Shown: positions 1 through 64,000 of the stretch, piece after piece
Numbering within the stretch: position 1 is the stretch's first letter
Layout of the letters: each line of letters opens with the position of its first letter
Source of the DNA: Candidatus Heimdallarchaeota archaeon
GTDB lineage: Archaea; Asgardarchaeota; Heimdallarchaeia; Heimdallarchaeales; Heimdallarchaeaceae
Assembly: GCA_018238545.1 (NCBI GenBank)
Contig: JABCTC010000003.1
Coordinates: forward strand, 32,001 to 96,000
Length of the DNA: 64,000 nt
Reading direction: 5' to 3'
The notes under the pieces: generated by a model
What the model saw: only the letters and a program-made list of their open reading frames with translations
Database searches by the model: none
What the model was told of the DNA's origin: nothing
Program-made: the position numbers and the translations under genes

Positions 1-839
1 TCAATCTGCTTCATGTTCCAGATAAGTACTCTTCTTCTCGTCCTCCAGCTGTGCTGGGGATAGATTTAGGAATCAATAAACGTGCGGTAAGTGCACTCCT
101 TACACCAAAAGAAACAATCAACCGACATGAGATCAGTTTTTGGTCTGATAAGACACGAAAAAAACTACTAAAGGAAAAAGAAAGAAAAATAGCAGAACTA
201 CAGAAACTTCTAGCTAAATCTAGTTTGACTTTTGGAAAAAGAAAAGAATTTCTTTACCAACTTAAGTCACTTAGAAAAAGATAAAGAACGGAACATAAGC
301 TAACCGACCACACATATGTCAATAAAATCGTCAAGTACATTCTCTCATTAGGAAAGAGGTACGACCTCTTTGTGGTAGTAGGTTTTCCAATTCATATCCG
401 CAAAAGTCATTATCGCGGTAATCTCCGCCCCTATTCTCGTAAAAGTGTCCACAAATGGAATTACAGGAGAATGACAGAATTGCTCAAATTCAAGCTTTTT
501 CTGCATGGCTGGGAAGAGTACAGAATCCTAGCTATTGGTGAATCGTGGACCTCTTCTACCTGTTCTCGTTGTGGCTCCTATCACACTATCCGTCCTAACC
601 AACCTACATTCATCTGCAATATTTGTGGGTATCAACTTAATGCTGACTTGAATGGAGCGAAGAATATAGCTAAAAGACTGATCAAGTATGTTCTACAACC
701 AAAATATAACTCTATTAAAGATCAAGTTAGTGGAAAGTTTTTTCCTCTCAGTTCTTTTCGTGTCTTCCCTGTCCTAAGCCAATGGCTACAGACAAAGCAG
801 AGTCATCTGCTTACTCCTGGAGCTGGAGTGAGTACCTAA
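1..839 (+). pseudogene. tnpB: TnpB-family RNA-guided nuclease (IS200/IS605-type), 5' end outside the window, interrupted by an in-frame TAA at 282-284
   Basis: ORFs 51..284 and 372..839 share one frame and align colinearly with the intact copy at 28301..29779 (LGIDLG RuvC-I, ESWTS..CSRCG and C..CG Zn finger, NADLNGAKNI RuvC-III). The intact copy reads RKRQRTEH where this one reads RKR*RTEH (CAA->TAA). Confidence 0.88.
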
Positions 840-1056
840 GGTACTCAATAACATTGTCTCCAGTAATGAGTCCCGGGGAGGAGATGAACCCGCTCACCTT
901 CACTAACCCCGTGTGTTGAAGGTGTAATCCTAGATCTTGAAGCTACCTTACGCTACTGCTTACTGCTATGCTACCTTAATACGTTCTTGGTTGGGAAGAG
1001 TCCTCAAAATTATTTTCCGCTACCCTTAATTGTGGAAAGTAGGAAAAATAACTCAT
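820..1056 (+). ncRNA. Putative omega-RNA scaffold / right end of TnpB element copy 1
   Basis: ~220 nt of non-coding sequence conserved with copy 2 up to ...GAAAAATAACTCAT (1056), then abrupt divergence. Hairpins: GAGTACC-TAA-GGTACTC, CACCTTCA...TGAAGGTG, TATTTTCC...GGAAAAATA. Confidence 0.7.
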
Positions 1057-1075
1057 AGTTACAAAACAAATTTAT

Positions 1076-2515
1076 GTGAATACATGCTTACTAAACTTGA
1101 TTCAGTTGAAATATTCGAAAATAGTTTGTACGATTGGACCTTCTTCTAGTGATGAATCAACTCTCAAAAAGATGATTAACGCAGGCATGGATGTAGCTCG
1201 GTTGAACTTCTCTCATGGGACTCACCAATCACATGAAGAAGTGTTCAAAAGAATAAGAAATATCGATTCTCGCATTGCTATAGCGATTGATATTAGCGGG
1301 CCAAAGATAAGACTTGGTAAACTAGAACAAAGTTATGTTTTAGAAAGGGATCAACAGGTTATACTTACTACTGACGATGTAGTGGGAACTAAAGATTTAC
1401 TCCCTGTTAATTATCCTTCTTTGATAAAGGAAGTCCAACAAGATTCTTTTGTTTATATTAATGATGGATTTGTAAAACTCAAGGTTATTCAGAAAGAGAA
1501 CAATAATCTAATTTGTAAGATTATTTATGGCGGTTACGTCTCATCTAGAAAGGGTGTTAACGTTCCAGAATCTAATCTTTCGATGAGAGTTCCTACAGAG
1601 AAAGATATAACTGATATCAAAAAAGCATGCGAACTGGGTGCAGATTATCTGTTTATATCCTTTGTTAGAAGTTCTACTGATCTTGTTAAAGTAAGAGAAA
1701 TTATCAATAATTGCTCCGATAGAACTATTGGATTAGTTTCAAAGATTGAGCACAAAGACGCAGTAGATAACATTAAGGAAATTGTAACTGCAAGTGATGG
1801 TATAATGGTTGCTAGGGGCGACTTAGGCGTTGAAGTAGGTGCAGCTAAAGTTCCTGTCCTTCAGAAGGAAATAATTAGGCTTTCTGTGAATATGGCCAAA
1901 CCTGTAATTGTTGCAACACAGATGCTTGAATCTATGACTAAAGAGTCTTTACCTACACGAGCTGAGGCAAGTGATGTAGCTCATGCCGTATTTGATGGAG
2001 CTGATGCACTGATGTTATCTGGAGAAACAGCTAAAGGGCATCATCCTGTTACGGTTGTTAAAACTATGTCAGAGATTATTCATGAGGCAGAAAACAATCT
2101 TTCCTTCAACACTTCCTTTATTTCTGAATCAAATCTTCCTAAAGGAGGCGAAATAGGTCAAGCAGCAGTTAAACTTGGTCAAAAATTAGCTGTGGAAGCT
2201 TTAGTTGCTATTACTCAAACAGGATACTCGGCAAGAATGATATCAAGAAACAGAGTCCCCCTACCTATTTATGCTGTTACTCCAGACGAATCAACAATGA
2301 GAAGGACCAATTTATTATGGGCAGTAAAATCTCTCTATCATCCTTATGATGGTGACTTTAATCAGATGATATCGAGTACAATAAAAAAACTCCACACTGA
2401 AAAATTCATTCATCTTAACAATGATGTAATAGTTGTTGCTGGTTCAGTAGTTGGACTTCCTGGAAGGATTAATACCATACAAGTTCTCAATGTTAAAGAA
2501 ACTATTGAGAGTTAA
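1076..2515 (+). CDS. pyk: Pyruvate kinase (true start possibly TTG at 1097 or 1106)
   Basis: KIVCTIGP, ARLNFSHG, GPKIR, KGVNVP, SKIE, DGIMVARGDLGVE, VATQMLESM, DALMLSGETA motifs. Confidence 0.97.
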   Translation: MNTCLLNLIQLKYSKIVCTIGPSSSDESTLKKMINAGMDVARLNFSHGTHQSHEEVFKRIRNIDSRIAIAIDISGPKIRLGKLEQSYVLERDQQVILTTDDVVGTKDLLPVNYPSLIKEVQQDSFVYINDGFVKLKVIQKENNNLICKIIYGGYVSSRKGVNVPESNLSMRVPTEKDITDIKKACELGADYLFISFVRSSTDLVKVREIINNCSDRTIGLVSKIEHKDAVDNIKEIVTASDGIMVARGDLGVEVGAAKVPVLQKEIIRLSVNMAKPVIVATQMLESMTKESLPTRAEASDVAHAVFDGADALMLSGETAKGHHPVTVVKTMSEIIHEAENNLSFNTSFISESNLPKGGEIGQAAVKLGQKLAVEALVAITQTGYSARMISRNRVPLPIYAVTPDESTMRRTNLLWAVKSLYHPYDGDFNQMISSTIKKLHTEKFIHLNNDVIVVAGSVVGLPGRINTIQVLNVKETIES

Positions 2516-2597
2516 ACTAACTCTCACCTATTTTTCTTTTTACAATAAATTAGAAAACTCTTAAAAGGAAGAATGAATCTCAGTAATTGAAGTAGAG

Positions 2598-3872
2598 ATG
2601 ACAAAGATAAGCTCAATATTTGGAAAGAAAAAACGAAAAGAAAAGGAAGAACAGCCAAGTTTTTTCAATGGACTATACAAATTTAATCATCAAAATATAG
2701 TTAAGAACAGTCAAACCTCTGAAGAGATCTTGCTTGGCAGTGAAAAATCCGATACTTTGTTTTTAGAAACTACTACAAAATTTTCTTCGTTCGGATATGT
2801 TTTTGCTGGAAAAACAGGGATCAATATACTTTCTCAAATGAAGACACGCATAAGAGAAAACTTCCCCCCAGCACTAATTGTATCTACTTTAAATGAATTC
2901 GATAGAATTGGTGAAAAATTTCCATTTATTGAAGTTCCAAATATATCCTTAGAGGATCAAACATTCTTTCAGGGTAATCAGTGGTATCTTACAAACAAGG
3001 ACAGAGTTGAGGATAGATTAGCTCGTTTACACAAAGAAGTTTCAATTGTATTTATCTTTGTAGAAAATAATGCTTTCTTATTAGGCTTGCTTACACCCAT
3101 ACTCAAATTCTTAGAAACTACTGATGTTCAACCCGTTGTGGTTCTAAACTTACCCAATGATGAAAGTGCACTAAATGAAACTGTCAGTGCTCTTACCTTC
3201 ATTTATAATCTCATGAATAAGGAAGAATCAACAAACATTCCTTTCATCCTCTTCGATGAAAATATACTTGTGAAAGCCAATCCAACAATGAATTTGGGTG
3301 AGTTATTAACAAGATTTACTGATCGAGTAGCTAATATATTCTGTGATATAATGCTTGGTTCGTTAACTACATCAACTTTCTATCAAACAGATTTAAGCAA
3401 TTTTATTAGAATATTTGAAAATGTGAGAGGACCTTGTAAACTGGTTTCCGTTGATATTTATGATAATAAACCAAATATATCAAGTCTTCTTGAACAGAAA
3501 CAGCTCTATGGGTCAAGTTTTTCAGTGAAAAAAGATGCAACTAGAGGATTTATGATAATTCAACCAAGTAACAAAGGCCTTAGTACTAAGGAGTACAGAA
3601 ATTTTAGAGATATTTACTCCAATTTTGATGTAAACATCTCAATTCTTGAAAAGCGAAATAATGGTTCAATAATTAGAGGTATTTTTACTTATAATGAGTT
3701 ACCAAAATCATTATTAGAGCTGTATGAAAACCTCTCTGAAATCTATATTGAAATTCTAGATGATCAAAATAACGTTAGTGAATATTTTGATTTAATAAAT
3801 CTTGAAGATTTAATGAATATACAACGATACAGAATCAATGTTAGAGTTAAAGAAGAAAAAGTAAAAGAATAG
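2598..3872 (+). CDS. Divergent FtsZ/tubulin-superfamily protein lacking the GGGTG[S/T]G signature loop
   Basis: Colinear matches to FtsZ elements: FAGKTGINIL (~GVGGAGNNAV), IVFIFV...LLTPILKFL...VVVLNLP..E (~MVFITA-GGGTGTG-AAPVIAEI...VAVVTKPF.FE), FILFDENIL (~LIVIDNDKL), QTDLSNFIRIF (~NVDFADVKTIM), ATRGFMII (~ARGALVNI). Confidence 0.6.
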   Translation: MTKISSIFGKKKRKEKEEQPSFFNGLYKFNHQNIVKNSQTSEEILLGSEKSDTLFLETTTKFSSFGYVFAGKTGINILSQMKTRIRENFPPALIVSTLNEFDRIGEKFPFIEVPNISLEDQTFFQGNQWYLTNKDRVEDRLARLHKEVSIVFIFVENNAFLLGLLTPILKFLETTDVQPVVVLNLPNDESALNETVSALTFIYNLMNKEESTNIPFILFDENILVKANPTMNLGELLTRFTDRVANIFCDIMLGSLTTSTFYQTDLSNFIRIFENVRGPCKLVSVDIYDNKPNISSLLEQKQLYGSSFSVKKDATRGFMIIQPSNKGLSTKEYRNFRDIYSNFDVNISILEKRNNGSIIRGIFTYNELPKSLLELYENLSEIYIEILDDQNNVSEYFDLINLEDLMNIQRYRINVRVKEEKVKE

Positions 3873-4103
3873 GAGTAAACTTTTTCTTATTTCTATTCAT
3901 TATTTCATGCTATTTAAAATATCTAAATTAACGTCTTATCCTTTCTTTTTACCAAATTCTTGGTATATGTAGAGCGAAAGGTATATAATAGTTCAAAATT
4001 GTTTTTTACAAAATTAAATCTCGCTGATGAATGTTTCAGTCATTACCTTTAAATATATATTAGCGAGACGAAACGATAAATAATCATTAATGAGGATACT
4101 AGA

Positions 4104-7100
4104 ATGCAAGGTAAACTCCGTACAATTATAGGTATTTTAATTTTAACAATTACAGTAAGTTCATCAGTCGCAATGGGTGTATTGCTTCCTCTTCACTCTT
4201 CGAATTTAATTACCCAAATATATACAGATATGGATAATAATGCTCGGTTGACAGAGAGTGATTTCTTTCCAAATGACGGAAGCGGTAATTACTCTGAATG
4301 GATGTATACAGGTGTAGGAACAAACACTTCAAAATTTGTTGATCAAGCAGTTTTTGAATTCTTCAATATTACAGATAGAGAGGCTTACCTCGACTACAAT
4401 ACGAAAATAGCGTACTTCTTTGTGCAAGGTGAACTAGTTTTTGACATTATTATTAATAAAACAGTTTTAGAATACGACGTAGAATCTGACTATGTAGTTT
4501 ATGCTTATAGAAAACAATTTCTCTTCAATGCAGAAGACTCATCCCTAACTGGTGATGAAACTGTTTTGAATTTCAACTATCTTTGGCCATATTATATTGA
4601 ACATTTTGGAAATGGATCAGAATATGGTTTTCAGAGTTTTATAGCATCAAAACTAATTCAAGAAGAATTAATCGGTTTTAATACATCACTAGGTTATACC
4701 TTTGATGAATTAGCTTATGCAGTTATGAATAGAACATATGCTGAAGAAGAAGGTATAGTGGATTTAGGCATCTATTTGCCCCACAATTGGTTAAGTGTAA
4801 GACCTGCTTTTCCAGATCTTAACTTTGATATTGCAACAAGTTATCAGATATTGTATGATGCTATATATAATGGTCATGATTACTCATTACTAACAGGCGA
4901 AGCTGGTTCAACTAAATACTTCCTTGATTTAGTAAGAGGTCTTGATTTTGAAGGACAATATGATTTGATTGTTGATGTTGAACAACTTTTAACAGATATT
5001 TATGGAATTGATACTCCACAAGAACAAGAATACGCAAAATCCCTTGCAGCCTATATGAATTATTTACTAGGAAAGCCTTCATTGGATTGGCTTTATGAAA
5101 ATCAAATATCATATGTTTGTGAAAGAACTGCTATGGATTGGGTATTAGGTATTGAAGATCCTCTTATGGATGGAAAAAGATTCCCCTTAGTTAACAATCA
5201 ATCATTATCAAGTTCAAGTATTGATTGGGATTTAGATTTGTATTATGCAGAAAAACTTGGATCATATGATGTAAATGATGTTGGTAAAATCATAGCAATA
5301 GCTAATATTCCAGGGTATTATTATTCTCAATCTATGGAACTATTCGTGGAAGATAACCTAGCTTACGTGATAGAAGGTGGAACTGATATTAAAATAGTTA
5401 ATATGACAGATCCCTTATTCAAAGCAATCGGTCAATTCGGAGACTTCATTCTTGACACTGCTCTTCCCAATCCTTCATACGATCCTATAGGCGTTGATGG
5501 TTATATTTCAAACCTTGTTGTAGTTGATTCATATATTTATGCAGTAGAAGGTGACACTGGATTAGAAATACTCAATGCAACCGACCCAAGTGCTATTTAC
5601 GAACTTGACCAGTGGGATAATTTTGGGAATGCTGATATGCGAGATGTTGATAACGCCGTTTTTGGAACATCAACTCCTTATGATGCTCTTATAATAGCAA
5701 ATGGACAACATGGTCTAACTTATGCCAGATTGCAAACTGAAGATAGAACAGTAAGTACAGTTGTTAATTTTGCAGGGTTATCTGGAGAGGCTTATTCCGT
5801 AGATGAATACAATGATTACGCTTTCGTAGGTTTAGGAATTGATGGAATTGATGTAGTTAGTATAGATGGTCTCGACGGTACAATGGCGCTTGAATATCAT
5901 TATGATTCAATCAATTTTGCAACATTCAATAACATTCTAGATGTTAAAGCAGAAAATGGATTCCTATACGTTCTTGATGCAGTTGAGGGATTGTTAATAT
6001 TCGATATATTGTTTAATGGTACTCTTATTGAACAAGGTCAATTTGCATATGGACCTACGGAAACACCTTACATTGATGTTTATGTTGAAGGAACTAATGC
6101 CTATTTAGCACAAGGAGATTATGGTCTTGTTGTAGTAGATATCTCTAACAAACTCAGTCCTTCTGAAAATGCCAGATTTGACGGTGCTGAACACAAAGGT
6201 TTAGCATACAGCGTATATGTTGATGGAAGTGATGTTTATCTTTCAGATTATTCTCAAGGACTGGTTCATCTCAATTATGTCTCTAACACCTTTTCAATTG
6301 CTAATAAAGATCAGTTACACACTTTCGTTGAAGCTTGGCAAAGCGAGAACAATATTCAATTCAATAATTGGCTTCTAAGTGATCCTGAATTCGAAGCAAA
6401 TGAAACATATGATTCATTCGGATTATACACATTTGTTGAAAGAGGTTTCAGACAACAATGGACAGAGTATTTCCTTAGACCTTACATCTTCTCCTCATTA
6501 ACAGATACAGCTCTGTTTGTTGATAAAACAGTATTAGTTTATACCGCACAAGCTCAGATACCATATCTACAAAATGAGGAAAACAGCCTGTATTGGATGC
6601 AAGACGCTAACTTCCTCAATGAAAGTTTCCAACATGCAGGAAGATGGAGCATCCTTCATGGGGTAGAATATCAAGCAACAGATTTTGATATTACTCATTC
6701 CTTCCCTGGTACATTACGAGATGAATTCCACATGCAATTCATGTTAGTAGAACCTAAAACAGGGTCTATAATTGAACGCAAAGATAGAGTACAATATAAT
6801 ACACGAGCTATAGACTATAAAGAGGCTTATTCACTTCTCAATAAGACTACATTCGGATACGAGTGGGAAGTCCCTGGGGCTAATTACGTCAATTTACCTG
6901 TTGATCACATCTACAAGACATGGCATGTTACATATCCAGCTTTACCTGGAGATATGGCAACACTCTTCTGGCAAGAAGATGTCTACAAAGCTACAAATAA
7001 TTTCTATGAAGTGTTAAGAGAAGACTTCTTAGATAAAATCGACAATGCTGATGCTCTGAGAACATTAGGTGCTTTTGGTTCAATGTTCAGTGTTGCCGCT

Positions 7101-7163
7101 GGTTTTATTGTAGCTTCTGTTGTGCTCAATTTCATGAAGAAGAGAGCAGAAATTCCAAAATAA
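4104..7163 (+). CDS. CD36/SR-B (LIMP-2)-like two-TM glycoprotein with inserted LVIVD-repeat beta-propeller
   Basis: N- and C-terminal TM helices. CD36-like motifs FEFFNITD, YRKQFLFNAEDS...DETVLNFN, RTAMDWVLGIEDPLM, LVEPKTGSIIERKDRVQYN, LFWQE. LVIVD repeats (YIYAVEGDTGLEILNATDP; NAYLAQGDYGLVVVDISN). Many N-x-S/T sequons. Confidence 0.7.
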   Translation: MQGKLRTIIGILILTITVSSSVAMGVLLPLHSSNLITQIYTDMDNNARLTESDFFPNDGSGNYSEWMYTGVGTNTSKFVDQAVFEFFNITDREAYLDYNTKIAYFFVQGELVFDIIINKTVLEYDVESDYVVYAYRKQFLFNAEDSSLTGDETVLNFNYLWPYYIEHFGNGSEYGFQSFIASKLIQEELIGFNTSLGYTFDELAYAVMNRTYAEEEGIVDLGIYLPHNWLSVRPAFPDLNFDIATSYQILYDAIYNGHDYSLLTGEAGSTKYFLDLVRGLDFEGQYDLIVDVEQLLTDIYGIDTPQEQEYAKSLAAYMNYLLGKPSLDWLYENQISYVCERTAMDWVLGIEDPLMDGKRFPLVNNQSLSSSSIDWDLDLYYAEKLGSYDVNDVGKIIAIANIPGYYYSQSMELFVEDNLAYVIEGGTDIKIVNMTDPLFKAIGQFGDFILDTALPNPSYDPIGVDGYISNLVVVDSYIYAVEGDTGLEILNATDPSAIYELDQWDNFGNADMRDVDNAVFGTSTPYDALIIANGQHGLTYARLQTEDRTVSTVVNFAGLSGEAYSVDEYNDYAFVGLGIDGIDVVSIDGLDGTMALEYHYDSINFATFNNILDVKAENGFLYVLDAVEGLLIFDILFNGTLIEQGQFAYGPTETPYIDVYVEGTNAYLAQGDYGLVVVDISNKLSPSENARFDGAEHKGLAYSVYVDGSDVYLSDYSQGLVHLNYVSNTFSIANKDQLHTFVEAWQSENNIQFNNWLLSDPEFEANETYDSFGLYTFVERGFRQQWTEYFLRPYIFSSLTDTALFVDKTVLVYTAQAQIPYLQNEENSLYWMQDANFLNESFQHAGRWSILHGVEYQATDFDITHSFPGTLRDEFHMQFMLVEPKTGSIIERKDRVQYNTRAIDYKEAYSLLNKTTFGYEWEVPGANYVNLPVDHIYKTWHVTYPALPGDMATLFWQEDVYKATNNFYEVLREDFLDKIDNADALRTLGAFGSMFSVAAGFIVASVVLNFMKKRAEIPK
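5340..6300 (+). repeat. LVIVD repeat array (~7 blades, beta-propeller) inside the CD36-like gene
   Basis: Repeated 'V.V.g.yaYv..g..GL.ivdis' units of ~45-50 aa. Confidence 0.75.
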
Positions 7164-7179
7164 AAGAATAAACTGCGCA

Positions 7180-7200
7180 TTCTTTTCACTCTTTTTTTCT
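7180..7200 (+). terminator. Archaeal oligo-T terminator
   Basis: T-rich run (TTCTTTTCACTCTTTTTTTCT) just after the stop at 7163. Confidence 0.4.
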
Positions 7201-7354
7201 ATCTAAGTTTTTCAAAATGCCTGTCTAATCATTTTTGCCGGTAAAATTTAACTTTAAATAGGTATAACAACAATATGATTTATATTGACAAGAACAGTCT
7301 CAATATTATTATATGTTAAGGGGACATATGACAAGAGGATAAGAGGTAAACACA

Positions 7355-10300
7355 TTGTCTGATGATACAAGAGCAAAGAAAATGTCAGCAGCTGCATTCT
7401 TCAATGATAACAAAGCAATAGCTGGCTTTGGAAATTCAATGAGGGCAGTATTTACGAGTATCAGAGAACTTGTAGAAAATGGTTTGGATGCAGCAGAAAT
7501 AAGGGGAGTCAACCCTGTTATTTCAGTTGACTTACGTAAGCTTTCTAGCAGAGAAATTAACGATCTGCTAGATGTTACACAATATAAAAAGTTGGAAAAG
7601 CATCTTGATTTTCTGCAGTTAACTTGTAGAGATAACGGTGTTGGGGTTCCAAGTAATCAAATAGCAGATTTGTTCGGACGAGTATTAACCGGAACTAAAT
7701 ACGGTGTGATTCAGACTCGTGGTCGATTTGGTCTTGGAGCAAAAATGTGTTTACTTCACTCTATGTCTTCAGTTGATCTACCTGCTCGTATCAAAAGTCG
7801 TTATTTTATGGATGATATGACTCATGAACTACATTTAATGATAGATCTTGAAAGAAATCAACCTATCGTCATGGAACAAAGAGAATATTTATCTGGAGAT
7901 CCAAATGCGCTAGAAGAACCGGGTGTTGAGATTAGCATAACCTTTACAGGTGCTTGGAGATTAGCAAAGAATAGCGTTAAAGAATACTTCAGACAGTTAG
8001 CAATTATTACTCCTTATGCAAGTTTTGATATAAAAGTTCCTGGTGATAAGGAAGGAGAATATGAGGAATTACATTATGTGAATGTGGTAGATGATATGCC
8101 TTCCCCTCCCCAGCACGTTAAAATTCATCCTTGGGGTTGTGATATCACTCAATTCAAATCAGAATTATCTTCAACTAAAGCTAAAAAAATGAAGAAATTT
8201 CTTGCAGAACATTTTATGGGAGTAACAGAAGAAATTGCTGAAGATTTCTTCCAGTTATTGGAAATCGACCCAAACAAATCACCTTCGAATATAACTTCAA
8301 AAGAAATTCGAAGAATAGTTCACGAAGGTTTTGTTAAAGCTTATCAAGAAGCCAAGGATGTTAAGAGGAAACGAGATAGGATATTTCAGTTTGACCCACC
8401 TAGAGGAGATGCTCTTTCTCCATTAGGTGCAGGAAGATTAAGGAAAGGTCTCGAGAAAGAATTACAACCAAAATTTGTTGAAGCGGTTACAAGACCTCCT
8501 AAGGCTTATTCTGGTCATCCTTTCGCAATTGAAGCAACAATGGGTTATGGTGGGGGAGTAAATGAAGCAGCTCAAGCTAAAGGAACTACCGTCCACGACA
8601 ATAAGATAATTTACAGGTATGCTAATAGAATCCCTCTTATTTTTGGGGCTGGAAATGATGTTATCACTCAAGTCGTTTCCTCTATTCGGTGGAACGATTA
8701 TGGACTAACTAGACAGTCTGACCCTCTTGCCATCGCTGTTTCGTTAGTCAGTACAAAAATACCTTTCCCTGAGACAAGTAAAGAATATATTTCTAATGTT
8801 CCTGAAATTGAAGAAGAAATAAGATTAGCTCTGATGCAATTAGGAAGGAGACTTAAAACCTTTTTGAGCAGAGCAAAACGAAGAAAGAGAGAACATGCTC
8901 GATTATCAAGATTTGTTAAATCAGCACCAGTAATAATTGAAAATCTCACTCAAATTCTTGAAGATGAGAACCTTAAATTTACCGATTTCCGACTAGAAAC
9001 AGATCGGATTTCTGCAGCTCTCGCTCATGGTACTCCGAGGAAGGTTCGCCTTTATATGCCAATTGGAAAGCGGTTATTCGGAGCAAATATTTGGTGCCCA
9101 AATAATATTCAAACTACATTAAAGAATAACAATGTTGAGTCAGTTGCAGAATTTTTACTCAAAGATTCAAAAGAATTAGTTACAATCCTTCAATTAACAG
9201 AATCTCAAGTTTACGACATAAAATTAAGAACCATTTCTGAATTGGATAGAGACAACTTGAGTCCAAATTTTGACACAAAGACCTTAGTATCTCGTCTTGT
9301 TGAAAGAAGGTTCTCCTCCGAAGGTGAAAGAAAATTCATTTCCCTAAAAGATGCATTATTTAGGCGATGGATACAAAATGTTTACCACTATTTAGCAACG
9401 GATTTCGAAAAATTACGTAATGTCTCCGGAATGCTTGAGAAATTTTTTGAAACTAAAAAAGACGAATTACTTAATGATTATTTAGCTAAAGGAGCTAAAA
9501 CAAGTAAAAATACCATATTAACAATAGACAAAGCTATTGCTACTTACGCTAAAGCATCAGATTTAAAGAAAGAACAACTTTACCCTCCTTTTAAATATTT
9601 AAAATCTGAAACTGACAATGTTCTTGGAGAAGATTTATCGATAGAAGAATTTCTTTACCAGACTGTACAACCCACATCTATCAACTATCATCCAGAAATA
9701 ACTCGAACACTTATCGAGTATCTGAAAATTGTATTTACCCACATCAAAAACAAATTCCCTGCTTTCGCAACAACCAGTATAACAAAAATGCAACCTGATT
9801 GGACAGACGGTTATACAAAAAACGCTTTCCACAGAAGAAAGATAAAAACTGTTGGTGATTTTCTAAACCATTCTACTGATGATCTTATCGACATAAAAGA
9901 ACTGGAAAGAATAATGTATGAACAATACATTGAACTGATCACATTAAATACCAAATCTGTTCCTTTGAATGATTTCTCTTTTGTTGAGATTCAACAGCTA
10001 AAAGAAGAAGAAAACCGTATTAAGAGAGTTTTGGCTAAACACGGAATAAAAACCCTTGCTCAGTTCTTAAGTTATCCCTCTGAATCGATTTTACTTAAGA
10101 AGTTTGATACTTTAAGTGCTCTTCTGCTCAAGGAATCAAAATTCAAATTATTTACAAATTTACACGATACTAATAGAATTATTAATCAATCTTACATCAA
10201 AGTTATTCCTAAAAATGTTGAAACAGAATTAGTGAAAAATCAAATATTTACAACTTCTACCTTTTTAGCCAAATCTTCTGTAATTTTGAAGAAAATGGGC

Positions 10301-13300
10301 ATGAAGAAAAAAGATATTGAGAAAGCAAAGAAAGAACTTGGTACACCTTTACAGAATTGGGTTGATCATGATGAAATTCTCAAGAAATGTGGTATAGTAG
10401 TTTTAGAAGAATTATTCTTCAATGACGCCTCTGAATATAATCTCACAACTGAAGAAAGTAAGAAATATACTGAAAATATCATTTTCCTCCGTACGCCATT
10501 AGTTTTTGTGTTACCTGAATTAAGAAGTTCTTCTTATCTTCTTACTGAAATTGGCATCAATAATATTGGTCGTTTTTTGATATGGTCTAATACTGAACTT
10601 TCAGATATCCTTTATCTATCTGTCAATGAAATAAAAGCTCTAAAGAAGAAAATTGCCTTTCAAAAACAAATTCAATCAAAAGAAGAACTGAAGAAAGATT
10701 TAGTACTTTTTTCAAGGCACTATCCCAATTTAGTGAAATATTTTGGTAATGAAACACCATCGATTCAGGATTTGTATTATGCTTACCAATCAGAGAATTT
10801 CTCGCTTAATACAGGTTTTTGGAAGAAATTATACAAATTGAGTGAACTATCTCAACAAGAAGCTGTTGATTTAGTACATCTTTATCCAAAGAACTTCAAA
10901 GATATAGAGACGGTGAAAGATGCTCTTCTACGCTTGAAATCGAGGAATGTTGAAACTATACGTCAATTCATGGAATTACAACCAGAGATAATTGAATCAA
11001 AATTGAGTAACTCAAAGGAAAGAAAAGTTGCATTAGATCTTTATGATAAAATACTATTCAGAAGATTTGAAGGAGAACAGGAACTTCATAAACAAATACT
11101 TCTTCTTAGTGAGTATGATGAACTTCAAAGAAATTTTGGATCTCCTATCTCTAGAATCCCTGAACTTACTCTAGAGGAATTGGAAAAATTCCGAAGCCAC
11201 GATATACTAGCTGTTCATCAAATATTCGATTATACAGTTGATGAAATTGCTACTTTGCTTGGTCGTGACAAAGGCTCGGTTCAACACTTCATGGAAAGCT
11301 TTACACTCTTACGGAAAGGAACACCGTTTTTTGAGAAAGCAGATAGAAACAGATACAAATCACTTGTTTCCTTTGAATTTGAGGATTTAGAACGATTTTC
11401 TTCCATAGAGATTCAATCCCTTATTCAAGCTGGCTATGCTTCAGTTGACCAGATTTTTTACCTCACACACCCACTTACTTTTTCCTCTTCCATTCTAAAT
11501 TGGAATGTTGTAGACAAATTTAGAAAATTATTACGATCTCCACTTACATTGGTTACATGGGAAAAATCAGTTAAGTTAAAATCTTTTGATGAGGTTAAAA
11601 ATAAAGAAGTTGAGGTTGTGGATATTCAGATTTCTACATTAACTACTTCACAATTAACCGTTTTGCAGAATCAAGGCATTTCAAGAATCATCGATCTTCT
11701 TGTAAGTGAACCAGAAACGCTTTCAGAATCTCTTAACATCAGTTTGGATGAAGCTAAGATGCTTCAGAAAGATATCAGAATTATTGATACTGGAACTGAT
11801 TTAGCAGATTTAGACATCTTCAAATCAGAAATTGTTGATCAATTAGAAGAAAACAACATCTTAACTCTTGAGGATTTATATTTCTCAACTACGAAGAGTA
11901 AATGGCGAGTTAAGGAAGTTCCATGGGATATCATTATGTCATTCAAAAGTGTCCTCAACCTCCCCCTTGCACATTTGTCAGATATGTTGGATGAAGATAT
12001 TATAGTTGCATTAGAGGGCGCAAATGTTAAAACTCTATTAGGATTTATTCTTACAACTCCTGAAAGTTTAATGAATAAAACTGGTATACCTGATGAAAGA
12101 TTCGAAACAATAAAACGCGGATTGGATATCTCCGATATATTCAGTTATTTCTCACTTCCAAGTTATTTTCTTCCAAATTTAACCTTCCAGCAAACCGAAA
12201 TTCTACAAGAAAATGGCATTAAATCGGTTGCAGAATTTGTAAATAGCTCTCCACAGAAAATTAACAAACTAATCAAAGTAACTGCAAAGCAGTTTCGAGA
12301 AATCACTACGGCTTTAACCACTCAAAACCTCCAAGCTCTTTACGATGAGAAAGGTATCTTTGCTTTTGAAACAAAGCTCTTCGATAAAATGGAACAACGG
12401 CAATTGGGCAGAGATTCAATATTTGAATTTGATAGGTTTCAAACTATCCAAGAAATATACTATACGTTGAATAGAGATTTCTATTCAAATAATCAAAACC
12501 TGTGGGGAAAGGTCTCGGCAATCCAGAAAGTATTATTACTTCCTCTGCACATATTCACCGAAATTTCTGAATATGCTCTTGAGATTATGAGTCAAAACAG
12601 TATTGATTTTGTTTATCAGCTACTCTTTATTCTTGATGCAGATATTACTGATCCCTTATTATTCAGAACTGTATCAACTTATTCTTCAAAAATAATTGAG
12701 ATGAGAGCATTTCATTACTTTTCTAAGCTCCCTGCTTCTGTTTATAACTCAAGTTATTTCAAAAAAATATTGAAGGATACTGACAACAAATCTCTATCTG
12801 ATGTTATTACTGATGAGAAGATTATCAAAGATTTATCTGCTAAGGATAAACAATACCTATATGAAAATTATAACTTAACTCTCATTCGATCAATTCTAGA
12901 ATTACCTCTAAGGATTACTCCTTACTTTACAAGAATAAAGAAAGTTAGAAGAGAAGAATATAAAAATACAAAAATCGGAGATGTTTTTGATATTGATTTA
13001 GAGGAGCACTCTGCTCTGTCTTCTTTTTACTCTAGATTACTTGAAGAAAATTCTTTCAACAAATTAATCTCACAATTAACTATCCCTATATCTTCAATGG
13101 GATTACCTCGCGAACTTGCATTGAAGCTAAGCAAATCCTCTATAGGTACGTTATTAGCTTTCTATTCTACTCCTGAGAAACAAGTTTCTGAAATCTCTGG
13201 TTTCTCACAGAAGAATATTCGAGAAATAAAAGATGAATTAAAATATTCCAACATTGTTTCTATCCGAGTTTCACAAGCTCATAAAATTAAACCCTCTTCC

Positions 13301-16300
13301 TTTGCATCAGAAAAACAAATTTTTGACCTTATGGGGAGATCGATATCGGATATTGAGTCTCTCTTCTACTCCGCAGAACATTTAGGAATCTCAAAATGCC
13401 TTCCCATTGAAAATTATAAGAAAATCAAGGAAATTCTATCAGGATCTATAAGATTCATAGGATTTCTTTCATTTGATGAAATAAGGCGGTTGGAGTATCA
13501 TAATATTAATTCAATAATAGATTTTGCTCTACTCTCGAAAAAAGAACTTTTCACTATTACACAGAATCCAATTTACAAGGAATTTCATGTTCTAGATCTG
13601 ATTTCTTTTGATGAATTATCAGAAAAAAGGATTCAAGCTGCTATACCCCTCTCTCTGTGTCCCTCGATAGAAGAAGACTATTTAGATAAAATCAAAGAAA
13701 TAGGAATCAACTCTATTCAAGATTTTATCTCTAGAATGCCAGAAATTAGAGAATCTCATCCTCATTTAGTGAAATTAGATATCTTCCGCGAAGTGCAAAT
13801 GTATCTGTCCTCTGTTGCTTATATCGGACTTCCAAATGAAAGCGTTCAAAAACTGATTTACTCAGGTGTTGGCGATATTTTATCTTTCATTACTGAAGAT
13901 CCTTCAACTATCTCTCTGATTCTTGGAATAAGTGAGAAACAAGTTGAGAAATATAGCAAACTTGCTGTTCCAAGTAATTTGGTCACAGAAGTCGACAACA
14001 AAGGTGTTCTTCTCACTGAATTTTCAGCGTTATCTAAAGGAAGAAGAAATTCCTTACTTAAATCTGGTAAAGAAACAGTTCAAGATCTATTTAGTTCCCG
14101 TTATCAAGCATATTCTCAATCTAACATCTCTGATGTGTTAATGAGCGAATTTATTGAAAGTTGTAATGTGTCTTTATACAGAATTGAAGAAATTGAACCA
14201 GAAATTAAAGCTAAACTTTCAAAGAGTGAAATAACTAGGATTATTGACTTATTATGTAGTACTGATGCAGAACTAAAGAAAGCTCTTGATGGTAAACTCC
14301 CAAAAGAGTTTAAGCAAATTAGAAAAGGTCAGTTTACTTTAACAAAAGGCATTCCACTAATTTTGAATGAACCTTTGCAGGATATTATTAGAGAACTTAA
14401 TATCGAACCTTCCAACAAAAAAGTTGAGGACATGTTTGGTTTTGTACCCGAATTTCTACTTCAATTTACAGAATCTGAAAGGATTGAAAAAGACAAGAAT
14501 TTGGCTTTTCTTGAACAGATAGTTAGTTTCTTGAGTCTTAATATACTATCATTACCATTATTTAATACAACTACTAAACTAATTCTTTGGAACCGTGGAA
14601 TCCGACATGTTATAGAACTTTTATCTACTAATATGAACACAATTGATGGTATCCCATTTCAAGTAATATCAGAGGTTCGCTCTTTCCAGAAAGAATTTAG
14701 TTTAACTAGAAGCATGTCAGAGACATTGTCACCATACATTGATGATGTACTCATCTTGCCTGCAAAGAAGCAAGCTAAATTCCAGAATTATGGTCTCACT
14801 AATGCATTGTTATTTGTTGATTTTATACCTCATCCTATATTCAGTTTCACAGCAAGTGAGCAATCTATTCTCAGGATTGTTTCAAATAACATGTTCAAAC
14901 CTATAGCCTGGTTATCTTCAGATATGTCATTTAAGATAGAAGATATGAATTTACTTATTCAAAATAGAGCAATAAATATCCTTTCAGCTCTTCTTTTGTT
15001 ATCTGATCAAAATGATACTAAAGTTCTAGAAACTTTATCTAATAAATACTACAAATCGATTTCTACTTACCTAAATTCATCAATCTTACAATTTAGTGCT
15101 CCTGAATGGGCCTTGCAATTAACAGATACAAAGATAATAACTGATTCTAACAGTTTGAAGATACTAAAGAAAGATAATATCTCTTATCTTGATGAATTTT
15201 TAACACTAGAAAGCAAGTTCTTGAATAACCCTAATCTTGTAGCAGAGATTTTGCCAAAATTACTCTCCCTAAAGAGTCTCCCTATTTCCTCTATCAGTGA
15301 TCTATCACCCAGTAACATTCAAAAATTAAAACGTTCAAGAATAAATAATGTTTATGAGTTTCTTGTTTTTCCAGCTCCGTTGCTTTCAAATCTTCTGTCG
15401 ATTTCTGTTGAGAATGTTAACGCAATTAAATCTTCAATTGATCTTTCATCATTGGAAAAAACAGCTAAGCTTACAGGTTTAGATCTAGAGCTCTTCCCAG
15501 AACTTTCCCAAGATTCTAGAACAATTCTTCAAAGAAGAGGTTGCGTATCTCTGAATCAAGCATCAAAAATGGATCTAGACTTGATTCCACTTCTTTCAGA
15601 AGATAAAGCGATTCTACAAAATCTAATAGCTATGTTGTTTACTCCTACTACATTAATTGGAAAAATACTTAAATTAACAAAAAATGAAATTGATGAATTA
15701 TTGGTTCAGAACGTATGTACCTATGCAGACCTGTTGGAGCTTCCTCAAAAAACATGGCCAGCAAAAATAAGGAAGAGTCTTTCTGATAAGGATTCTGATC
15801 CAACATACCTTATCAAGAATCTACAGAACCTTGAGAAATTCGGAGTACCTATAGAAAAGTTAGATTTAGCGAAAAGTGTAACTAAATCTTTGGTAGAAGC
15901 AGGAATTGTGACAATTGATCATCTATACTATCTACCCATAGCCTATGTAAGTGCAAGAAGTAAAGTTAAACAGCATATTCTTGAAGAAATAAAGAAGAAA
16001 TTATCATATAATATTAATTTCCTTCAAGATATCTCACTTACAACTTTATCTGTTTGCTATTCAAAAGATTCATTCACGATAATTAGTTGCTTGATTTATT
16101 GGAATGGTTTATCGAAAGATGTAAGAACAGACTTAGAAGGTTCTTTAGACAGTATCAAATTAATTGAAGAAACAAGTTTTATAGAACCACTGACTCCAAC
16201 GGAAACAAAGTTAAAATCAATAGGTATTTTCTCCTTAAGATCATTCATTTTATCTCCTCAGATTAAGAAAGAAGCAGGCTTAACAACCAAACTTTTACCA

Positions 16301-19300
16301 TCTCTATTAGCAAATATTCGTTTCTTAAATCTAGATCCAAAGCAGAGTTATCGCTTGAAGAAAACAGGTTTTACAACTGTTGCTGACTTGCTTCTAAATA
16401 CATCAAAAACTATATCTGTTAAGTCTAAATTGGGCAAGAACGCAATTGATGAAGTTATCAATAACATAAAAATTGATAACCTAACCAGTTTGATTAAATC
16501 GATGGAACGAGAGCATTTACATGATGCATTTTATCTGAATTCTAACGATAAAGCATTCTTGAAATCAATAGGTGTTTATAGTTTAGCAGACTTAAACGAG
16601 TATACTGTTTTTGATTGGTTTGTTTCAAAACAAAAAATACAGAAAATCAAAAAGAAAATTAATTCCTTATTAGATACTAACATTTTGTACTATCCAGGAA
16701 TCACATCTAAGCAGTATGCAGAAGTTGTTGAACAATTCTTCATGAAGGATATATTTACAATCAAAGATCTGATGATATCAACAACAGTTGAGCAGTCAAG
16801 TGATTTAATTGAATTTTTAACCATTTTCTCTACTAACAAACCTAAAATCCAATCCCAGTATTTAACTTCTCTATCATTCTTAAAAGGGATTGAAGCCAAA
16901 GACTTGTTTAAGATTGACGTAAAAATGGAAAAATCTGCAACAATTAATGATCTTATTATAGCATTATACAAAAATTCAGCAGAATTGACCAAAAAGGGTG
17001 ATGATGTTCTTAAGCAAATCAGCTACCCCATTTCTATTTCATCGAAACTCAATCTCGATGAAGTAAATATTTTACTTAGTAAAAATATCCTCTCTTATGG
17101 AGATGTGCTTACCAAACCATCAGGTTATTGGGTAGCATTTACTCCAGTGAAACTAAAGAAGAAACTTCTTGAAATTCTTAGTACAATAACATCGAAAACT
17201 ATTAGCAATGATAGTAGTAAGGGCGTTCAATTAAGTAACATGAAAATATTTGATGCAAACCTCAAGAAACAGCTTACATCAAATTTTAAAACACTCGATG
17301 AAGTTGCTCATGCAATAAGAATAGGTGATTCTCGGATCTTAAAACCATTAGAGAGGAAAATCACTAAGGTTCTCTCTACTCCTATTTCTCTCCTTAAACT
17401 GCCAAAAATCAGCATCAAATCTTGGAAACGACTGTTATCTACAGCATCTACATTAGAAGAATTTTACTTATTAACAGATCAAGAACTTGTCAAAATATTT
17501 TCTTCTACCAAAGAAGAAATCGTAAAATTAAAAAATAATCTTGGTCCTGATAATATCGTCCTACCTCCAAGGATAAAGGAAAATAAAATCTTTACTAGTT
17601 CTGATGTTAAAGAATTGAGTGATAATAGTATTTCAAATTACATACAAATATTTGATAAATCTGCAGAAAAAGCAGATCTCAGCACTTCCTTAAAAGATAA
17701 AATTGCTTTCTACAAAGAGTTTGATGTTAAGCAACTAGATGAAAACTTAGAAGAAACTATACTCTTGAAAGATTTTGTAATTCTTGAATCTTATGCAGAT
17801 TCTCTAGAATTAAGTAGAAAACAAAAAGAATCTGTAAAGAACCTTTCTTCCTTGCTTCTATCTCGTGGTACATATTTGTCAAAGATTTTTGATATAGATT
17901 CTAATAAAGACAAAAGTGGTTTGCTCAATACAACTATAGAGTATTTCCTCTTAATTGAGAAATATCAACCTAAAATATACTCGAAAATTATTGAATCTTT
18001 ACCGGGAAATATCTCTTCACAATTCAACTCTTTACTGTCTTATCTCAATCGATCACCAATTCTCCTTTCAGGACCAAATCTAAAAAATATCAATAAAATA
18101 GTTAAACTTCCTTATGAAAATGTAAAGGACTTGCTATTATTGTCCAAGGAGAAACTTGTTCAAGAAATAGATGACACTGCAGTTCAAAGAAATATTAGAG
18201 GATTGACATTATCTATTTTGAAGAGTCTTAATTCCAAACTGACCTCTATTCCAAAAGAATTTTTGACAGCTTACGAGTTAAATCAGTTAAAGAAAGAGAA
18301 TATTTATTCCTTTGAGGAAGCTTTGGTTTTCAATAGAAAATCAACTAGTAAGAAGTCTAAGACTTGGTTACTCTCTGAGAAAGTAAGAAAAATTTCCACT
18401 ATCAACACACTCTCACTTTCTTCGTATCTCCCCTCATCTAAAATACAAGAAAGACTACTAAAACTTAAGATATCCAATGTTTATGAGCTGGTTTATTATT
18501 GCCAGAATACAGAAAAAGAAGAAGATCTGAGTCTTTGTCAAACTGTAATTCAATCTGTAAGTTCCATTAACATTGAGGAAATTGAAATAAAAGAGAGAAA
18601 AAGATTTGCTAAATTCTTTAATGACCCTGATATTCTTTCTTATTTGCGAAGCCAAGATATCAGAACTTTTGGACCTTTAGTACACTATCTAGAGCAATTA
18701 GAGGATGAAACTATTACACCTGAAATTGAGAAAATCTTATCCGTTATGCGTTTTCCAATTTCTGTTCTATCAGAAAATAAGAAACTTGTACAAAAATTAG
18801 AAAGTGAAGGTTATAACCAAGTAATTGATCTTCTTCTTCCTGCAAAAATTCAAAACAGTTTGAAAAGCAATATTACAGAGAATCAGCGGAAAGTTCTTGC
18901 GTCTTTAATCAACATGTTTTATCAAGAAATATACCAAACAATCCTAAAAAATCATTATCCAGTTTCAAAACTTACTTTGATCGATGATATTTTACAAAAA
19001 GAATTAATAAAAGCTGGATATGCAACAGTAGCTCATCTCAAATCACCTGATATAATTATTGCTGATACAAGCAAATTAAATCTGCAACAAATTTCACGTA
19101 TTGTGAGACTGTTTGATGCTTCTACCTACTACTTGTCTGAAATGCTCAAAGACTATCCACAAAGTGCTTTTGTTTTGTATAGCAATGGAATTAACACACT
19201 ATGGGACATTTTCCTTACAGGAAGTAAGGAAATATCCAAGATTACAGGTATATCTGTTCGTCAAGTAAATTCCTACTTATCAACTATCAATCCTCAAGCT

Positions 19301-20059
19301 ATGAAACTTTCGCAGAAAGATCAAATTATTCTGAAAGAAACACTTACCTACTTAACAACCGATGATGTGGGACGATTGGAACAAGATAACATCACATCTA
19401 TCCAACAATTATTGTTCCTAACAAAGGAAAACAAAACCAGTTCTTCACTCCAACGAAGTAATGTAAAGAAATTCATTCAATTACTTAGTATGCCTTTAAG
19501 TACAATAGACATACAAGAAACAGTTATTAAACAGCTGGAAGTACTCGGCATTAAATTAGTAAAAGATTTTGTTGTTTATCCAGCAGAACCTATGGCTGGC
19601 AAAGTAGACATAAGTTATGTAATGATAAAAAGAATTAAGGGAAGACTTCCTTTGGTTACAAAAAAGAAAGTAAAACAAACTGCCAAAACTTCGACCTTAA
19701 AGAAACCAACAGCTAAAAAATCTGCTACAACTAAGGGAGCTACTCCCGCTAAAAAGCGTTCTTCAACAAAGTCTAAGACCACAAAGAAAACTATAGCTCC
19801 GAAGAAATCAGCAAAAACTCAACAAAAAGCTAAACCAAAGGCTAAACCAAAGGCTAAACCAAAGGCTAAACCAAAGGCTAAACCAAAGGCTAAACCAAAG
19901 GCTAAACCAAAGGCTAAACCAAAGGCTAAACCAAAACCGAAATCCACTAAACAAATGACTTTGATGGATATTAAACCTACTTCCACAAAGAAACCATCTT
20001 CAACTTCAAAAACGAGAAAAAGCTCAAAATCCACTACTAAAAAAGGTGAAAAATCATGA
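7355..20059 (+). CDS. top6B: Giant DNA topoisomerase VI subunit B: GHKL-H2TH-transducer core (~aa 1-540) + ~3500 aa tandem HhH/RadA-NTD-like repeats + Lys/Ala/Pro-rich tail
   Basis: RELVENGLDA, DNGVGV, QTRGRFGLGAK, RYANRIPL, VSTKIPFPETSKE motifs. Upstream GAGGT SD. Directly upstream of and overlapping top6A. One continuous 12.7-kb ORF. Confidence 0.93.
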   Translation: MSDDTRAKKMSAAAFFNDNKAIAGFGNSMRAVFTSIRELVENGLDAAEIRGVNPVISVDLRKLSSREINDLLDVTQYKKLEKHLDFLQLTCRDNGVGVPSNQIADLFGRVLTGTKYGVIQTRGRFGLGAKMCLLHSMSSVDLPARIKSRYFMDDMTHELHLMIDLERNQPIVMEQREYLSGDPNALEEPGVEISITFTGAWRLAKNSVKEYFRQLAIITPYASFDIKVPGDKEGEYEELHYVNVVDDMPSPPQHVKIHPWGCDITQFKSELSSTKAKKMKKFLAEHFMGVTEEIAEDFFQLLEIDPNKSPSNITSKEIRRIVHEGFVKAYQEAKDVKRKRDRIFQFDPPRGDALSPLGAGRLRKGLEKELQPKFVEAVTRPPKAYSGHPFAIEATMGYGGGVNEAAQAKGTTVHDNKIIYRYANRIPLIFGAGNDVITQVVSSIRWNDYGLTRQSDPLAIAVSLVSTKIPFPETSKEYISNVPEIEEEIRLALMQLGRRLKTFLSRAKRRKREHARLSRFVKSAPVIIENLTQILEDENLKFTDFRLETDRISAALAHGTPRKVRLYMPIGKRLFGANIWCPNNIQTTLKNNNVESVAEFLLKDSKELVTILQLTESQVYDIKLRTISELDRDNLSPNFDTKTLVSRLVERRFSSEGERKFISLKDALFRRWIQNVYHYLATDFEKLRNVSGMLEKFFETKKDELLNDYLAKGAKTSKNTILTIDKAIATYAKASDLKKEQLYPPFKYLKSETDNVLGEDLSIEEFLYQTVQPTSINYHPEITRTLIEYLKIVFTHIKNKFPAFATTSITKMQPDWTDGYTKNAFHRRKIKTVGDFLNHSTDDLIDIKELERIMYEQYIELITLNTKSVPLNDFSFVEIQQLKEEENRIKRVLAKHGIKTLAQFLSYPSESILLKKFDTLSALLLKESKFKLFTNLHDTNRIINQSYIKVIPKNVETELVKNQIFTTSTFLAKSSVILKKMGMKKKDIEKAKKELGTPLQNWVDHDEILKKCGIVVLEELFFNDASEYNLTTEESKKYTENIIFLRTPLVFVLPELRSSSYLLTEIGINNIGRFLIWSNTELSDILYLSVNEIKALKKKIAFQKQIQSKEELKKDLVLFSRHYPNLVKYFGNETPSIQDLYYAYQSENFSLNTGFWKKLYKLSELSQQEAVDLVHLYPKNFKDIETVKDALLRLKSRNVETIRQFMELQPEIIESKLSNSKERKVALDLYDKILFRRFEGEQELHKQILLLSEYDELQRNFGSPISRIPELTLEELEKFRSHDILAVHQIFDYTVDEIATLLGRDKGSVQHFMESFTLLRKGTPFFEKADRNRYKSLVSFEFEDLERFSSIEIQSLIQAGYASVDQIFYLTHPLTFSSSILNWNVVDKFRKLLRSPLTLVTWEKSVKLKSFDEVKNKEVEVVDIQISTLTTSQLTVLQNQGISRIIDLLVSEPETLSESLNISLDEAKMLQKDIRIIDTGTDLADLDIFKSEIVDQLEENNILTLEDLYFSTTKSKWRVKEVPWDIIMSFKSVLNLPLAHLSDMLDEDIIVALEGANVKTLLGFILTTPESLMNKTGIPDERFETIKRGLDISDIFSYFSLPSYFLPNLTFQQTEILQENGIKSVAEFVNSSPQKINKLIKVTAKQFREITTALTTQNLQALYDEKGIFAFETKLFDKMEQRQLGRDSIFEFDRFQTIQEIYYTLNRDFYSNNQNLWGKVSAIQKVLLLPLHIFTEISEYALEIMSQNSIDFVYQLLFILDADITDPLLFRTVSTYSSKIIEMRAFHYFSKLPASVYNSSYFKKILKDTDNKSLSDVITDEKIIKDLSAKDKQYLYENYNLTLIRSILELPLRITPYFTRIKKVRREEYKNTKIGDVFDIDLEEHSALSSFYSRLLEENSFNKLISQLTIPISSMGLPRELALKLSKSSIGTLLAFYSTPEKQVSEISGFSQKNIREIKDELKYSNIVSIRVSQAHKIKPSSFASEKQIFDLMGRSISDIESLFYSAEHLGISKCLPIENYKKIKEILSGSIRFIGFLSFDEIRRLEYHNINSIIDFALLSKKELFTITQNPIYKEFHVLDLISFDELSEKRIQAAIPLSLCPSIEEDYLDKIKEIGINSIQDFISRMPEIRESHPHLVKLDIFREVQMYLSSVAYIGLPNESVQKLIYSGVGDILSFITEDPSTISLILGISEKQVEKYSKLAVPSNLVTEVDNKGVLLTEFSALSKGRRNSLLKSGKETVQDLFSSRYQAYSQSNISDVLMSEFIESCNVSLYRIEEIEPEIKAKLSKSEITRIIDLLCSTDAELKKALDGKLPKEFKQIRKGQFTLTKGIPLILNEPLQDIIRELNIEPSNKKVEDMFGFVPEFLLQFTESERIEKDKNLAFLEQIVSFLSLNILSLPLFNTTTKLILWNRGIRHVIELLSTNMNTIDGIPFQVISEVRSFQKEFSLTRSMSETLSPYIDDVLILPAKKQAKFQNYGLTNALLFVDFIPHPIFSFTASEQSILRIVSNNMFKPIAWLSSDMSFKIEDMNLLIQNRAINILSALLLLSDQNDTKVLETLSNKYYKSISTYLNSSILQFSAPEWALQLTDTKIITDSNSLKILKKDNISYLDEFLTLESKFLNNPNLVAEILPKLLSLKSLPISSISDLSPSNIQKLKRSRINNVYEFLVFPAPLLSNLLSISVENVNAIKSSIDLSSLEKTAKLTGLDLELFPELSQDSRTILQRRGCVSLNQASKMDLDLIPLLSEDKAILQNLIAMLFTPTTLIGKILKLTKNEIDELLVQNVCTYADLLELPQKTWPAKIRKSLSDKDSDPTYLIKNLQNLEKFGVPIEKLDLAKSVTKSLVEAGIVTIDHLYYLPIAYVSARSKVKQHILEEIKKKLSYNINFLQDISLTTLSVCYSKDSFTIISCLIYWNGLSKDVRTDLEGSLDSIKLIEETSFIEPLTPTETKLKSIGIFSLRSFILSPQIKKEAGLTTKLLPSLLANIRFLNLDPKQSYRLKKTGFTTVADLLLNTSKTISVKSKLGKNAIDEVINNIKIDNLTSLIKSMEREHLHDAFYLNSNDKAFLKSIGVYSLADLNEYTVFDWFVSKQKIQKIKKKINSLLDTNILYYPGITSKQYAEVVEQFFMKDIFTIKDLMISTTVEQSSDLIEFLTIFSTNKPKIQSQYLTSLSFLKGIEAKDLFKIDVKMEKSATINDLIIALYKNSAELTKKGDDVLKQISYPISISSKLNLDEVNILLSKNILSYGDVLTKPSGYWVAFTPVKLKKKLLEILSTITSKTISNDSSKGVQLSNMKIFDANLKKQLTSNFKTLDEVAHAIRIGDSRILKPLERKITKVLSTPISLLKLPKISIKSWKRLLSTASTLEEFYLLTDQELVKIFSSTKEEIVKLKNNLGPDNIVLPPRIKENKIFTSSDVKELSDNSISNYIQIFDKSAEKADLSTSLKDKIAFYKEFDVKQLDENLEETILLKDFVILESYADSLELSRKQKESVKNLSSLLLSRGTYLSKIFDIDSNKDKSGLLNTTIEYFLLIEKYQPKIYSKIIESLPGNISSQFNSLLSYLNRSPILLSGPNLKNINKIVKLPYENVKDLLLLSKEKLVQEIDDTAVQRNIRGLTLSILKSLNSKLTSIPKEFLTAYELNQLKKENIYSFEEALVFNRKSTSKKSKTWLLSEKVRKISTINTLSLSSYLPSSKIQERLLKLKISNVYELVYYCQNTEKEEDLSLCQTVIQSVSSINIEEIEIKERKRFAKFFNDPDILSYLRSQDIRTFGPLVHYLEQLEDETITPEIEKILSVMRFPISVLSENKKLVQKLESEGYNQVIDLLLPAKIQNSLKSNITENQRKVLASLINMFYQEIYQTILKNHYPVSKLTLIDDILQKELIKAGYATVAHLKSPDIIIADTSKLNLQQISRIVRLFDASTYYLSEMLKDYPQSAFVLYSNGINTLWDIFLTGSKEISKITGISVRQVNSYLSTINPQAMKLSQKDQIILKETLTYLTTDDVGRLEQDNITSIQQLLFLTKENKTSSSLQRSNVKKFIQLLSMPLSTIDIQETVIKQLEVLGIKLVKDFVVYPAEPMAGKVDISYVMIKRIKGRLPLVTKKKVKQTAKTSTLKKPTAKKSATTKGATPAKKRSSTKSKTTKKTIAPKKSAKTQQKAKPKAKPKAKPKAKPKAKPKAKPKAKPKAKPKAKPKPKSTKQMTLMDIKPTSTKKPSSTSKTRKSSKSTTKKGEKS
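9050..19650 (+). repeat. Degenerate protein-level tandem repeat (~55-60 aa helical units resembling RadA N-terminal/HhH domains)
   Basis: Recurring consensus 'P-I-x-x-L-x-x-L-[ST]-x5-L-x3-[GN]-I-x-[ST]-[IV]-x-[DE]-[LF]-L-x5-[EL]-x3-L-x-I-S' e.g. SPISRIPELTLEELEKFRSHDILAVHQIF, LPISSISDLSPSNIQKLKRSRINNVYEFL, MPLSTIDIQETVIKQLEVLGIKLVKDFV. Confidence 0.75.
19829..19936 (+). repeat. 12-bp tandem repeat GCTAAACCAAAG x9 encoding (AKPK)9
   Basis: Eight perfect units plus a final GCTAAACCAAAA, read directly. Confidence 0.97.
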
Positions 20060-21465
20060 GTTCAGATTGCAAATTCATTATTAGTAATTCAACAGTTTTA
20101 CCTGCTATTGAGAGAACTGCTTCTTTTGACAAGGATATTCTAGTTCGAGAGATATACAGTTGGGCCAGAGAAACATTTGACCTCAAACGAGGGTCATATG
20201 TACTATTTTTAAGAAGCTTCAAGAAATGGCACAAACTTGAGCCTACAAGAAAATTATCTAGATACAATCTACAAAAAGATACCATGAGTATTAGTGTAAA
20301 AAACACAGTTTCAATCGACAAACTAAAAATCGTTAGAGAAGAATTGAAACATCTAACTGAATACTTGATGCCTTTCGGTGTTACTCACGTAGCAACTAAA
20401 AATTCTCAAGAAACAAACAATCTTCTTGTAGAATATTCTTTAGATTTCCTAAATCAAGCAATGTTATCACCTAATGATGCATCTTTTCAGATTCCATCTA
20501 GAGCTGGTACAAATGTAGGTTTTGATGAGGATCAAGAATTAGTTCTTATTGGTCGTCAAATGATTGATAGACAATTTAGAAATTTAGCTTCAGTTAGTTC
20601 TGTCGAACAAATGACCATTGTTATGAAACTTATTCATGATATTCTATCCAGAGATATTCACAGTACTAAAAGAGATATATTTTACATGAATGTAAATGCA
20701 TTTGATAAACAGTCTGTCTCTGATTCTCTCATAGAAGATGTTGGCGCAATGTTACAGGTTACTCGTTCATCTTTGAATATTAGTGCTTCTTCTAAAGGTA
20801 TTGTTGTTGGGAGGATTAGTTTCAAAGAAAAAGGAGATCTCATAAATTGCCGTGCAATAGGGGCTGGCAAAGCTATTTCCCCTAATATTGATGATATAGA
20901 AAACATGGAAACTGATGCAGAGATGTGTTTAGTTATTGAGAAGGATGCTGTCTTCAATAGGCTAGCTGAGGATCAATTCTATGATTATGTCCCAAGTATC
21001 CTTGTAACAGCAAAAGGTCAACCAGATATAGCTACAAGACAATTTTTGAAGAAGATAAACGATGATCTCAATCTACCTATATTTGCTGTAATGGATGCTG
21101 ATCCTTATGGGTTCGAAATTATGAGAGTATATAGTGTAGGGAGCAAAGCATTGAGTTTTGAATCAAGTCATTTAGCTGTTCCCAGCATTAAATGGTTAGG
21201 TTTACTACCTAGTGATCTCGCTCCTGAAAGTGGATTTGATATTCCGAGAAGTGCTTTAATTAAAATGACTTCCAAAGATCTTCATCGATCTAAACTGATG
21301 CTAGATGAGGAATTTGTTAAAAGAAAGCCAAAATGGAAAGAACAACTAGAAATACAAATAGCAACTGGTTTAAAAGCTGAAATACAGGCTCTTAACGCAA
21401 GAGATCCACAATATATTACCAATTTTTATCTTCCACAAAAAATCGAGGCTGGAGATTTTATCTAA
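20056..21465 (+). CDS. top6A: DNA topoisomerase VI subunit A (Spo11 family) with N-terminal ubiquitin-like domain
   Basis: TKRDIFY (catalytic Tyr), IEKDAVF, TAKGQPD, MDADPYG TOPRIM motifs, KAEIQAL. ATGA overlap with top6B and GGTGA SD. The N-terminal ~80 aa contain LEPTRKLSRYNLQKDT (ubiquitin: LEDGRTLSDYNIQKES). Confidence 0.95.
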   Translation: MSSDCKFIISNSTVLPAIERTASFDKDILVREIYSWARETFDLKRGSYVLFLRSFKKWHKLEPTRKLSRYNLQKDTMSISVKNTVSIDKLKIVREELKHLTEYLMPFGVTHVATKNSQETNNLLVEYSLDFLNQAMLSPNDASFQIPSRAGTNVGFDEDQELVLIGRQMIDRQFRNLASVSSVEQMTIVMKLIHDILSRDIHSTKRDIFYMNVNAFDKQSVSDSLIEDVGAMLQVTRSSLNISASSKGIVVGRISFKEKGDLINCRAIGAGKAISPNIDDIENMETDAEMCLVIEKDAVFNRLAEDQFYDYVPSILVTAKGQPDIATRQFLKKINDDLNLPIFAVMDADPYGFEIMRVYSVGSKALSFESSHLAVPSIKWLGLLPSDLAPESGFDIPRSALIKMTSKDLHRSKLMLDEEFVKRKPKWKEQLEIQIATGLKAEIQALNARDPQYITNFYLPQKIEAGDFI

Positions 21466-21525
21466 AATTATGTAAACTAATAGGATAAAAATTATAGGAA
21501 AAAATTAGTGACTTAAAATCCCTAA

Positions 21526-22032
21526 TTATCCCTTTAGAAGTACAATCTCAATTGTGGAAACTGTTTTTGGACCGTATCCTTCTATATCGCTTGGTAATTC
21601 TTCAGATCCTATAACCACTTTATCTATTACTACACTATCTTGTAGAAATTTTCTGCGAGCAATTTCAGCAACATCAACTGCTTTAGAGATTTGTCTCCCG
21701 CGGGCTTGAATTGCGCATTTATCGCGTTTATTTAATATAGTAACTGCAACTAAAACATAACTAATTGTTGGTTTTTTTCCAATGTAAATAATATGACTCT
21801 GCTCTCTGTATTCAGTTTTAGGTTTAGGTTTAGGGGTTTCTTTGGGAGCTTCCTCTTTGACTTCCTCTCTGACTTCCTCTCTGACTTCCTCTCTGACTTC
21901 CTCTCTGACTTCCTCTCTGACTTCCTCTCTGACTTCCTCTTTGACTTCCTCTTTGACTTCCTCTTTGACTTCCTCTTTGACTTCCTCTTTGACTTCCTCT
22001 TTGACTTCTTCCTTAGCTACTTTCTTACTCAT
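21526..22032 (-). CDS. albA: Alba chromatin protein with N-terminal acidic EEV[KR] repeat extension
   Basis: IYIGKKP..SYV, IQARGRQISKAVDVAEI, IGSEEL, VSTIEIVL. ATG at 22032 is preceded by an AGGTG SD. Confidence 0.93.
   Translation of the reverse strand: MSKKVAKEEVKEEVKEEVKEEVKEEVKEEVKEEVREEVREEVREEVREEVREEVREEVKEEAPKETPKPKPKTEYREQSHIIYIGKKPTISYVLVAVTILNKRDKCAIQARGRQISKAVDVAEIARRKFLQDSVVIDKVVIGSEELPSDIEGYGPKTVSTIEIVLLKG
21856..22011 (-). repeat. 12-bp tandem repeat GAGGAAGTCA[A/G]A x13 encoding (EEVK)6(EEVR)6(EEVK)
   Basis: Read directly; two homogeneous blocks differing at one base. Confidence 0.97.
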
Positions 22033-22204
22033 GAACATCACCTATTTTTCTTTTGTCTGTCAAATGTTTCAGTATAAGTAGTATCAAAAAGGTATTGCAA
22101 CGTTAAAAATATTTCCTATTACATTTGTGACAGAAAAGAACAGATAAATACATTAAAGTAGACTACATTACGGGTTTGATATCACCAAAGGATGTTTAAT
22201 AGAT

Positions 22205-24001
22205 TTGAAGCCTCAACGTTTACTAATTGATTCTTTAATAATTGTGCTAAGCATATCATTGCTTACTGCCCTTTCTACTACATTTAGGTGGTTTTTACCC
22301 CTCTATGAAAGTTACATTATAATCTTATATATTTTCGTTGGGATAGGTTTTATCATCTATGGGTGGTTATTAAGACGATGGTTTATTAAGAAGAATCTTG
22401 ATGAGAAAGATGGTTCATTAATACATTTACTGAAGATAATTCTACCAGTATTTAGTTTAATATTGATTTTTACCTTAGTAATTGGTTTATCAAGTCTATC
22501 AGAGATTATTCTCCTTTCAATGATATCTAGTTATTTGCTAAGTATATTTCAAATCTTCATAATATCGATTCTAGTTGGGATTTTCGCGTTTACTTTTATC
22601 GAGAATAATTTAGGAATTCTTCTTTTCAAAGAACCGGTTGCAGAACAAGAAACCGAACTGGGTTTTGGTTTAATGAGAAAACAGCTAAAAAATCTCATGG
22701 ACAAACAATGGAAATATGGTATGATTATTCTTTGGCTTTCTATTATGATTGCAAACATGCTGGTTTTTTTTGTATATCCATCTATACCTTCAAGTGATGT
22801 GGCATTTGGACTACAAAGTCTACATTTTAGTTTTCCAAATATTGCGTTTACATTTAATCCAGAAACAGGCTTTTATCAAGAATTTTTTTCTAGTGTTGCT
22901 CTCCCCTCATCAGCATTGCTAAACTGGAAGTTAATTCAATCTCTCATCAGTCTTACTTTTCTAGGCTTGCTTGTAATGCTAATATATCTACCTCATTCAA
23001 AGCTCCTAATGAACAAAAAGAAGGTTGATGAAAATACAAACAATATAGAGAAAATTCAAGAAAGTGATGAGAAAATAGTTGCTGTTGTAACTTCTTTAAC
23101 CGCTCCTGAAATTATTGAGCACTTTGATGATATAGACCCTGAAATTCTTGCTTATAAAATTCTGTCTCCATTGTCTACAAAAGAATACTTGCCTTCAAAT
23201 ATAATAAATCCTAAACCAAGGAGAAAGTTCTCTAAACTAATAAACAGAATGAAGAATAGTGATGTTATCCCAGTTATGAATTTAGCGAGCTTAAATCTTG
23301 TTGTTGCGGTTTATATAGTTAGTTTATTTCAAAGATTGGGAATAATAACAATTATTGTAAATGATCTGTATCAAGATTCATATGCTCAATTAACACATCT
23401 TTACTGGGCTGGTTTGGCCGAAGAAATATCTTATCGTTTTCTTATTTTTGGTGTCCCATTGTTTATCATCTATGGAGTAGTTTTTCTATTTATTTTCATT
23501 TTAAAGAAGACATTAATCAAAGAGAAGAAAGATGAAGATCTTTCAAGATTTGCATTATGGGTTAAGTCTAGAACACCTATAAACCCCTTACTTTATTTGA
23601 GTGGAAGATGGAAAAAACTGAGGATTCTTGACATTATGTTACTATTATTATCGTCATTTGGTTTTGGTTATGCTCACTACCAGTTTAGCCCAGATTACTG
23701 GGGTACATGGAAAATATTTCAAGCTGGTGTAGCTGGACTTATTTTTGGCTATGCTTTCTGCAAATACGGATTACACGCTGCAATAATTTTACATACAATT
23801 AATGATTTTGTCATAGGAATGATTGTAACTCCTAATCTTGGACTTTTGTTAGATGGTGGTATTCTATTTATGGTTATTATTTTTGCTGGAACGTTAGTTT
23901 TACTAAGTTTAGTGGCAAAGGCACTAACAGTATCTTTTAAATTCATAAATACAACATTAAAAAGAACTCAACCAATTACTGATACCTCTAAACAAAAGTG
24001 A
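22205..24001 (+). CDS. Multi-TM CPBP (Abi/Rce1-like, CAAX protease type II) intramembrane glutamic peptidase
   Basis: AGLAEEISYR (EExxxR), FGYAHY (FxxxH), AAIILHTIND (HxxxN). Many hydrophobic helices. Confidence 0.85.
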   Translation: MKPQRLLIDSLIIVLSISLLTALSTTFRWFLPLYESYIIILYIFVGIGFIIYGWLLRRWFIKKNLDEKDGSLIHLLKIILPVFSLILIFTLVIGLSSLSEIILLSMISSYLLSIFQIFIISILVGIFAFTFIENNLGILLFKEPVAEQETELGFGLMRKQLKNLMDKQWKYGMIILWLSIMIANMLVFFVYPSIPSSDVAFGLQSLHFSFPNIAFTFNPETGFYQEFFSSVALPSSALLNWKLIQSLISLTFLGLLVMLIYLPHSKLLMNKKKVDENTNNIEKIQESDEKIVAVVTSLTAPEIIEHFDDIDPEILAYKILSPLSTKEYLPSNIINPKPRRKFSKLINRMKNSDVIPVMNLASLNLVVAVYIVSLFQRLGIITIIVNDLYQDSYAQLTHLYWAGLAEEISYRFLIFGVPLFIIYGVVFLFIFILKKTLIKEKKDEDLSRFALWVKSRTPINPLLYLSGRWKKLRILDIMLLLLSSFGFGYAHYQFSPDYWGTWKIFQAGVAGLIFGYAFCKYGLHAAIILHTINDFVIGMIVTPNLGLLLDGGILFMVIIFAGTLVLLSLVAKALTVSFKFINTTLKRTQPITDTSKQK

Positions 24002-24006
24002 AGAAC

Positions 24007-24591
24007 ATGAGCTATGGACAAAAATTATTCCTTAAAGTAATTTTAGCTGGAGAAGCGGAAGTAGGAAAAACAAGTTTAAGACGTTCATATCTTGGAGAAG
24101 GATTTGTCAAAAACCATCTTCAAACAATCGGTGCTGATTTTGCTTCATTACCAAAAACAATCAAAGATTATAACGTTCTTTTTCAGATCTGGGACGTAGC
24201 AGGACAAGATATTTTTGAAAACGTCAGGATGATGTACTATAAGGGGACTCTTGGAGCTCTAATGGTATTTGATGCTACAAAGATTGCTACATTTAGAACA
24301 TTAGATCGTTGGATAAAAGAGCTTGAGAAAGGTACAGAAAGAGGGATTGTTCCATTCTTTATACTTGGTAATAAGATGGATTTAGTTACTTCTGCAAAAA
24401 AAACCAAGCTAAAAGCAGAAGTCACTAAGTATATAGCTGCATTAAACAAGAAGTATTCTGATAAGGGATTCACCGTAGAGTATATTGAAACCTCTGCAAA
24501 AACAGGTGAGAATGTCCATTCAGCTTTTGAGCAATTAGGTGTTAAAATTATAGATTACATTCAGCATAGAAAGAAGATGAGGGGGAAATAA
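24007..24591 (+). CDS. Rab/Ras-like small GTPase
   Basis: G1 GEAEVGKTS, G2 TIG, G3 WDVAGQ, YYKG, G4 NKMD, G5 ETSAK. The ORF track also allows a GTG start at 23998 overlapping the CPBP stop. Confidence 0.93.
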   Translation: MSYGQKLFLKVILAGEAEVGKTSLRRSYLGEGFVKNHLQTIGADFASLPKTIKDYNVLFQIWDVAGQDIFENVRMMYYKGTLGALMVFDATKIATFRTLDRWIKELEKGTERGIVPFFILGNKMDLVTSAKKTKLKAEVTKYIAALNKKYSDKGFTVEYIETSAKTGENVHSAFEQLGVKIIDYIQHRKKMRGK

Positions 24592-24592
24592 A

Positions 24593-26947
24593 TTGAGTTT
24601 AGAGGAAATTAGAAACCTCATAATAGCTGATAAAAGCAATGAAATTAGACTTAATAACATCAAAGTCTATCAGCATTTAATAAAATTACTTAAGGATACG
24701 GAAGATTATATTAGAAAAAAAACTACTTCAATTATATTTAATTCTGATTTTGTTCCAACAGAGAAAATTATTGAGGAATATCTAAGTGATCCTGACCCCT
24801 TACTTAAGGACATAATTGTCAACAAGTTTCATTTTTTTGTTCCAATTTTATCGAAATATCTTGTTCAAGATAGAAGTTTCAAACCAATTTCAGAAATTAT
24901 CAATTCAATGAAAACTAAAACTCTGCACGATGCAATAGCGAAAGCCTACAAAATTACACCCGTGCTAGCATCTTTAACAGAGCTATCAATTAGAATATGT
25001 CATTCTTCACTAGCTCAACAAGAAGCAACAGTTATTTCTTTTCATTTAATTACTGAACATGCAAAAGAGGTTAAAAGAATACTTATTTTCGGATTCAAGC
25101 AAGTAGAACCAATCTATGCAGAACTTGTTTTGCTAACAGTCACTTTGTTTCCAGAATTAGCCACTTTAATAGAAAAACAAATACGCGATGTTGTAGTGAA
25201 ATCTAATTCAGAGGAACAAATAAAATATGCATCAATTGCTCTTATGAACCTGCAAGATCCTAAAAATGCAGACGTGCTAATCACAAGACTCGCAAATAAA
25301 GAAGATTCTCTTGACACAAAATTATCGATTATAGAATCACTTGGAAACTTAGGTAATCAAAAAGCTAGTCAAGTATTAATTAATCAATTCTCTAAAAATG
25401 ATACTCTTGCATATTATTCAACTCGATCTCTTGCAATGCTTGGAGATAGTGTTCTACCTTTGCTCATAAAAGAGCTAGAGCATGATAGCAAAGTTCCTTA
25501 CATTATTGAAACTATGAAGCGCATTGGTGATACTAGTTACGATTATTTAATGTACGCTCTCAATAAAGGAAAAGGTAACGTTCGAAAAAATGCAGCTCAA
25601 TGTCTTACACTTGTCATGAGCCAGAAGTATGGATATGAAGGTGCAATACGCTTACTTACTACTCAGCTCGCAGGAAAAAACACAGCAATTGTGGAATCAG
25701 TTACTCAAGCGCTGTTAACCTTAGGTACTCCATCGATTAGGGTGTTAATCGAAGAGTTGGCAGATGATGACCTAAAACTAAGGAAAAATGCAACTGAGGT
25801 TTTACAATATTTTGGTCACAATAATATAGAACTCACATTAGATGGTTTATTGGAAACTGACATTACGCTTGGAGTGAAACTTGGTATTATCCTTTACATG
25901 TATTATCCAAATGATGAAATGCAAAAATTAGGTTATGGTTTTGCTATTACCAAGAACAAGATACGGGATAAAGACGACGTAACATATGAACTGATTTTAA
26001 AAGGTTTGAAGGAACTCGATCCAGATATCCGCGAAAAATCATGTGAATTACTTTATTACTTTGGAACAAAAGCAGTGCCAACACTTTCTTCAGTTTTATC
26101 TGATCCCAACATACATGTTAGACGGAAAGCTGTAGGGTCTCTTCGGAAACTAAAAAATAAACGTGCTCTTATCACCTTAATCAAAGGTGCTAAAGATAAC
26201 GATGATATAATTGCAGAAATATCAACACGAGCACTGGGAGAACTGAAAGATCCTGGCGTGATTGATGTAATAGTTAACAATATGAAGCGTTCAAAAACTT
26301 TAGTCAGGGATGCCGCTGTATATGCCGCAACACAAATAGGTTCCCCTATAGCAAAGAAACTTTCAGCTCAGCTTAACGCGAATAATCAGTACTTAGTTAA
26401 AGCAACGATAACTGCTTTGAGTAAAATGGATTGTAAAACACTGAAAGATATGTTATCTAATTTGCAAAATGCTGATGAACGTTGGTTTTCAAATATGAAG
26501 AAAGTTGTCCAAAAGATGGGTCCTTCAGCTGCCCCTACCCTACAATCTTTGCATAAAAAGGCAAAAAATGAAAAAGCTAACCATCGATTACTCATTTTAC
26601 TTTCACTATGTAAAGATACTACCATAATCCCCAACTTGATTCAATTGATACTTGAAGATAAACAGAAAACTGGTATTGTAGGTCTAAATAATTTTGGAGA
26701 AGATGGATCAGAGAAAATTGCCGAAGTGTTACTAGATGCACCTGCTAAAAACAGAAAATTGTTCGTTGAAAAATCTAAAGGATTAGACGGAGAACTAGCT
26801 GTAGCTTTAGTTTCAGCATTTAAGAAAGAGAAAAAGCTGAAATCTCTTATTAACTCAATGTTGAAAGTTCACAATAGATCAATCAGAAAATACTGTCAAA
26901 CTAAAGAAATGAAACATGAAAATTTCATAGAAAATTACAGAAAATAA
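24593..26947 (+). CDS. HEAT-repeat (alpha-solenoid, PBS-lyase-like) protein
   Basis: Repeats such as LSDPNIHVRRKAVGSLRKL, LADDDLKLRKNATEVL, IESLGNLGNQKASQVLI. Confidence 0.85.
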   Translation: MSLEEIRNLIIADKSNEIRLNNIKVYQHLIKLLKDTEDYIRKKTTSIIFNSDFVPTEKIIEEYLSDPDPLLKDIIVNKFHFFVPILSKYLVQDRSFKPISEIINSMKTKTLHDAIAKAYKITPVLASLTELSIRICHSSLAQQEATVISFHLITEHAKEVKRILIFGFKQVEPIYAELVLLTVTLFPELATLIEKQIRDVVVKSNSEEQIKYASIALMNLQDPKNADVLITRLANKEDSLDTKLSIIESLGNLGNQKASQVLINQFSKNDTLAYYSTRSLAMLGDSVLPLLIKELEHDSKVPYIIETMKRIGDTSYDYLMYALNKGKGNVRKNAAQCLTLVMSQKYGYEGAIRLLTTQLAGKNTAIVESVTQALLTLGTPSIRVLIEELADDDLKLRKNATEVLQYFGHNNIELTLDGLLETDITLGVKLGIILYMYYPNDEMQKLGYGFAITKNKIRDKDDVTYELILKGLKELDPDIREKSCELLYYFGTKAVPTLSSVLSDPNIHVRRKAVGSLRKLKNKRALITLIKGAKDNDDIIAEISTRALGELKDPGVIDVIVNNMKRSKTLVRDAAVYAATQIGSPIAKKLSAQLNANNQYLVKATITALSKMDCKTLKDMLSNLQNADERWFSNMKKVVQKMGPSAAPTLQSLHKKAKNEKANHRLLILLSLCKDTTIIPNLIQLILEDKQKTGIVGLNNFGEDGSEKIAEVLLDAPAKNRKLFVEKSKGLDGELAVALVSAFKKEKKLKSLINSMLKVHNRSIRKYCQTKEMKHENFIENYRK

Positions 26948-26959
26948 TATTGCATCAAA

Positions 26960-28033
26960 TCAGTAATTTATTACTGATTCAGTTGTTATCTTATCTAATG
27001 TCTCTTCCTCTTGTTTTGAAACTAATTTGCTTAAATTACTTGCTAAAACAGGAGCTAAAGAAAATTCATGTTGGAGGGGCAGTAAAAACTGAATAAGTTT
27101 TGTATTGGCATATCTCTTAATACTACTGTCAGAAAGCACAGGATTTTTTACAATTGCAAACATTTCATCAACTATTTCGAGAGTATCCATATGAGGGAAA
27201 ATGGAAGTAAATAATGCTTTAATCTTGCTCGTAGCTTCCTGAGGGTTAAGATCGCTTAATAGTTGAAAAATATGGAAGTAACCAGCTTCTTCTAACCACA
27301 TAGAAGAATTCGTATCTACATCATACAAGCTTATGCGCGGAAATTTTTCAATAATTGGTGTTGATACTTTGAACCCTTTCATCTCTTGATAAGTGCTATT
27401 TGGTAAAAGATCAATTGATGTTGAAATGATGAGATTTCTAGCATTGTACGTATAATCTTTTGTAATAATACTATTGTCTGATTCATCATATTTAATCTCA
27501 CTATTCTCGCTTATTGTGTGGACATTGTTTTCCTCTGCAACTTTCGTATATGTAGCTATAAGACTGTGAATATCAGAACATGTGAATGAATCAAATATTT
27601 CAGTCAAAAAAATATCATTTTCTAGATTTATGAACGAGTAGTTTCTAGCTATATCTTTAGCTGTATAATTGATGTGTTTAATATCCGAATCTTCTATTTT
27701 GGAGAGGATCTTATCCATCAAGTTAATTGACTTCTTAGTTCGGAATAGTAGTGCTAAGGGTTTTTTAGAGAGTTCAAATTGAGATGTGATAGAGTGTAAA
27801 TCTTCTAGCAATAATCCAGATTTTAAATATGCTTTTGCCATCAGTGAACTTTGCAATTCAGTAACTGGAGTTAGGACGCTTGGTGTTAAGAATGAAAACG
27901 TATCTTTCCTATCCTCTCTTTGTAATAATGTTATATCCTCGTTTGGATTGTTTAATGAAATATAATAGGCAAGAGCTGATGCAGATAATCCATCTCCTTC
28001 AATTAGAATATCTGTGCTATACTTTTCATGCAT
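26960..28033 (-). CDS. FAD-dependent oxidoreductase-fold protein (DAO/sarcosine oxidase-like), degenerate
   Basis: DILIEGDGLSASALAYYIS (Rossmann GxGxxG degenerated to GDGLSA). C-terminal HEFSLAPVLASNLSKLV (~GHGFKLAPAVGELLA). Confidence 0.6.
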   Translation of the reverse strand: MHEKYSTDILIEGDGLSASALAYYISLNNPNEDITLLQREDRKDTFSFLTPSVLTPVTELQSSLMAKAYLKSGLLLEDLHSITSQFELSKKPLALLFRTKKSINLMDKILSKIEDSDIKHINYTAKDIARNYSFINLENDIFLTEIFDSFTCSDIHSLIATYTKVAEENNVHTISENSEIKYDESDNSIITKDYTYNARNLIISTSIDLLPNSTYQEMKGFKVSTPIIEKFPRISLYDVDTNSSMWLEEAGYFHIFQLLSDLNPQEATSKIKALFTSIFPHMDTLEIVDEMFAIVKNPVLSDSSIKRYANTKLIQFLLPLQHEFSLAPVLASNLSKLVSKQEEETLDKITTESVINY

Positions 28034-28083
28034 AAGGTAAGAATAAGGAATACCTATATAAATTTAGAACATTATCTACTGAC

Positions 28084-28320
28084 ATGAGTTATTTTTCCCA
28101 CTTTCCCCATAGTGAGGAAGGTGGAGAGCAATTTTGAGGACTCTTCCCAACCCAAGAACGTACAAGGTAGCATCGCAGCAAGCAGTAGCGTAAGGGGGTT
28201 CAAGCTCTGGAATTACACCTCCAACACACAGTGTTAGCGGAGGTGAACGGGTTCATCTCCTCTCCGGGACTCATTTCTGGAGGCAATGTTGTTGAGCACC
28301 TTAGGTACTCACTCCAGCTC
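28084..28320 (-). ncRNA. Putative omega-RNA scaffold of TnpB copy 2 (guide would be the flank, reverse complement of ~28064-28083)
   Basis: Conserved with 820-1056, with compensatory changes in stems (CACCTCC...GGAGGTG vs CACCTTC...GAAGGTG). Confidence 0.7.
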
Positions 28321-29779
28321 CGGGGGTAAGCAGATGACTCTGCTTTGTCTGTAGCCATTGGCTCAAGACAGGGAAAACACGAAAAGAACTGAGAGGGAAA
28401 TATTTTCCTGTAAGTTGATCTTTTATTGAAGTATACTTTGGTTGCAGAACATATTTGATCAGTCTTTTAGCTATATTCTTCGCTCCATTCAAGTCAGCAT
28501 TGAGGTTATACCCACAAGTCTGGCAGGTGAATGTAGGTTGGTTATGACGAGTAGTGAGATAGGAACCACAGCGAGAACAAGTAGAAGAAGTCCATGATTC
28601 ATTGATGGCTAGTATCCTGTGTTCTTCCCAGCCATTAAGTGAGAGCTTGAATTTGAGTAATTCTATCACTCTCCTATAATTCCATTTGTGGACACTTTTA
28701 CGTGTGCTCGGTTTTTGGTTTCCCCTATATTGACTCTTACGGATGTTATGGGGGAAACCTACTACCACATGGAGATCATACCTCTTTCCTAAGGAGAGAA
28801 TGTACTTGACAAGTTTGTTGACATAGGTATGGTCGGTTAGCTTATGTTCCGTTCTTTGTCTCTTTCGGAGTAGTTTAAGTTGATAAACAACTTGTTTTCT
28901 TTTTCCAAAACTCAAACTAGGTTTAGCTAGAACCTTTTGCAGTTTAGAGGTTTTTTGTTCAGTTTCCTTTAGCAGTTTTTTTCTTGTCTTATCAGACCAA
29001 AATCTGATCTCATGTTGGTTGATTGTTCCTTTCGGAGTTAGAAGCGCACTTACTGCACGTTTATTGATTCCTAGATCTATCCCCAGCACAGCTGGAGGAC
29101 GAGATGAAGAATATTTATCTGGAACATGAAGCAGGATGAAATGTACCCACCATTCCTTTTTCTTGGGAGAGTATAGTACTTCTAGAGCTTGTATTTTCCC
29201 TTGGTGGATTTTGTACTCGTGATAGGGTGAACAAGCCAGAGGTAACCATAGTTTCTCGTGATTGCGAGTGTTATTCTTCTTTGTATCTAAGGAGTCTCTT
29301 ATCCCCACCCACCATCGAGCGATGGAGTTTGAAGGAGTACAAGTAAGAACAAATCTCTTCTTATTCGCTGATTGTGTTCGTGGTATTTTCTTTGGTAAGG
29401 TTTTTTTTGTAGGGGAAGAGTTGAGTGCTTGTTGGCTGTGATAAATAGCTGTAGCATTGTCTCTACATTCTTGTAGTTCATCATGAGAGGAGCGAGGAAA
29501 GCGCCTCTTCAAATCATGTCTAACCTTAGGACGAGATGCATGTGTAGTATTTTTTGTTGTTGTCAAGGTAAGTTGATCTAGTTTAACTTTATTCACCTTT
29601 TTCTTCCCACTTTTTCCACTGATAAGGTGATCTTCATTATGGTAAATGACCTTAAGAAAATGGTGAATGGTTCTTGTATCTCTCCCTGTAATCTGTTCCA
29701 ACCTTCTCTGTTTACGAGCTGTGAGCACTTCTGTTTTAATTCTCGCTTTTACAGTTGTTCTCACTCTACTTCTCGTCAT
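28301..29779 (-). CDS. tnpB: TnpB-family RNA-guided endonuclease with rearranged RuvC-II
   Basis: LGIDLG, VVVGFP (no canonical Glu), INESWTSSTCSRCG, CQTCG, NADLNGAKNIA. Highly basic, 492 aa. Confidence 0.9.
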   Translation of the reverse strand: MTRSRVRTTVKARIKTEVLTARKQRRLEQITGRDTRTIHHFLKVIYHNEDHLISGKSGKKKVNKVKLDQLTLTTTKNTTHASRPKVRHDLKRRFPRSSHDELQECRDNATAIYHSQQALNSSPTKKTLPKKIPRTQSANKKRFVLTCTPSNSIARWWVGIRDSLDTKKNNTRNHEKLWLPLACSPYHEYKIHQGKIQALEVLYSPKKKEWWVHFILLHVPDKYSSSRPPAVLGIDLGINKRAVSALLTPKGTINQHEIRFWSDKTRKKLLKETEQKTSKLQKVLAKPSLSFGKRKQVVYQLKLLRKRQRTEHKLTDHTYVNKLVKYILSLGKRYDLHVVVGFPHNIRKSQYRGNQKPSTRKSVHKWNYRRVIELLKFKLSLNGWEEHRILAINESWTSSTCSRCGSYLTTRHNQPTFTCQTCGYNLNADLNGAKNIAKRLIKYVLQPKYTSIKDQLTGKYFPLSSFRVFPVLSQWLQTKQSHLLTPGAGVST

Positions 29780-29853
29780 TCAGGAATCATTACTTATAGT
29801 AGATTTTCCTATAAAAAGCTAACATTAATATGGGAAAATGGGTAGAAACTACC

Positions 29854-30126
29854 ATGGCTCACGATATAGTGTTAAAAGTTATCAAACAAGAAGGTAATTG
29901 TGCAGCTGGTCACAATGTTGGAGATGAAATCATTATAAGCTTCGAAAATAATGAAATCAAAGGTAAAATATGCCTCCATGCACTTTATTCTGTTTTCCCT
30001 AAAGTGTTTGCGATGGCTTATGGGGCAGAATTTCCTTGGCTAGAAGATGCTGATATATCAACTCATGCTTGTCCTGATGCTTGGAACCCTCTTGTTTATG
30101 AAGTAAAAAGAAAAAGGGAAAAGTAG
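29854..30126 (+). CDS. TIGR04076-family small Cys-rich protein
   Basis: GNCAAGHNVGD...KICLHAL...P...ACPD pattern. Likely start MAHDIV at 29854. Confidence 0.75.
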   Translation: MAHDIVLKVIKQEGNCAAGHNVGDEIIISFENNEIKGKICLHALYSVFPKVFAMAYGAEFPWLEDADISTHACPDAWNPLVYEVKRKREK

Positions 30127-30134
30127 GATAGTTA

Positions 30135-31055
30135 CTATATTATTAAGTAAACTATCTTGTCGACTATAAAGAGTGTTAAGAAAACTAGGAAGACTATTAG
30201 AAGTATTTCCTTTGTGGTATAAGCCCACTTAGGGCTCTGGTTTATCAAGATAGCTACAGCTAAGAACAACACTAACGCGATTACAAGATATCCAATTATT
30301 TGGCTTGCCAAGTAATGTAAACCGATAAAAACAGCTGTCCCCCCTCCTGCAAGTAGACAAAATAGAAAGAAGGATCCTATAATAGCAGCTTTTTTAACTC
30401 CAAATTTCACGGCTAATGTTCTAACTCCTGCATCTCTATCTCCTTCAACATCTGGTAAGCCTTTTATTATTTCTCTACCAATATTTCCAAGACCTGCTGC
30501 AGCTCCTACTATTATGGGTACATATTGGAACTCTCCACCATATACTAAATATGAGTGTAATGCACCATAAGCAAACAATGCAGTAACATTCATTCCTATT
30601 GTGGTATTCCCCCAAATTCCAAGTTTCTTTAGTTTAAAATCATAAAGGTCAAGAGAACCTCCAAATAGTATTACTGTTAATACACTCAAACCATACAAAC
30701 CGTTGATTACATCAATTACAACACCTGTAATTAATGCAAGAATAGCAACAATTACTCCATAAATATACGCCGCTTTAATAGATATTTTTCCGGAAGGTAT
30801 AGGTCTATGAGGTGCATTAGTTTTATCTTCTTCTATATCAGCTATATCATTGAAAATCATAGCTTGACAGGAAACAAGTGCCGCTGCTAGGACTACCAGA
30901 CCTAAACTTAGATAGTCGATGTTTGATACAGAGTCGGGAAGCGAAAGCACTAATCCGAATGCTGCTGCAGCTCCTGATACAATTCCATTGACTATTCTTA
31001 TAATAGTAAAATAGGAAAGTACAATTTGTCCTTTTGAAAATTGGGTTTTAGACAT
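30135..31055 (-). CDS. UbiA prenyltransferase, likely digeranylgeranylglyceryl-phosphate synthase (archaeal ether lipid synthesis)
   Basis: NDIADIEEDKTNAPHRPIPSGKIS and REIIKGLPDVEGDRDAGVRTLAV motifs, multiple TM helices. Confidence 0.85.
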   Translation of the reverse strand: MSKTQFSKGQIVLSYFTIIRIVNGIVSGAAAAFGLVLSLPDSVSNIDYLSLGLVVLAAALVSCQAMIFNDIADIEEDKTNAPHRPIPSGKISIKAAYIYGVIVAILALITGVVIDVINGLYGLSVLTVILFGGSLDLYDFKLKKLGIWGNTTIGMNVTALFAYGALHSYLVYGGEFQYVPIIVGAAAGLGNIGREIIKGLPDVEGDRDAGVRTLAVKFGVKKAAIIGSFFLFCLLAGGGTAVFIGLHYLASQIIGYLVIALVLFLAVAILINQSPKWAYTTKEILLIVFLVFLTLFIVDKIVYLII

Positions 31056-31310
31056 GATGCTATGATACCATCAAGTCAGATATAAAATTTACCTAGCATT
31101 CTTTCAATCAGCTAGCGTAATAGATAGTTCTATCTCTTTAAGATTCTTTTCGTCAACACCTTTAAGAGAGGTAATTAAAGCAAGGTTTAATTTCTTAAAT
31201 AATTGTTTAATGTAATTGTTCATCGGAACTTTTTCGTTATTAATTTTTAATAGAATCCTGTCTGTCATTTATGTCACTAATAACAATAAAAAAAAGAGTA
31301 TAATAAAAAG

Positions 31311-32108
31311 TTATTTTAGCTTGATAGTTGGGTTGGGGTCATCTTTTCCATGCATTTCGATATCAACAAGTCCTGCAGATTCTAGCATTTGTACATATCT
31401 TAGAATTGCATGAGTTGATGAACCGGTAGACATAGCTAATCTTTTCAGTTCAATTACTTTGTATTTTTCAAGAGTGCCAAGCCAGCTATAGGATGGATCA
31501 TTTTCTGCTATGATTGTATATCTTCTAACAGCTTCCTCTTTGTCTTTTAATTGATCTTTTATTTGATCTAATCTAGAAGATTCAGCTAGAAACTCATTAT
31601 GTTTGTTCTCAAGTGTTGCATTCTCGTCTTTAAGTTGCTCTAACTGTGCTTTAAGTTCAGTTGTAACACTTTCAGTCTCCGCTAAATTTTCTCTTAGCTT
31701 GTCTATTGTTTGCTGTTTTTCTTGAAACTCGTCTTTATCAGTTTCTACTTCTCTCTTGAAATTTCCAATTTCTGTTTCCTTTTGTAATAAGTCATTTTTT
31801 AATTGTTGAATCTCATTTTGGCTGTCTTCTTTCTCAGTTTGAAATTCGGAAATTTGTTGATTTAGAGCTGATATTTCTGTTTCTAGGTCAATCTTTTTAG
31901 TTTCTAGTTTCCCAAGAACAGCTGATTTTCCTTTAATGTCAGTTAGCTCTTCAATGAGAGAATTGTTTTTGGTTTCTAATTCTCCGTTTTTTGTTTCAAG
32001 TTCTTCTATCTTTTTCTCAAGATTCTGAACTGTATTTTCTAATTCTGTAATTTTAATTGCGTCACTAACTGAAATACTTCCATTTTCTTCTGCCAAATAA
32101 ATCACCAT
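31311..32108 (-). CDS. Long coiled-coil protein with C-terminal winged-helix domain
   Basis: Heptad-rich aa 15-200, then LKRLAMSTGSSTHAILRYVQMLESAGLVDIE (wHTH-like). Confidence 0.65.
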   Translation of the reverse strand: MVIYLAEENGSISVSDAIKITELENTVQNLEKKIEELETKNGELETKNNSLIEELTDIKGKSAVLGKLETKKIDLETEISALNQQISEFQTEKEDSQNEIQQLKNDLLQKETEIGNFKREVETDKDEFQEKQQTIDKLRENLAETESVTTELKAQLEQLKDENATLENKHNEFLAESSRLDQIKDQLKDKEEAVRRYTIIAENDPSYSWLGTLEKYKVIELKRLAMSTGSSTHAILRYVQMLESAGLVDIEMHGKDDPNPTIKLK

Positions 32109-32174
32109 GTTATTGAAAGAATCTTAATTCTAACAAAAATATCTGAATCGAATTACTTAAACCTTGTGACTTTC

Positions 32175-33287
32175 CTAGTCAATTTCAGCTACATCAGCTA
32201 TCCCGTCATTTGTTATTGCAAATATGGTTTCAATTTCTGGTATGTGGGGACTATCTATTACTCTAGCAATCCTTTTTTCTCCTTTTCCTTTTCGTAGGAA
32301 AACACGTGTTGTGCATGAATGAGCGACTATATTTCCACCAATTGGAAAAATTGTTTCACCATATAGAACGTCGGGTTTTGAGAGTACTTGGTTGGTTGCA
32401 ACTATTGCTATGTCATAAACTTCTGCAAAACGTAACAGTTGATGTAAGTATTTGTTTAATTTTTGTTGTCTTTCAAGTAGCGATCCTCTACCTGTATACT
32501 CAGCTCTGAAATGGCTAGTGAGAGAATCAATAATCATCAATTTAACATTATTTTCTTTAATTAATTTAGGACTTTCAAGCAGCAAAACCATTTGATGATC
32601 AGAATTATACGCTCTTCCAACATGTATTCTGCTCAAAACTTCTTCTGCTGGGGCACCAAATTTGTTGCACATTTGAATTACCCTTTCAGGTCTGAAGGTC
32701 CCTTCAGTATCAATATAAATTGCACTTGAACCTAACCCGCCATATTTTTTATCCATAGCAGTCATAACACATAATTGAAAGCAAATTTGTGTTTTACCCG
32801 TTCGGAATTCGCCAGAGATTTCTGTTAATGAACTTGTCTCGACTCCTCCAGCGAGTAATGTGTCAAGAGATTTGCTTCCAGTGGGAATTTTAACCAATTT
32901 TTGTCGAGTTTCAAGTAGAATTTTAGCGCTTTGAAATCCAATGCCCATCTGACTTCTCGCAGCTGTTATTAACCTCTTTGCGGTTTGTTCTCCAATTTCG
33001 CAGTGCTCTACTAGTTCCATAGGTGATGCATGACCGACCGCAGCTAAAGTTAAGTAACCAGAAGTTATCAGTTTTTCCGCTATTGCAGGACCTATGCCCG
33101 GAATCTGATTGACAGCTATGTCACTAAGATCCTGTTTTTTTGGTTTTTTTGGAGTTGATTTCATTTGTTTAGGAATGATATCTTTAATCCAATCCTCTTC
33201 TTTTTTGTCACTCGCTCTTTTAATAGATGACTTCTTAGCTGTTGTGATTTTTTTTGCATTTTCTGGAGCATTTTCTTTCTTTGACAT
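32175..33287 (-). CDS. radA: DNA repair and recombination protein RadA
   Basis: HhH N-domain (IPGIGPAIAEKL), GEFRTGKTQ Walker A, YIDTEGTFRPER, IIDSLTSHFRAEY, PIGGNIVAH. Confidence 0.97.
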   Translation of the reverse strand: MSKKENAPENAKKITTAKKSSIKRASDKKEEDWIKDIIPKQMKSTPKKPKKQDLSDIAVNQIPGIGPAIAEKLITSGYLTLAAVGHASPMELVEHCEIGEQTAKRLITAARSQMGIGFQSAKILLETRQKLVKIPTGSKSLDTLLAGGVETSSLTEISGEFRTGKTQICFQLCVMTAMDKKYGGLGSSAIYIDTEGTFRPERVIQMCNKFGAPAEEVLSRIHVGRAYNSDHQMVLLLESPKLIKENNVKLMIIDSLTSHFRAEYTGRGSLLERQQKLNKYLHQLLRFAEVYDIAIVATNQVLSKPDVLYGETIFPIGGNIVAHSCTTRVFLRKGKGEKRIARVIDSPHIPEIETIFAITNDGIADVAEID

Positions 33288-33389
33288 ATTTTCACTTTCT
33301 ATTCTCGCTATTAGACAATTTTGTTTTTAATATATAAAAAATGCTGTTACCATATGGTTTTTGCTACTAAACTGAAACTAATATTGCAA

Positions 33390-33866
33390 TTATCGCTCAT
33401 TTTGATATGTTCCAGAATAACCTTTCTCTGTTTCTTTTTGAGTTTTGATGAACATAATCTGTGCAATTCGTGCATTTTTGTGAAAAGTTATTTCTGAATA
33501 AGTTATCATTAATCCTATCCCTCTTCCCTTATATCCAGAATCCCAGACAGCTGAACACAAAGTCCCTCCTGTCCTCATGAGACTAGACCGAGGTAGAACT
33601 ATTCCAACTGCATCCAAAGGAACTTCCACAATTTCATTATATCTGACGAGATACCCACCCGCTTGAAGCTTCCATTTATCATTAATTGGTTTAATAGTTT
33701 CATGATCGGGAATCTTTCTGCTCGAGTTATCAAAATCTATCTCACCACCATCACTTAGTTTCATGATATCACGAATAGTCAAATCGAAACCAGCTATTTG
33801 GGTTTGCAATTTAGCATCGATATATTCTTTGATGATGTTATTCGAAAAAGGGGGAAGAAATACCAT
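33390..33866 (-). CDS. Trimeric dUTPase / dCTP-deaminase family
   Basis: AGFDLT, PRSSLMR, AVWDSGYKG, ARIAQ, GYSGTYQ. Confidence 0.88.
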   Translation of the reverse strand: MVFLPPFSNNIIKEYIDAKLQTQIAGFDLTIRDIMKLSDGGEIDFDNSSRKIPDHETIKPINDKWKLQAGGYLVRYNEIVEVPLDAVGIVLPRSSLMRTGGTLCSAVWDSGYKGRGIGLMITYSEITFHKNARIAQIMFIKTQKETEKGYSGTYQNER

Positions 33867-33914
33867 GGCATAGTATTTAGTTAATTATGGTTTTTAACCT
33901 TTTCACTATTAAAA

Positions 33915-34826
33915 TCATAATTGGAACATTCTTGCAACAAGCTTCTTTCTACAATTTGGGCATTGAGGCTTAACCTTTATCCATTCTACAATATGAGCAT
34001 AATGTGATGGTATCTCACAGAACGGACATCGCACGAAACTTTCTCCAGCTTTTATTGGTGACATACACACACTGCATCTCTCATCTAAATCGGTTGTAGC
34101 AACTTTCAGTGGTTGAGTTCCTCTAAAAACTTGTTGTGGTTCAGGTTCTTCTTCTACCTCAATTTTTTCAATAACTTCTGAAGCTATAACTTCAAGTTCT
34201 TCAAGACTTTTTTGGGTTTCTAAAGTTTCATCTACTGTGGCTGTTGCTTCAATTTGTGTTACTTCAACTGTACCTGATGGTGCTATATCTGCGATGGATT
34301 TTCCAATAGTTGCTAAAACAGCATTTGCTTCGTCGGTTAAATCTTTCTCATAGAGAATCATTGCAGATATTTCAGTTTCTCCACTGTCAAAGAAATAACG
34401 TGATAGATTTCTAACCATTTCTTCTTCTCGTTCAGGAGCATATCGGGTTATAATCTGCAAAGCATCTTGAACAAATTCTCCCCCTTTTGCTGCAACAGAT
34501 TTGCTTGCTCCGAAGATTCTACCAGTTTTTAGATATTCTTCCTTAGCTCTATCATACATGCCAGCTCTAAAATATTCATCAGCACTAGCATAAGCTGCTC
34601 GAGATTCTACTTGAGTTCTAGCATAAGGTGAAGCAGTTGATCTGGACCTGGATGACTGCGTAGAGGATCTATATGGTTGTACTGTCTGTTCTACTAAATC
34701 TCGATAGGGGCGATATCTCTTCTTTGGTGTTCTTTTCTTCTTTTTTCCTTTGATAGCAGCTCTTGCTGCCACTATAAGAGATATTGATATAAACACCAGA
34801 AATAATAGAAGTCCCAAATCAGCCAT
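33915..34826 (-). CDS. Membrane-anchored protein with short alpha-solenoid and C-terminal RING finger (putative E3 ligase)
   Basis: N-terminal TM plus basic stop-transfer, ADEYFRAGMYDRAKEEYLKTG helical repeat, CSVC-x12-CPFC-x4-H-x2-H...W...CPNC. Confidence 0.75.
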   Translation of the reverse strand: MADLGLLLFLVFISISLIVAARAAIKGKKKKRTPKKRYRPYRDLVEQTVQPYRSSTQSSRSRSTASPYARTQVESRAAYASADEYFRAGMYDRAKEEYLKTGRIFGASKSVAAKGGEFVQDALQIITRYAPEREEEMVRNLSRYFFDSGETEISAMILYEKDLTDEANAVLATIGKSIADIAPSGTVEVTQIEATATVDETLETQKSLEELEVIASEVIEKIEVEEEPEPQQVFRGTQPLKVATTDLDERCSVCMSPIKAGESFVRCPFCEIPSHYAHIVEWIKVKPQCPNCRKKLVARMFQL

Positions 34827-34832
34827 ATTTTA

Positions 34833-36548
34833 TCAACCATGAATATAATTCATTTTTATTTTTTCGTTAATTTGATTAACTTTTGCATATCCGAAACGCT
34901 CAAGTTGAATTATTTCTCCAACTTCGAGCTTTTTAAGGTTTATCTCACCATAGCCTTGTATTTTCTTCAAGCTATTCTTATCTATTCGATTATTTAAATA
35001 TAACATTTCGGGCTTAATGATTTCGACAGGAATATATTCAGAAACCCATTGAATTCGTGGAGCGTCTGATAATAATGCATGTCCATGAAACTCTGCTAGA
35101 TATTCATTCTGAGATACTTCTTCTGCGATTTTAATGTTATACAAATCTTTCAAACGAAGTATCTTACCCTTCTTTAACAATCCTCTATCATCTCCACTTA
35201 AGTAAACAATATCTTTGACATTAACCTTCCTTTTTCCCAAAGAATCTTTCTTTGGGTGATAGGACATTTCTACTTCTTGGGCATCAACATTTGCTATTTT
35301 AACCTTAATTGGATCTTGAACAAAGAATAAGTGTTTTGAAGTTGGTTCAACGAAATTTCTGTTAATTGAGAATATTAAAGACCAGTCTATACTTGTAGCT
35401 GATTTAGTTGCTCCTATTCTTTTAATAATCTCTAGAAAAACTTCGGGTTGGATTCCTCGTTTCTTTAACGCTTGATAGGTTACTAATCTATAATCATCCC
35501 AGCCAGTTACAATTCCCTTCTCAACTAATTCTCTTATTATTCTGCCTTGAGTAGGCGCACCGATGATTTTAAACCTTCTATATTCTGTAAAATTTGGTGG
35601 AATGATTTCTAATTTTTTCGAAATTAAACTTTGAAGTTCTTCTCTCATTTTACCAAATTCACTACTACGTAAAATATGCGTTACTCCAGTGATATTTTCC
35701 ATAATTGGTGATTCAAAGTCATACATAGGCCAAACTCTATATTTATTCCCATGTATTGCATGCGGTACCGTTGATATTCTTAGCAGAACTGGATCTCGAA
35801 GAACATGATTCTTTGATTCCATATCTCCTCGCAATCTAACTATAGCTTCTCCTTCTGCATACTCTCCCTTTAGCATTTTATTGAAAAGATCTAAATTGAT
35901 TTCATCAGTATTTTCAGTGTTGCAGGAACACTTCTTACCTTGTTCTCTATATCTTGACATTAATTCTCGGGAACATCTGCAAACATAAGCATCATTATTT
36001 TTTAGTAATTCCTCAGCTTTAGTGTAGTAAAGTTCCATGTAATCAGAAGCGCGAACCTCTTCATCAATCTTTAAACCCATCCAAAGAATAGCTTCTCTAA
36101 AACTATCATAGAATTCTTTTCCCACTTTCCCTGGGTTAGTATCATCAAACCTCAGAATGCGCTTCCCTCCAAATCTCTCAGCAATAAGGTGATTTATGCA
36201 GAAAGATAGCATTTGTCCTATGTGAGGGTGTTTGGAAGGTTCAGGAGGATATCTAACTACAACTTTTCCTTGCTGTACATTTGTAAGCGGTGGGAGAAAA
36301 TCTCTCTCCTTTTTCTCTTCGATTATTTCTTTAGGATACTTTTCTTTTGCTATTCTCTCGATTTCTTCTCGAGGGAGAGCATTAATCTTCTTTATCATTG
36401 GATCTAACATAGCTTTTACTTCTTTAGCCTGTTTTCTTAATTCAGGGTAATAAGACATGATTTTTTGAAAAACTATTTTAGATTCTGCGGTACCGTATTT
36501 GTATGCATTGATCAAAGTTTCTTTGTAAATAATATCCTTAGCATTCAT
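34833..36548 (-). CDS. gltX: Glutamate--tRNA ligase (archaeal type)
   Basis: RYPPEPS.HPHIGQ (HIGH), LRFDDTNP, YVCRC, RDPVLLR, WPMYDF, GVTHILR, GWDDYRL, QLERFGY. Confidence 0.95.
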   Translation of the reverse strand: MNAKDIIYKETLINAYKYGTAESKIVFQKIMSYYPELRKQAKEVKAMLDPMIKKINALPREEIERIAKEKYPKEIIEEKKERDFLPPLTNVQQGKVVVRYPPEPSKHPHIGQMLSFCINHLIAERFGGKRILRFDDTNPGKVGKEFYDSFREAILWMGLKIDEEVRASDYMELYYTKAEELLKNNDAYVCRCSRELMSRYREQGKKCSCNTENTDEINLDLFNKMLKGEYAEGEAIVRLRGDMESKNHVLRDPVLLRISTVPHAIHGNKYRVWPMYDFESPIMENITGVTHILRSSEFGKMREELQSLISKKLEIIPPNFTEYRRFKIIGAPTQGRIIRELVEKGIVTGWDDYRLVTYQALKKRGIQPEVFLEIIKRIGATKSATSIDWSLIFSINRNFVEPTSKHLFFVQDPIKVKIANVDAQEVEMSYHPKKDSLGKRKVNVKDIVYLSGDDRGLLKKGKILRLKDLYNIKIAEEVSQNEYLAEFHGHALLSDAPRIQWVSEYIPVEIIKPEMLYLNNRIDKNSLKKIQGYGEINLKKLEVGEIIQLERFGYAKVNQINEKIKMNYIHG

Positions 36549-36661
36549 TGGTATGTAAATCGTAGGTTATTTCAAGTTTAAATATTTGATTATCGTGAAT
36601 AACTTTGAGTATTAAATAGCATGCTACTTTAAACTCAAGTTGAAAACTAAATTTACAGATT

Positions 36662-37009
36662 CTAAGAAATCAAACCTGTAGGATAGATAGCTAATTGTTC
36701 TTTTTCTAGAATCTTTTCATTTTCTCTTAGTATATTTAATTGACTGACGATTTTTCTACTGATTCTAATTTGATGTTTATCTATTTGTATTTTAGAACAA
36801 AGTAATCCAAGATTGCATGATCCTTTACCAAAATAATCTTCTTTTTTAGTATCATAGTAAAGAGACCCCCCTTTACTGGGACAATTACAAATCTCCAAAA
36901 ATATAGGGGAGTTGTTGTAACCATGGTGTGTCTTAATTTTAGCAATAGCTTTTTCCAACTTGAAACTAAGAAATGTGTCCTTGGTACTCATATTATTCAG
37001 TATACACAA
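36662..37009 (-). CDS. Hypothetical Cys-containing protein
   Basis: 115-aa ORF filling an otherwise empty intergenic space, with CNC and C-x5-C. No family recognised. Confidence 0.4.
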   Translation of the reverse strand: MCILNNMSTKDTFLSFKLEKAIAKIKTHHGYNNSPIFLEICNCPSKGGSLYYDTKKEDYFGKGSCNLGLLCSKIQIDKHQIRISRKIVSQLNILRENEKILEKEQLAIYPTGLIS

Positions 37010-37150
37010 TTATTTGTACAATATGTCCTTTTGTAATATCCAGAAATTATACTTGTCATGTCCCAGATAAATTTGAGATATCATCTAGGTAAAACTTCAC
37101 TCATTCTATTTTCATGGGTAAACTATTAAAATCCATTCGAACATAAGCAT

Positions 37151-37873
37151 TTGAGGGTACCTAAATTGTGGTTTGCAAAAATATCTGGTGTTACAAATTT
37201 CGATGCTGCTCTATCTATCGATGTATCTTCGGAATTTGCAATTGGCGTTATAGTCGATGATATATCTGATGTTAGGTCAATTAGCAAGTTTGATGCAAGA
37301 CGAATATTTGCGAATATAGAACACTGTGTGAAGATTGCTCAAGTTGCGCCTAGCTCTCTTGACGAAATATTTGATATGTTTGAAACATGCCAACCAAACA
37401 TGATTCAAATAAATGGAGATTTTTTCAACGACATGAATAACCTAATTTCTTTACAATCTATTGCAACAGTCCCGATTATTGGTTCCATCTTTCTCGATAA
37501 AGAAACTTTAGAATCTAACATTATCAATCCTTCACCTCTATCAGCTGCCCAAGAAATAGCACCTTTTGTTTCAGTAGTTAACATCAATCTCCCACTAGGT
37601 TCGTCGTGGAGTTCACAGAAGAAAAAAGCAGAAGTAGTTGATTTAGTAACCAGTATCAAAAACTCGATTGACAAACCATTGATTATAGGTGGGGGATTAA
37701 ATTCATCAAATGTAGGGAAGATTATCTCTGAATTAACGCCCAATGCAATCGATATTTCATCTGGGGTTGAAAAAGTGTCAGGCATAAAAGATCCTGCACT
37801 AATGCAAGATTTCCTTGATACCGTCTTTGATTACAAGACATTTCTCTTAGGTGTATGGGCACCACAAAAATAG
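37151..37873 (+). CDS. Phosphoribosylanthranilate isomerase (TrpF)-like TIM-barrel protein, divergent
   Basis: AKISGVTN (~VKICGIT), MIQING (~VQLHG), IIGGGLNSSNV, AIDISSGVE, GIKDPALM. Confidence 0.75.
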   Translation: MRVPKLWFAKISGVTNFDAALSIDVSSEFAIGVIVDDISDVRSISKFDARRIFANIEHCVKIAQVAPSSLDEIFDMFETCQPNMIQINGDFFNDMNNLISLQSIATVPIIGSIFLDKETLESNIINPSPLSAAQEIAPFVSVVNINLPLGSSWSSQKKKAEVVDLVTSIKNSIDKPLIIGGGLNSSNVGKIISELTPNAIDISSGVEKVSGIKDPALMQDFLDTVFDYKTFLLGVWAPQK

Positions 37874-37881
37874 GCATTATT

Positions 37882-38637
37882 TCAGAATAAAGATTTGAAG
37901 AATTTCCAGATAACTTTTTTGTTAATTTTTGATTCACCAAAATCCCTTGTACCAAATACGTAATTAACATGACTTATCTTTAGTTTGTTTTTGTGTATTT
38001 TCAAAAAATCAAAAAGAACCTTATAACCTTCCAGAATGAAGTCTTTTCCATGATTGGATATAGTTTGTTTCCAGATATTAGTTTCTGAAGCAAATAAGCC
38101 AGACATTATGTCTTTTACTCTGTTTCTTCTTCTAATCATTAATGAAAAACTTCCTAAGTATCTAGCAACATATGACATGAGTTTCCGTTGAATTGGCCAC
38201 TTCCCAATCACTTTCACTCTATTCCCCGCAACTAGATTATACCCTTCTTCTAACTTCACATAAAATTGTGGCAGTGATTCTGCAGGATGTTGCAAATCGC
38301 CGTCCATTACAAGAAAATATCTGGTTTTACATTCTTCTATTGCATCTAGGACACTTATAGTTAATCCATGTATTGGTTCATTTTTCCTATCAAGAAATTT
38401 CACACTTAAATCTCCTTCAAACCCATCTACCAATCTCTTTGTATTATCCTTTGATCCATCGTCAGATACTATTACATTAGCATGGGGTGTGATTCCTTCT
38501 ATCTTTTCTAAGAGCATTGAGATAGTTTTCTCTTCGTTTAAGGTTGGGATTATCACTGTTAAATTTGTATAACTTTCATTTGACGGTTTCATTATCTCTG
38601 ATGGTCTCTCGAAAATGCCTTTAAAAATCTTAAGCAA
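37882..38637 (-). CDS. GT2 glycosyltransferase, polyprenol/dolichol-phosphate mannose synthase-like
   Basis: VIIPTLNEE, SDDGSKD, VMDGDLQHP, DIMSGLF, GYKVL, RDFGESKI. Confidence 0.88.
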   Translation of the reverse strand: MLKIFKGIFERPSEIMKPSNESYTNLTVIIPTLNEEKTISMLLEKIEGITPHANVIVSDDGSKDNTKRLVDGFEGDLSVKFLDRKNEPIHGLTISVLDAIEECKTRYFLVMDGDLQHPAESLPQFYVKLEEGYNLVAGNRVKVIGKWPIQRKLMSYVARYLGSFSLMIRRRNRVKDIMSGLFASETNIWKQTISNHGKDFILEGYKVLFDFLKIHKNKLKISHVNYVFGTRDFGESKINKKVIWKFFKSLF

Positions 38638-38727
38638 ACTCTTTGAAAAAAATGTTTGTTCCTGTTTTTACTAAAATTCAATGAAACTAAGAAAATACTC
38701 AAATACACCTCAAAGTTATTTATTCTA

Positions 38728-39261
38728 ATGAGCTTATCGCCTAACGTAACTTACATAATAAAAATCATCAATGCTGGGGATTATGCAGTAGGCAAAACTA
38801 GCTTAGCAGTACGTTATACTCAGAATCGTTTCTCTTCATCTTACCTTCCAACACTTGGTGTTGATTTCTATAGTAAGAACATTCAATATGATGAAGATAC
38901 TATCCTCCGAATAGTTCTTTTTGATACAGTTGGTCAAGATAAATTGGCCACTTTAAGAAAACGATATTATACTGGTGCTCATGGTGCAGTTATTGTTTAT
39001 GATATAACAAGAAAAGAATCATTTGACCATATAAATAACTGGATTAATGAAGTTGAAGAAAAATGCCCAGAAATTCCCATTATCATCGTTGGCAATAAAA
39101 CTGATTTAAAGGAAAAACGTGCAGTAAAGGCTGAAGAAGCTGTTGACAAATGGGTAGAAAAAGGTTACATGGTTCTTGAATCTTCAGCTAAATTTGGTGA
39201 AGGTGTCGACGATATCTATACTATCATTGCCAAAAAAGTTATGGAAAAGATGGGCTATTAA
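38728..39261 (+). CDS. Rab-like small GTPase
   Basis: GDYAVGKTS, PTLGVDF, FDTVGQ, RYYTGAHGAVIVYDIT (RabF4/F5-like), GNKTDL, ESSAK. Confidence 0.93.
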   Translation: MSLSPNVTYIIKIINAGDYAVGKTSLAVRYTQNRFSSSYLPTLGVDFYSKNIQYDEDTILRIVLFDTVGQDKLATLRKRYYTGAHGAVIVYDITRKESFDHINNWINEVEEKCPEIPIIIVGNKTDLKEKRAVKAEEAVDKWVEKGYMVLESSAKFGEGVDDIYTIIAKKVMEKMGY

Positions 39262-39998
39262 GTAGCTCTCCACAATTCAATTGCTATTATCTTACCATTT
39301 TCTAAGAATAATCTTGGAATATAATCATCTGCTACAAATGAACCATCTTGTAATGAAACTTTGGATTCAGTACCAGGTTTTTCAAGATTTTCTGGAGCAA
39401 TGTAAAGCGAATCATCTATAATAATGTAATCTCTAATGCTCTTATCTATTGGTGGTAGTATTTCTAATTGTTTTATGACGTGTTCTACATCTATGACCTT
39501 TGTATCAATAGTAGAACTATATCTACGTTCAGTTTTAGCGATTACTGCTTTCTTAGTTTCAGTTTTTGGTTTTGGTTTAGCCTTTGGTTTAGCCTTTGGT
39601 TTAGCCTTTGGTTTAGCCTTTGGTTTAGTTTCAGTTTTAACTGTTGGCTTTGGAGTAGATCTTTTAATTACTGCAGCTTTGACTGCCCCAGATTTTGGTT
39701 TTGGAGCAGATTGACTTGTAGCTTGAAAGTTGCACGCTTCATCTACTGCTTGAAAAAATTCGTCGGTTGAATATGATTCTTCTAAGTTAACAATTTTGTA
39801 ACCAAGTTCCATCCGAACTCTTGCTGTTTCCCTTGCACAAGCAAATTTTGAATGTGGAGATGCTTGTTCTCCTATCCAAGTGTAAATTTTCTTCTGTAAG
39901 TGAGAAATCACTAACAAGACGTTTTCGGATTTTATTGCTACTTCCCTATTAGAACATTCAGCTAACTCACCTGAAGATTGTATAATGTAAAGACTCAT
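39258..39998 (-). CDS. Gelsolin-domain protein (Asgard 1DGelX-like architecture) with basic AKPK linker
   Basis: SENVLLV...KIYTWIGEQAS...KFACAR...IVNLEE gelsolin fold. C-terminal RDYIII...LQDGSF...YIPRLFLENGKIIAIELWR resembles Asgard gelsolin 'domain X' as I recall it. Confidence 0.75.
   Translation of the reverse strand: MSLYIIQSSGELAECSNREVAIKSENVLLVISHLQKKIYTWIGEQASPHSKFACARETARVRMELGYKIVNLEESYSTDEFFQAVDEACNFQATSQSAPKPKSGAVKAAVIKRSTPKPTVKTETKPKAKPKAKPKAKPKAKPKPKTETKKAVIAKTERRYSSTIDTKVIDVEHVIKQLEILPPIDKSIRDYIIIDDSLYIAPENLEKPGTESKVSLQDGSFVADDYIPRLFLENGKIIAIELWRAT
39570..39629 (-). repeat. 12-bp tandem repeat [G/A]CTAAACCAAAG x5 encoding TKPK(AKPK)4
   Basis: Read directly; same unit as 19829-19936. 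Confidence 0.95.
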
Positions 39999-40293
39999 AC
40001 AAGAAGGTTACCCATACTTCATTTTTATACTTGGTGATAGCTTCAAGAGATTTTCTAAATTTGTTCAATAACTGGTATTCTATCTGGGTTCCTTTCCGCA
40101 AAAAAATTAATGTTTTTTCCTTCTATAACAAGAGAATTATAATCATCAGATATAGAATGCATAATTTGATGTGATATAAAAAGAACTTTCTTATATTAGT
40201 TCACAAAAGTTTTTACGAGCAAATGTTAAATACTCATTCTACAATATAGTTTTGTAGGATATAGTCTTAATATTTACAGCAGAGGATAATATT

Positions 40294-41157
40294 ATGAGTT
40301 CAAAAGTTATTGAATCAATTGCTTATTCATATATTGGTAGATTAGTTGAACCTTATTTAGCTGAATTTGACGGTCTCAAAATGACTTTAAGAAAAGCTGG
40401 AATAGATAAAAGCGTAAGAATGTACCTAAGTGTAAGAATCTTTTGGGCAATAATTTTAGCTGTAGTTTCATTGATATTTCTGATTGCTATTTATATTATA
40501 GTTCCAGAATTTTCGATAATTTTAGTGATAATATTACCTATACTAGTTCTTACGAGTATGTTTGTATATAGTTGGGTTTACCCTAGTTATCTTGTAGGAG
40601 AAAGAAAACGAAAGTTGGAAGCGGCTTTACCGACTGCAGCAAGTTACATGACTGCAATGGCCTCAGCTGGGGTTACACCAGATAGGATTTTTCTTTCTTT
40701 GACAAAAGAAAAAATTGGTGAAGCTATTGTTAAGGATGCAAAGAAAATTTCTAGAGATATTCAAGTTTTTGGTTATGATATTGTTCTTGCTTTAAGTCAA
40801 GCATCTCTTAGATCTCCATCACCCAAATATTCAAGCTTCCTTGAAGGAATTGTTGGAACTTTTACTTCAGGAGGAGAACTTCAAAGATTTCTTGAAGTAT
40901 CCACTGAAACTCTAATGAATGATAAAGTTCAAAGTGAAAAGAATTTCATTGAAGTCCTAGGAATCATGGCCGAACTATTCATGGTTCTAGGTGTAGTCTC
41001 TCCAATCTTCTTTATAGTTATTTTAGCTATGATGTCAATGCTTGGAGGATCATCTGGAAATTCTACAACAATGATGGCAGTTTTAGTTTATATAATTATT
41101 CCAGTTTCAGAAATGGCGATTATTGTGCTCATAGATGCACAACAACCAGAAATGTAG
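40294..41157 (+). CDS. Type IV pilus/T2SS F-family platform membrane protein (TadC/ArlJ-like, half 1)
   Basis: LRKAGI, LPTAASYMTAMASAG, GYDIVLAL..ASLRSPS, SGGELQRFL. Confidence 0.88.
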   Translation: MSSKVIESIAYSYIGRLVEPYLAEFDGLKMTLRKAGIDKSVRMYLSVRIFWAIILAVVSLIFLIAIYIIVPEFSIILVIILPILVLTSMFVYSWVYPSYLVGERKRKLEAALPTAASYMTAMASAGVTPDRIFLSLTKEKIGEAIVKDAKKISRDIQVFGYDIVLALSQASLRSPSPKYSSFLEGIVGTFTSGGELQRFLEVSTETLMNDKVQSEKNFIEVLGIMAELFMVLGVVSPIFFIVILAMMSMLGGSSGNSTTMMAVLVYIIIPVSEMAIIVLIDAQQPEM

Positions 41158-42096
41158 GTGAATGAAATGTCAGTAGGTGAAGAAGTAGAAGTAGAAACAA
41201 AACAGTTTCAAATTACACAAGATATAATTTATTGGGCGATAGCTATCGCTTCTGGATTAATTTTAGTTACACTCGGTATAGTAGATGTTATTGCCACAAG
41301 TCAAGGTAGTGACTTTATAACGATTTTAGACATTAATGATTTCGTCATCTTAGCAATAATCGTTGTCATAGGTATCCCCACATTTCTAATTGTTCTAAGA
41401 GAAGAAAGAAGACAATCAAGAATTGACGAAAATTTACCTTATCTTCTTCGAGAGATTAGTAATGCACAACGAACAGGTATGAGTTTACCTAGAGCAATTC
41501 AAGAATCTGCTAAAAGGCATTATGGACCATTGACTCCTGAGCTGAGAAAAATGTCAAGCAAAATTACTTGGGGAATTCCATTTAGCAAAGCAATGACTGA
41601 CTTTCAAACTGCTGTAAATACTCCTTTGGCCCAAAGAGCAACTGTACTTATACTTGAAGCAGAGAGGTCTGGAGGAAATCTCGAAGATATTTTTGAAGCA
41701 ACTGAGAACCATATTCAAACTCTTCTTAATCTTAAGAAAGAAAGAGAAGGGGCAATGAAACCTTATGTTATGATAGTCTACGCTTCCTACATAATTTTCA
41801 TCATGGTTGTCGTTATCTTATTTGTAACATTCTTTATTCCATTCGGTTCAGCAAATATCTCGCCAGATCAAACAGCTGGGATGTTTTTACTGGAAATAGA
41901 TTTAGATACGTTGGAGATATTATTTTTACACATGCTTGCTGTTCAAGGCTTTTTCTCGGGTCTTGTAGCAGGAAAGATGTCTAAAATGTCTGTTAAGGCT
42001 GGCTTTATGCACTCAGTTGTGATGATGTTTATTGGTTGGTTTGCATTCAAAATACTTATTCAACCTGACAATCCATTGATTTCTATAAATGTATAA
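41158..42096 (+). CDS. Type IV pilus/T2SS F-family platform membrane protein (half 2)
   Basis: IDENLPYLLREI..AQRTGMSL, YGPLTPEL, WGIPF, EAERSGG, GFFSGLVAGKM. Confidence 0.88.
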   Translation: MNEMSVGEEVEVETKQFQITQDIIYWAIAIASGLILVTLGIVDVIATSQGSDFITILDINDFVILAIIVVIGIPTFLIVLREERRQSRIDENLPYLLREISNAQRTGMSLPRAIQESAKRHYGPLTPELRKMSSKITWGIPFSKAMTDFQTAVNTPLAQRATVLILEAERSGGNLEDIFEATENHIQTLLNLKKEREGAMKPYVMIVYASYIIFIMVVVILFVTFFIPFGSANISPDQTAGMFLLEIDLDTLEILFLHMLAVQGFFSGLVAGKMSKMSVKAGFMHSVVMMFIGWFAFKILIQPDNPLISINV

Positions 42097-42114
42097 TAAA
42101 ACGGTGAAACTAAA

Positions 42115-42543
42115 ATGCCTAAATTAGAAGATGATGTCAAATCTCTAAAAGATGAGATTGAGGAAGTTAAACGAGTTGTAAATCAAATCAGTTTTAATAT
42201 TGTAAGAATGATGGGTAACCTAGACAAAGCAGGGGGAACGAGCTCTTCAGGTGATTCTGAAGGATCTATTGGTTCTGTTTCGGTTGATTTGGGTCCTTTA
42301 GAGGATAAGATTGATAGAATAGAATCAATGATGAGCACTAAATCAGATTTAGCTGAACTAAGAGAACAAGTTGAAAACGTTGCATCTGAAAAGATAAAAA
42401 ATGCAGAGAGTATGCAAGAAAGAGCTACTAATCTACTTGAAAAAGGCATGGAACTAGTTGAACTAGAAGCCACTTTAGCAGAGATTAAATCACTACTAGA
42501 AGAACGCATATTGGGCGATGATTCAGAAGAAAAAGGAGAATAA
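42115..42543 (+). CDS. Acidic coiled-coil protein in pilus operon
   Basis: Heptad pattern, GGTGA SD, co-oriented in the operon. Confidence 0.65.
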   Translation: MPKLEDDVKSLKDEIEEVKRVVNQISFNIVRMMGNLDKAGGTSSSGDSEGSIGSVSVDLGPLEDKIDRIESMMSTKSDLAELREQVENVASEKIKNAESMQERATNLLEKGMELVELEATLAEIKSLLEERILGDDSEEKGE

Positions 42544-42570
42544 AAATTGATAAAATCTAATAAGAAGCAT

Positions 42571-43704
42571 ATGCTGAAGAGACTCAGAAAGAGCAAGATT
42601 GCACAAATTAGAGGTGTTGACTTTGCTTTAGCTATGCTGATTTTTATTCTGGCGTTTAGTCAAATTGTATTGGTTCTAACAAATTTACTGATTCCTTCAC
42701 TTGTTCAGATAGAAACTTATTCACAGGAACAAGATTTGAATAAGGTACATCACAATATATTTCTTACAGAGGGCACCCCCTCTAACTGGGGACAGATAGG
42801 AACAGCTTCAATGTCTGATTTCCGATTAGGTTTGTTGAATAACCAAAATTCTCTTGATTTCACAAAAATCAATAGATTAGTTTCTAGCATAACTAGTTAT
42901 TGGAGTATTAATTATATCAATGTCAAAATGTCTTATGGGTTAATTGCTGATTTTGCTATTGAAATTAGCTCATCAATTCGAGTATCGATTGATGAATATA
43001 CATCTGCATTTGGCAACATAAATCTTTATGGCTCCGTTAAGGAATTCCAAACTAATATTGAAGATGCAAAAATTTGGGCATTTGTTATTGATGCCAATGG
43101 CAATGTTGCAATAAATTCTACTACAACACAAGATATCTCTGATTCTATTATCTTTCACTCTTCATTCTCAACAACAATAAGCGATTATTATACAATAGTG
43201 GTTTTTGCAGAGGTTGGAGAACTTTATCAAGATTATACTGTAATGAGAATATACAAAGGAGGGGGACTAGAGTATTCAGAAATTGCAATGGATTATACTC
43301 CTTTTGTAAGAGAGAATACTGATGTAGATTATAGTGCAGTTGATGTAAGTGTTACTAGAGCTCCTTTGAGTGATGAGGCTCAAGCTATAGTTGTTTTTCC
43401 ATTTGAAGATCCTAGTGTTTCTTACTTTAAACAGAATCTTCAACAAATCGGGAGTGTTGAAGGAGAAATTTATTTTGGTGAGCAAGTAGCTATGCCAGCT
43501 GATGGTTTAGCAGTGGTTGTTGTACATGAGCGAGAAAACATAGAATATAGAGCAGGATATCTCGGTGTTCCTATGTTCTTGAGACAATCTGATGGGGGAA
43601 TTTACGGTCCCTATTCCGAACTTAATCAACAAACCTACATCTCTGAAACTTATACAATGAATATGAGAGGTCTACTGGTTAAATGCCGAATTTGGTATTG
43701 GTGA
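42571..43704 (+). CDS. Class III signal peptide (pilin-like) protein
   Basis: KSKIA|QIRGVDFALAMLIF followed by a hydrophobic helix; TEGTPSNW motif typical of archaeal minor pilins. Confidence 0.7.
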   Translation: MLKRLRKSKIAQIRGVDFALAMLIFILAFSQIVLVLTNLLIPSLVQIETYSQEQDLNKVHHNIFLTEGTPSNWGQIGTASMSDFRLGLLNNQNSLDFTKINRLVSSITSYWSINYINVKMSYGLIADFAIEISSSIRVSIDEYTSAFGNINLYGSVKEFQTNIEDAKIWAFVIDANGNVAINSTTTQDISDSIIFHSSFSTTISDYYTIVVFAEVGELYQDYTVMRIYKGGGLEYSEIAMDYTPFVRENTDVDYSAVDVSVTRAPLSDEAQAIVVFPFEDPSVSYFKQNLQQIGSVEGEIYFGEQVAMPADGLAVVVVHERENIEYRAGYLGVPMFLRQSDGGIYGPYSELNQQTYISETYTMNMRGLLVKCRIWYW

Positions 43705-44177
43705 TGAATATGAAAAGAGGAATAATGAACAAAAAAGGTCAGCTGTTTATTATTGAAGCATTCATTGCAGTTTCTGTAATGATTATCATGGTAACTGCTC
43801 TATATGAAGTACAACTTGCGACACAACCTCCAATAGAAACAGGATACAATGTTGAGATATATGATATTCTGACATCTCTAGACAATAATGGACAATTGGA
43901 TGAATTTCTTATAGCTATTAATTCTGGAACATCTGAAGATATATCCTCAATAAAGAATTTAATTAATCAAGCTATTTCTGGAGTTCTGCCTGACAATGGT
44001 GTATTCACTTTATATTGTGAAAATCTCGTTACGGGAGAAGTTATTACAAACAGTTGGATAAATGAAGGTTATTCCTATACAGGAAAAACTATGGGATTGG
44101 ACTATCTTTTGCTGTCAAGAAATGGTGATTATGCTCCTCACCAAATTCATATTCAATACTGGTTAATAGGTGTTTAG
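43704..44177 (+). CDS. Minor pilin-like protein
   Basis: NKKG|QLFIIEAFIAVSVMIIMV class III signal. Confidence 0.75.
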   Translation: MNMKRGIMNKKGQLFIIEAFIAVSVMIIMVTALYEVQLATQPPIETGYNVEIYDILTSLDNNGQLDEFLIAINSGTSEDISSIKNLINQAISGVLPDNGVFTLYCENLVTGEVITNSWINEGYSYTGKTMGLDYLLLSRNGDYAPHQIHIQYWLIGV

Positions 44178-44178
44178 A

Positions 44179-44862
44179 ATGGGTAAGAACATATTCAAAA
44201 TAAGAAAAAGAAAAGGGCAAGTCTTTCTTCTTTTAGCTATAACTATCTTGATTTACCTGGTACTCCTATCAACAACGGTATATCGCATTACTCAAAGCCC
44301 ATATATCTCTCCAGCACCAAATCAAGAACAAATCAATTTCTATGTAGAAAATTCTGTTTCTTCATTAGAGAAACTTGTTGATGTTGCAATCTCCCAATTC
44401 TCAAGAAGCTATACTGTTAGTAGCATTATTTCGATTATTACTGAAGGGATTGCTATGGTAGAATCCTTCCTAGATGAACACAATCTACCGGCAACATTGA
44501 TGTTCGACAATTCGACATTTACCTTATCAAACTCTAGCACTGCTACAAATCCAACGTATATTACTTGCTCCATGGAAGTATCTATTCATATTGATAGTCC
44601 AGATTTCTATTATGATGCAACGTTCGTTTTTGATACAACATATTATCTAGAAATATCAGAAACAACAGGAACTGAAAATTATATCTATACCTATAAGATT
44701 AGCAATGGTTATAGAACCATTATCAATGATGCAACAATTACTATAGAACCAACAACTCCCGTGAGTAACCTTCTAGATGGAAGATATGAAGCAGATTTAC
44801 AGGTTGGGCAAATGATTTTCGCAACCATTCCAACTAATATTCTTCTATGGTTAGAAGTTTAA
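44179..44862 (+). CDS. Minor pilin-like protein
   Basis: RKRKG|QVFLLLAITILIYLVLL class III signal. Confidence 0.72.
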   Translation: MGKNIFKIRKRKGQVFLLLAITILIYLVLLSTTVYRITQSPYISPAPNQEQINFYVENSVSSLEKLVDVAISQFSRSYTVSSIISIITEGIAMVESFLDEHNLPATLMFDNSTFTLSNSSTATNPTYITCSMEVSIHIDSPDFYYDATFVFDTTYYLEISETTGTENYIYTYKISNGYRTIINDATITIEPTTPVSNLLDGRYEADLQVGQMIFATIPTNILLWLEV

Positions 44863-44883
44863 AGAGAAATTAACTCTCTTTAC

Positions 44884-45531
44884 TTACTCTACCTCAATTT
44901 TATAGTCTTTCTTCTTATTTTTATCTTCTTTAACTTCAATGATTACTTCTAGAACACCGTTTTTGTATTTGGCTTTAGCTGTATTGATGAGAACAGCAAC
45001 TGGCAAACTTACGGATTTTTCATACTTTCGGGATTGAGAATGAGCTTTTATTGTGAGAGTTCTTTCAGATCCACTTAATTTTATATCTCCTTTGTTGATC
45101 CCTGGTACTTCCGCGATTACTCTTACTTTGTCTTCTTCTTTGAAAACATCAATTAGCGGTTCTCTAACATCTGTAGCTTCAATATCCCCATATGCTTTAG
45201 GTTTTAGGTTTCCAAATTGGCCAAAACTGGGCTTTCCATCAGGTCCAATCCCGATGTTGAAACCAAAGACATATGGATTATTCATTATATCTTCAAGATT
45301 TCCTGAATCTATTCCCTCTTCTATATTTTTCATAAGATTTTTCATCAATTCATCCATGATTTTTCCAAAGGAGGACCCCTTGAAATAAGGTAGGAACTTT
45401 TCCATTATTTCATCTATATTACCAAACTCTCCACTTATTTTAGATAAATCGAAAGGAAAAGCGAAATCATCATCTTTATCATCTTCGGGTTTTTTCTTTT
45501 TCTTTTTATTTTCATCATCATTTGAGTTCAA
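44884..45531 (-). CDS. hsp20: Archaeal small heat-shock protein Hsp20
   Basis: PYVFGFNIGIGPDGKP, REPLIDVF, IAEVPGI, AKAKYKNGVLEV. Probable TTG start at 45531 after AGGTG. Confidence 0.92.
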   Translation of the reverse strand: MNSNDDENKKKKKKPEDDKDDDFAFPFDLSKISGEFGNIDEIMEKFLPYFKGSSFGKIMDELMKNLMKNIEEGIDSGNLEDIMNNPYVFGFNIGIGPDGKPSFGQFGNLKPKAYGDIEATDVREPLIDVFKEEDKVRVIAEVPGINKGDIKLSGSERTLTIKAHSQSRKYEKSVSLPVAVLINTAKAKYKNGVLEVIIEVKEDKNKKKDYKIEVE

Positions 45532-45637
45532 GTTACTGCACCTATGTTTACACATTGAAAACTTAGTTCTCTAATTATTTAAACCCGATTATTTGAAGAA
45601 AATAAAAAATGAGAAATAATTAGAAAGAGAAAAAGGA

Positions 45638-47173
45638 TTATGCTTTTAGTCCTTTTCTAGCTTTTTCCAAAGCTCTATCTGGATCAGAATTATATTCTTG
45701 AATAACAGACGCTACATCTTCGAAGTATCTGATACGTTTCTTAACCATCCATCGGAGAATAGTTTTTCTTCTTTCTAATTCATCGAAGATATCTTGTTCT
45801 TCCAATCCTGTTATTTCCATAATTTTCTCGAGAACGTAACTTCTCCCAAAGTAGATGAAAGTATCATCTTTTGGATTCCACTGGAACAATTTATTTGTCA
45901 GTATTTCTTCTGTTACGGGGTCAAGACCAATCAATTCTGTTATTGATTGGGTTCTACGAGCAAATTTAGATTGCAATCGGACTTTACGAATAACATGGAT
46001 TAAATCAAGAGATTTCATCATTGAACGTGGAATATTCATTGGTTTACTTTCTAATCTGTGGATGATACCTTCAACAGAGTCACCATGAATAGTTCCCAGA
46101 CCTCTGTGACCTGTACTCATTGCTTGGAACATAGCATAAGCTTCACCACCACGGATTTCTCCCACGATAATATAGTCAGGTCTCTGTCTCATGGCCGCAC
46201 GAAGCAATTCATACATAGAAATCTGACCTCTTCTGTATCCAGTTTCAGTCGCTTCACCGAAACCTGAACGCACGACACTTGGTATCCAGTTCTCGTGTGC
46301 AAGATTCAATTCTGCTGTATCTTCAATGGTTATAATCTTCAAATCTGGTTTAATCATCATAGATATGGTATTTAGTAGAGTGGTTTTACCAGCTGCAGTG
46401 CCCCCTGCAATGAGAGTGCTGACATTGTGTTCCATTGTGAACCAATAATATGCAGCTATGTCTAAATCTATTGTATTGTATAGAATAAGATCTGTTATTG
46501 TGAATGGATCTGCTTTGAATTTTCTTGCTGTGAATGTAGATCCTCTTTGAGTAACTTCTTTTCCATAAGTTAGTTGGATTCTACTACCATCTGGTAGAGA
46601 AGCATCCAACAGTGGATTAGCTATACTAATATGTCTGTTTGCTCTTTGAGCCAATTTTATGATGAAACTATCCAAAATTTCTGCATTGTCAAAAGAAACA
46701 TTGGTAGAAATAGATTCATATTTCCTGTGCCATACATAGATTGGGATACCTATGCCGTCACATGAGATGTCTTCTATATTTGGATCTAACATAAAAGGTT
46801 GGATTTTTCCGTAACCTATAAGATCTCGAGCTAGATAATACATGATTTTCTCAAATTGTGATTCATTTAGTGAAATACGATATCGTTTAATTATATCAAC
46901 AATTTTCTTTTTAAGAAACTCTTCAGCTTTTTCTGTAGATTTTAAAACGGAAAGATCAACATCAAGTTCATCAATCATAATATCCAAGATTTTCTTGTAG
47001 ATTGCTTGTTCTTTGCTGTCAAGTGGGATTTCAACAACCATATATTGTGTTCTTTTAGAAACTGGGTCAGTTTGGATTAGTACATAGGAAAATGGAGGAC
47101 TGACAGGATATGTTTCTTCAAGAATCGGAACAGCAGCTGTATCAGTAAAAGCTTCGCCTGTATCTTCTTGCAT
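45638..47173 (-). CDS. Type II/IV secretion (pilus assembly) ATPase, ArlI/VirB11-like
   Basis: DPNIEDISCDG, LPDGSRIQ, GGTAAGKTT, IEDTAEL, MRQRPDYIIVGEIRG.EA, QAMSTGH. Confidence 0.95.
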   Translation of the reverse strand: MQEDTGEAFTDTAAVPILEETYPVSPPFSYVLIQTDPVSKRTQYMVVEIPLDSKEQAIYKKILDIMIDELDVDLSVLKSTEKAEEFLKKKIVDIIKRYRISLNESQFEKIMYYLARDLIGYGKIQPFMLDPNIEDISCDGIGIPIYVWHRKYESISTNVSFDNAEILDSFIIKLAQRANRHISIANPLLDASLPDGSRIQLTYGKEVTQRGSTFTARKFKADPFTITDLILYNTIDLDIAAYYWFTMEHNVSTLIAGGTAAGKTTLLNTISMMIKPDLKIITIEDTAELNLAHENWIPSVVRSGFGEATETGYRRGQISMYELLRAAMRQRPDYIIVGEIRGGEAYAMFQAMSTGHRGLGTIHGDSVEGIIHRLESKPMNIPRSMMKSLDLIHVIRKVRLQSKFARRTQSITELIGLDPVTEEILTNKLFQWNPKDDTFIYFGRSYVLEKIMEITGLEEQDIFDELERRKTILRWMVKKRIRYFEDVASVIQEYNSDPDRALEKARKGLKA

Positions 47174-47282
47174 AAAATATTATTATGATTTACTCTTTTT
47201 AAATGTATTTTTCATATTAGATGTAAAGTTAATCAAAAAAACTGTTTGTGGACTAAAATTTAAGAAAAAAATAAGAAGTTTT

Positions 47283-47747
47283 TTAGTCTTCTAAAATTAT
47301 GTTACTGGTTATACCATTATAAGTGAATCTTACTCTTGGAACTTCTCCCGTACTTTCTATTAATCCTGATATTGAAATACTTTCAGGAGATATTAACAAT
47401 GATACTGTTACAGAAACATCTGTATTACCAATTAAGCTTGCTTTTAGAGAGTAAGTTAGATTATTGAAAATTACTTCTATTTTATATTCTTCTTCTTGTA
47501 TTTGTTCTGGAATAGCCAACATTATATGTATGTCAAGCTCTGTTGCACCTTGAGCTATTTGCTGTTGTGCACTCTCCTTGAGACCATATATTGATTCAGC
47601 AATGTTTTGGAGAATATTTTCCATTCCCGTTTCTATGGCCCTGTCTTCCATAGAATTATTTATCGAAATCATTGTAACAGAAATCCCTCCAATAGCTAGG
47701 GATCCAACAAGAAGTATTGATAGATACATAATATATTCGCTTGGCAT
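47283..47747 (-). CDS. Pilin-like protein (N-terminal hydrophobic helix, no basic leader)
   Basis: MPSEYIMYLSILLVGSLAIGG; lies in the pilus operon between a pilin and the ATPase. Confidence 0.55.
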   Translation of the reverse strand: MPSEYIMYLSILLVGSLAIGGISVTMISINNSMEDRAIETGMENILQNIAESIYGLKESAQQQIAQGATELDIHIMLAIPEQIQEEEYKIEVIFNNLTYSLKASLIGNTDVSVTVSLLISPESISISGLIESTGEVPRVRFTYNGITSNIILED

Positions 47748-47756
47748 TTTATTCTC

Positions 47757-48614
47757 CTATGTCAATGTTACAGATACTAACATGTTTATTATATTTATTC
47801 TAATTAAATGGCTTATAAAAGCTGGGTTAGCTGGATAGTATATTGGATACTCGTATTGGAAAAAACCTCCACCATGTAATATACGAATCTCACTATAAAT
47901 ATCATTTACAAAGCTTACGTCCTCTAGCTCTTGCTTTTCAGTTCCTAAATAATTTAACTGCATTGTTACAAAATGAGCAGTAGTTCTTTCTTGTGAAGTT
48001 TCATTTAGGAATAATTTAATATTAATTATATCAAGATTATAGATTTCGGTAGCTCCTTCTGTTGTGTAATGTGTTGATAAAACATATCTGTAGTAAAGTG
48101 CTAAATCTAAATAATTCGAAGCGTACACCGATCTTGTTGCATTAATTACAGTAATATCATTGTAAAGGGTACTGGAACCGTTTAAAAATACGTAATCTTG
48201 ATTTTCAGGACCAACAATATATCTATGCTCTCCTACATCATAATCAGCTACAGCTGTACTTCTGTGCACAATTCTTGTAATATTTTCCTCAAAAAGGAGT
48301 TCGTTCTGTGCCCCGGTTACATCTTTGAGTAGAAATATGACTAACCAGCTTGAATCAACATATAGTTCCCCTATTTCTTGGTTGAAGTAAAACTGTCTAT
48401 CGCCTGGTGGTGGGCTATTGACGAGGTCTTGTATCGTGGCATCTAGTGCGACATAATACAAGTTGTTGCTGTTGTTGTAACTTTTATCTTTGAATCCGTT
48501 GATACTAGGCATCATATACACCAATGATATGCCTATTGCAGCGGTAGTTAATACAAACATCAATATAATTGCAACAATTGGAGAAACCGCTCGTTTTTTC
48601 TTCATGAATTTCAT
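47757..48614 (-). CDS. Archaeal type IV pilin-like protein
   Basis: KKKRA|VSPIVAIILMFVLT canonical class III signal. Confidence 0.8.
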   Translation of the reverse strand: MKFMKKKRAVSPIVAIILMFVLTTAAIGISLVYMMPSINGFKDKSYNNSNNLYYVALDATIQDLVNSPPPGDRQFYFNQEIGELYVDSSWLVIFLLKDVTGAQNELLFEENITRIVHRSTAVADYDVGEHRYIVGPENQDYVFLNGSSTLYNDITVINATRSVYASNYLDLALYYRYVLSTHYTTEGATEIYNLDIINIKLFLNETSQERTTAHFVTMQLNYLGTEKQELEDVSFVNDIYSEIRILHGGGFFQYEYPIYYPANPAFISHLIRINIINMLVSVTLT

Positions 48615-48945
48615 TGTATAAAGTTACAATAATGTGCACCAATTAAAATTTATCGGAAACAGTAAGCTGTTTTTTGTGTAAGGCAAACTATTTTCAACTT
48701 CTCTTTTATATCATTTAAAAATGACTGCTTTTTCTAAGTTTTTTAATCCTTAGAGATTTCTCTCTCCAAAGCCTTAAATCAACTTTAGCGAGTGTTATAA
48801 ACGCTTAAATAGTGTATTATATTTCCTATTATAAACATCTGTAACAACAAAATTGCTAGTATCTCTCCAAGATTGCAAGTAATTTGGTGTTCTGAATTTC
48901 GGGGTTTAAAAATCAATTTGTTTACTAAAATAATAAGGGGATACA

Positions 48946-51900
48946 ATGACTGCAATCGAATTAACTAAAAATGCTTTAATAGTTTTAGAAAAACGCTATC
49001 TGTTACGCGATGAAAACAAGAAACCGTTGGAAACACCAGAAGGGTTGTTTAAACGCGTAGCGGATTTCATAGGAGAAACAGATGAAGAAAAAGAGAAATT
49101 CTTTGAATTGATGGCCTCACTAAAGTTCCTTCCAAATTCTCCTACGTTAATGAACGCAGGCACTAAGCTAGGAATGTTGTCGGCTTGTTTTGTCCTTCCA
49201 GTAGAAGATGATATGACATCGATATTTGATGCAGTGAAGCATGCAGCTTTAATTCAACAAGGGGGAGGCGGGACAGGTTTTAGCTTCAGCAAAATTAGAC
49301 CAACAAATGATGTGGTTAAGACAACTGGAGGAGTAGCTTGTTTCCCTTCATCTGTTCGCATTCATACAGATAAAGGATTAATGAAAATAGACGATATAAT
49401 GAAATTTAATGGCTCAATCAAGGCTCTTACTCATAAAGGTTTTCGCAAAATAACTAACAAATATGAAAATGGAATAGCTACAATCTATGAAGTAGAAGTT
49501 TCGAATGGTTATGTTTTGAGAACAACTTCTAATCATAAATATTCAACGATCAAACAAGGTAATATAATCTTAAAACCTTTATCTGAACTTAAAGAAGATG
49601 ATCAACTACTTCTTCTTGCAAATGAAGTGGAAGAAAACAGTCCTAGTGTCATAGCATTAACAACTAAAATATCTGAAAATGAAGATTATTCAATCGAACT
49701 AGATGAAGATTTAGCCTATTTGATAGGTCTAACCTACGCTGATGGAAATATTGTAAATGATGGTCGTCATTATTCTATCAATATTTCTTTAAATATAAAT
49801 CAGAACGATGTAATTGACAAAATTAGAAATATTTCTAAAAAAAGATTTGATTATGATATCAAGGAATACAAGAGGGAAAAATTTAACAGAGTAGAATTAA
49901 GAATTCATGGAAAAAAATATGTGAAACTTTTAGAAGAGAACCAACTTCTAAAAGAGAAGTGTGAGAAAATAAAAATTCCTGAGAAAATATTTCAGAGCCC
50001 ATTTAAAGTTGTTTGCTCATTTATTGCTGGCTATTTTGATGGAGACGGTAATGTTGGAACGGATGGTAGAATAAGTATCAAAACAGTTTCTAAGCAAATG
50101 AGTGATGATTTTGCATTAATAGTTACAAGATTGGGTGTTTTGACTACTAGTTTTCGGGATGAATCTAATTTTGTAACTAGAAATAACAAGGTGTCATACA
50201 GACTATCCATTCCTACAGCAATATTCAAAGAAAGGTTTGTACGATACATCTCTAAATATTCCATGAAACTTCGAGACTATGAATTAAAAAAAGGATCGAC
50301 AAATAGAAAGTTTTCATATCCATTCAACATTCTTCAGAAAATAAGTAATCCAAAAACAAGAGCTAAAATCTCAAAAACCATAATTCCATATAATAATAAA
50401 GTTACAACTAGAAAAGCTCTTAGAAGATTGTTAGATGAAAACGAGATCTCTAATCTTTCTCAAAAAGAGTTACTATATATAGAAAAACTAGACAAATTAT
50501 ATCCTGTTAAGATAAAAAGAATTACAGAAATAGGAAAAGAGGCAGTTTATAATCTAGAGGTTCATGAGGTAAATCGTCTTTCTGCAAATGGTTTTTATGT
50601 TTCCAATTCGGGACCAATTTCTTTTATGGAAGTTTTCAATGCAGCAACAAATACAATAAAACAAGGGGGGTGTGTTGCTACAGATAGTTTGATCCGTACA
50701 GATACAGGTTCCATACCAATTGGAGAGCTCCTTAACTGTCCACCTTTAAGTGATAATCCTACTAAATCCCTAGTATATGATGGCGAAGATTTTAATCATG
50801 CATATATTTCCATGGACAATAGCATCGCTGAAGTAATAAAAATAACCACAGATATAGGTATAGAAATAAAACCAACTTACAACCATCTTATTGCATCCAT
50901 AAACGAGGAAGGTGATTTTGTTTGGAAGGAAGCAGAAAATCTAAAGGTGGGTGATTGGTTAGTTATCTCATTAGATGGGCACTGTGGGAGCGATGCTTTT
51001 CTACCTTCCATCAAAAAACAGCATCATAATGCTAATCCGATAGTTATTCCAGAAAAAATAACACCTGAACTTGGAGAGATTTTAGGTTTATACATGGCAG
51101 ATGGTTGTATCAGTACGCAAGGAAGAATAGTTTTCAGTTTAGGCAATAAGGATCCTGACTTAATTCAAAGGATTAAAGATCTTATGATAAAAACATTTAA
51201 CCTTCCTGTGGGCATGGTTGATGATAAGAACACTTATTCTGATTTATTCTTTTATTCTAAAGATTTATGCAAATACTTTGAGAAAATGAACTGGAAGAAA
51301 ACCTCTTCAGCTGATGCTTTTGTTCCACAAATCATATTTCAATCCTCTATTTCTGTTGCTAAAAGCTTCATTAGAGGTTTGTTTTCTGGCGATGGGGATG
51401 TACATGTTGATGGTTATCCACGTTATCACTCAATTTCAGGGACTTTAGTGAAAAAACTTCAGCAATTATTGCTTGGTCTGGGAGTTGTTTCCTCAATTTC
51501 GTTAAATAAAAACCGTTTAGGAAGTTTTGGAGACAAACCAATTTATTGTCTCTCCATTGTTCCTGAGAGGAGCTTGAAAATCTTCAAGGATGAGATAGGT
51601 TTCGCAGTTAGTAGAAAAAATAATCTCCTAAGAGAAAGGTTTCCTCAGAAAGCATTTGAATATGTGGACTATATTCCACATCAAGGTTCTAAATTAAAAC
51701 AAAAGTATAACTATGTGGGAGCTGGAACTAATAAGGGTATAACTAAACGAGGGGCAGATAAGGTATTCTATAGAGCGATCTATCATTACATCTCAAAATC
51801 CCCTAATTCATACAGAAATATTACAAGAAAGAGACTTCTCATATTATTTGAAAAATTCCCCTTTTTGAGGGAAGATTCACATTTCAAAGAAATTTCGAAT

Positions 51901-54900
51901 CCAAGATACTATTATTCCCAAGTTCGTTCTATTGAAAAAGAAGATTGCTATACTATGGATATCGAAGTATCAGGTTCAAATAAATTTGTGGCAAATGGTG
52001 TATTAGTTCATAACCGTCGTCGTGGAGCGAACATGGGCATTCTCAGAGTTGATCATCCTGATATTCTCGAATTTATTTCCTGCAAAGAAGATCAAACTAA
52101 ATTAACTAATTTCAACATCTCTATTGCAATAACAGATGTTTTCATGAAAGCAGTAGATGAGAACAGTGATTATGATTTAATAAATCCTAGAAATAAAGAA
52201 ATTGTCGGCAAACTAGATGCAAGAGGAGTTTTTGATAAAATAGTAGAAATGTCCTGGAAAAATGGAGAGCCAGGGATGGTTTTCATCGATAGAATAAACA
52301 GAGACAATCCAACACCAGAAATAGGAGAAATTGAGAGCACGAATCCTTGTGTGACAGGTGATACTCTTATTTCAACTGAAAAAGGATTAATGAGGATGGA
52401 GAAGCTAGTAGAGCAATATGGAGAAGGGGGCATAGCAATTGCTACAGACAATCGTGTTCCTGTTCAAGTTCCCAATGGTGATGGAACTGTTAGTCTGATG
52501 GAAGTTAAAGAAAAAGGTGTAACTCTAAGACCAATTACAAGAGCTTTTTCTACAGGTATAAAAGACGTTTATAAACTTGTTACAAAAGCAGGCTACGAGC
52601 TTAAAGCTACAGCTGATCATAAAATGGTAACCAATGAAGGTTGGGTTGAACTCAAGAATCTTGATCCAGCCAAACATCAGATCTTGCTACAGTCGGGAAA
52701 AGGATCATTTAATTCTTCGTATGATTTACCCTTTGAAGTACAAAACAATTTTATTGGTAAAAATGGTAGGTCTTATTCCTTTAACTTTCCAACAAAATGG
52801 TCTAAAGAACTAGGTCAAACATTAGGTTGGCTTATAGGTGATGGATGGTTACGGGCAGGAGACAAAAATTGTCGTGTTGGGTTTACTTTTGGTGAAAGAG
52901 ATAAGAAAATTATGTGGCATCTCAAACCCTTCATTAACAAGTGGTATGGTTCAGAAATAGAGGAAATTAAAAGAAAGAATAACGTTTATCATCTTTCTTA
53001 CCATTCGAAATATTTTGTAGAATTTTTCAAAAAATTAGGCGTTAAACCAGTCAAAGCAGGTGAAAAGGTTGTTCCAGAAACAATATTTACTGCTCCTGAA
53101 GAAGCAGTAATTGGTTTCTTACAAGGATTATTCAGTGCAGATGGAACAGTAAATTATAGAGAAGATCATTCATCTTATGTCAGATTGACATCCAAATCAA
53201 GATTGCTCTTGAGTGAAGTGCAGATATTATTAGCTAATTTTGGAATTAAATCCAGAATCTATAACAGAAGTAGAAAAGCAAGGCAAGTATTCAATTATAT
53301 CTCAAAATCAGGAGAAAAAAGAAACTACATCAGCGATGGTATCTGTTTTGAACTAGAGATTTCAAGAAAAAGTGTTTTACGCTTCTTATCAGAGATAGGA
53401 TTTCTTCAAGGATTACATAAAAAGAAAATAGTTAAGTTTTCTCATAAAAATTTCAGAGAAGATATCTATCTTGAGAAAATCAAATCAATCAAAAAAGTAG
53501 GTAAAGAAAGAGTATATGATTTAACCGAACCAAAAACCTTAACCTTCATTACAGGCGCTCTAGTGACCGTTGATTGCGGCGAACAACCACTTTTGTCCTA
53601 CGAATCTTGCAATTTAGGTTCTATCAATCTTCTTAAGCACGTCAAAGATTCTGCTCTTGATTGGTCTCTTTTAGAGGATTCCATTCGTTTAGCTGTTCGT
53701 TTTCTTGACAATGTTATTGACAGGAATCAATACATTCTTCCTGAAATTGAACACATGACTAAAACCAACCGCAAGATCGGTCTTGGCATCATGGGCTTTG
53801 CTGATGTTTTGGTCTCTCTTGGCATTTCTTATAATTCTAAAAAAGCTCTAGATTTAGCAAATAAAATTATGTCTTTCCTTCAAGAAAAAGCAAGAGATGA
53901 ATCATCCAAACTGGGTAAAGAACGTGGTAATTTTCCTAATTTTGAGAAGAGTATTTACAAGGATAATTATGAATACATGAGAAACGCTACAACAACTACA
54001 ATTGCCCCAACTGGGACTATATCCCTTATAGCTGGATGCTCCAGTGGAATAGAACCTTATTACGCAATAGCTTTTACTCGCAATGTCCTAGATGGCAAGA
54101 AATTGTTTGAAGCTAATCCGCTTTTTGAAGAACAATTAAAAGCAAAAAATATTTACTCTGAGGAACTTCTAGAAAAAGTTTCAAGTACAAACTCAATCCA
54201 AGAATTAGAAGAAATACCAAAGAAAATACGACAGCTGTTTGTAACTACTCACGATATAACTCCTGCAGATCATATCGAAATGCAAGCAGTCTTTCAAGAC
54301 TATGTTGACAATGCCGTCTCAAAAACTATCAATTTCTCTACTACAGCAACTAAAGAAGATATAGCTGAATCCTTTTTACTTGCCTATAAGAAGGGTTGTA
54401 AAGGAATAACAGTCTACCGAGATGGTTCGAGAAAATATCAAGTATTATCAACAAAGAAAACTGAAGCAAAATCAAAGTTGGAAGATCAAATTAGGCACAT
54501 AGAAAAACTTGAACCTCGAGAAAGACCTGAGATAACTATTGGTCAAACTCACAAGATAAGAGCAGGTTGTGGTAATCTCTATGTTACGGTTAATCAAGAT
54601 GATGAAGGGGTCTGTGAGGTTTTTGTGCAAGTTGGTAAAAGTGGTGGGTGTATAGCAAGTCAAAGTGAAGCGGTAGGTCGGTTGATTTCCTTATCCCTTA
54701 GATCTGGGGTAAAAGTTGAATCTGTAGTAGATCACCTCGCTGGTATAAGGTGCCCCAGCCCTAACTTCTATCAAGGTAAAACAGTCTTGTCTTGCGCTGA
54801 TGGTATATCTCAAGTTTTAGCAAATTACATTAATGGTGATCACGTTGTTAAGCATAACGGACTAATCGCTTGTCCTGACTGTGGTGGGATGTTAGACTTC

Positions 54901-54951
54901 GCCGAGGGGTGCTATACTTGCAGACAATGTGGTTTCAGTAAGTGTGATTAG
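48946..54951 (+). CDS. nrdJ: Class II (adenosylcobalamin) ribonucleotide reductase with three inteins and C-terminal TSCPD/Zn-ribbon
   Basis: FLPNSPTLMNAG, LSACFV, GGGTGFSFS, RRGANMG, NP/CGEQ, ESCNLGS, TIAPTGT, GCKGITVYRDGSR, CPDCG...EGCYTC..CG.SKC. Confidence 0.96.
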   Translation: MTAIELTKNALIVLEKRYLLRDENKKPLETPEGLFKRVADFIGETDEEKEKFFELMASLKFLPNSPTLMNAGTKLGMLSACFVLPVEDDMTSIFDAVKHAALIQQGGGGTGFSFSKIRPTNDVVKTTGGVACFPSSVRIHTDKGLMKIDDIMKFNGSIKALTHKGFRKITNKYENGIATIYEVEVSNGYVLRTTSNHKYSTIKQGNIILKPLSELKEDDQLLLLANEVEENSPSVIALTTKISENEDYSIELDEDLAYLIGLTYADGNIVNDGRHYSINISLNINQNDVIDKIRNISKKRFDYDIKEYKREKFNRVELRIHGKKYVKLLEENQLLKEKCEKIKIPEKIFQSPFKVVCSFIAGYFDGDGNVGTDGRISIKTVSKQMSDDFALIVTRLGVLTTSFRDESNFVTRNNKVSYRLSIPTAIFKERFVRYISKYSMKLRDYELKKGSTNRKFSYPFNILQKISNPKTRAKISKTIIPYNNKVTTRKALRRLLDENEISNLSQKELLYIEKLDKLYPVKIKRITEIGKEAVYNLEVHEVNRLSANGFYVSNSGPISFMEVFNAATNTIKQGGCVATDSLIRTDTGSIPIGELLNCPPLSDNPTKSLVYDGEDFNHAYISMDNSIAEVIKITTDIGIEIKPTYNHLIASINEEGDFVWKEAENLKVGDWLVISLDGHCGSDAFLPSIKKQHHNANPIVIPEKITPELGEILGLYMADGCISTQGRIVFSLGNKDPDLIQRIKDLMIKTFNLPVGMVDDKNTYSDLFFYSKDLCKYFEKMNWKKTSSADAFVPQIIFQSSISVAKSFIRGLFSGDGDVHVDGYPRYHSISGTLVKKLQQLLLGLGVVSSISLNKNRLGSFGDKPIYCLSIVPERSLKIFKDEIGFAVSRKNNLLRERFPQKAFEYVDYIPHQGSKLKQKYNYVGAGTNKGITKRGADKVFYRAIYHYISKSPNSYRNITRKRLLILFEKFPFLREDSHFKEISNPRYYYSQVRSIEKEDCYTMDIEVSGSNKFVANGVLVHNRRRGANMGILRVDHPDILEFISCKEDQTKLTNFNISIAITDVFMKAVDENSDYDLINPRNKEIVGKLDARGVFDKIVEMSWKNGEPGMVFIDRINRDNPTPEIGEIESTNPCVTGDTLISTEKGLMRMEKLVEQYGEGGIAIATDNRVPVQVPNGDGTVSLMEVKEKGVTLRPITRAFSTGIKDVYKLVTKAGYELKATADHKMVTNEGWVELKNLDPAKHQILLQSGKGSFNSSYDLPFEVQNNFIGKNGRSYSFNFPTKWSKELGQTLGWLIGDGWLRAGDKNCRVGFTFGERDKKIMWHLKPFINKWYGSEIEEIKRKNNVYHLSYHSKYFVEFFKKLGVKPVKAGEKVVPETIFTAPEEAVIGFLQGLFSADGTVNYREDHSSYVRLTSKSRLLLSEVQILLANFGIKSRIYNRSRKARQVFNYISKSGEKRNYISDGICFELEISRKSVLRFLSEIGFLQGLHKKKIVKFSHKNFREDIYLEKIKSIKKVGKERVYDLTEPKTLTFITGALVTVDCGEQPLLSYESCNLGSINLLKHVKDSALDWSLLEDSIRLAVRFLDNVIDRNQYILPEIEHMTKTNRKIGLGIMGFADVLVSLGISYNSKKALDLANKIMSFLQEKARDESSKLGKERGNFPNFEKSIYKDNYEYMRNATTTTIAPTGTISLIAGCSSGIEPYYAIAFTRNVLDGKKLFEANPLFEEQLKAKNIYSEELLEKVSSTNSIQELEEIPKKIRQLFVTTHDITPADHIEMQAVFQDYVDNAVSKTINFSTTATKEDIAESFLLAYKKGCKGITVYRDGSRKYQVLSTKKTEAKSKLEDQIRHIEKLEPRERPEITIGQTHKIRAGCGNLYVTVNQDDEGVCEVFVQVGKSGGCIASQSEAVGRLISLSLRSGVKVESVVDHLAGIRCPSPNFYQGKTVLSCADGISQVLANYINGDHVVKHNGLIACPDCGGMLDFAEGCYTCRQCGFSKCD
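49339..50607 (+). mobile_element. Intein 1 (423 aa, LAGLIDADG endonuclease) in NrdJ, GGVA/C...SN/S
   Basis: CFPSSVRI start, TSNH block B, LIGLTYADG and FIAGYFDGDG, VYNLEV...ANGFYVSN end. Confidence 0.92.
50671..52014 (+). mobile_element. Intein 2 (448 aa, LAGLIDADG) in NrdJ, QGG/C...HN/R
   Basis: CVATDSLI start, TYNH, LGLYMADG and FIRGLFSGDG, TMDIEV...FVANGVLVHN end. Confidence 0.9.
52348..53574 (+). mobile_element. Intein 3 (409 aa, LAGLIDADG) at the catalytic NP/CGE site, ending in Asp
   Basis: CVTGDTLI start, TADH, LGWLIGDG and FLQGLFSADG, VYDLTEP...LVTVD/CGEQ end. Confidence 0.92.
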
Positions 54952-55037
54952 AGCTAAAATGCACGTAACTTTCCATAGAACAAACAAGATACATTCTCAT
55001 CACAAGATTTTTTTGCAATGAATATAATTCTCCATTA

Positions 55038-56096
55038 ATGATAATCTGGTTTGACACTGTCACTGCTAAAGAACCTTTGTTATTTAATGCATTAGCTCTT
55101 GAACTTGAAAAAGAAGGTCATGAGACATTATTCACATGTAGAGATTATGATTATATTGTAAGTTTATTTGACTTGTTGCAGAGAGATGTAGAAGTGTTTG
55201 GTAAGCATGGAGGAAGTTCACTCTATGGAAAATTAATGGCTGGTAATAAGAGAATAGAGTTACTTGCAAATTATATTAACAATCTGGATGCAAAACCTGA
55301 TTACCACATCTCATTTTCAAGCCCTGAATCAACACGAGTTGCTTTTGGACTCGGGATTCCAACAATTACTATTAACGATTCACCTCACGCTAAAGCCGTT
55401 GGAAAGCTAACAGTTCCTCTTTCAAAATATTTAGTTTATAGTTCGAGTATACCCAAAGAAAACTGGTTAGTTTTAGGTGCACTAGAGGAACAACTACAAC
55501 CTTATGATGGAATTGATGAAGTAGCATGGCTTCTAAATTTCGAGCCAAATCCTGAAGTTCTAAGTCAGCTCTCTCTTACTGTGGAAGATCATTTTATTGT
55601 AGCTAGACCCGAAGAAAGCAGTGCATCTTACATGCTAGAACTAGGAATCGGTGGTCTTACCTATCTTGATTTGATCCTAGAAGAAATTTTTAAAGAATAT
55701 GAGGGAAAAGTTGTGATGTTTCCTAGATATGAAACACAAAAAGAAGCTTTGGTGAAAAAATTTGGAGACAAACTCATCATTCCACCTAAAGCAGTGGATA
55801 CGTTATCCCTCTATTACTATTCTGATCTCTGCATTACTGGAGGAGCTACAATGGCAAGGGAAGCCGCTGCAATTGGGACGCCTTCCATTTCATACTACCC
55901 TCAACCTTTAGATGTGTTAGAATATATTTCTTCTATTGGTATACCTTTGTATAATGAATACACAGTAGATCAAGCAATTGAAAGGGCCAAAATTTTAATT
56001 AACAATACAGCTGAGAAAAGTTCGATTAGACAAAAAACAAAACTAATTTTACAAGAACTTGAATCTCCCATAGAAAAAATTGTGAACCTATTGTGA
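55038..56096 (+). CDS. DUF354-family GT-B-fold protein
   Basis: IWFD...K...F, GKHGG, SFSSPE..RVAFGLGIP, NDSPHA, GGATMAREAAAIGTPSIS. Confidence 0.85.
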   Translation: MIIWFDTVTAKEPLLFNALALELEKEGHETLFTCRDYDYIVSLFDLLQRDVEVFGKHGGSSLYGKLMAGNKRIELLANYINNLDAKPDYHISFSSPESTRVAFGLGIPTITINDSPHAKAVGKLTVPLSKYLVYSSSIPKENWLVLGALEEQLQPYDGIDEVAWLLNFEPNPEVLSQLSLTVEDHFIVARPEESSASYMLELGIGGLTYLDLILEEIFKEYEGKVVMFPRYETQKEALVKKFGDKLIIPPKAVDTLSLYYYSDLCITGGATMAREAAAIGTPSISYYPQPLDVLEYISSIGIPLYNEYTVDQAIERAKILINNTAEKSSIRQKTKLILQELESPIEKIVNLL

Positions 56097-56170
56097 CATT
56101 TCTATCAAGATTCCTCATGTTTTTACGCAAAGATTTAATTTTGATATATTTTATCAATAGTTGAATATAG

Positions 56171-57331
56171 ATGAATTTCACCTCTGAGAAACTTAAAAAA
56201 ATAAAACCAAGCGGGATAAGGGAGCTGTTTGCTAAATCTCAAGGAATAGAAAATGTTATCTCTCTTGGAATAGGTGCTCCAGATATACACACTCCAGCTG
56301 AATTGAAGGAAGCACTTAAACAAGCTGTTTACGATAACTTCAACAATTATGGACAAACCCCAGGGCATCTAGGATTAAGAGAAGCAATCACCAAGAAATA
56401 CAAAGCAGAGTATGGTGTTGACTATAGTTCTGTTGATGGTACAATTGTAACTTGTGGTGGCGTTCAATTAATCTACATAGCACTCCAAACTTATCTTTCA
56501 CAAGGAGATGAAGTATTAGTCCAAGATCCTTGTTTTCTAACTTATCCTAGGCAAGTTACTCTAGCTGGAGGCAAAACTGTCTGGATGCCTTCCACAGAAA
56601 ATTTTGAGATTGACATTGAAAAGACAAAGGAGTTAATTACGGATAGAACTAAAGCTATAATGCTAAACTTCCCTTCCAATCCAACAGGGGCTGTAATGAG
56701 TAGAGAAGAATCGAAAGCAATGGTGGATATTGCGGTTGATAATGATCTGCTTATTCTTAGTGATGAAGTGTATGAATATTATACCTTTGATGATTCTAAA
56801 CATGTTCATATAGGTTCAATTGATGGTGCTTACGAAAGAACAATTACAATTAACTCCTTCTCCAAAACATATGCCATACCTGGTTGGAGGATGGGCTATG
56901 GAGTAACAACACCTGAACTGATGAAACCTATGTTAGGTTATCATGGATTTGTTGTAGCAAATGCAACAACACCAACACAAGTTGCTTTAGCAAATTTCAT
57001 GCACACTCCTGCAGCTGTGAAATTTAAGAAAAATATTAGAGGAATCTTTCAGAAAAGAAGAGATGTCATAGTTGATGGCTTAAATTCTATAGATGGCATT
57101 ACTTGTCAGAAACCTGTTGGTTCTTTCTATTGTTATCCTGATATATCTCAAACGAAATACCCAGATGGTAATAGTTTCTCAACAAAAGCTTTTGATGAAT
57201 CTAGAGTTATCTTAGTTCCAGGAACTGAATTCGGTCCCAGCCAAACAAATTATGTTAGAGCGAGTTTTGGGTCAGCTGATGTCACACAACTTGGAGAAGT
57301 GGTAGAACGATTAGCCTCTCTTGTTTCCTAG
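56171..57331 (+). CDS. PLP-dependent aminotransferase class I/II (aspartate aminotransferase-like)
   Basis: LGIGAPD, NFPSNPTG, SDEVYE, NSFSKTYAIPGWRMG. Confidence 0.93.
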   Translation: MNFTSEKLKKIKPSGIRELFAKSQGIENVISLGIGAPDIHTPAELKEALKQAVYDNFNNYGQTPGHLGLREAITKKYKAEYGVDYSSVDGTIVTCGGVQLIYIALQTYLSQGDEVLVQDPCFLTYPRQVTLAGGKTVWMPSTENFEIDIEKTKELITDRTKAIMLNFPSNPTGAVMSREESKAMVDIAVDNDLLILSDEVYEYYTFDDSKHVHIGSIDGAYERTITINSFSKTYAIPGWRMGYGVTTPELMKPMLGYHGFVVANATTPTQVALANFMHTPAAVKFKKNIRGIFQKRRDVIVDGLNSIDGITCQKPVGSFYCYPDISQTKYPDGNSFSTKAFDESRVILVPGTEFGPSQTNYVRASFGSADVTQLGEVVERLASLVS

Positions 57332-57386
57332 AAAGCCCTATGCAAATAACTTAAAAACAATAAATATAACGATAAAGTGAATACTA

Positions 57387-57572
57387 ATGGTAGACGAAAA
57401 ACCAACATTGAGAATTTACTGCAAATTTTGTGAAGAAGAGTGTGATCAAGAATTTATTGGAGAGAATAGAAAAGATACTTTTTCACTAACTTTCGTTTGT
57501 AAGTCGTGTGGGAATTATCACACATTCGAATTCTTCGGGAGCCAATTTGTACAACCTACCGAGCTGGATTGA
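57387..57572 (+). CDS. Small Zn-ribbon protein
   Basis: CKFC-x23-CKSC; upstream TATA-like TTAAAA. Confidence 0.65.
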   Translation: MVDEKPTLRIYCKFCEEECDQEFIGENRKDTFSLTFVCKSCGNYHTFEFFGSQFVQPTELD

Positions 57573-57774
57573 CCAAAACTCTCTTTTCTTACACTTTTAG
57601 CAAGTCTAATAATTGTATAGTTTTACACAATAGTATATTTTTGTAAAAAGTATTAGAAAGGCAGAAGTCTTCGGAGGTATAAATCTACACATATGTTTCG
57701 ATAAAACTAGAACATTAGGTTTTTAAATGACATTTTCAATATGTAATATTAGAATCCAAGAAGGGGTTTAAAAC

Positions 57775-60642
57775 ATGAAAAAAAGAATATTTTTAGGCAT
57801 TAGCCTTTTATTGATAATGCTGCCTTTAATCGTGCCCACTTCTGTAGTTAATACGAGTGCGAGTGACAACCCACTAAACACTGGATCAGCAGAGTTAGAT
57901 GCTATTGATGCTGGTACAAAACTTACTTATGATATCACCACATTTGAATATGGTGAAGGAATATGGGATGTCCTTGACTTATTATTAGCACAGACAAATG
58001 CACCTGACTTCGACAAAGGTCTTGCAGGCACTTTAGAAGGTAGTGAATTTATTGTATATGTGACAGCAACAGGAGATATAACTCTCTACAAATACAACTA
58101 TACAAGTGGGTTATACTACGATCCAATAACAGTGACAGCTGAACAGATATTTGGGTTTTTGAAACTCAATACAGATATAACTGCTTACGCAAATGTATCA
58201 ATGTTCTCTTTTCCTGACGATTTCTTAGAAGGTAACTTCACCCTCTATTACGATTATTGGCCATGGAGTGATTTTGTAGATCCTGTATTAGACGATCCTA
58301 CTGACATCTTTTGGATGAATTTCAATAGCACCTTTATAAGTGAATTTGAAAGAGGATTTGATGATGCTGCACTAGAATACCTCTACGGAGGCTACTACTG
58401 GAACCCATCTGTATGGGATGAACCATGGGCAGACTGGTATGGCGATTATGACATATCCTGGTTTGGACAAGACAAGGGAGCATATCATGGCTACCAATTT
58501 GGTTACGATGCCGTTTGGCATAGTAGTTTAAATCTAGCCTGGAATGATTCCGCAACAGCACTAGATGCTTATTATGCCAGCTACTTTGATGGCAGAGATG
58601 ATGGTTTCGCTGAAGGACAAGCAGATTATTTGAATAACAAAATACCAGATAATAATCCTCCTACACTACCTGCTCCAACAAATCTTGGAGAATGGGTATA
58701 TGAGAGAGATTACCAAAGATATTGGAGTGATTTCTACCAAATGGGTTTCAGATATGAAGCTGATTTAGATAACTTCAATTTCGAACTCTATAAGGATCTT
58801 TATGAATCCTGGAATACCTGGTTTAACGGATATGTTGACGGTTACCAAAATTATTATTGGAACGGTAGAAATGACGGATACTGGGATGCTTTCAATTCAG
58901 AACTATACGGAACAAATTACTATCCTCCAGATTACTTGGGTGGTTACTATGATGACTACGATTATGGTTATGAAGCAGGTATGTACGATGGATATGACCA
59001 AGGATACTCTGACGGCTACTATTCGACGTTTGTTGGAGAAGAAAAACTAAATGGTTATCACAGTGTTCTATACTCAGCTTATCAAGAAGGTTTTGCAGAA
59101 GGTTCTGCTGATAATTTAGCATCACAACCTTACGATGAAACTCCTACACTACCATATCCGTCTCCAGCAAATACATTTGAAGAAGCAGCTAACGATTGTT
59201 ATGACCAACAATATCGTGAAGGTTATGGCAATGGTTTCCTATATGCTACTCTAGTATCAAGTCCAAATTCATTAGACTGGTTAAGAAGTTTAGGACCATT
59301 CTACAATATGACTCTACCTGATGTTGAAGTCAGTCTTCAAGGTGGTTCTCTATTACCAACACCATTAATGGATATGACAACATTTACAGAAGTCGATTTG
59401 AATTTAATGGATGAGTATGAATTCGATAGAGGAACACACGATTATGGTGTATTCAGCAGTAATTTCATGTCATTCATGTCTTTTGATGCTGTAGACCAAA
59501 ATTGGACTGCATTCGATGAAATAGATTTTGCTCTAAATGAAACAGAAGGTTCTCCAGGATTTAATACAACTTGGGATGTTGCGGATGATTCCTTCGTATT
59601 TGAAGTTCATATCAATGCTACAGAACCAGGTATTGCAGCAGACATCTATATGGGATATGATACTCTCACTGGAAAATTACTCAACATTTCAGCAAGTTTA
59701 GATTTCTATTCTCAGACTGATATTTGGGCAAATATAGTTCTTAAGCTCAACGAAGGCAAAACAGAAACATGGACACCACAACTGCCTTCTGCATATGGTG
59801 ATCCAAATTCGTGGACTTACTCTATAGACAATTTTGTCTTCTACTATGACTTACCACCTACAGTTCCAACTGATTTTGCAGATGGTGTAGCTGAATTCAA
59901 GGCTGATGGAATATCTACAATCGGAAATCCATTACTTGGAGTTGATATGAAAAGCTATGATGGTATATGGGCAATCGCTGATTATACTTTCTACGATCCT
60001 ACCAACACTTCAGAACTACCAAATACAGAAGAATATAGATATCCTATGATTTTCCCTGCAGGTCATCAGATTTTGCCTGATTGGGATTTCTATGATGGAT
60101 TCGCAACAACTGTTTCTTCAGTCTTTGGTCATGCAGATTACCTAGTGGACGCTGCAACAGCCCTATCAGGAAAAAATACTAATGTCAATATAGTTAATAT
60201 CGCTTTCAATCCAGTAATTGGTTCTTATCACCATGTTGCTACTGGACTTGATGTAATGTATTATTATGTCTCATTAGAAGCAGATGTTGATATGACATTC
60301 AGTATGTTGAACGGTGACTATGTTTGGGAAACAACAACTGTAGATGGAACGATCGATGCATTCCTTTGGGTAGGTATTGATTATATTACTGGTGTTGTTC
60401 TAGGAGCTGGTGTTAAAACTAGTTTTGACTTTGAATTAACAGCAGTGCCAGACTATGGAAACAATGGTGCAATAGCAGCTTACTTAGAGGTTACTGTAGG
60501 TGTAGACTTCAGAGCTATCCCACATATTGATACTCTGATTGGTACATTACCAACAGTCTTTGAGTTCAGTTTATTACCACTGTTAAGCATTATCGGTTTA
60601 GCAGGAATGGTAAGCGCAGTAATATTCTTCAAAAAGAAATAA
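57775..60642 (+). CDS. Acidic Tyr/Asp/Gly-rich cell-surface glycoprotein with C-terminal TM anchor
   Basis: Signal peptide, G[YF]xxG[YF]xxG helices, N-glycosylation sequons, C-terminal PTVFEF-TM-KKK. Confidence 0.8.
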   Translation: MKKRIFLGISLLLIMLPLIVPTSVVNTSASDNPLNTGSAELDAIDAGTKLTYDITTFEYGEGIWDVLDLLLAQTNAPDFDKGLAGTLEGSEFIVYVTATGDITLYKYNYTSGLYYDPITVTAEQIFGFLKLNTDITAYANVSMFSFPDDFLEGNFTLYYDYWPWSDFVDPVLDDPTDIFWMNFNSTFISEFERGFDDAALEYLYGGYYWNPSVWDEPWADWYGDYDISWFGQDKGAYHGYQFGYDAVWHSSLNLAWNDSATALDAYYASYFDGRDDGFAEGQADYLNNKIPDNNPPTLPAPTNLGEWVYERDYQRYWSDFYQMGFRYEADLDNFNFELYKDLYESWNTWFNGYVDGYQNYYWNGRNDGYWDAFNSELYGTNYYPPDYLGGYYDDYDYGYEAGMYDGYDQGYSDGYYSTFVGEEKLNGYHSVLYSAYQEGFAEGSADNLASQPYDETPTLPYPSPANTFEEAANDCYDQQYREGYGNGFLYATLVSSPNSLDWLRSLGPFYNMTLPDVEVSLQGGSLLPTPLMDMTTFTEVDLNLMDEYEFDRGTHDYGVFSSNFMSFMSFDAVDQNWTAFDEIDFALNETEGSPGFNTTWDVADDSFVFEVHINATEPGIAADIYMGYDTLTGKLLNISASLDFYSQTDIWANIVLKLNEGKTETWTPQLPSAYGDPNSWTYSIDNFVFYYDLPPTVPTDFADGVAEFKADGISTIGNPLLGVDMKSYDGIWAIADYTFYDPTNTSELPNTEEYRYPMIFPAGHQILPDWDFYDGFATTVSSVFGHADYLVDAATALSGKNTNVNIVNIAFNPVIGSYHHVATGLDVMYYYVSLEADVDMTFSMLNGDYVWETTTVDGTIDAFLWVGIDYITGVVLGAGVKTSFDFELTAVPDYGNNGAIAAYLEVTVGVDFRAIPHIDTLIGTLPTVFEFSLLPLLSIIGLAGMVSAVIFFKKK

Positions 60643-60700
60643 TTTTCTTTTTCTTTTTTCCTTTTTTTATTTTTCAATCAGAAAAAAAGATGATGTGATA
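60643..60700. terminator. Bidirectional T/A-rich terminator between convergent genes
   Basis: TTTTCTTTTTCTTTTTTCCTTTTTTTATTTTT followed by A-runs. Confidence 0.55.
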
Positions 60701-60705
60701 AAAAA

Positions 60706-62163
60706 TTAAATGAAGGGATTTTTTGCTAATCCCAGTTTAATCATAGCTTTCAAAACTTTTATTCCAAAACGAAGTTTAAAGTCAAGCTTCTTTGCCGCTA
60801 CACTAAGTTGAGAAACTCTCAAATAGGGAACTTCACTCATCAATCCTCGCACTCTTTCTTTTGATATCATGTCGATTTTTAGTAGCAAATCTGGTATAGT
60901 TCCAGATATAGAAATATCTTGAACAGGATATTTGATTTCTCCTTTCTTTATGTACCAACCTGAACCTGTGACAGCAAATCTTCCACTACTCAAATCTGAC
61001 ATGTGAATACCCATGAAATTTTTTAACATGAAACCCTCTTGAGTTTCACTAATCATCTCATCTAAGGAAGAGTCACCAGGTTCGATTTTTGTTGCAAAAG
61101 AACCAATACTTGGTGGAGATTTTACTGGATTTCCACCTAAGAAACCTCCTCTAGAAGCTTTACCATTGCTTTCCATGTTCAGTTTATTACCATAGTAAGT
61201 GTCAAGGTAATAGGTTTGAAGAACCCCATTCTCAATTAGTTTTGTTTGCTCAGTTGGAACACCTTCTCCATCGTAACTAGCAGATGTAACCATGTCGGGA
61301 TCAAGAGGGTCATCTATCATAGTAAAATTCTCATTAGCTATCAAATCGCCAATTTTATCCGCAAAAACCGTTTCTCCGCGTGAAGCTTTATCTCCATGCA
61401 ATAACCTGTTTAACACATTGAACAATCCACCCATGATACCATAAGAGCCATCAGGCGATATTATGATTGGATACTCACCTGAAATAGAAAGCGTTCTTGG
61501 TTTTGCTATCTCAAGGACTTTATCTATGGCTTTAATGCCAAGTTGTTTTGTATTGATTGACCCAAGCTTTCTTGCTCCTTCGATATGAAAATCATAATTT
61601 GGGAACCCATGAGTGGATAAGTAGGCTAGACCTAAACCATAACCAGCATCCTGATCATGCAAATCAATACCTTGAGAATTCTTTAGGAAAGTCTCTCCCA
61701 TCCCAAAGAATCCCATTGATTGTAGAAAGAATATGTCTGATGGTAGTTTATCAACGTGTATTTCTTCAAACAAATCAGCTGCACCATCTGCTTCGATTTC
61801 AAGCAGTTTCTTGTCTACATCTAGCTTGTGTGTTGCTTCTTTGGGATCTGGAAAACCCATTAAATCGGGATCTGGTTTTTTTGTTTTTGCATTTTGTATA
61901 GCTAAGTTCACAGTGTATTTGATATCTTCTTCACCGAATGATGATGTATAGGCAAAACCTTTGGCTTGTTGTGCTATAACACGAAATGAGAGACCATGTT
62001 GTATCCCAATGCTGTGTTTAGGTTTGTTCTTTTCTAACTCTAGGTTGTAAGCTTTTTGGTTTACTCCATAACCCTCACAATGAGACGCACCTTCTTTCTT
62101 AGCATGTTTCAACCCTATGTCTATTGCTTTTTTTATCTTTACGTTTAAATCGTTTTCAGTCAT
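60706..62163 (-). CDS. pmbA: TldE/PmbA family protein
   Basis: GLSFRVI...KGFAYT, IDDPL, YDGEGVPT, LIENGVLQTY, SNGKASR; no HExxxH; adjacent to tldD. Confidence 0.88.
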   Translation of the reverse strand: MTENDLNVKIKKAIDIGLKHAKKEGASHCEGYGVNQKAYNLELEKNKPKHSIGIQHGLSFRVIAQQAKGFAYTSSFGEEDIKYTVNLAIQNAKTKKPDPDLMGFPDPKEATHKLDVDKKLLEIEADGAADLFEEIHVDKLPSDIFFLQSMGFFGMGETFLKNSQGIDLHDQDAGYGLGLAYLSTHGFPNYDFHIEGARKLGSINTKQLGIKAIDKVLEIAKPRTLSISGEYPIIISPDGSYGIMGGLFNVLNRLLHGDKASRGETVFADKIGDLIANENFTMIDDPLDPDMVTSASYDGEGVPTEQTKLIENGVLQTYYLDTYYGNKLNMESNGKASRGGFLGGNPVKSPPSIGSFATKIEPGDSSLDEMISETQEGFMLKNFMGIHMSDLSSGRFAVTGSGWYIKKGEIKYPVQDISISGTIPDLLLKIDMISKERVRGLMSEVPYLRVSQLSVAAKKLDFKLRFGIKVLKAMIKLGLAKNPFI

Positions 62164-62171
62164 TTTTCACA

Positions 62172-63590
62172 TCATCCTATTACTATACTTTTCACGGCTA
62201 ACCATCCGCCAGAAACTCCTACAGGAGCTGATTGCCCATCCTTCCCACAGAAACCTATAGAGTCTAAAGGATTCTCCATCTCAGGGGATATTCCTGTGAT
62301 TTTATTTAGAGTTTCAAGAGTGTTGCCTGCTAATGTTGTTGGTCTGTATCTCTTTCCAACTTCCCCGTTTTTGATTTCATAGAGTTCTGCTACTCCGAAA
62401 TTAAAGGTGCCCTTGATTGGGTCTACCTGTCCACCTCCACCTTGCATGAGGAGAAATCCGTTCTTTATTTGTTCTAGCAATTCTTCTGGTTTCATTGGAT
62501 TAGATGCTGGAGAAATATATGTGTTAGTCATTCTGACTATTTGAGGAACATTATAAGCTTCAGCTCGAGAATTTCCTGTAGGTTTCAATTCGAAATAAGC
62601 AGCTGTTGATCTATCATTAAGATATGTTTCTAGAATGCCATTTTTAATGATGTATGTTTTCTGACCTGGAACTCCTTCATCGTCGTATTTCAAGTAACCA
62701 AAGGTTTTGATTCCTGTAGATTCTTGTAGCGATCCATCGTCTATTAGATTCACAATGGGTGCAGCCACTCTCTTCTCAAGTTTCCCTTTCAAAACACCTG
62801 CTGTTTGCACAAAATCTCCTTCAGCACTATGTCCAGCTGCTTCATGAGCAAAAAGATGGTTTATTGTACCATCTAAGACAACTGGGTATCTACCACTCTT
62901 AACCTTTGGAGATTTTAATCCTTCTAGCGCTCTTTCTTTAGCTTTTTCTCCGATTTCTGTTGGAGATCGAAAATCAAAGACCTCTAAGCCACCCAAATGT
63001 CCAATCCTGCTTCTCCCTTCTATTGTTTCAGATTCCTCTCTTGCAACTGATAATCCATACATCATTACATATGGAACATTATATTCGATGATTGTACCTT
63101 CTGTGGTTTCTAGAACCATTTTACGTAGAACTTCTCGATAAAACGAAGTTCTTGATTTAATTCTTTCATCCTCTTGTGCTTTATCGGCTTCCATTGTTAA
63201 TTCTATCTTTTTGTCAAAGCCGACATCGTGGAGTTTCTTCTTTTGTGCTCCTTCAAACTTATCTTGAATTGTTTTTACTTCTGCAAGTTTTATATCCTGT
63301 GTCTTATTTCGCAAATTTAGTCTGTTTGCTTGCAGAGCCATTTTGACTATATCTGAACCGCTTTCTACAGGTCCACATGAAAATCCCCAAACTCCTTCTT
63401 TTAGAATTCGCAACCCTATTCCTGATTCAATCCCAGTTATACTCTCTTCTACTTTACCATTGACAGTTTTGATTACTGTCATGTGCGAGTTTTCTAACCG
63501 TATATCGGCATAGTCAACTTTCTCTTTTCCAAGAGTTTCAAACATTTTTGAAATTATTTTGTCTGACATTTCATAAAAAAGGGGATTCAT
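62172..63590 (-). CDS. tldD: TldD metalloprotease
   Basis: DYADIR, GIGLRIL..GVWGF, HEAAGH (HExxGH), YDDEGVP, TGNSRA, VRMTNTY, FCGKDGQ. Confidence 0.93.
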   Translation of the reverse strand: MNPLFYEMSDKIISKMFETLGKEKVDYADIRLENSHMTVIKTVNGKVEESITGIESGIGLRILKEGVWGFSCGPVESGSDIVKMALQANRLNLRNKTQDIKLAEVKTIQDKFEGAQKKKLHDVGFDKKIELTMEADKAQEDERIKSRTSFYREVLRKMVLETTEGTIIEYNVPYVMMYGLSVAREESETIEGRSRIGHLGGLEVFDFRSPTEIGEKAKERALEGLKSPKVKSGRYPVVLDGTINHLFAHEAAGHSAEGDFVQTAGVLKGKLEKRVAAPIVNLIDDGSLQESTGIKTFGYLKYDDEGVPGQKTYIIKNGILETYLNDRSTAAYFELKPTGNSRAEAYNVPQIVRMTNTYISPASNPMKPEELLEQIKNGFLLMQGGGGQVDPIKGTFNFGVAELYEIKNGEVGKRYRPTTLAGNTLETLNKITGISPEMENPLDSIGFCGKDGQSAPVGVSGGWLAVKSIVIG

Positions 63591-63651
63591 GCTTTTATAA
63601 GTATAACCAAATATAGAGTAAATTTAAAATCTCAAGAACAACATTACAATC

Positions 63652-64000
63652 ATGGATTTACAGTTAAAGGGAAAACATATCTTAGTTACGGGAGCAAGTG
63701 GAGGAATTGGAAAAGCTATCGTAGAAGCATTGTATGAGGAAGATTCAAAGATTACTCTACATGTGTTTAAGAATATCGAAGTAGCAAAGGATCTAGTGCT
63801 TAAATTAGGTGATGAAGAACGTTTACATGTCATTCAAGCTGATTTGAGGAAGGAGGAAGACGTCTCCAACATGTTTAGATCTGCAAATAAAAGGTATGGG
63901 AGAATTGACGGTTTAGTAGCTAATGCCGGAATCTGGTCTTCTGAACCTAAATTCACTTCTCAGCTAAGTTTAGAACAGTGGAATAACACTATTAAGGTAA
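63652..64000 (+). CDS. Short-chain dehydrogenase/reductase (3' end outside the window)
   Basis: MDLQLKGKHILVTGASGGIGKAI...IQADL...GRIDGLVANAG, read from the sequence; open to the window end. Confidence 0.9.
   Translation, partial: MDLQLKGKHILVTGASGGIGKAIVEALYEEDSKITLHVFKNIEVAKDLVLKLGDEERLHVIQADLRKEEDVSNMFRSANKRYGRIDGLVANAGIWSSEPKFTSQLSLEQWNNTIKV

Follow-up and report, generated by a model that had tools for sequence, protein, structure and literature searches.

An intein without a +1 nucleophile in specificity loop 2 of an archaeal class II ribonucleotide reductase

All described intein classes require Cys, Ser or Thr at the +1 position (PMC4031507), which raises the question of how an intein followed by arginine could yield a working ribonucleotide reductase (RNR). 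Such an arrangement is found in the nrdJ gene contained in the window, the whole 64,000-nucleotide stretch of Heimdallarchaeota DNA that we analysed. The precursor scores 1048 bits against NCBIfam NF006417 (B12-dependent RNR; cut-off 961) and 658 bits against TIGR02504. It has the catalytic Cys of the TNPC motif, itself split by an intein (STNP/.../CGEQ), as well as a C-terminal TSCPD domain, as expected for class II NrdJ. Its reading frame is uninterrupted across all 2001 aa, of which the exteins sum to 721 aa, and Pfam matches comprise Intein_splicing (141 bits across the whole precursor), LAGLIDADG_3 and the RNR barrel, with PF02867, PF00317 and PF12637 among the hits. Three inteins interrupt the protein (Table 1). 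Intein 1 has Ser as its penultimate residue and is followed by a canonical +1 Ser, and intein 3 ends in Asp with the catalytic Cys immediately after it. The neighbouring genes encode a T2SSE-type ATPase, a DUF7266 protein, a product without assignment and a DUF354 protein.

Table 1. Features of the nrdJ locus (positions in the window; a slash marks an intein junction)
Feature	Position	Strand	Details
nrdJ precursor ORF, class II B12-dependent ribonucleotide reductase	48946..54951	+	2001 aa, three inteins
Intein 1, LAGLIDADG	49339..50607	+	423 aa; junctions GGVA/C...FYVSN/SGPISF
Extein piece ending in loop-2 residues K-Q-G-G	50608..50670	+	21 aa; Gln = T. maritima Gln203 equivalent
Intein 2, HINT splicing domain and LAGLIDADG homing endonuclease	50671..52014	+	448 aa; Cys1 to His447-Asn448
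Intein 2 block B, T-x-x-H (Thr69, His72)	50875..50886	+	kept in nucleophile-less and canonical clades
Intein 2 LAGLIDADG motif 1, LGLYMADGC	51082..51108	+	Asp144
Intein 2 LAGLIDADG motif 2, GLFSGDGDV	51376..51402	+	Asp241
Intein 2 blocks F and G	51949..52014	+	Thr428, Asp430, then ANGVLVHN
Arg(+1)-Arg-Arg, CGT CGT CGT	52015..52023	+	+1 Arg = T. maritima R206; next Arg = R207
Intein 3, LAGLIDADG	52348..53574	+	409 aa; junctions STNP/C...VTVD/CGEQ

Intein 2 begins with the Cys1 codon TGT (50671-50673) and ends with GTT CAT AAC (V-H-N, 52006-52014), and the sequence from 52015 reads CGT CGT CGT GGA GCG AAC ATG GGC (RRRGANMG). The original prediction that Arg directly follows the ...VLVHN terminus is therefore confirmed, the codon at 52015 being CGT and not one for Cys, Ser or Thr. 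The boundaries are unambiguous, because R206-R207-R208-G-A of Thermotoga maritima NrdJ aligns one-to-one with RRRGA and intein-free alleles from the same genus read QGG-RRRGANMG; these two comparisons fix a single junction and rule out alternative boundaries. Excising intein 2 in frame gives the QGG-RRRGANMG of the intein-free alleles, with loop 2 reading QGG-RRRGA as in T. maritima NrdJ. The intein blocks are in place (Cys1, Thr69/His72, Asp430 and His447-Asn448), and an AlphaFold (AF2) model together with a PF14528 match indicates a HINT fold with an inserted LAGLIDADG endonuclease. The model, with a mean pLDDT of 65.8 and junction residues below 50, matches TliVMA, PhoVMA, PI-PkoII, PI-PfuI and PI-SceI.

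The insertion falls between the equivalents of Gln203 and Arg207 in loop 2, the RNR loop that senses the effector and substrate bases through its backbone (PMC4728125). R207 is the 'latch' residue for the substrate phosphate in T. maritima, and the Arg298Ala variant of Escherichia coli RNR is nearly inactive (PMC4728125). Given the position of the insertion and the near-inactivity of that variant, NrdJ probably needs an intact loop 2. The original prediction had also called the enzyme essential, and this holds as far as it is testable: searches found no other RNR in this genome (PF02867, PF13597 and TIGR02487) or in five relatives (PF02867 and PF13597), two of them closed, single-contig genomes. 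The metagenome-assembled genomes (MAGs) are about 90% complete, which leaves a small chance that an RNR of this genome was missed.

To place the +1 Arg in context, we tabulated homologous inteins at the loop-2 QGG site, as had been proposed. The +1 residue was K, R, I, V or M in 124 of 176 (K100/R17/I5/V1/M1) and T or S in the remaining 52. Cys1 and the C-terminal Asn were kept in 176/176, His-Asn terminated every displayed junction, and the -1 residue was always Gly, which gives the least hindered thioester. Neither junction had an indel in any of the 124 nucleophile-less inteins, so that a loop of unchanged length, QGG-x-RRGA, results from every excision. Thirteen other assemblies carry Arg or Lys at +1, encoded by CGT, CGC, CGG, AAA or AAG, and intein-free alleles of close relatives have R or K at the same position.

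In a phylogenetic tree, the nucleophile-less inteins fall, with one exception, in a single well-supported clade that ranges over Asgard, DPANN, Bathyarchaeia and methanogen-related archaea. Judged from these sequences, the missing +1 nucleophile characterizes an entire, old archaeal intein lineage and is not a single-locus oddity. In P0128, a member of this clade, a one-residue shift of the site has brought back a +1 Ser, and the nucleophile-less state may thus carry a cost. A scan of genome contigs returned at least five orthologues, all from MAGs, with no cultured host among the matches listed. The exteins are 56-79% identical and, like both the HINT and endonuclease parts of the intein (dN/dS about 0.05-0.28), under purifying selection. 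The suggestion that the intein is still mobile is plausible, as acidic residues are kept in both LAGLIDADG motifs, the endonuclease part has a dN/dS of about 0.1-0.2 and intein 2 is patchily present within the genus. We reject removal at the RNA level, inferring this from the invariant Cys1 and C-terminal Asn, the synonymous variation of junction codons and dN/dS far below 1. As a LAGLIDADG intein, intein 2 is genuine and kept by selection, and it interrupts specificity loop 2 of an apparently sole RNR.

Intein 2 fits none of classes 1, 2 and 3. Class 1, the canonical four-step type, requires a +1 Cys, Ser or Thr, whereas here +1 is Arg (CGT). Class 2 inteins have no nucleophile at position 1 and rely on a +1 Cys for direct attack on the N-terminal junction, whereas intein 2 has Cys1 and no +1 Cys. 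Class 3 inteins have a WCT triplet, a block F Cys and a non-nucleophilic first residue, whereas intein 2 has Asp430 and Cys1; position 4 of block F is D90/E10 across the nucleophile-less clade. Class 2 (Mja KlbA type) and class 3 (WCT, mycobacteriophage Bethlehem DnaB type) are lineage-wide departures in mechanism, each apparently of single origin (PMC4031507). Intein 2 resembles them in being a lineage-wide departure from the four-step mechanism but shows the reverse pattern: those classes dispense with the position-1 nucleophile and keep the one at +1.

One close comparison is with canonical class 1 LAGLIDADG inteins of NrdJ (for example P0126, P0130 and P0157) that share the host protein and insertion point and follow the pattern KQGG/C...[VI][ST]HN/[TS]RRGA. 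They are homologous to intein 2 over its full length (26-40% identity) and have in common with it Cys1, Thr10, Thr69/His72, Thr428, Asp430, His-Asn and both LAGLIDADG motifs. They carry Thr or Ser at +1, whereas the clade of intein 2 carries K, R, I, V or M there; within the splicing domain, this clade also differs from them at Arg9, Gly103, Leu445 and Val446. Only the nucleophile-less clade has Leu445 and Val446; at these two positions the canonical relatives have V or I followed by S or T. The best fold and sequence matches are endonuclease-associated archaeal inteins (TliVMA, 7qss; PhoVMA, 7qst; PI-PkoII, 2cw7; PI-PfuI, 1dq3), with Foldseek E values of 5e-22 to 9e-13 and a phmmer E value of 1e-10. 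These occupy other host proteins and sites and are only 13-20% identical to intein 2, and we take all four to have a canonical +1 nucleophile. A sequence search of the PDB with intein 2 found no close solved relative.

Intein 2 also resembles the type A bacterial intein-like (BIL) domains, which likewise combine a HINT domain, an N-terminal Cys and a C-terminal His-Asn with no +1 nucleophile. BIL domains are, to our knowledge, bacterial, without homing endonucleases and located in variable, non-essential proteins. Intein 2, by contrast, is archaeal, bears an endonuclease and occupies a conserved site in the catalytic loop of an apparently sole RNR, and its nearest relatives are true inteins. 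A Pfam search of P0001 gave no Hint_2 or PT-HINT match. Despite having Cys1 and His-Asn without a +1 nucleophile, type A BIL domains splice, by a proposed route of thioester formation, Asn cyclization and then aminolysis (PMC4031507, reviewing Amitai 2003, Dassa 2004 and Aranko 2013).

By analogy with these domains, we consider it an evenly balanced prospect that a similar three-step route, acting on the protein, matures NrdJ. An N-to-S acyl shift at Cys1 would first produce a Gly-thioester. Cyclization of Asn448 would then cut the C-terminal junction and free the α-amino group of Arg+1, which would attack the thioester to form a normal Gly-Arg peptide bond with no branched intermediate. The RNR halves, already folded, and the intein active site would keep the α-amine near. 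The pattern of conservation supports this route, with Cys1, Thr69/His72 and the C-terminal His-Asn conserved while +1 varies. Also in its favour are the constant Gly at -1, the indel-free junctions, the probable requirement for an unbroken loop 2, purifying selection on intein and exteins, the failure to find another RNR, and the precedent of the BIL domains. Because the +1 residues are chemically diverse and equal those of intein-free alleles, the nucleophile cannot be a side chain; the α-amine, as the sole group common to all of them, is the candidate attacker. The Lys ε-amine or another side chain was ruled out as a general nucleophile, +1 being also R, I, V or M. In type A BIL domains, cleavage products outweigh the spliced product (PMC4031507). 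A similar dominance of cleavage here would be costly for a sole RNR and is a point against the route, as are the +1 Ser regained in P0128 and the second RNR carried by some hosts of the clade.

The main rival to BIL-like splicing is a nicked, two-piece RNR. Here, thioester hydrolysis and Asn cyclization would only free the intein, and the two RNR pieces would remain together non-covalently as an active enzyme. We regard this as unlikely but to be taken seriously: it needs just the conserved set of Cys1, Thr69/His72 and His-Asn, cleavage is the dominant outcome in BIL domains without a +1 nucleophile (PMC4031507), and the nick would fall on the surface, in a loop of a protein able to fold before it is cut. 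Against it, the nick would part the Gln203 and Arg207 equivalents in a loop that carries effector-to-substrate communication through its backbone, charged termini would be placed in loop 2, and the absence of junction indels from all 124 inteins fits a need for exact loop length. Non-canonical splicing and cleavage to a split, functional RNR, the two outcomes originally proposed, are exactly those that remain as leading readings.

Ligation might also take another path, either through a branched intermediate on a distal Cys, Ser or Thr of the folded C-extein or with a separate ligase or transpeptidase joining the pieces. Such a path would account for efficient maturation in the absence of a +1 side chain, although nothing direct points to it. 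There is no Cys, Ser or Thr within about 20 residues downstream of the junction, the nearest lying about 20 residues off and not conserved. No ligase-like or helper gene was found among the genes flanking nrdJ, and the clade covers very different archaeal phyla, which makes a shared helper unlikely. We judge this path improbable.

A still more doubtful reading is that intein 2 is never removed and persists as a large loop-2 insertion, or that the gene has no activity and the cell obtains its deoxynucleotides from another source. Two unrelated clade hosts, a Micrarchaeota and a Hodarchaeota MAG, do own a second RNR, so that the interrupted gene need not be active in every host, and the incompleteness of the MAGs leaves room for a missed enzyme in this genome. 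However, the invariant Cys1 and Asn and the recurrent His-Asn would be pointless without chemistry, exteins and intein are both under purifying selection, the two closed genomes show this RNR only, and loop 2, if it kept a 448-aa domain, would be obstructed at the site between effector and substrate. Finally, a sequencing or assembly error masking a true TGT or AGT codon, for which one transition (CGT to TGT) would suffice, has a negligible chance of being correct and was ruled out without reads, because a non-nucleophilic +1 residue is conserved in the 13 other assemblies, with synonymous codon variation, and in 124 homologues.

With one large, old archaeal lineage sharing the feature, a maturation route other than textbook splicing probably exists for this enzyme. 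In the full-text literature, with subscription journals outside coverage, we found no intein without a +1 nucleophile described in an RNR or in Asgard archaea. It is a tentative proposal, falling a little short of an even chance, that the lineage constitutes a fourth mechanistic class of true inteins, ligating efficiently without a side-chain nucleophile from the C-extein. With the same reserve, these would be mobile, endonuclease-bearing inteins, widespread in archaea, in which the Cys1 thioester comes under direct attack from the freed α-amine. The need for Cys, Ser or Thr at +1 would then not be universal and the splicing rule would be revised, true inteins and BIL domains would be linked in evolution, and the invasion of alleles by an intein without any change of host residue would be explained. 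The +1 requirement leaves a 'scar' residue that restricts intein use in protein engineering (PMC4031507 for the requirement); these inteins would be natural traceless ligation catalysts that tolerate Lys, Arg, Ile, Val or Met at +1, and tools for traceless ligation could be modelled on them. If the enzyme is instead nicked into two pieces, the allosteric specificity loop of RNR would tolerate a backbone break. Either outcome bears on the sole DNA-precursor route found in several Asgard archaea.

Extending over one open frame, nrdJ encodes a class II, B12-dependent ribonucleotide reductase (RNR) with matches to NCBIfam NF006417 (1048 bits; cut-off 961), TIGR02504 (658 bits) and the Pfam families Ribonuc_red_lgN, Ribonuc_red_lgC and TSCPD. 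Three LAGLIDADG inteins lie within this frame, and the exteins around them total 721 aa. The original prediction had placed intein 2 exactly, with TGT at 50671, CAT AAC at 52009-52014 and CGT CGT CGT at 52015-52023. Intein 1 ends in Ser-Asn, with Ser in place of the penultimate His and Ser at +1 (the first C-extein residue), and an identical FYVSN/SGP junction is present in close relatives. Intein 3 ends in Val-Asp instead of His-Asn, immediately upstream of the catalytic Cys of TNP/CGEQ; homologues at its site end in HN, RN, RQ, HQ, LD, VD, AN or SN, and Asp or Gln as the C-terminal residue of an intein is a known variant.

The nrdJ precursor and its inteins (slashes mark splice junctions)
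Feature	Coordinates	Strand	Details
nrdJ precursor ORF, 2001 aa	48946-54951	+	one open frame
Intein 1	49339-50607	+	GGVA/C...FYVSN/SGP
Intein 2, 448 aa	50671-52014	+	KQGG/CVATD...VLVHN/RRRGANMG
Intein 3	52348-53574	+	STNP/C...VTVD/CGEQ

In an alignment with Thermotoga maritima NrdJ (PDB 1xje), R206-R207-R208-G-A corresponds one-to-one to the RRRGA that follows intein 2, and intein-free alleles read KQGG-RRRGANMG at three loci of the same genus and KQGG-KRRGANMG in a sister genus of the same family (n = 1). The insert is therefore exactly Cys...Asn with Arg at +1, and by these comparisons its boundaries are unambiguous. Intein 2 retains splicing blocks A (Cys1, Thr10, Gly13), B (Thr69-x-x-His72), F (Thr428, Asp430) and G (His447-Asn448), as well as the acidic residues of both LAGLIDADG motifs. 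Its AlphaFold model (mean pLDDT 65.8, below 50 at the junctions) matches endonuclease-bearing archaeal inteins, namely TliVMA, PhoVMA, PI-PkoII, PI-PfuI and PI-SceI.

Eight of 60 related genomes, belonging to several genera and two families, carry full-length intein 2 orthologues (53-76% identity), and a further genome (G002) has an N-terminal fragment where a contig ends. All nine copies in the 60 genomes that cover the C-terminal junction read HN/RRRGANMG or, in G015, HN/KRRGANMG. Across these eight genomes and another five named MAGs, +1 is encoded by CGT, CGC, CGG, AAA or AAG, a variation that represents synonymous change under amino-acid conservation. Sequencing error at +1 is excluded, because the non-nucleophilic residue is a lineage trait encoded by synonymous codons across assemblies; the predicted Arg at 52015 is thus real. 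In the single-contig genome G029 (locus L013, G029:C1:3044418-3048392), the intein lacks around 67 aa of the endonuclease region while keeping Cys1, HN/RRR and an open frame, a pattern in which the endonuclease decays and the junction residues stay. The Heimdall-group genomes compared here contain many inteins: the intein 2 query alone matches 8 places in the genome studied here and up to 10 in relatives, within frames of 700-2700 aa.

The trait extends well beyond these genomes. Among the best 120 matches of a word-indexed protein search with intein 2, the insertion is at KQGG in 120/120, Cys1 is present in 120/120 and His-Asn in 119/119, with +1 being Lys in 92, Arg in 15, Ile in 5, Met in 1 and Thr in 6, these last being the most distant. 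An exhaustive representative search (7397 matches at E<=1e-3) brought the set to 176 regular inteins at the KQGG site, with K100, R17, I5, V1 and M1 versus T33 and S19 at +1. Host names include the Asgard groups Heimdallarchaeaceae, Hodarchaeota, Promethearchaeota and Odinarchaeia, together with Micrarchaeota, Aenigmarchaeota, Bathyarchaeia, Methanoperedens, Methanomassiliicoccales and one 'Methanobacteriota' MAG. Judged by how its closest matches are named, the genome studied here most likely belongs to a member of the Heimdallarchaeaceae.

We built an IQ-TREE phylogeny (LG+G4) from the intein residues of 123 sequences dereplicated at 85% identity and five site-shifted inteins. In this quick-search tree, whose root is not established, all but one of the inteins without Cys, Ser or Thr at +1 form a single clade (SH-aLRT 99; 72 rows: K50, R14, I5, M1, V1 and the metagenomic NrdJ P0128), with the T/S inteins outside. 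P0128 is nested within the clade and has the junctions KQG/C...LVHN/SFRRGAMM; its site is shifted one residue upstream, so that +1 is Ser, an arrangement suggestive of intein 'sliding' or of a repair restoring the nucleophile. Outside the clade, P0192 (VVVHN/KRRGAQMG, +1 Lys) pairs as sister with P0200 (FTVHN/TRRGAQMG, +1 Thr), and may represent a second, independent loss. Long within-clade branches and hosts spanning phyla mark the nucleophile-less lineage as an old one that has undergone horizontal transfer. Four splicing-domain positions (Arg9, Gly103, Leu445 and Val446) separate the clade from its canonical relatives: position 9 is Arg versus S/F/N/A, and position 446 is Val versus S/T in 46 of 51 canonical inteins. 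Related inteins in P0169, P0204, P0212 and P0258 occupy a neighbouring site three residues upstream (IK/C...HN/SGG...) with a canonical Ser at +1; loop 2 of NrdJ is a hot spot for inteins, which occupy several adjoining positions in it.

Gene content and substitution patterns indicate that nrdJ is needed and under selection. It is the only PF02867 match in the genome (91.8% complete), in which no NrdD was found by PF13597 or TIGR02487; searches with PF02867 and PF13597 gave the same picture, with no further RNR, in G024, G026, G029, G052 and G058, of which G026 and G029 are single-contig genomes. Intein dN/dS is 0.05-0.28 where dS is unsaturated (dN 0.11 and dS 0.90 between the inteins of loci L009 and L010), and the HINT and endonuclease parts behave alike. 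Among intein-bearing relatives the downstream extein segment is 56-79% identical and intein identity parallels it at slightly lower values, which fits long co-residence. A second RNR does exist in two unrelated hosts of the clade: a Micrarchaeota MAG has one without inteins adjoining the gene, and a Hodarchaeota MAG has a class III RNR (NrdD). The NrdD match (G062:C55:3636-10220) falls in five pieces inside one 2466-aa open frame, and this NrdD therefore probably contains several inteins.

Intein 2 lies inside loop 2 of NrdJ, a flexible link between the specificity-effector site and the active site. The Gln of KQGG corresponds to T. maritima Gln203 and E. coli Gln294, the +1 Arg to R206 and Val297, and the following Arg to R207 and Arg298. 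Arg298 of E. coli touches the substrate beta-phosphate and its Ala substitution is essentially inactive, and base contacts come mostly from loop-2 backbone atoms (PMC4728125). Position +1 is itself variable in intein-free RNR proteins (V, R, K, T, S or C).

In canonical splicing, the side chain of a Cys, Ser or Thr at +1 generates the branched intermediate. Bacterial intein-like (BIL) domains lack this nucleophile, and those of type A (Cys1, His-Asn) nevertheless splice, with cleavage dominant; in the proposed route a thioester forms, Asn cyclises and the amino group released in this way attacks the thioester (PMC4031507). By analogy, Cys1 of intein 2 would form a thioester at the N-terminal junction, Asn cyclisation at its C terminus would free an amino group, and this group would resolve the thioester by aminolysis, the folded RNR halves keeping the two ends close enough to be ligated. 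The residues required for such steps are the invariant ones in KQGG-site inteins; the side chain at +1 is unconstrained among K, R, I, V and M, matching in close relatives the R or K of intein-free alleles, and the -1 residue is always Gly. These three features favour BIL-A-like aminolysis as the route by which intein 2 matures the RNR, to which we give an even chance. The main rival, cleavage without ligation to give a nicked enzyme, seems rather unlikely: the nick would fall between Gln203 and Arg207, and junction indels occur in 0/124 nucleophile-less inteins, although neither point is decisive. Aminolysis and the nicked enzyme remain the two leading readings, in support of the original proposal of either non-canonical splicing or cleavage to a split RNR. 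A distal nucleophile or helper ligase joining the exteins is a minor alternative, with no candidate ligase adjoining nrdJ, and an unprocessed precursor or dead gene, also minor, is contradicted by residue conservation and purifying selection.

Intein 2 shares ancestry with the canonical T/S(+1) inteins of its site and is, by descent and anatomy, a true intein that lacks the +1 nucleophile of class 1. The presence of Cys1, the lack of a WCT triplet and an Asp at block F position 4 place it outside classes 2 and 3. In splice-junction chemistry it appears to resemble type A BIL domains, but it is not one, since it carries an endonuclease, occupies a conserved site of an archaeal enzyme that is essential, and is most closely related to inteins. 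Inteins of this kind are undescribed in the full-text literature searched, with most subscription journals outside its coverage, and on sequence grounds they constitute an intein lineage without a +1 nucleophile. Should intein 2 ligate its exteins, the requirement for a Cys, Ser or Thr at +1 would not hold for all protein splicing.
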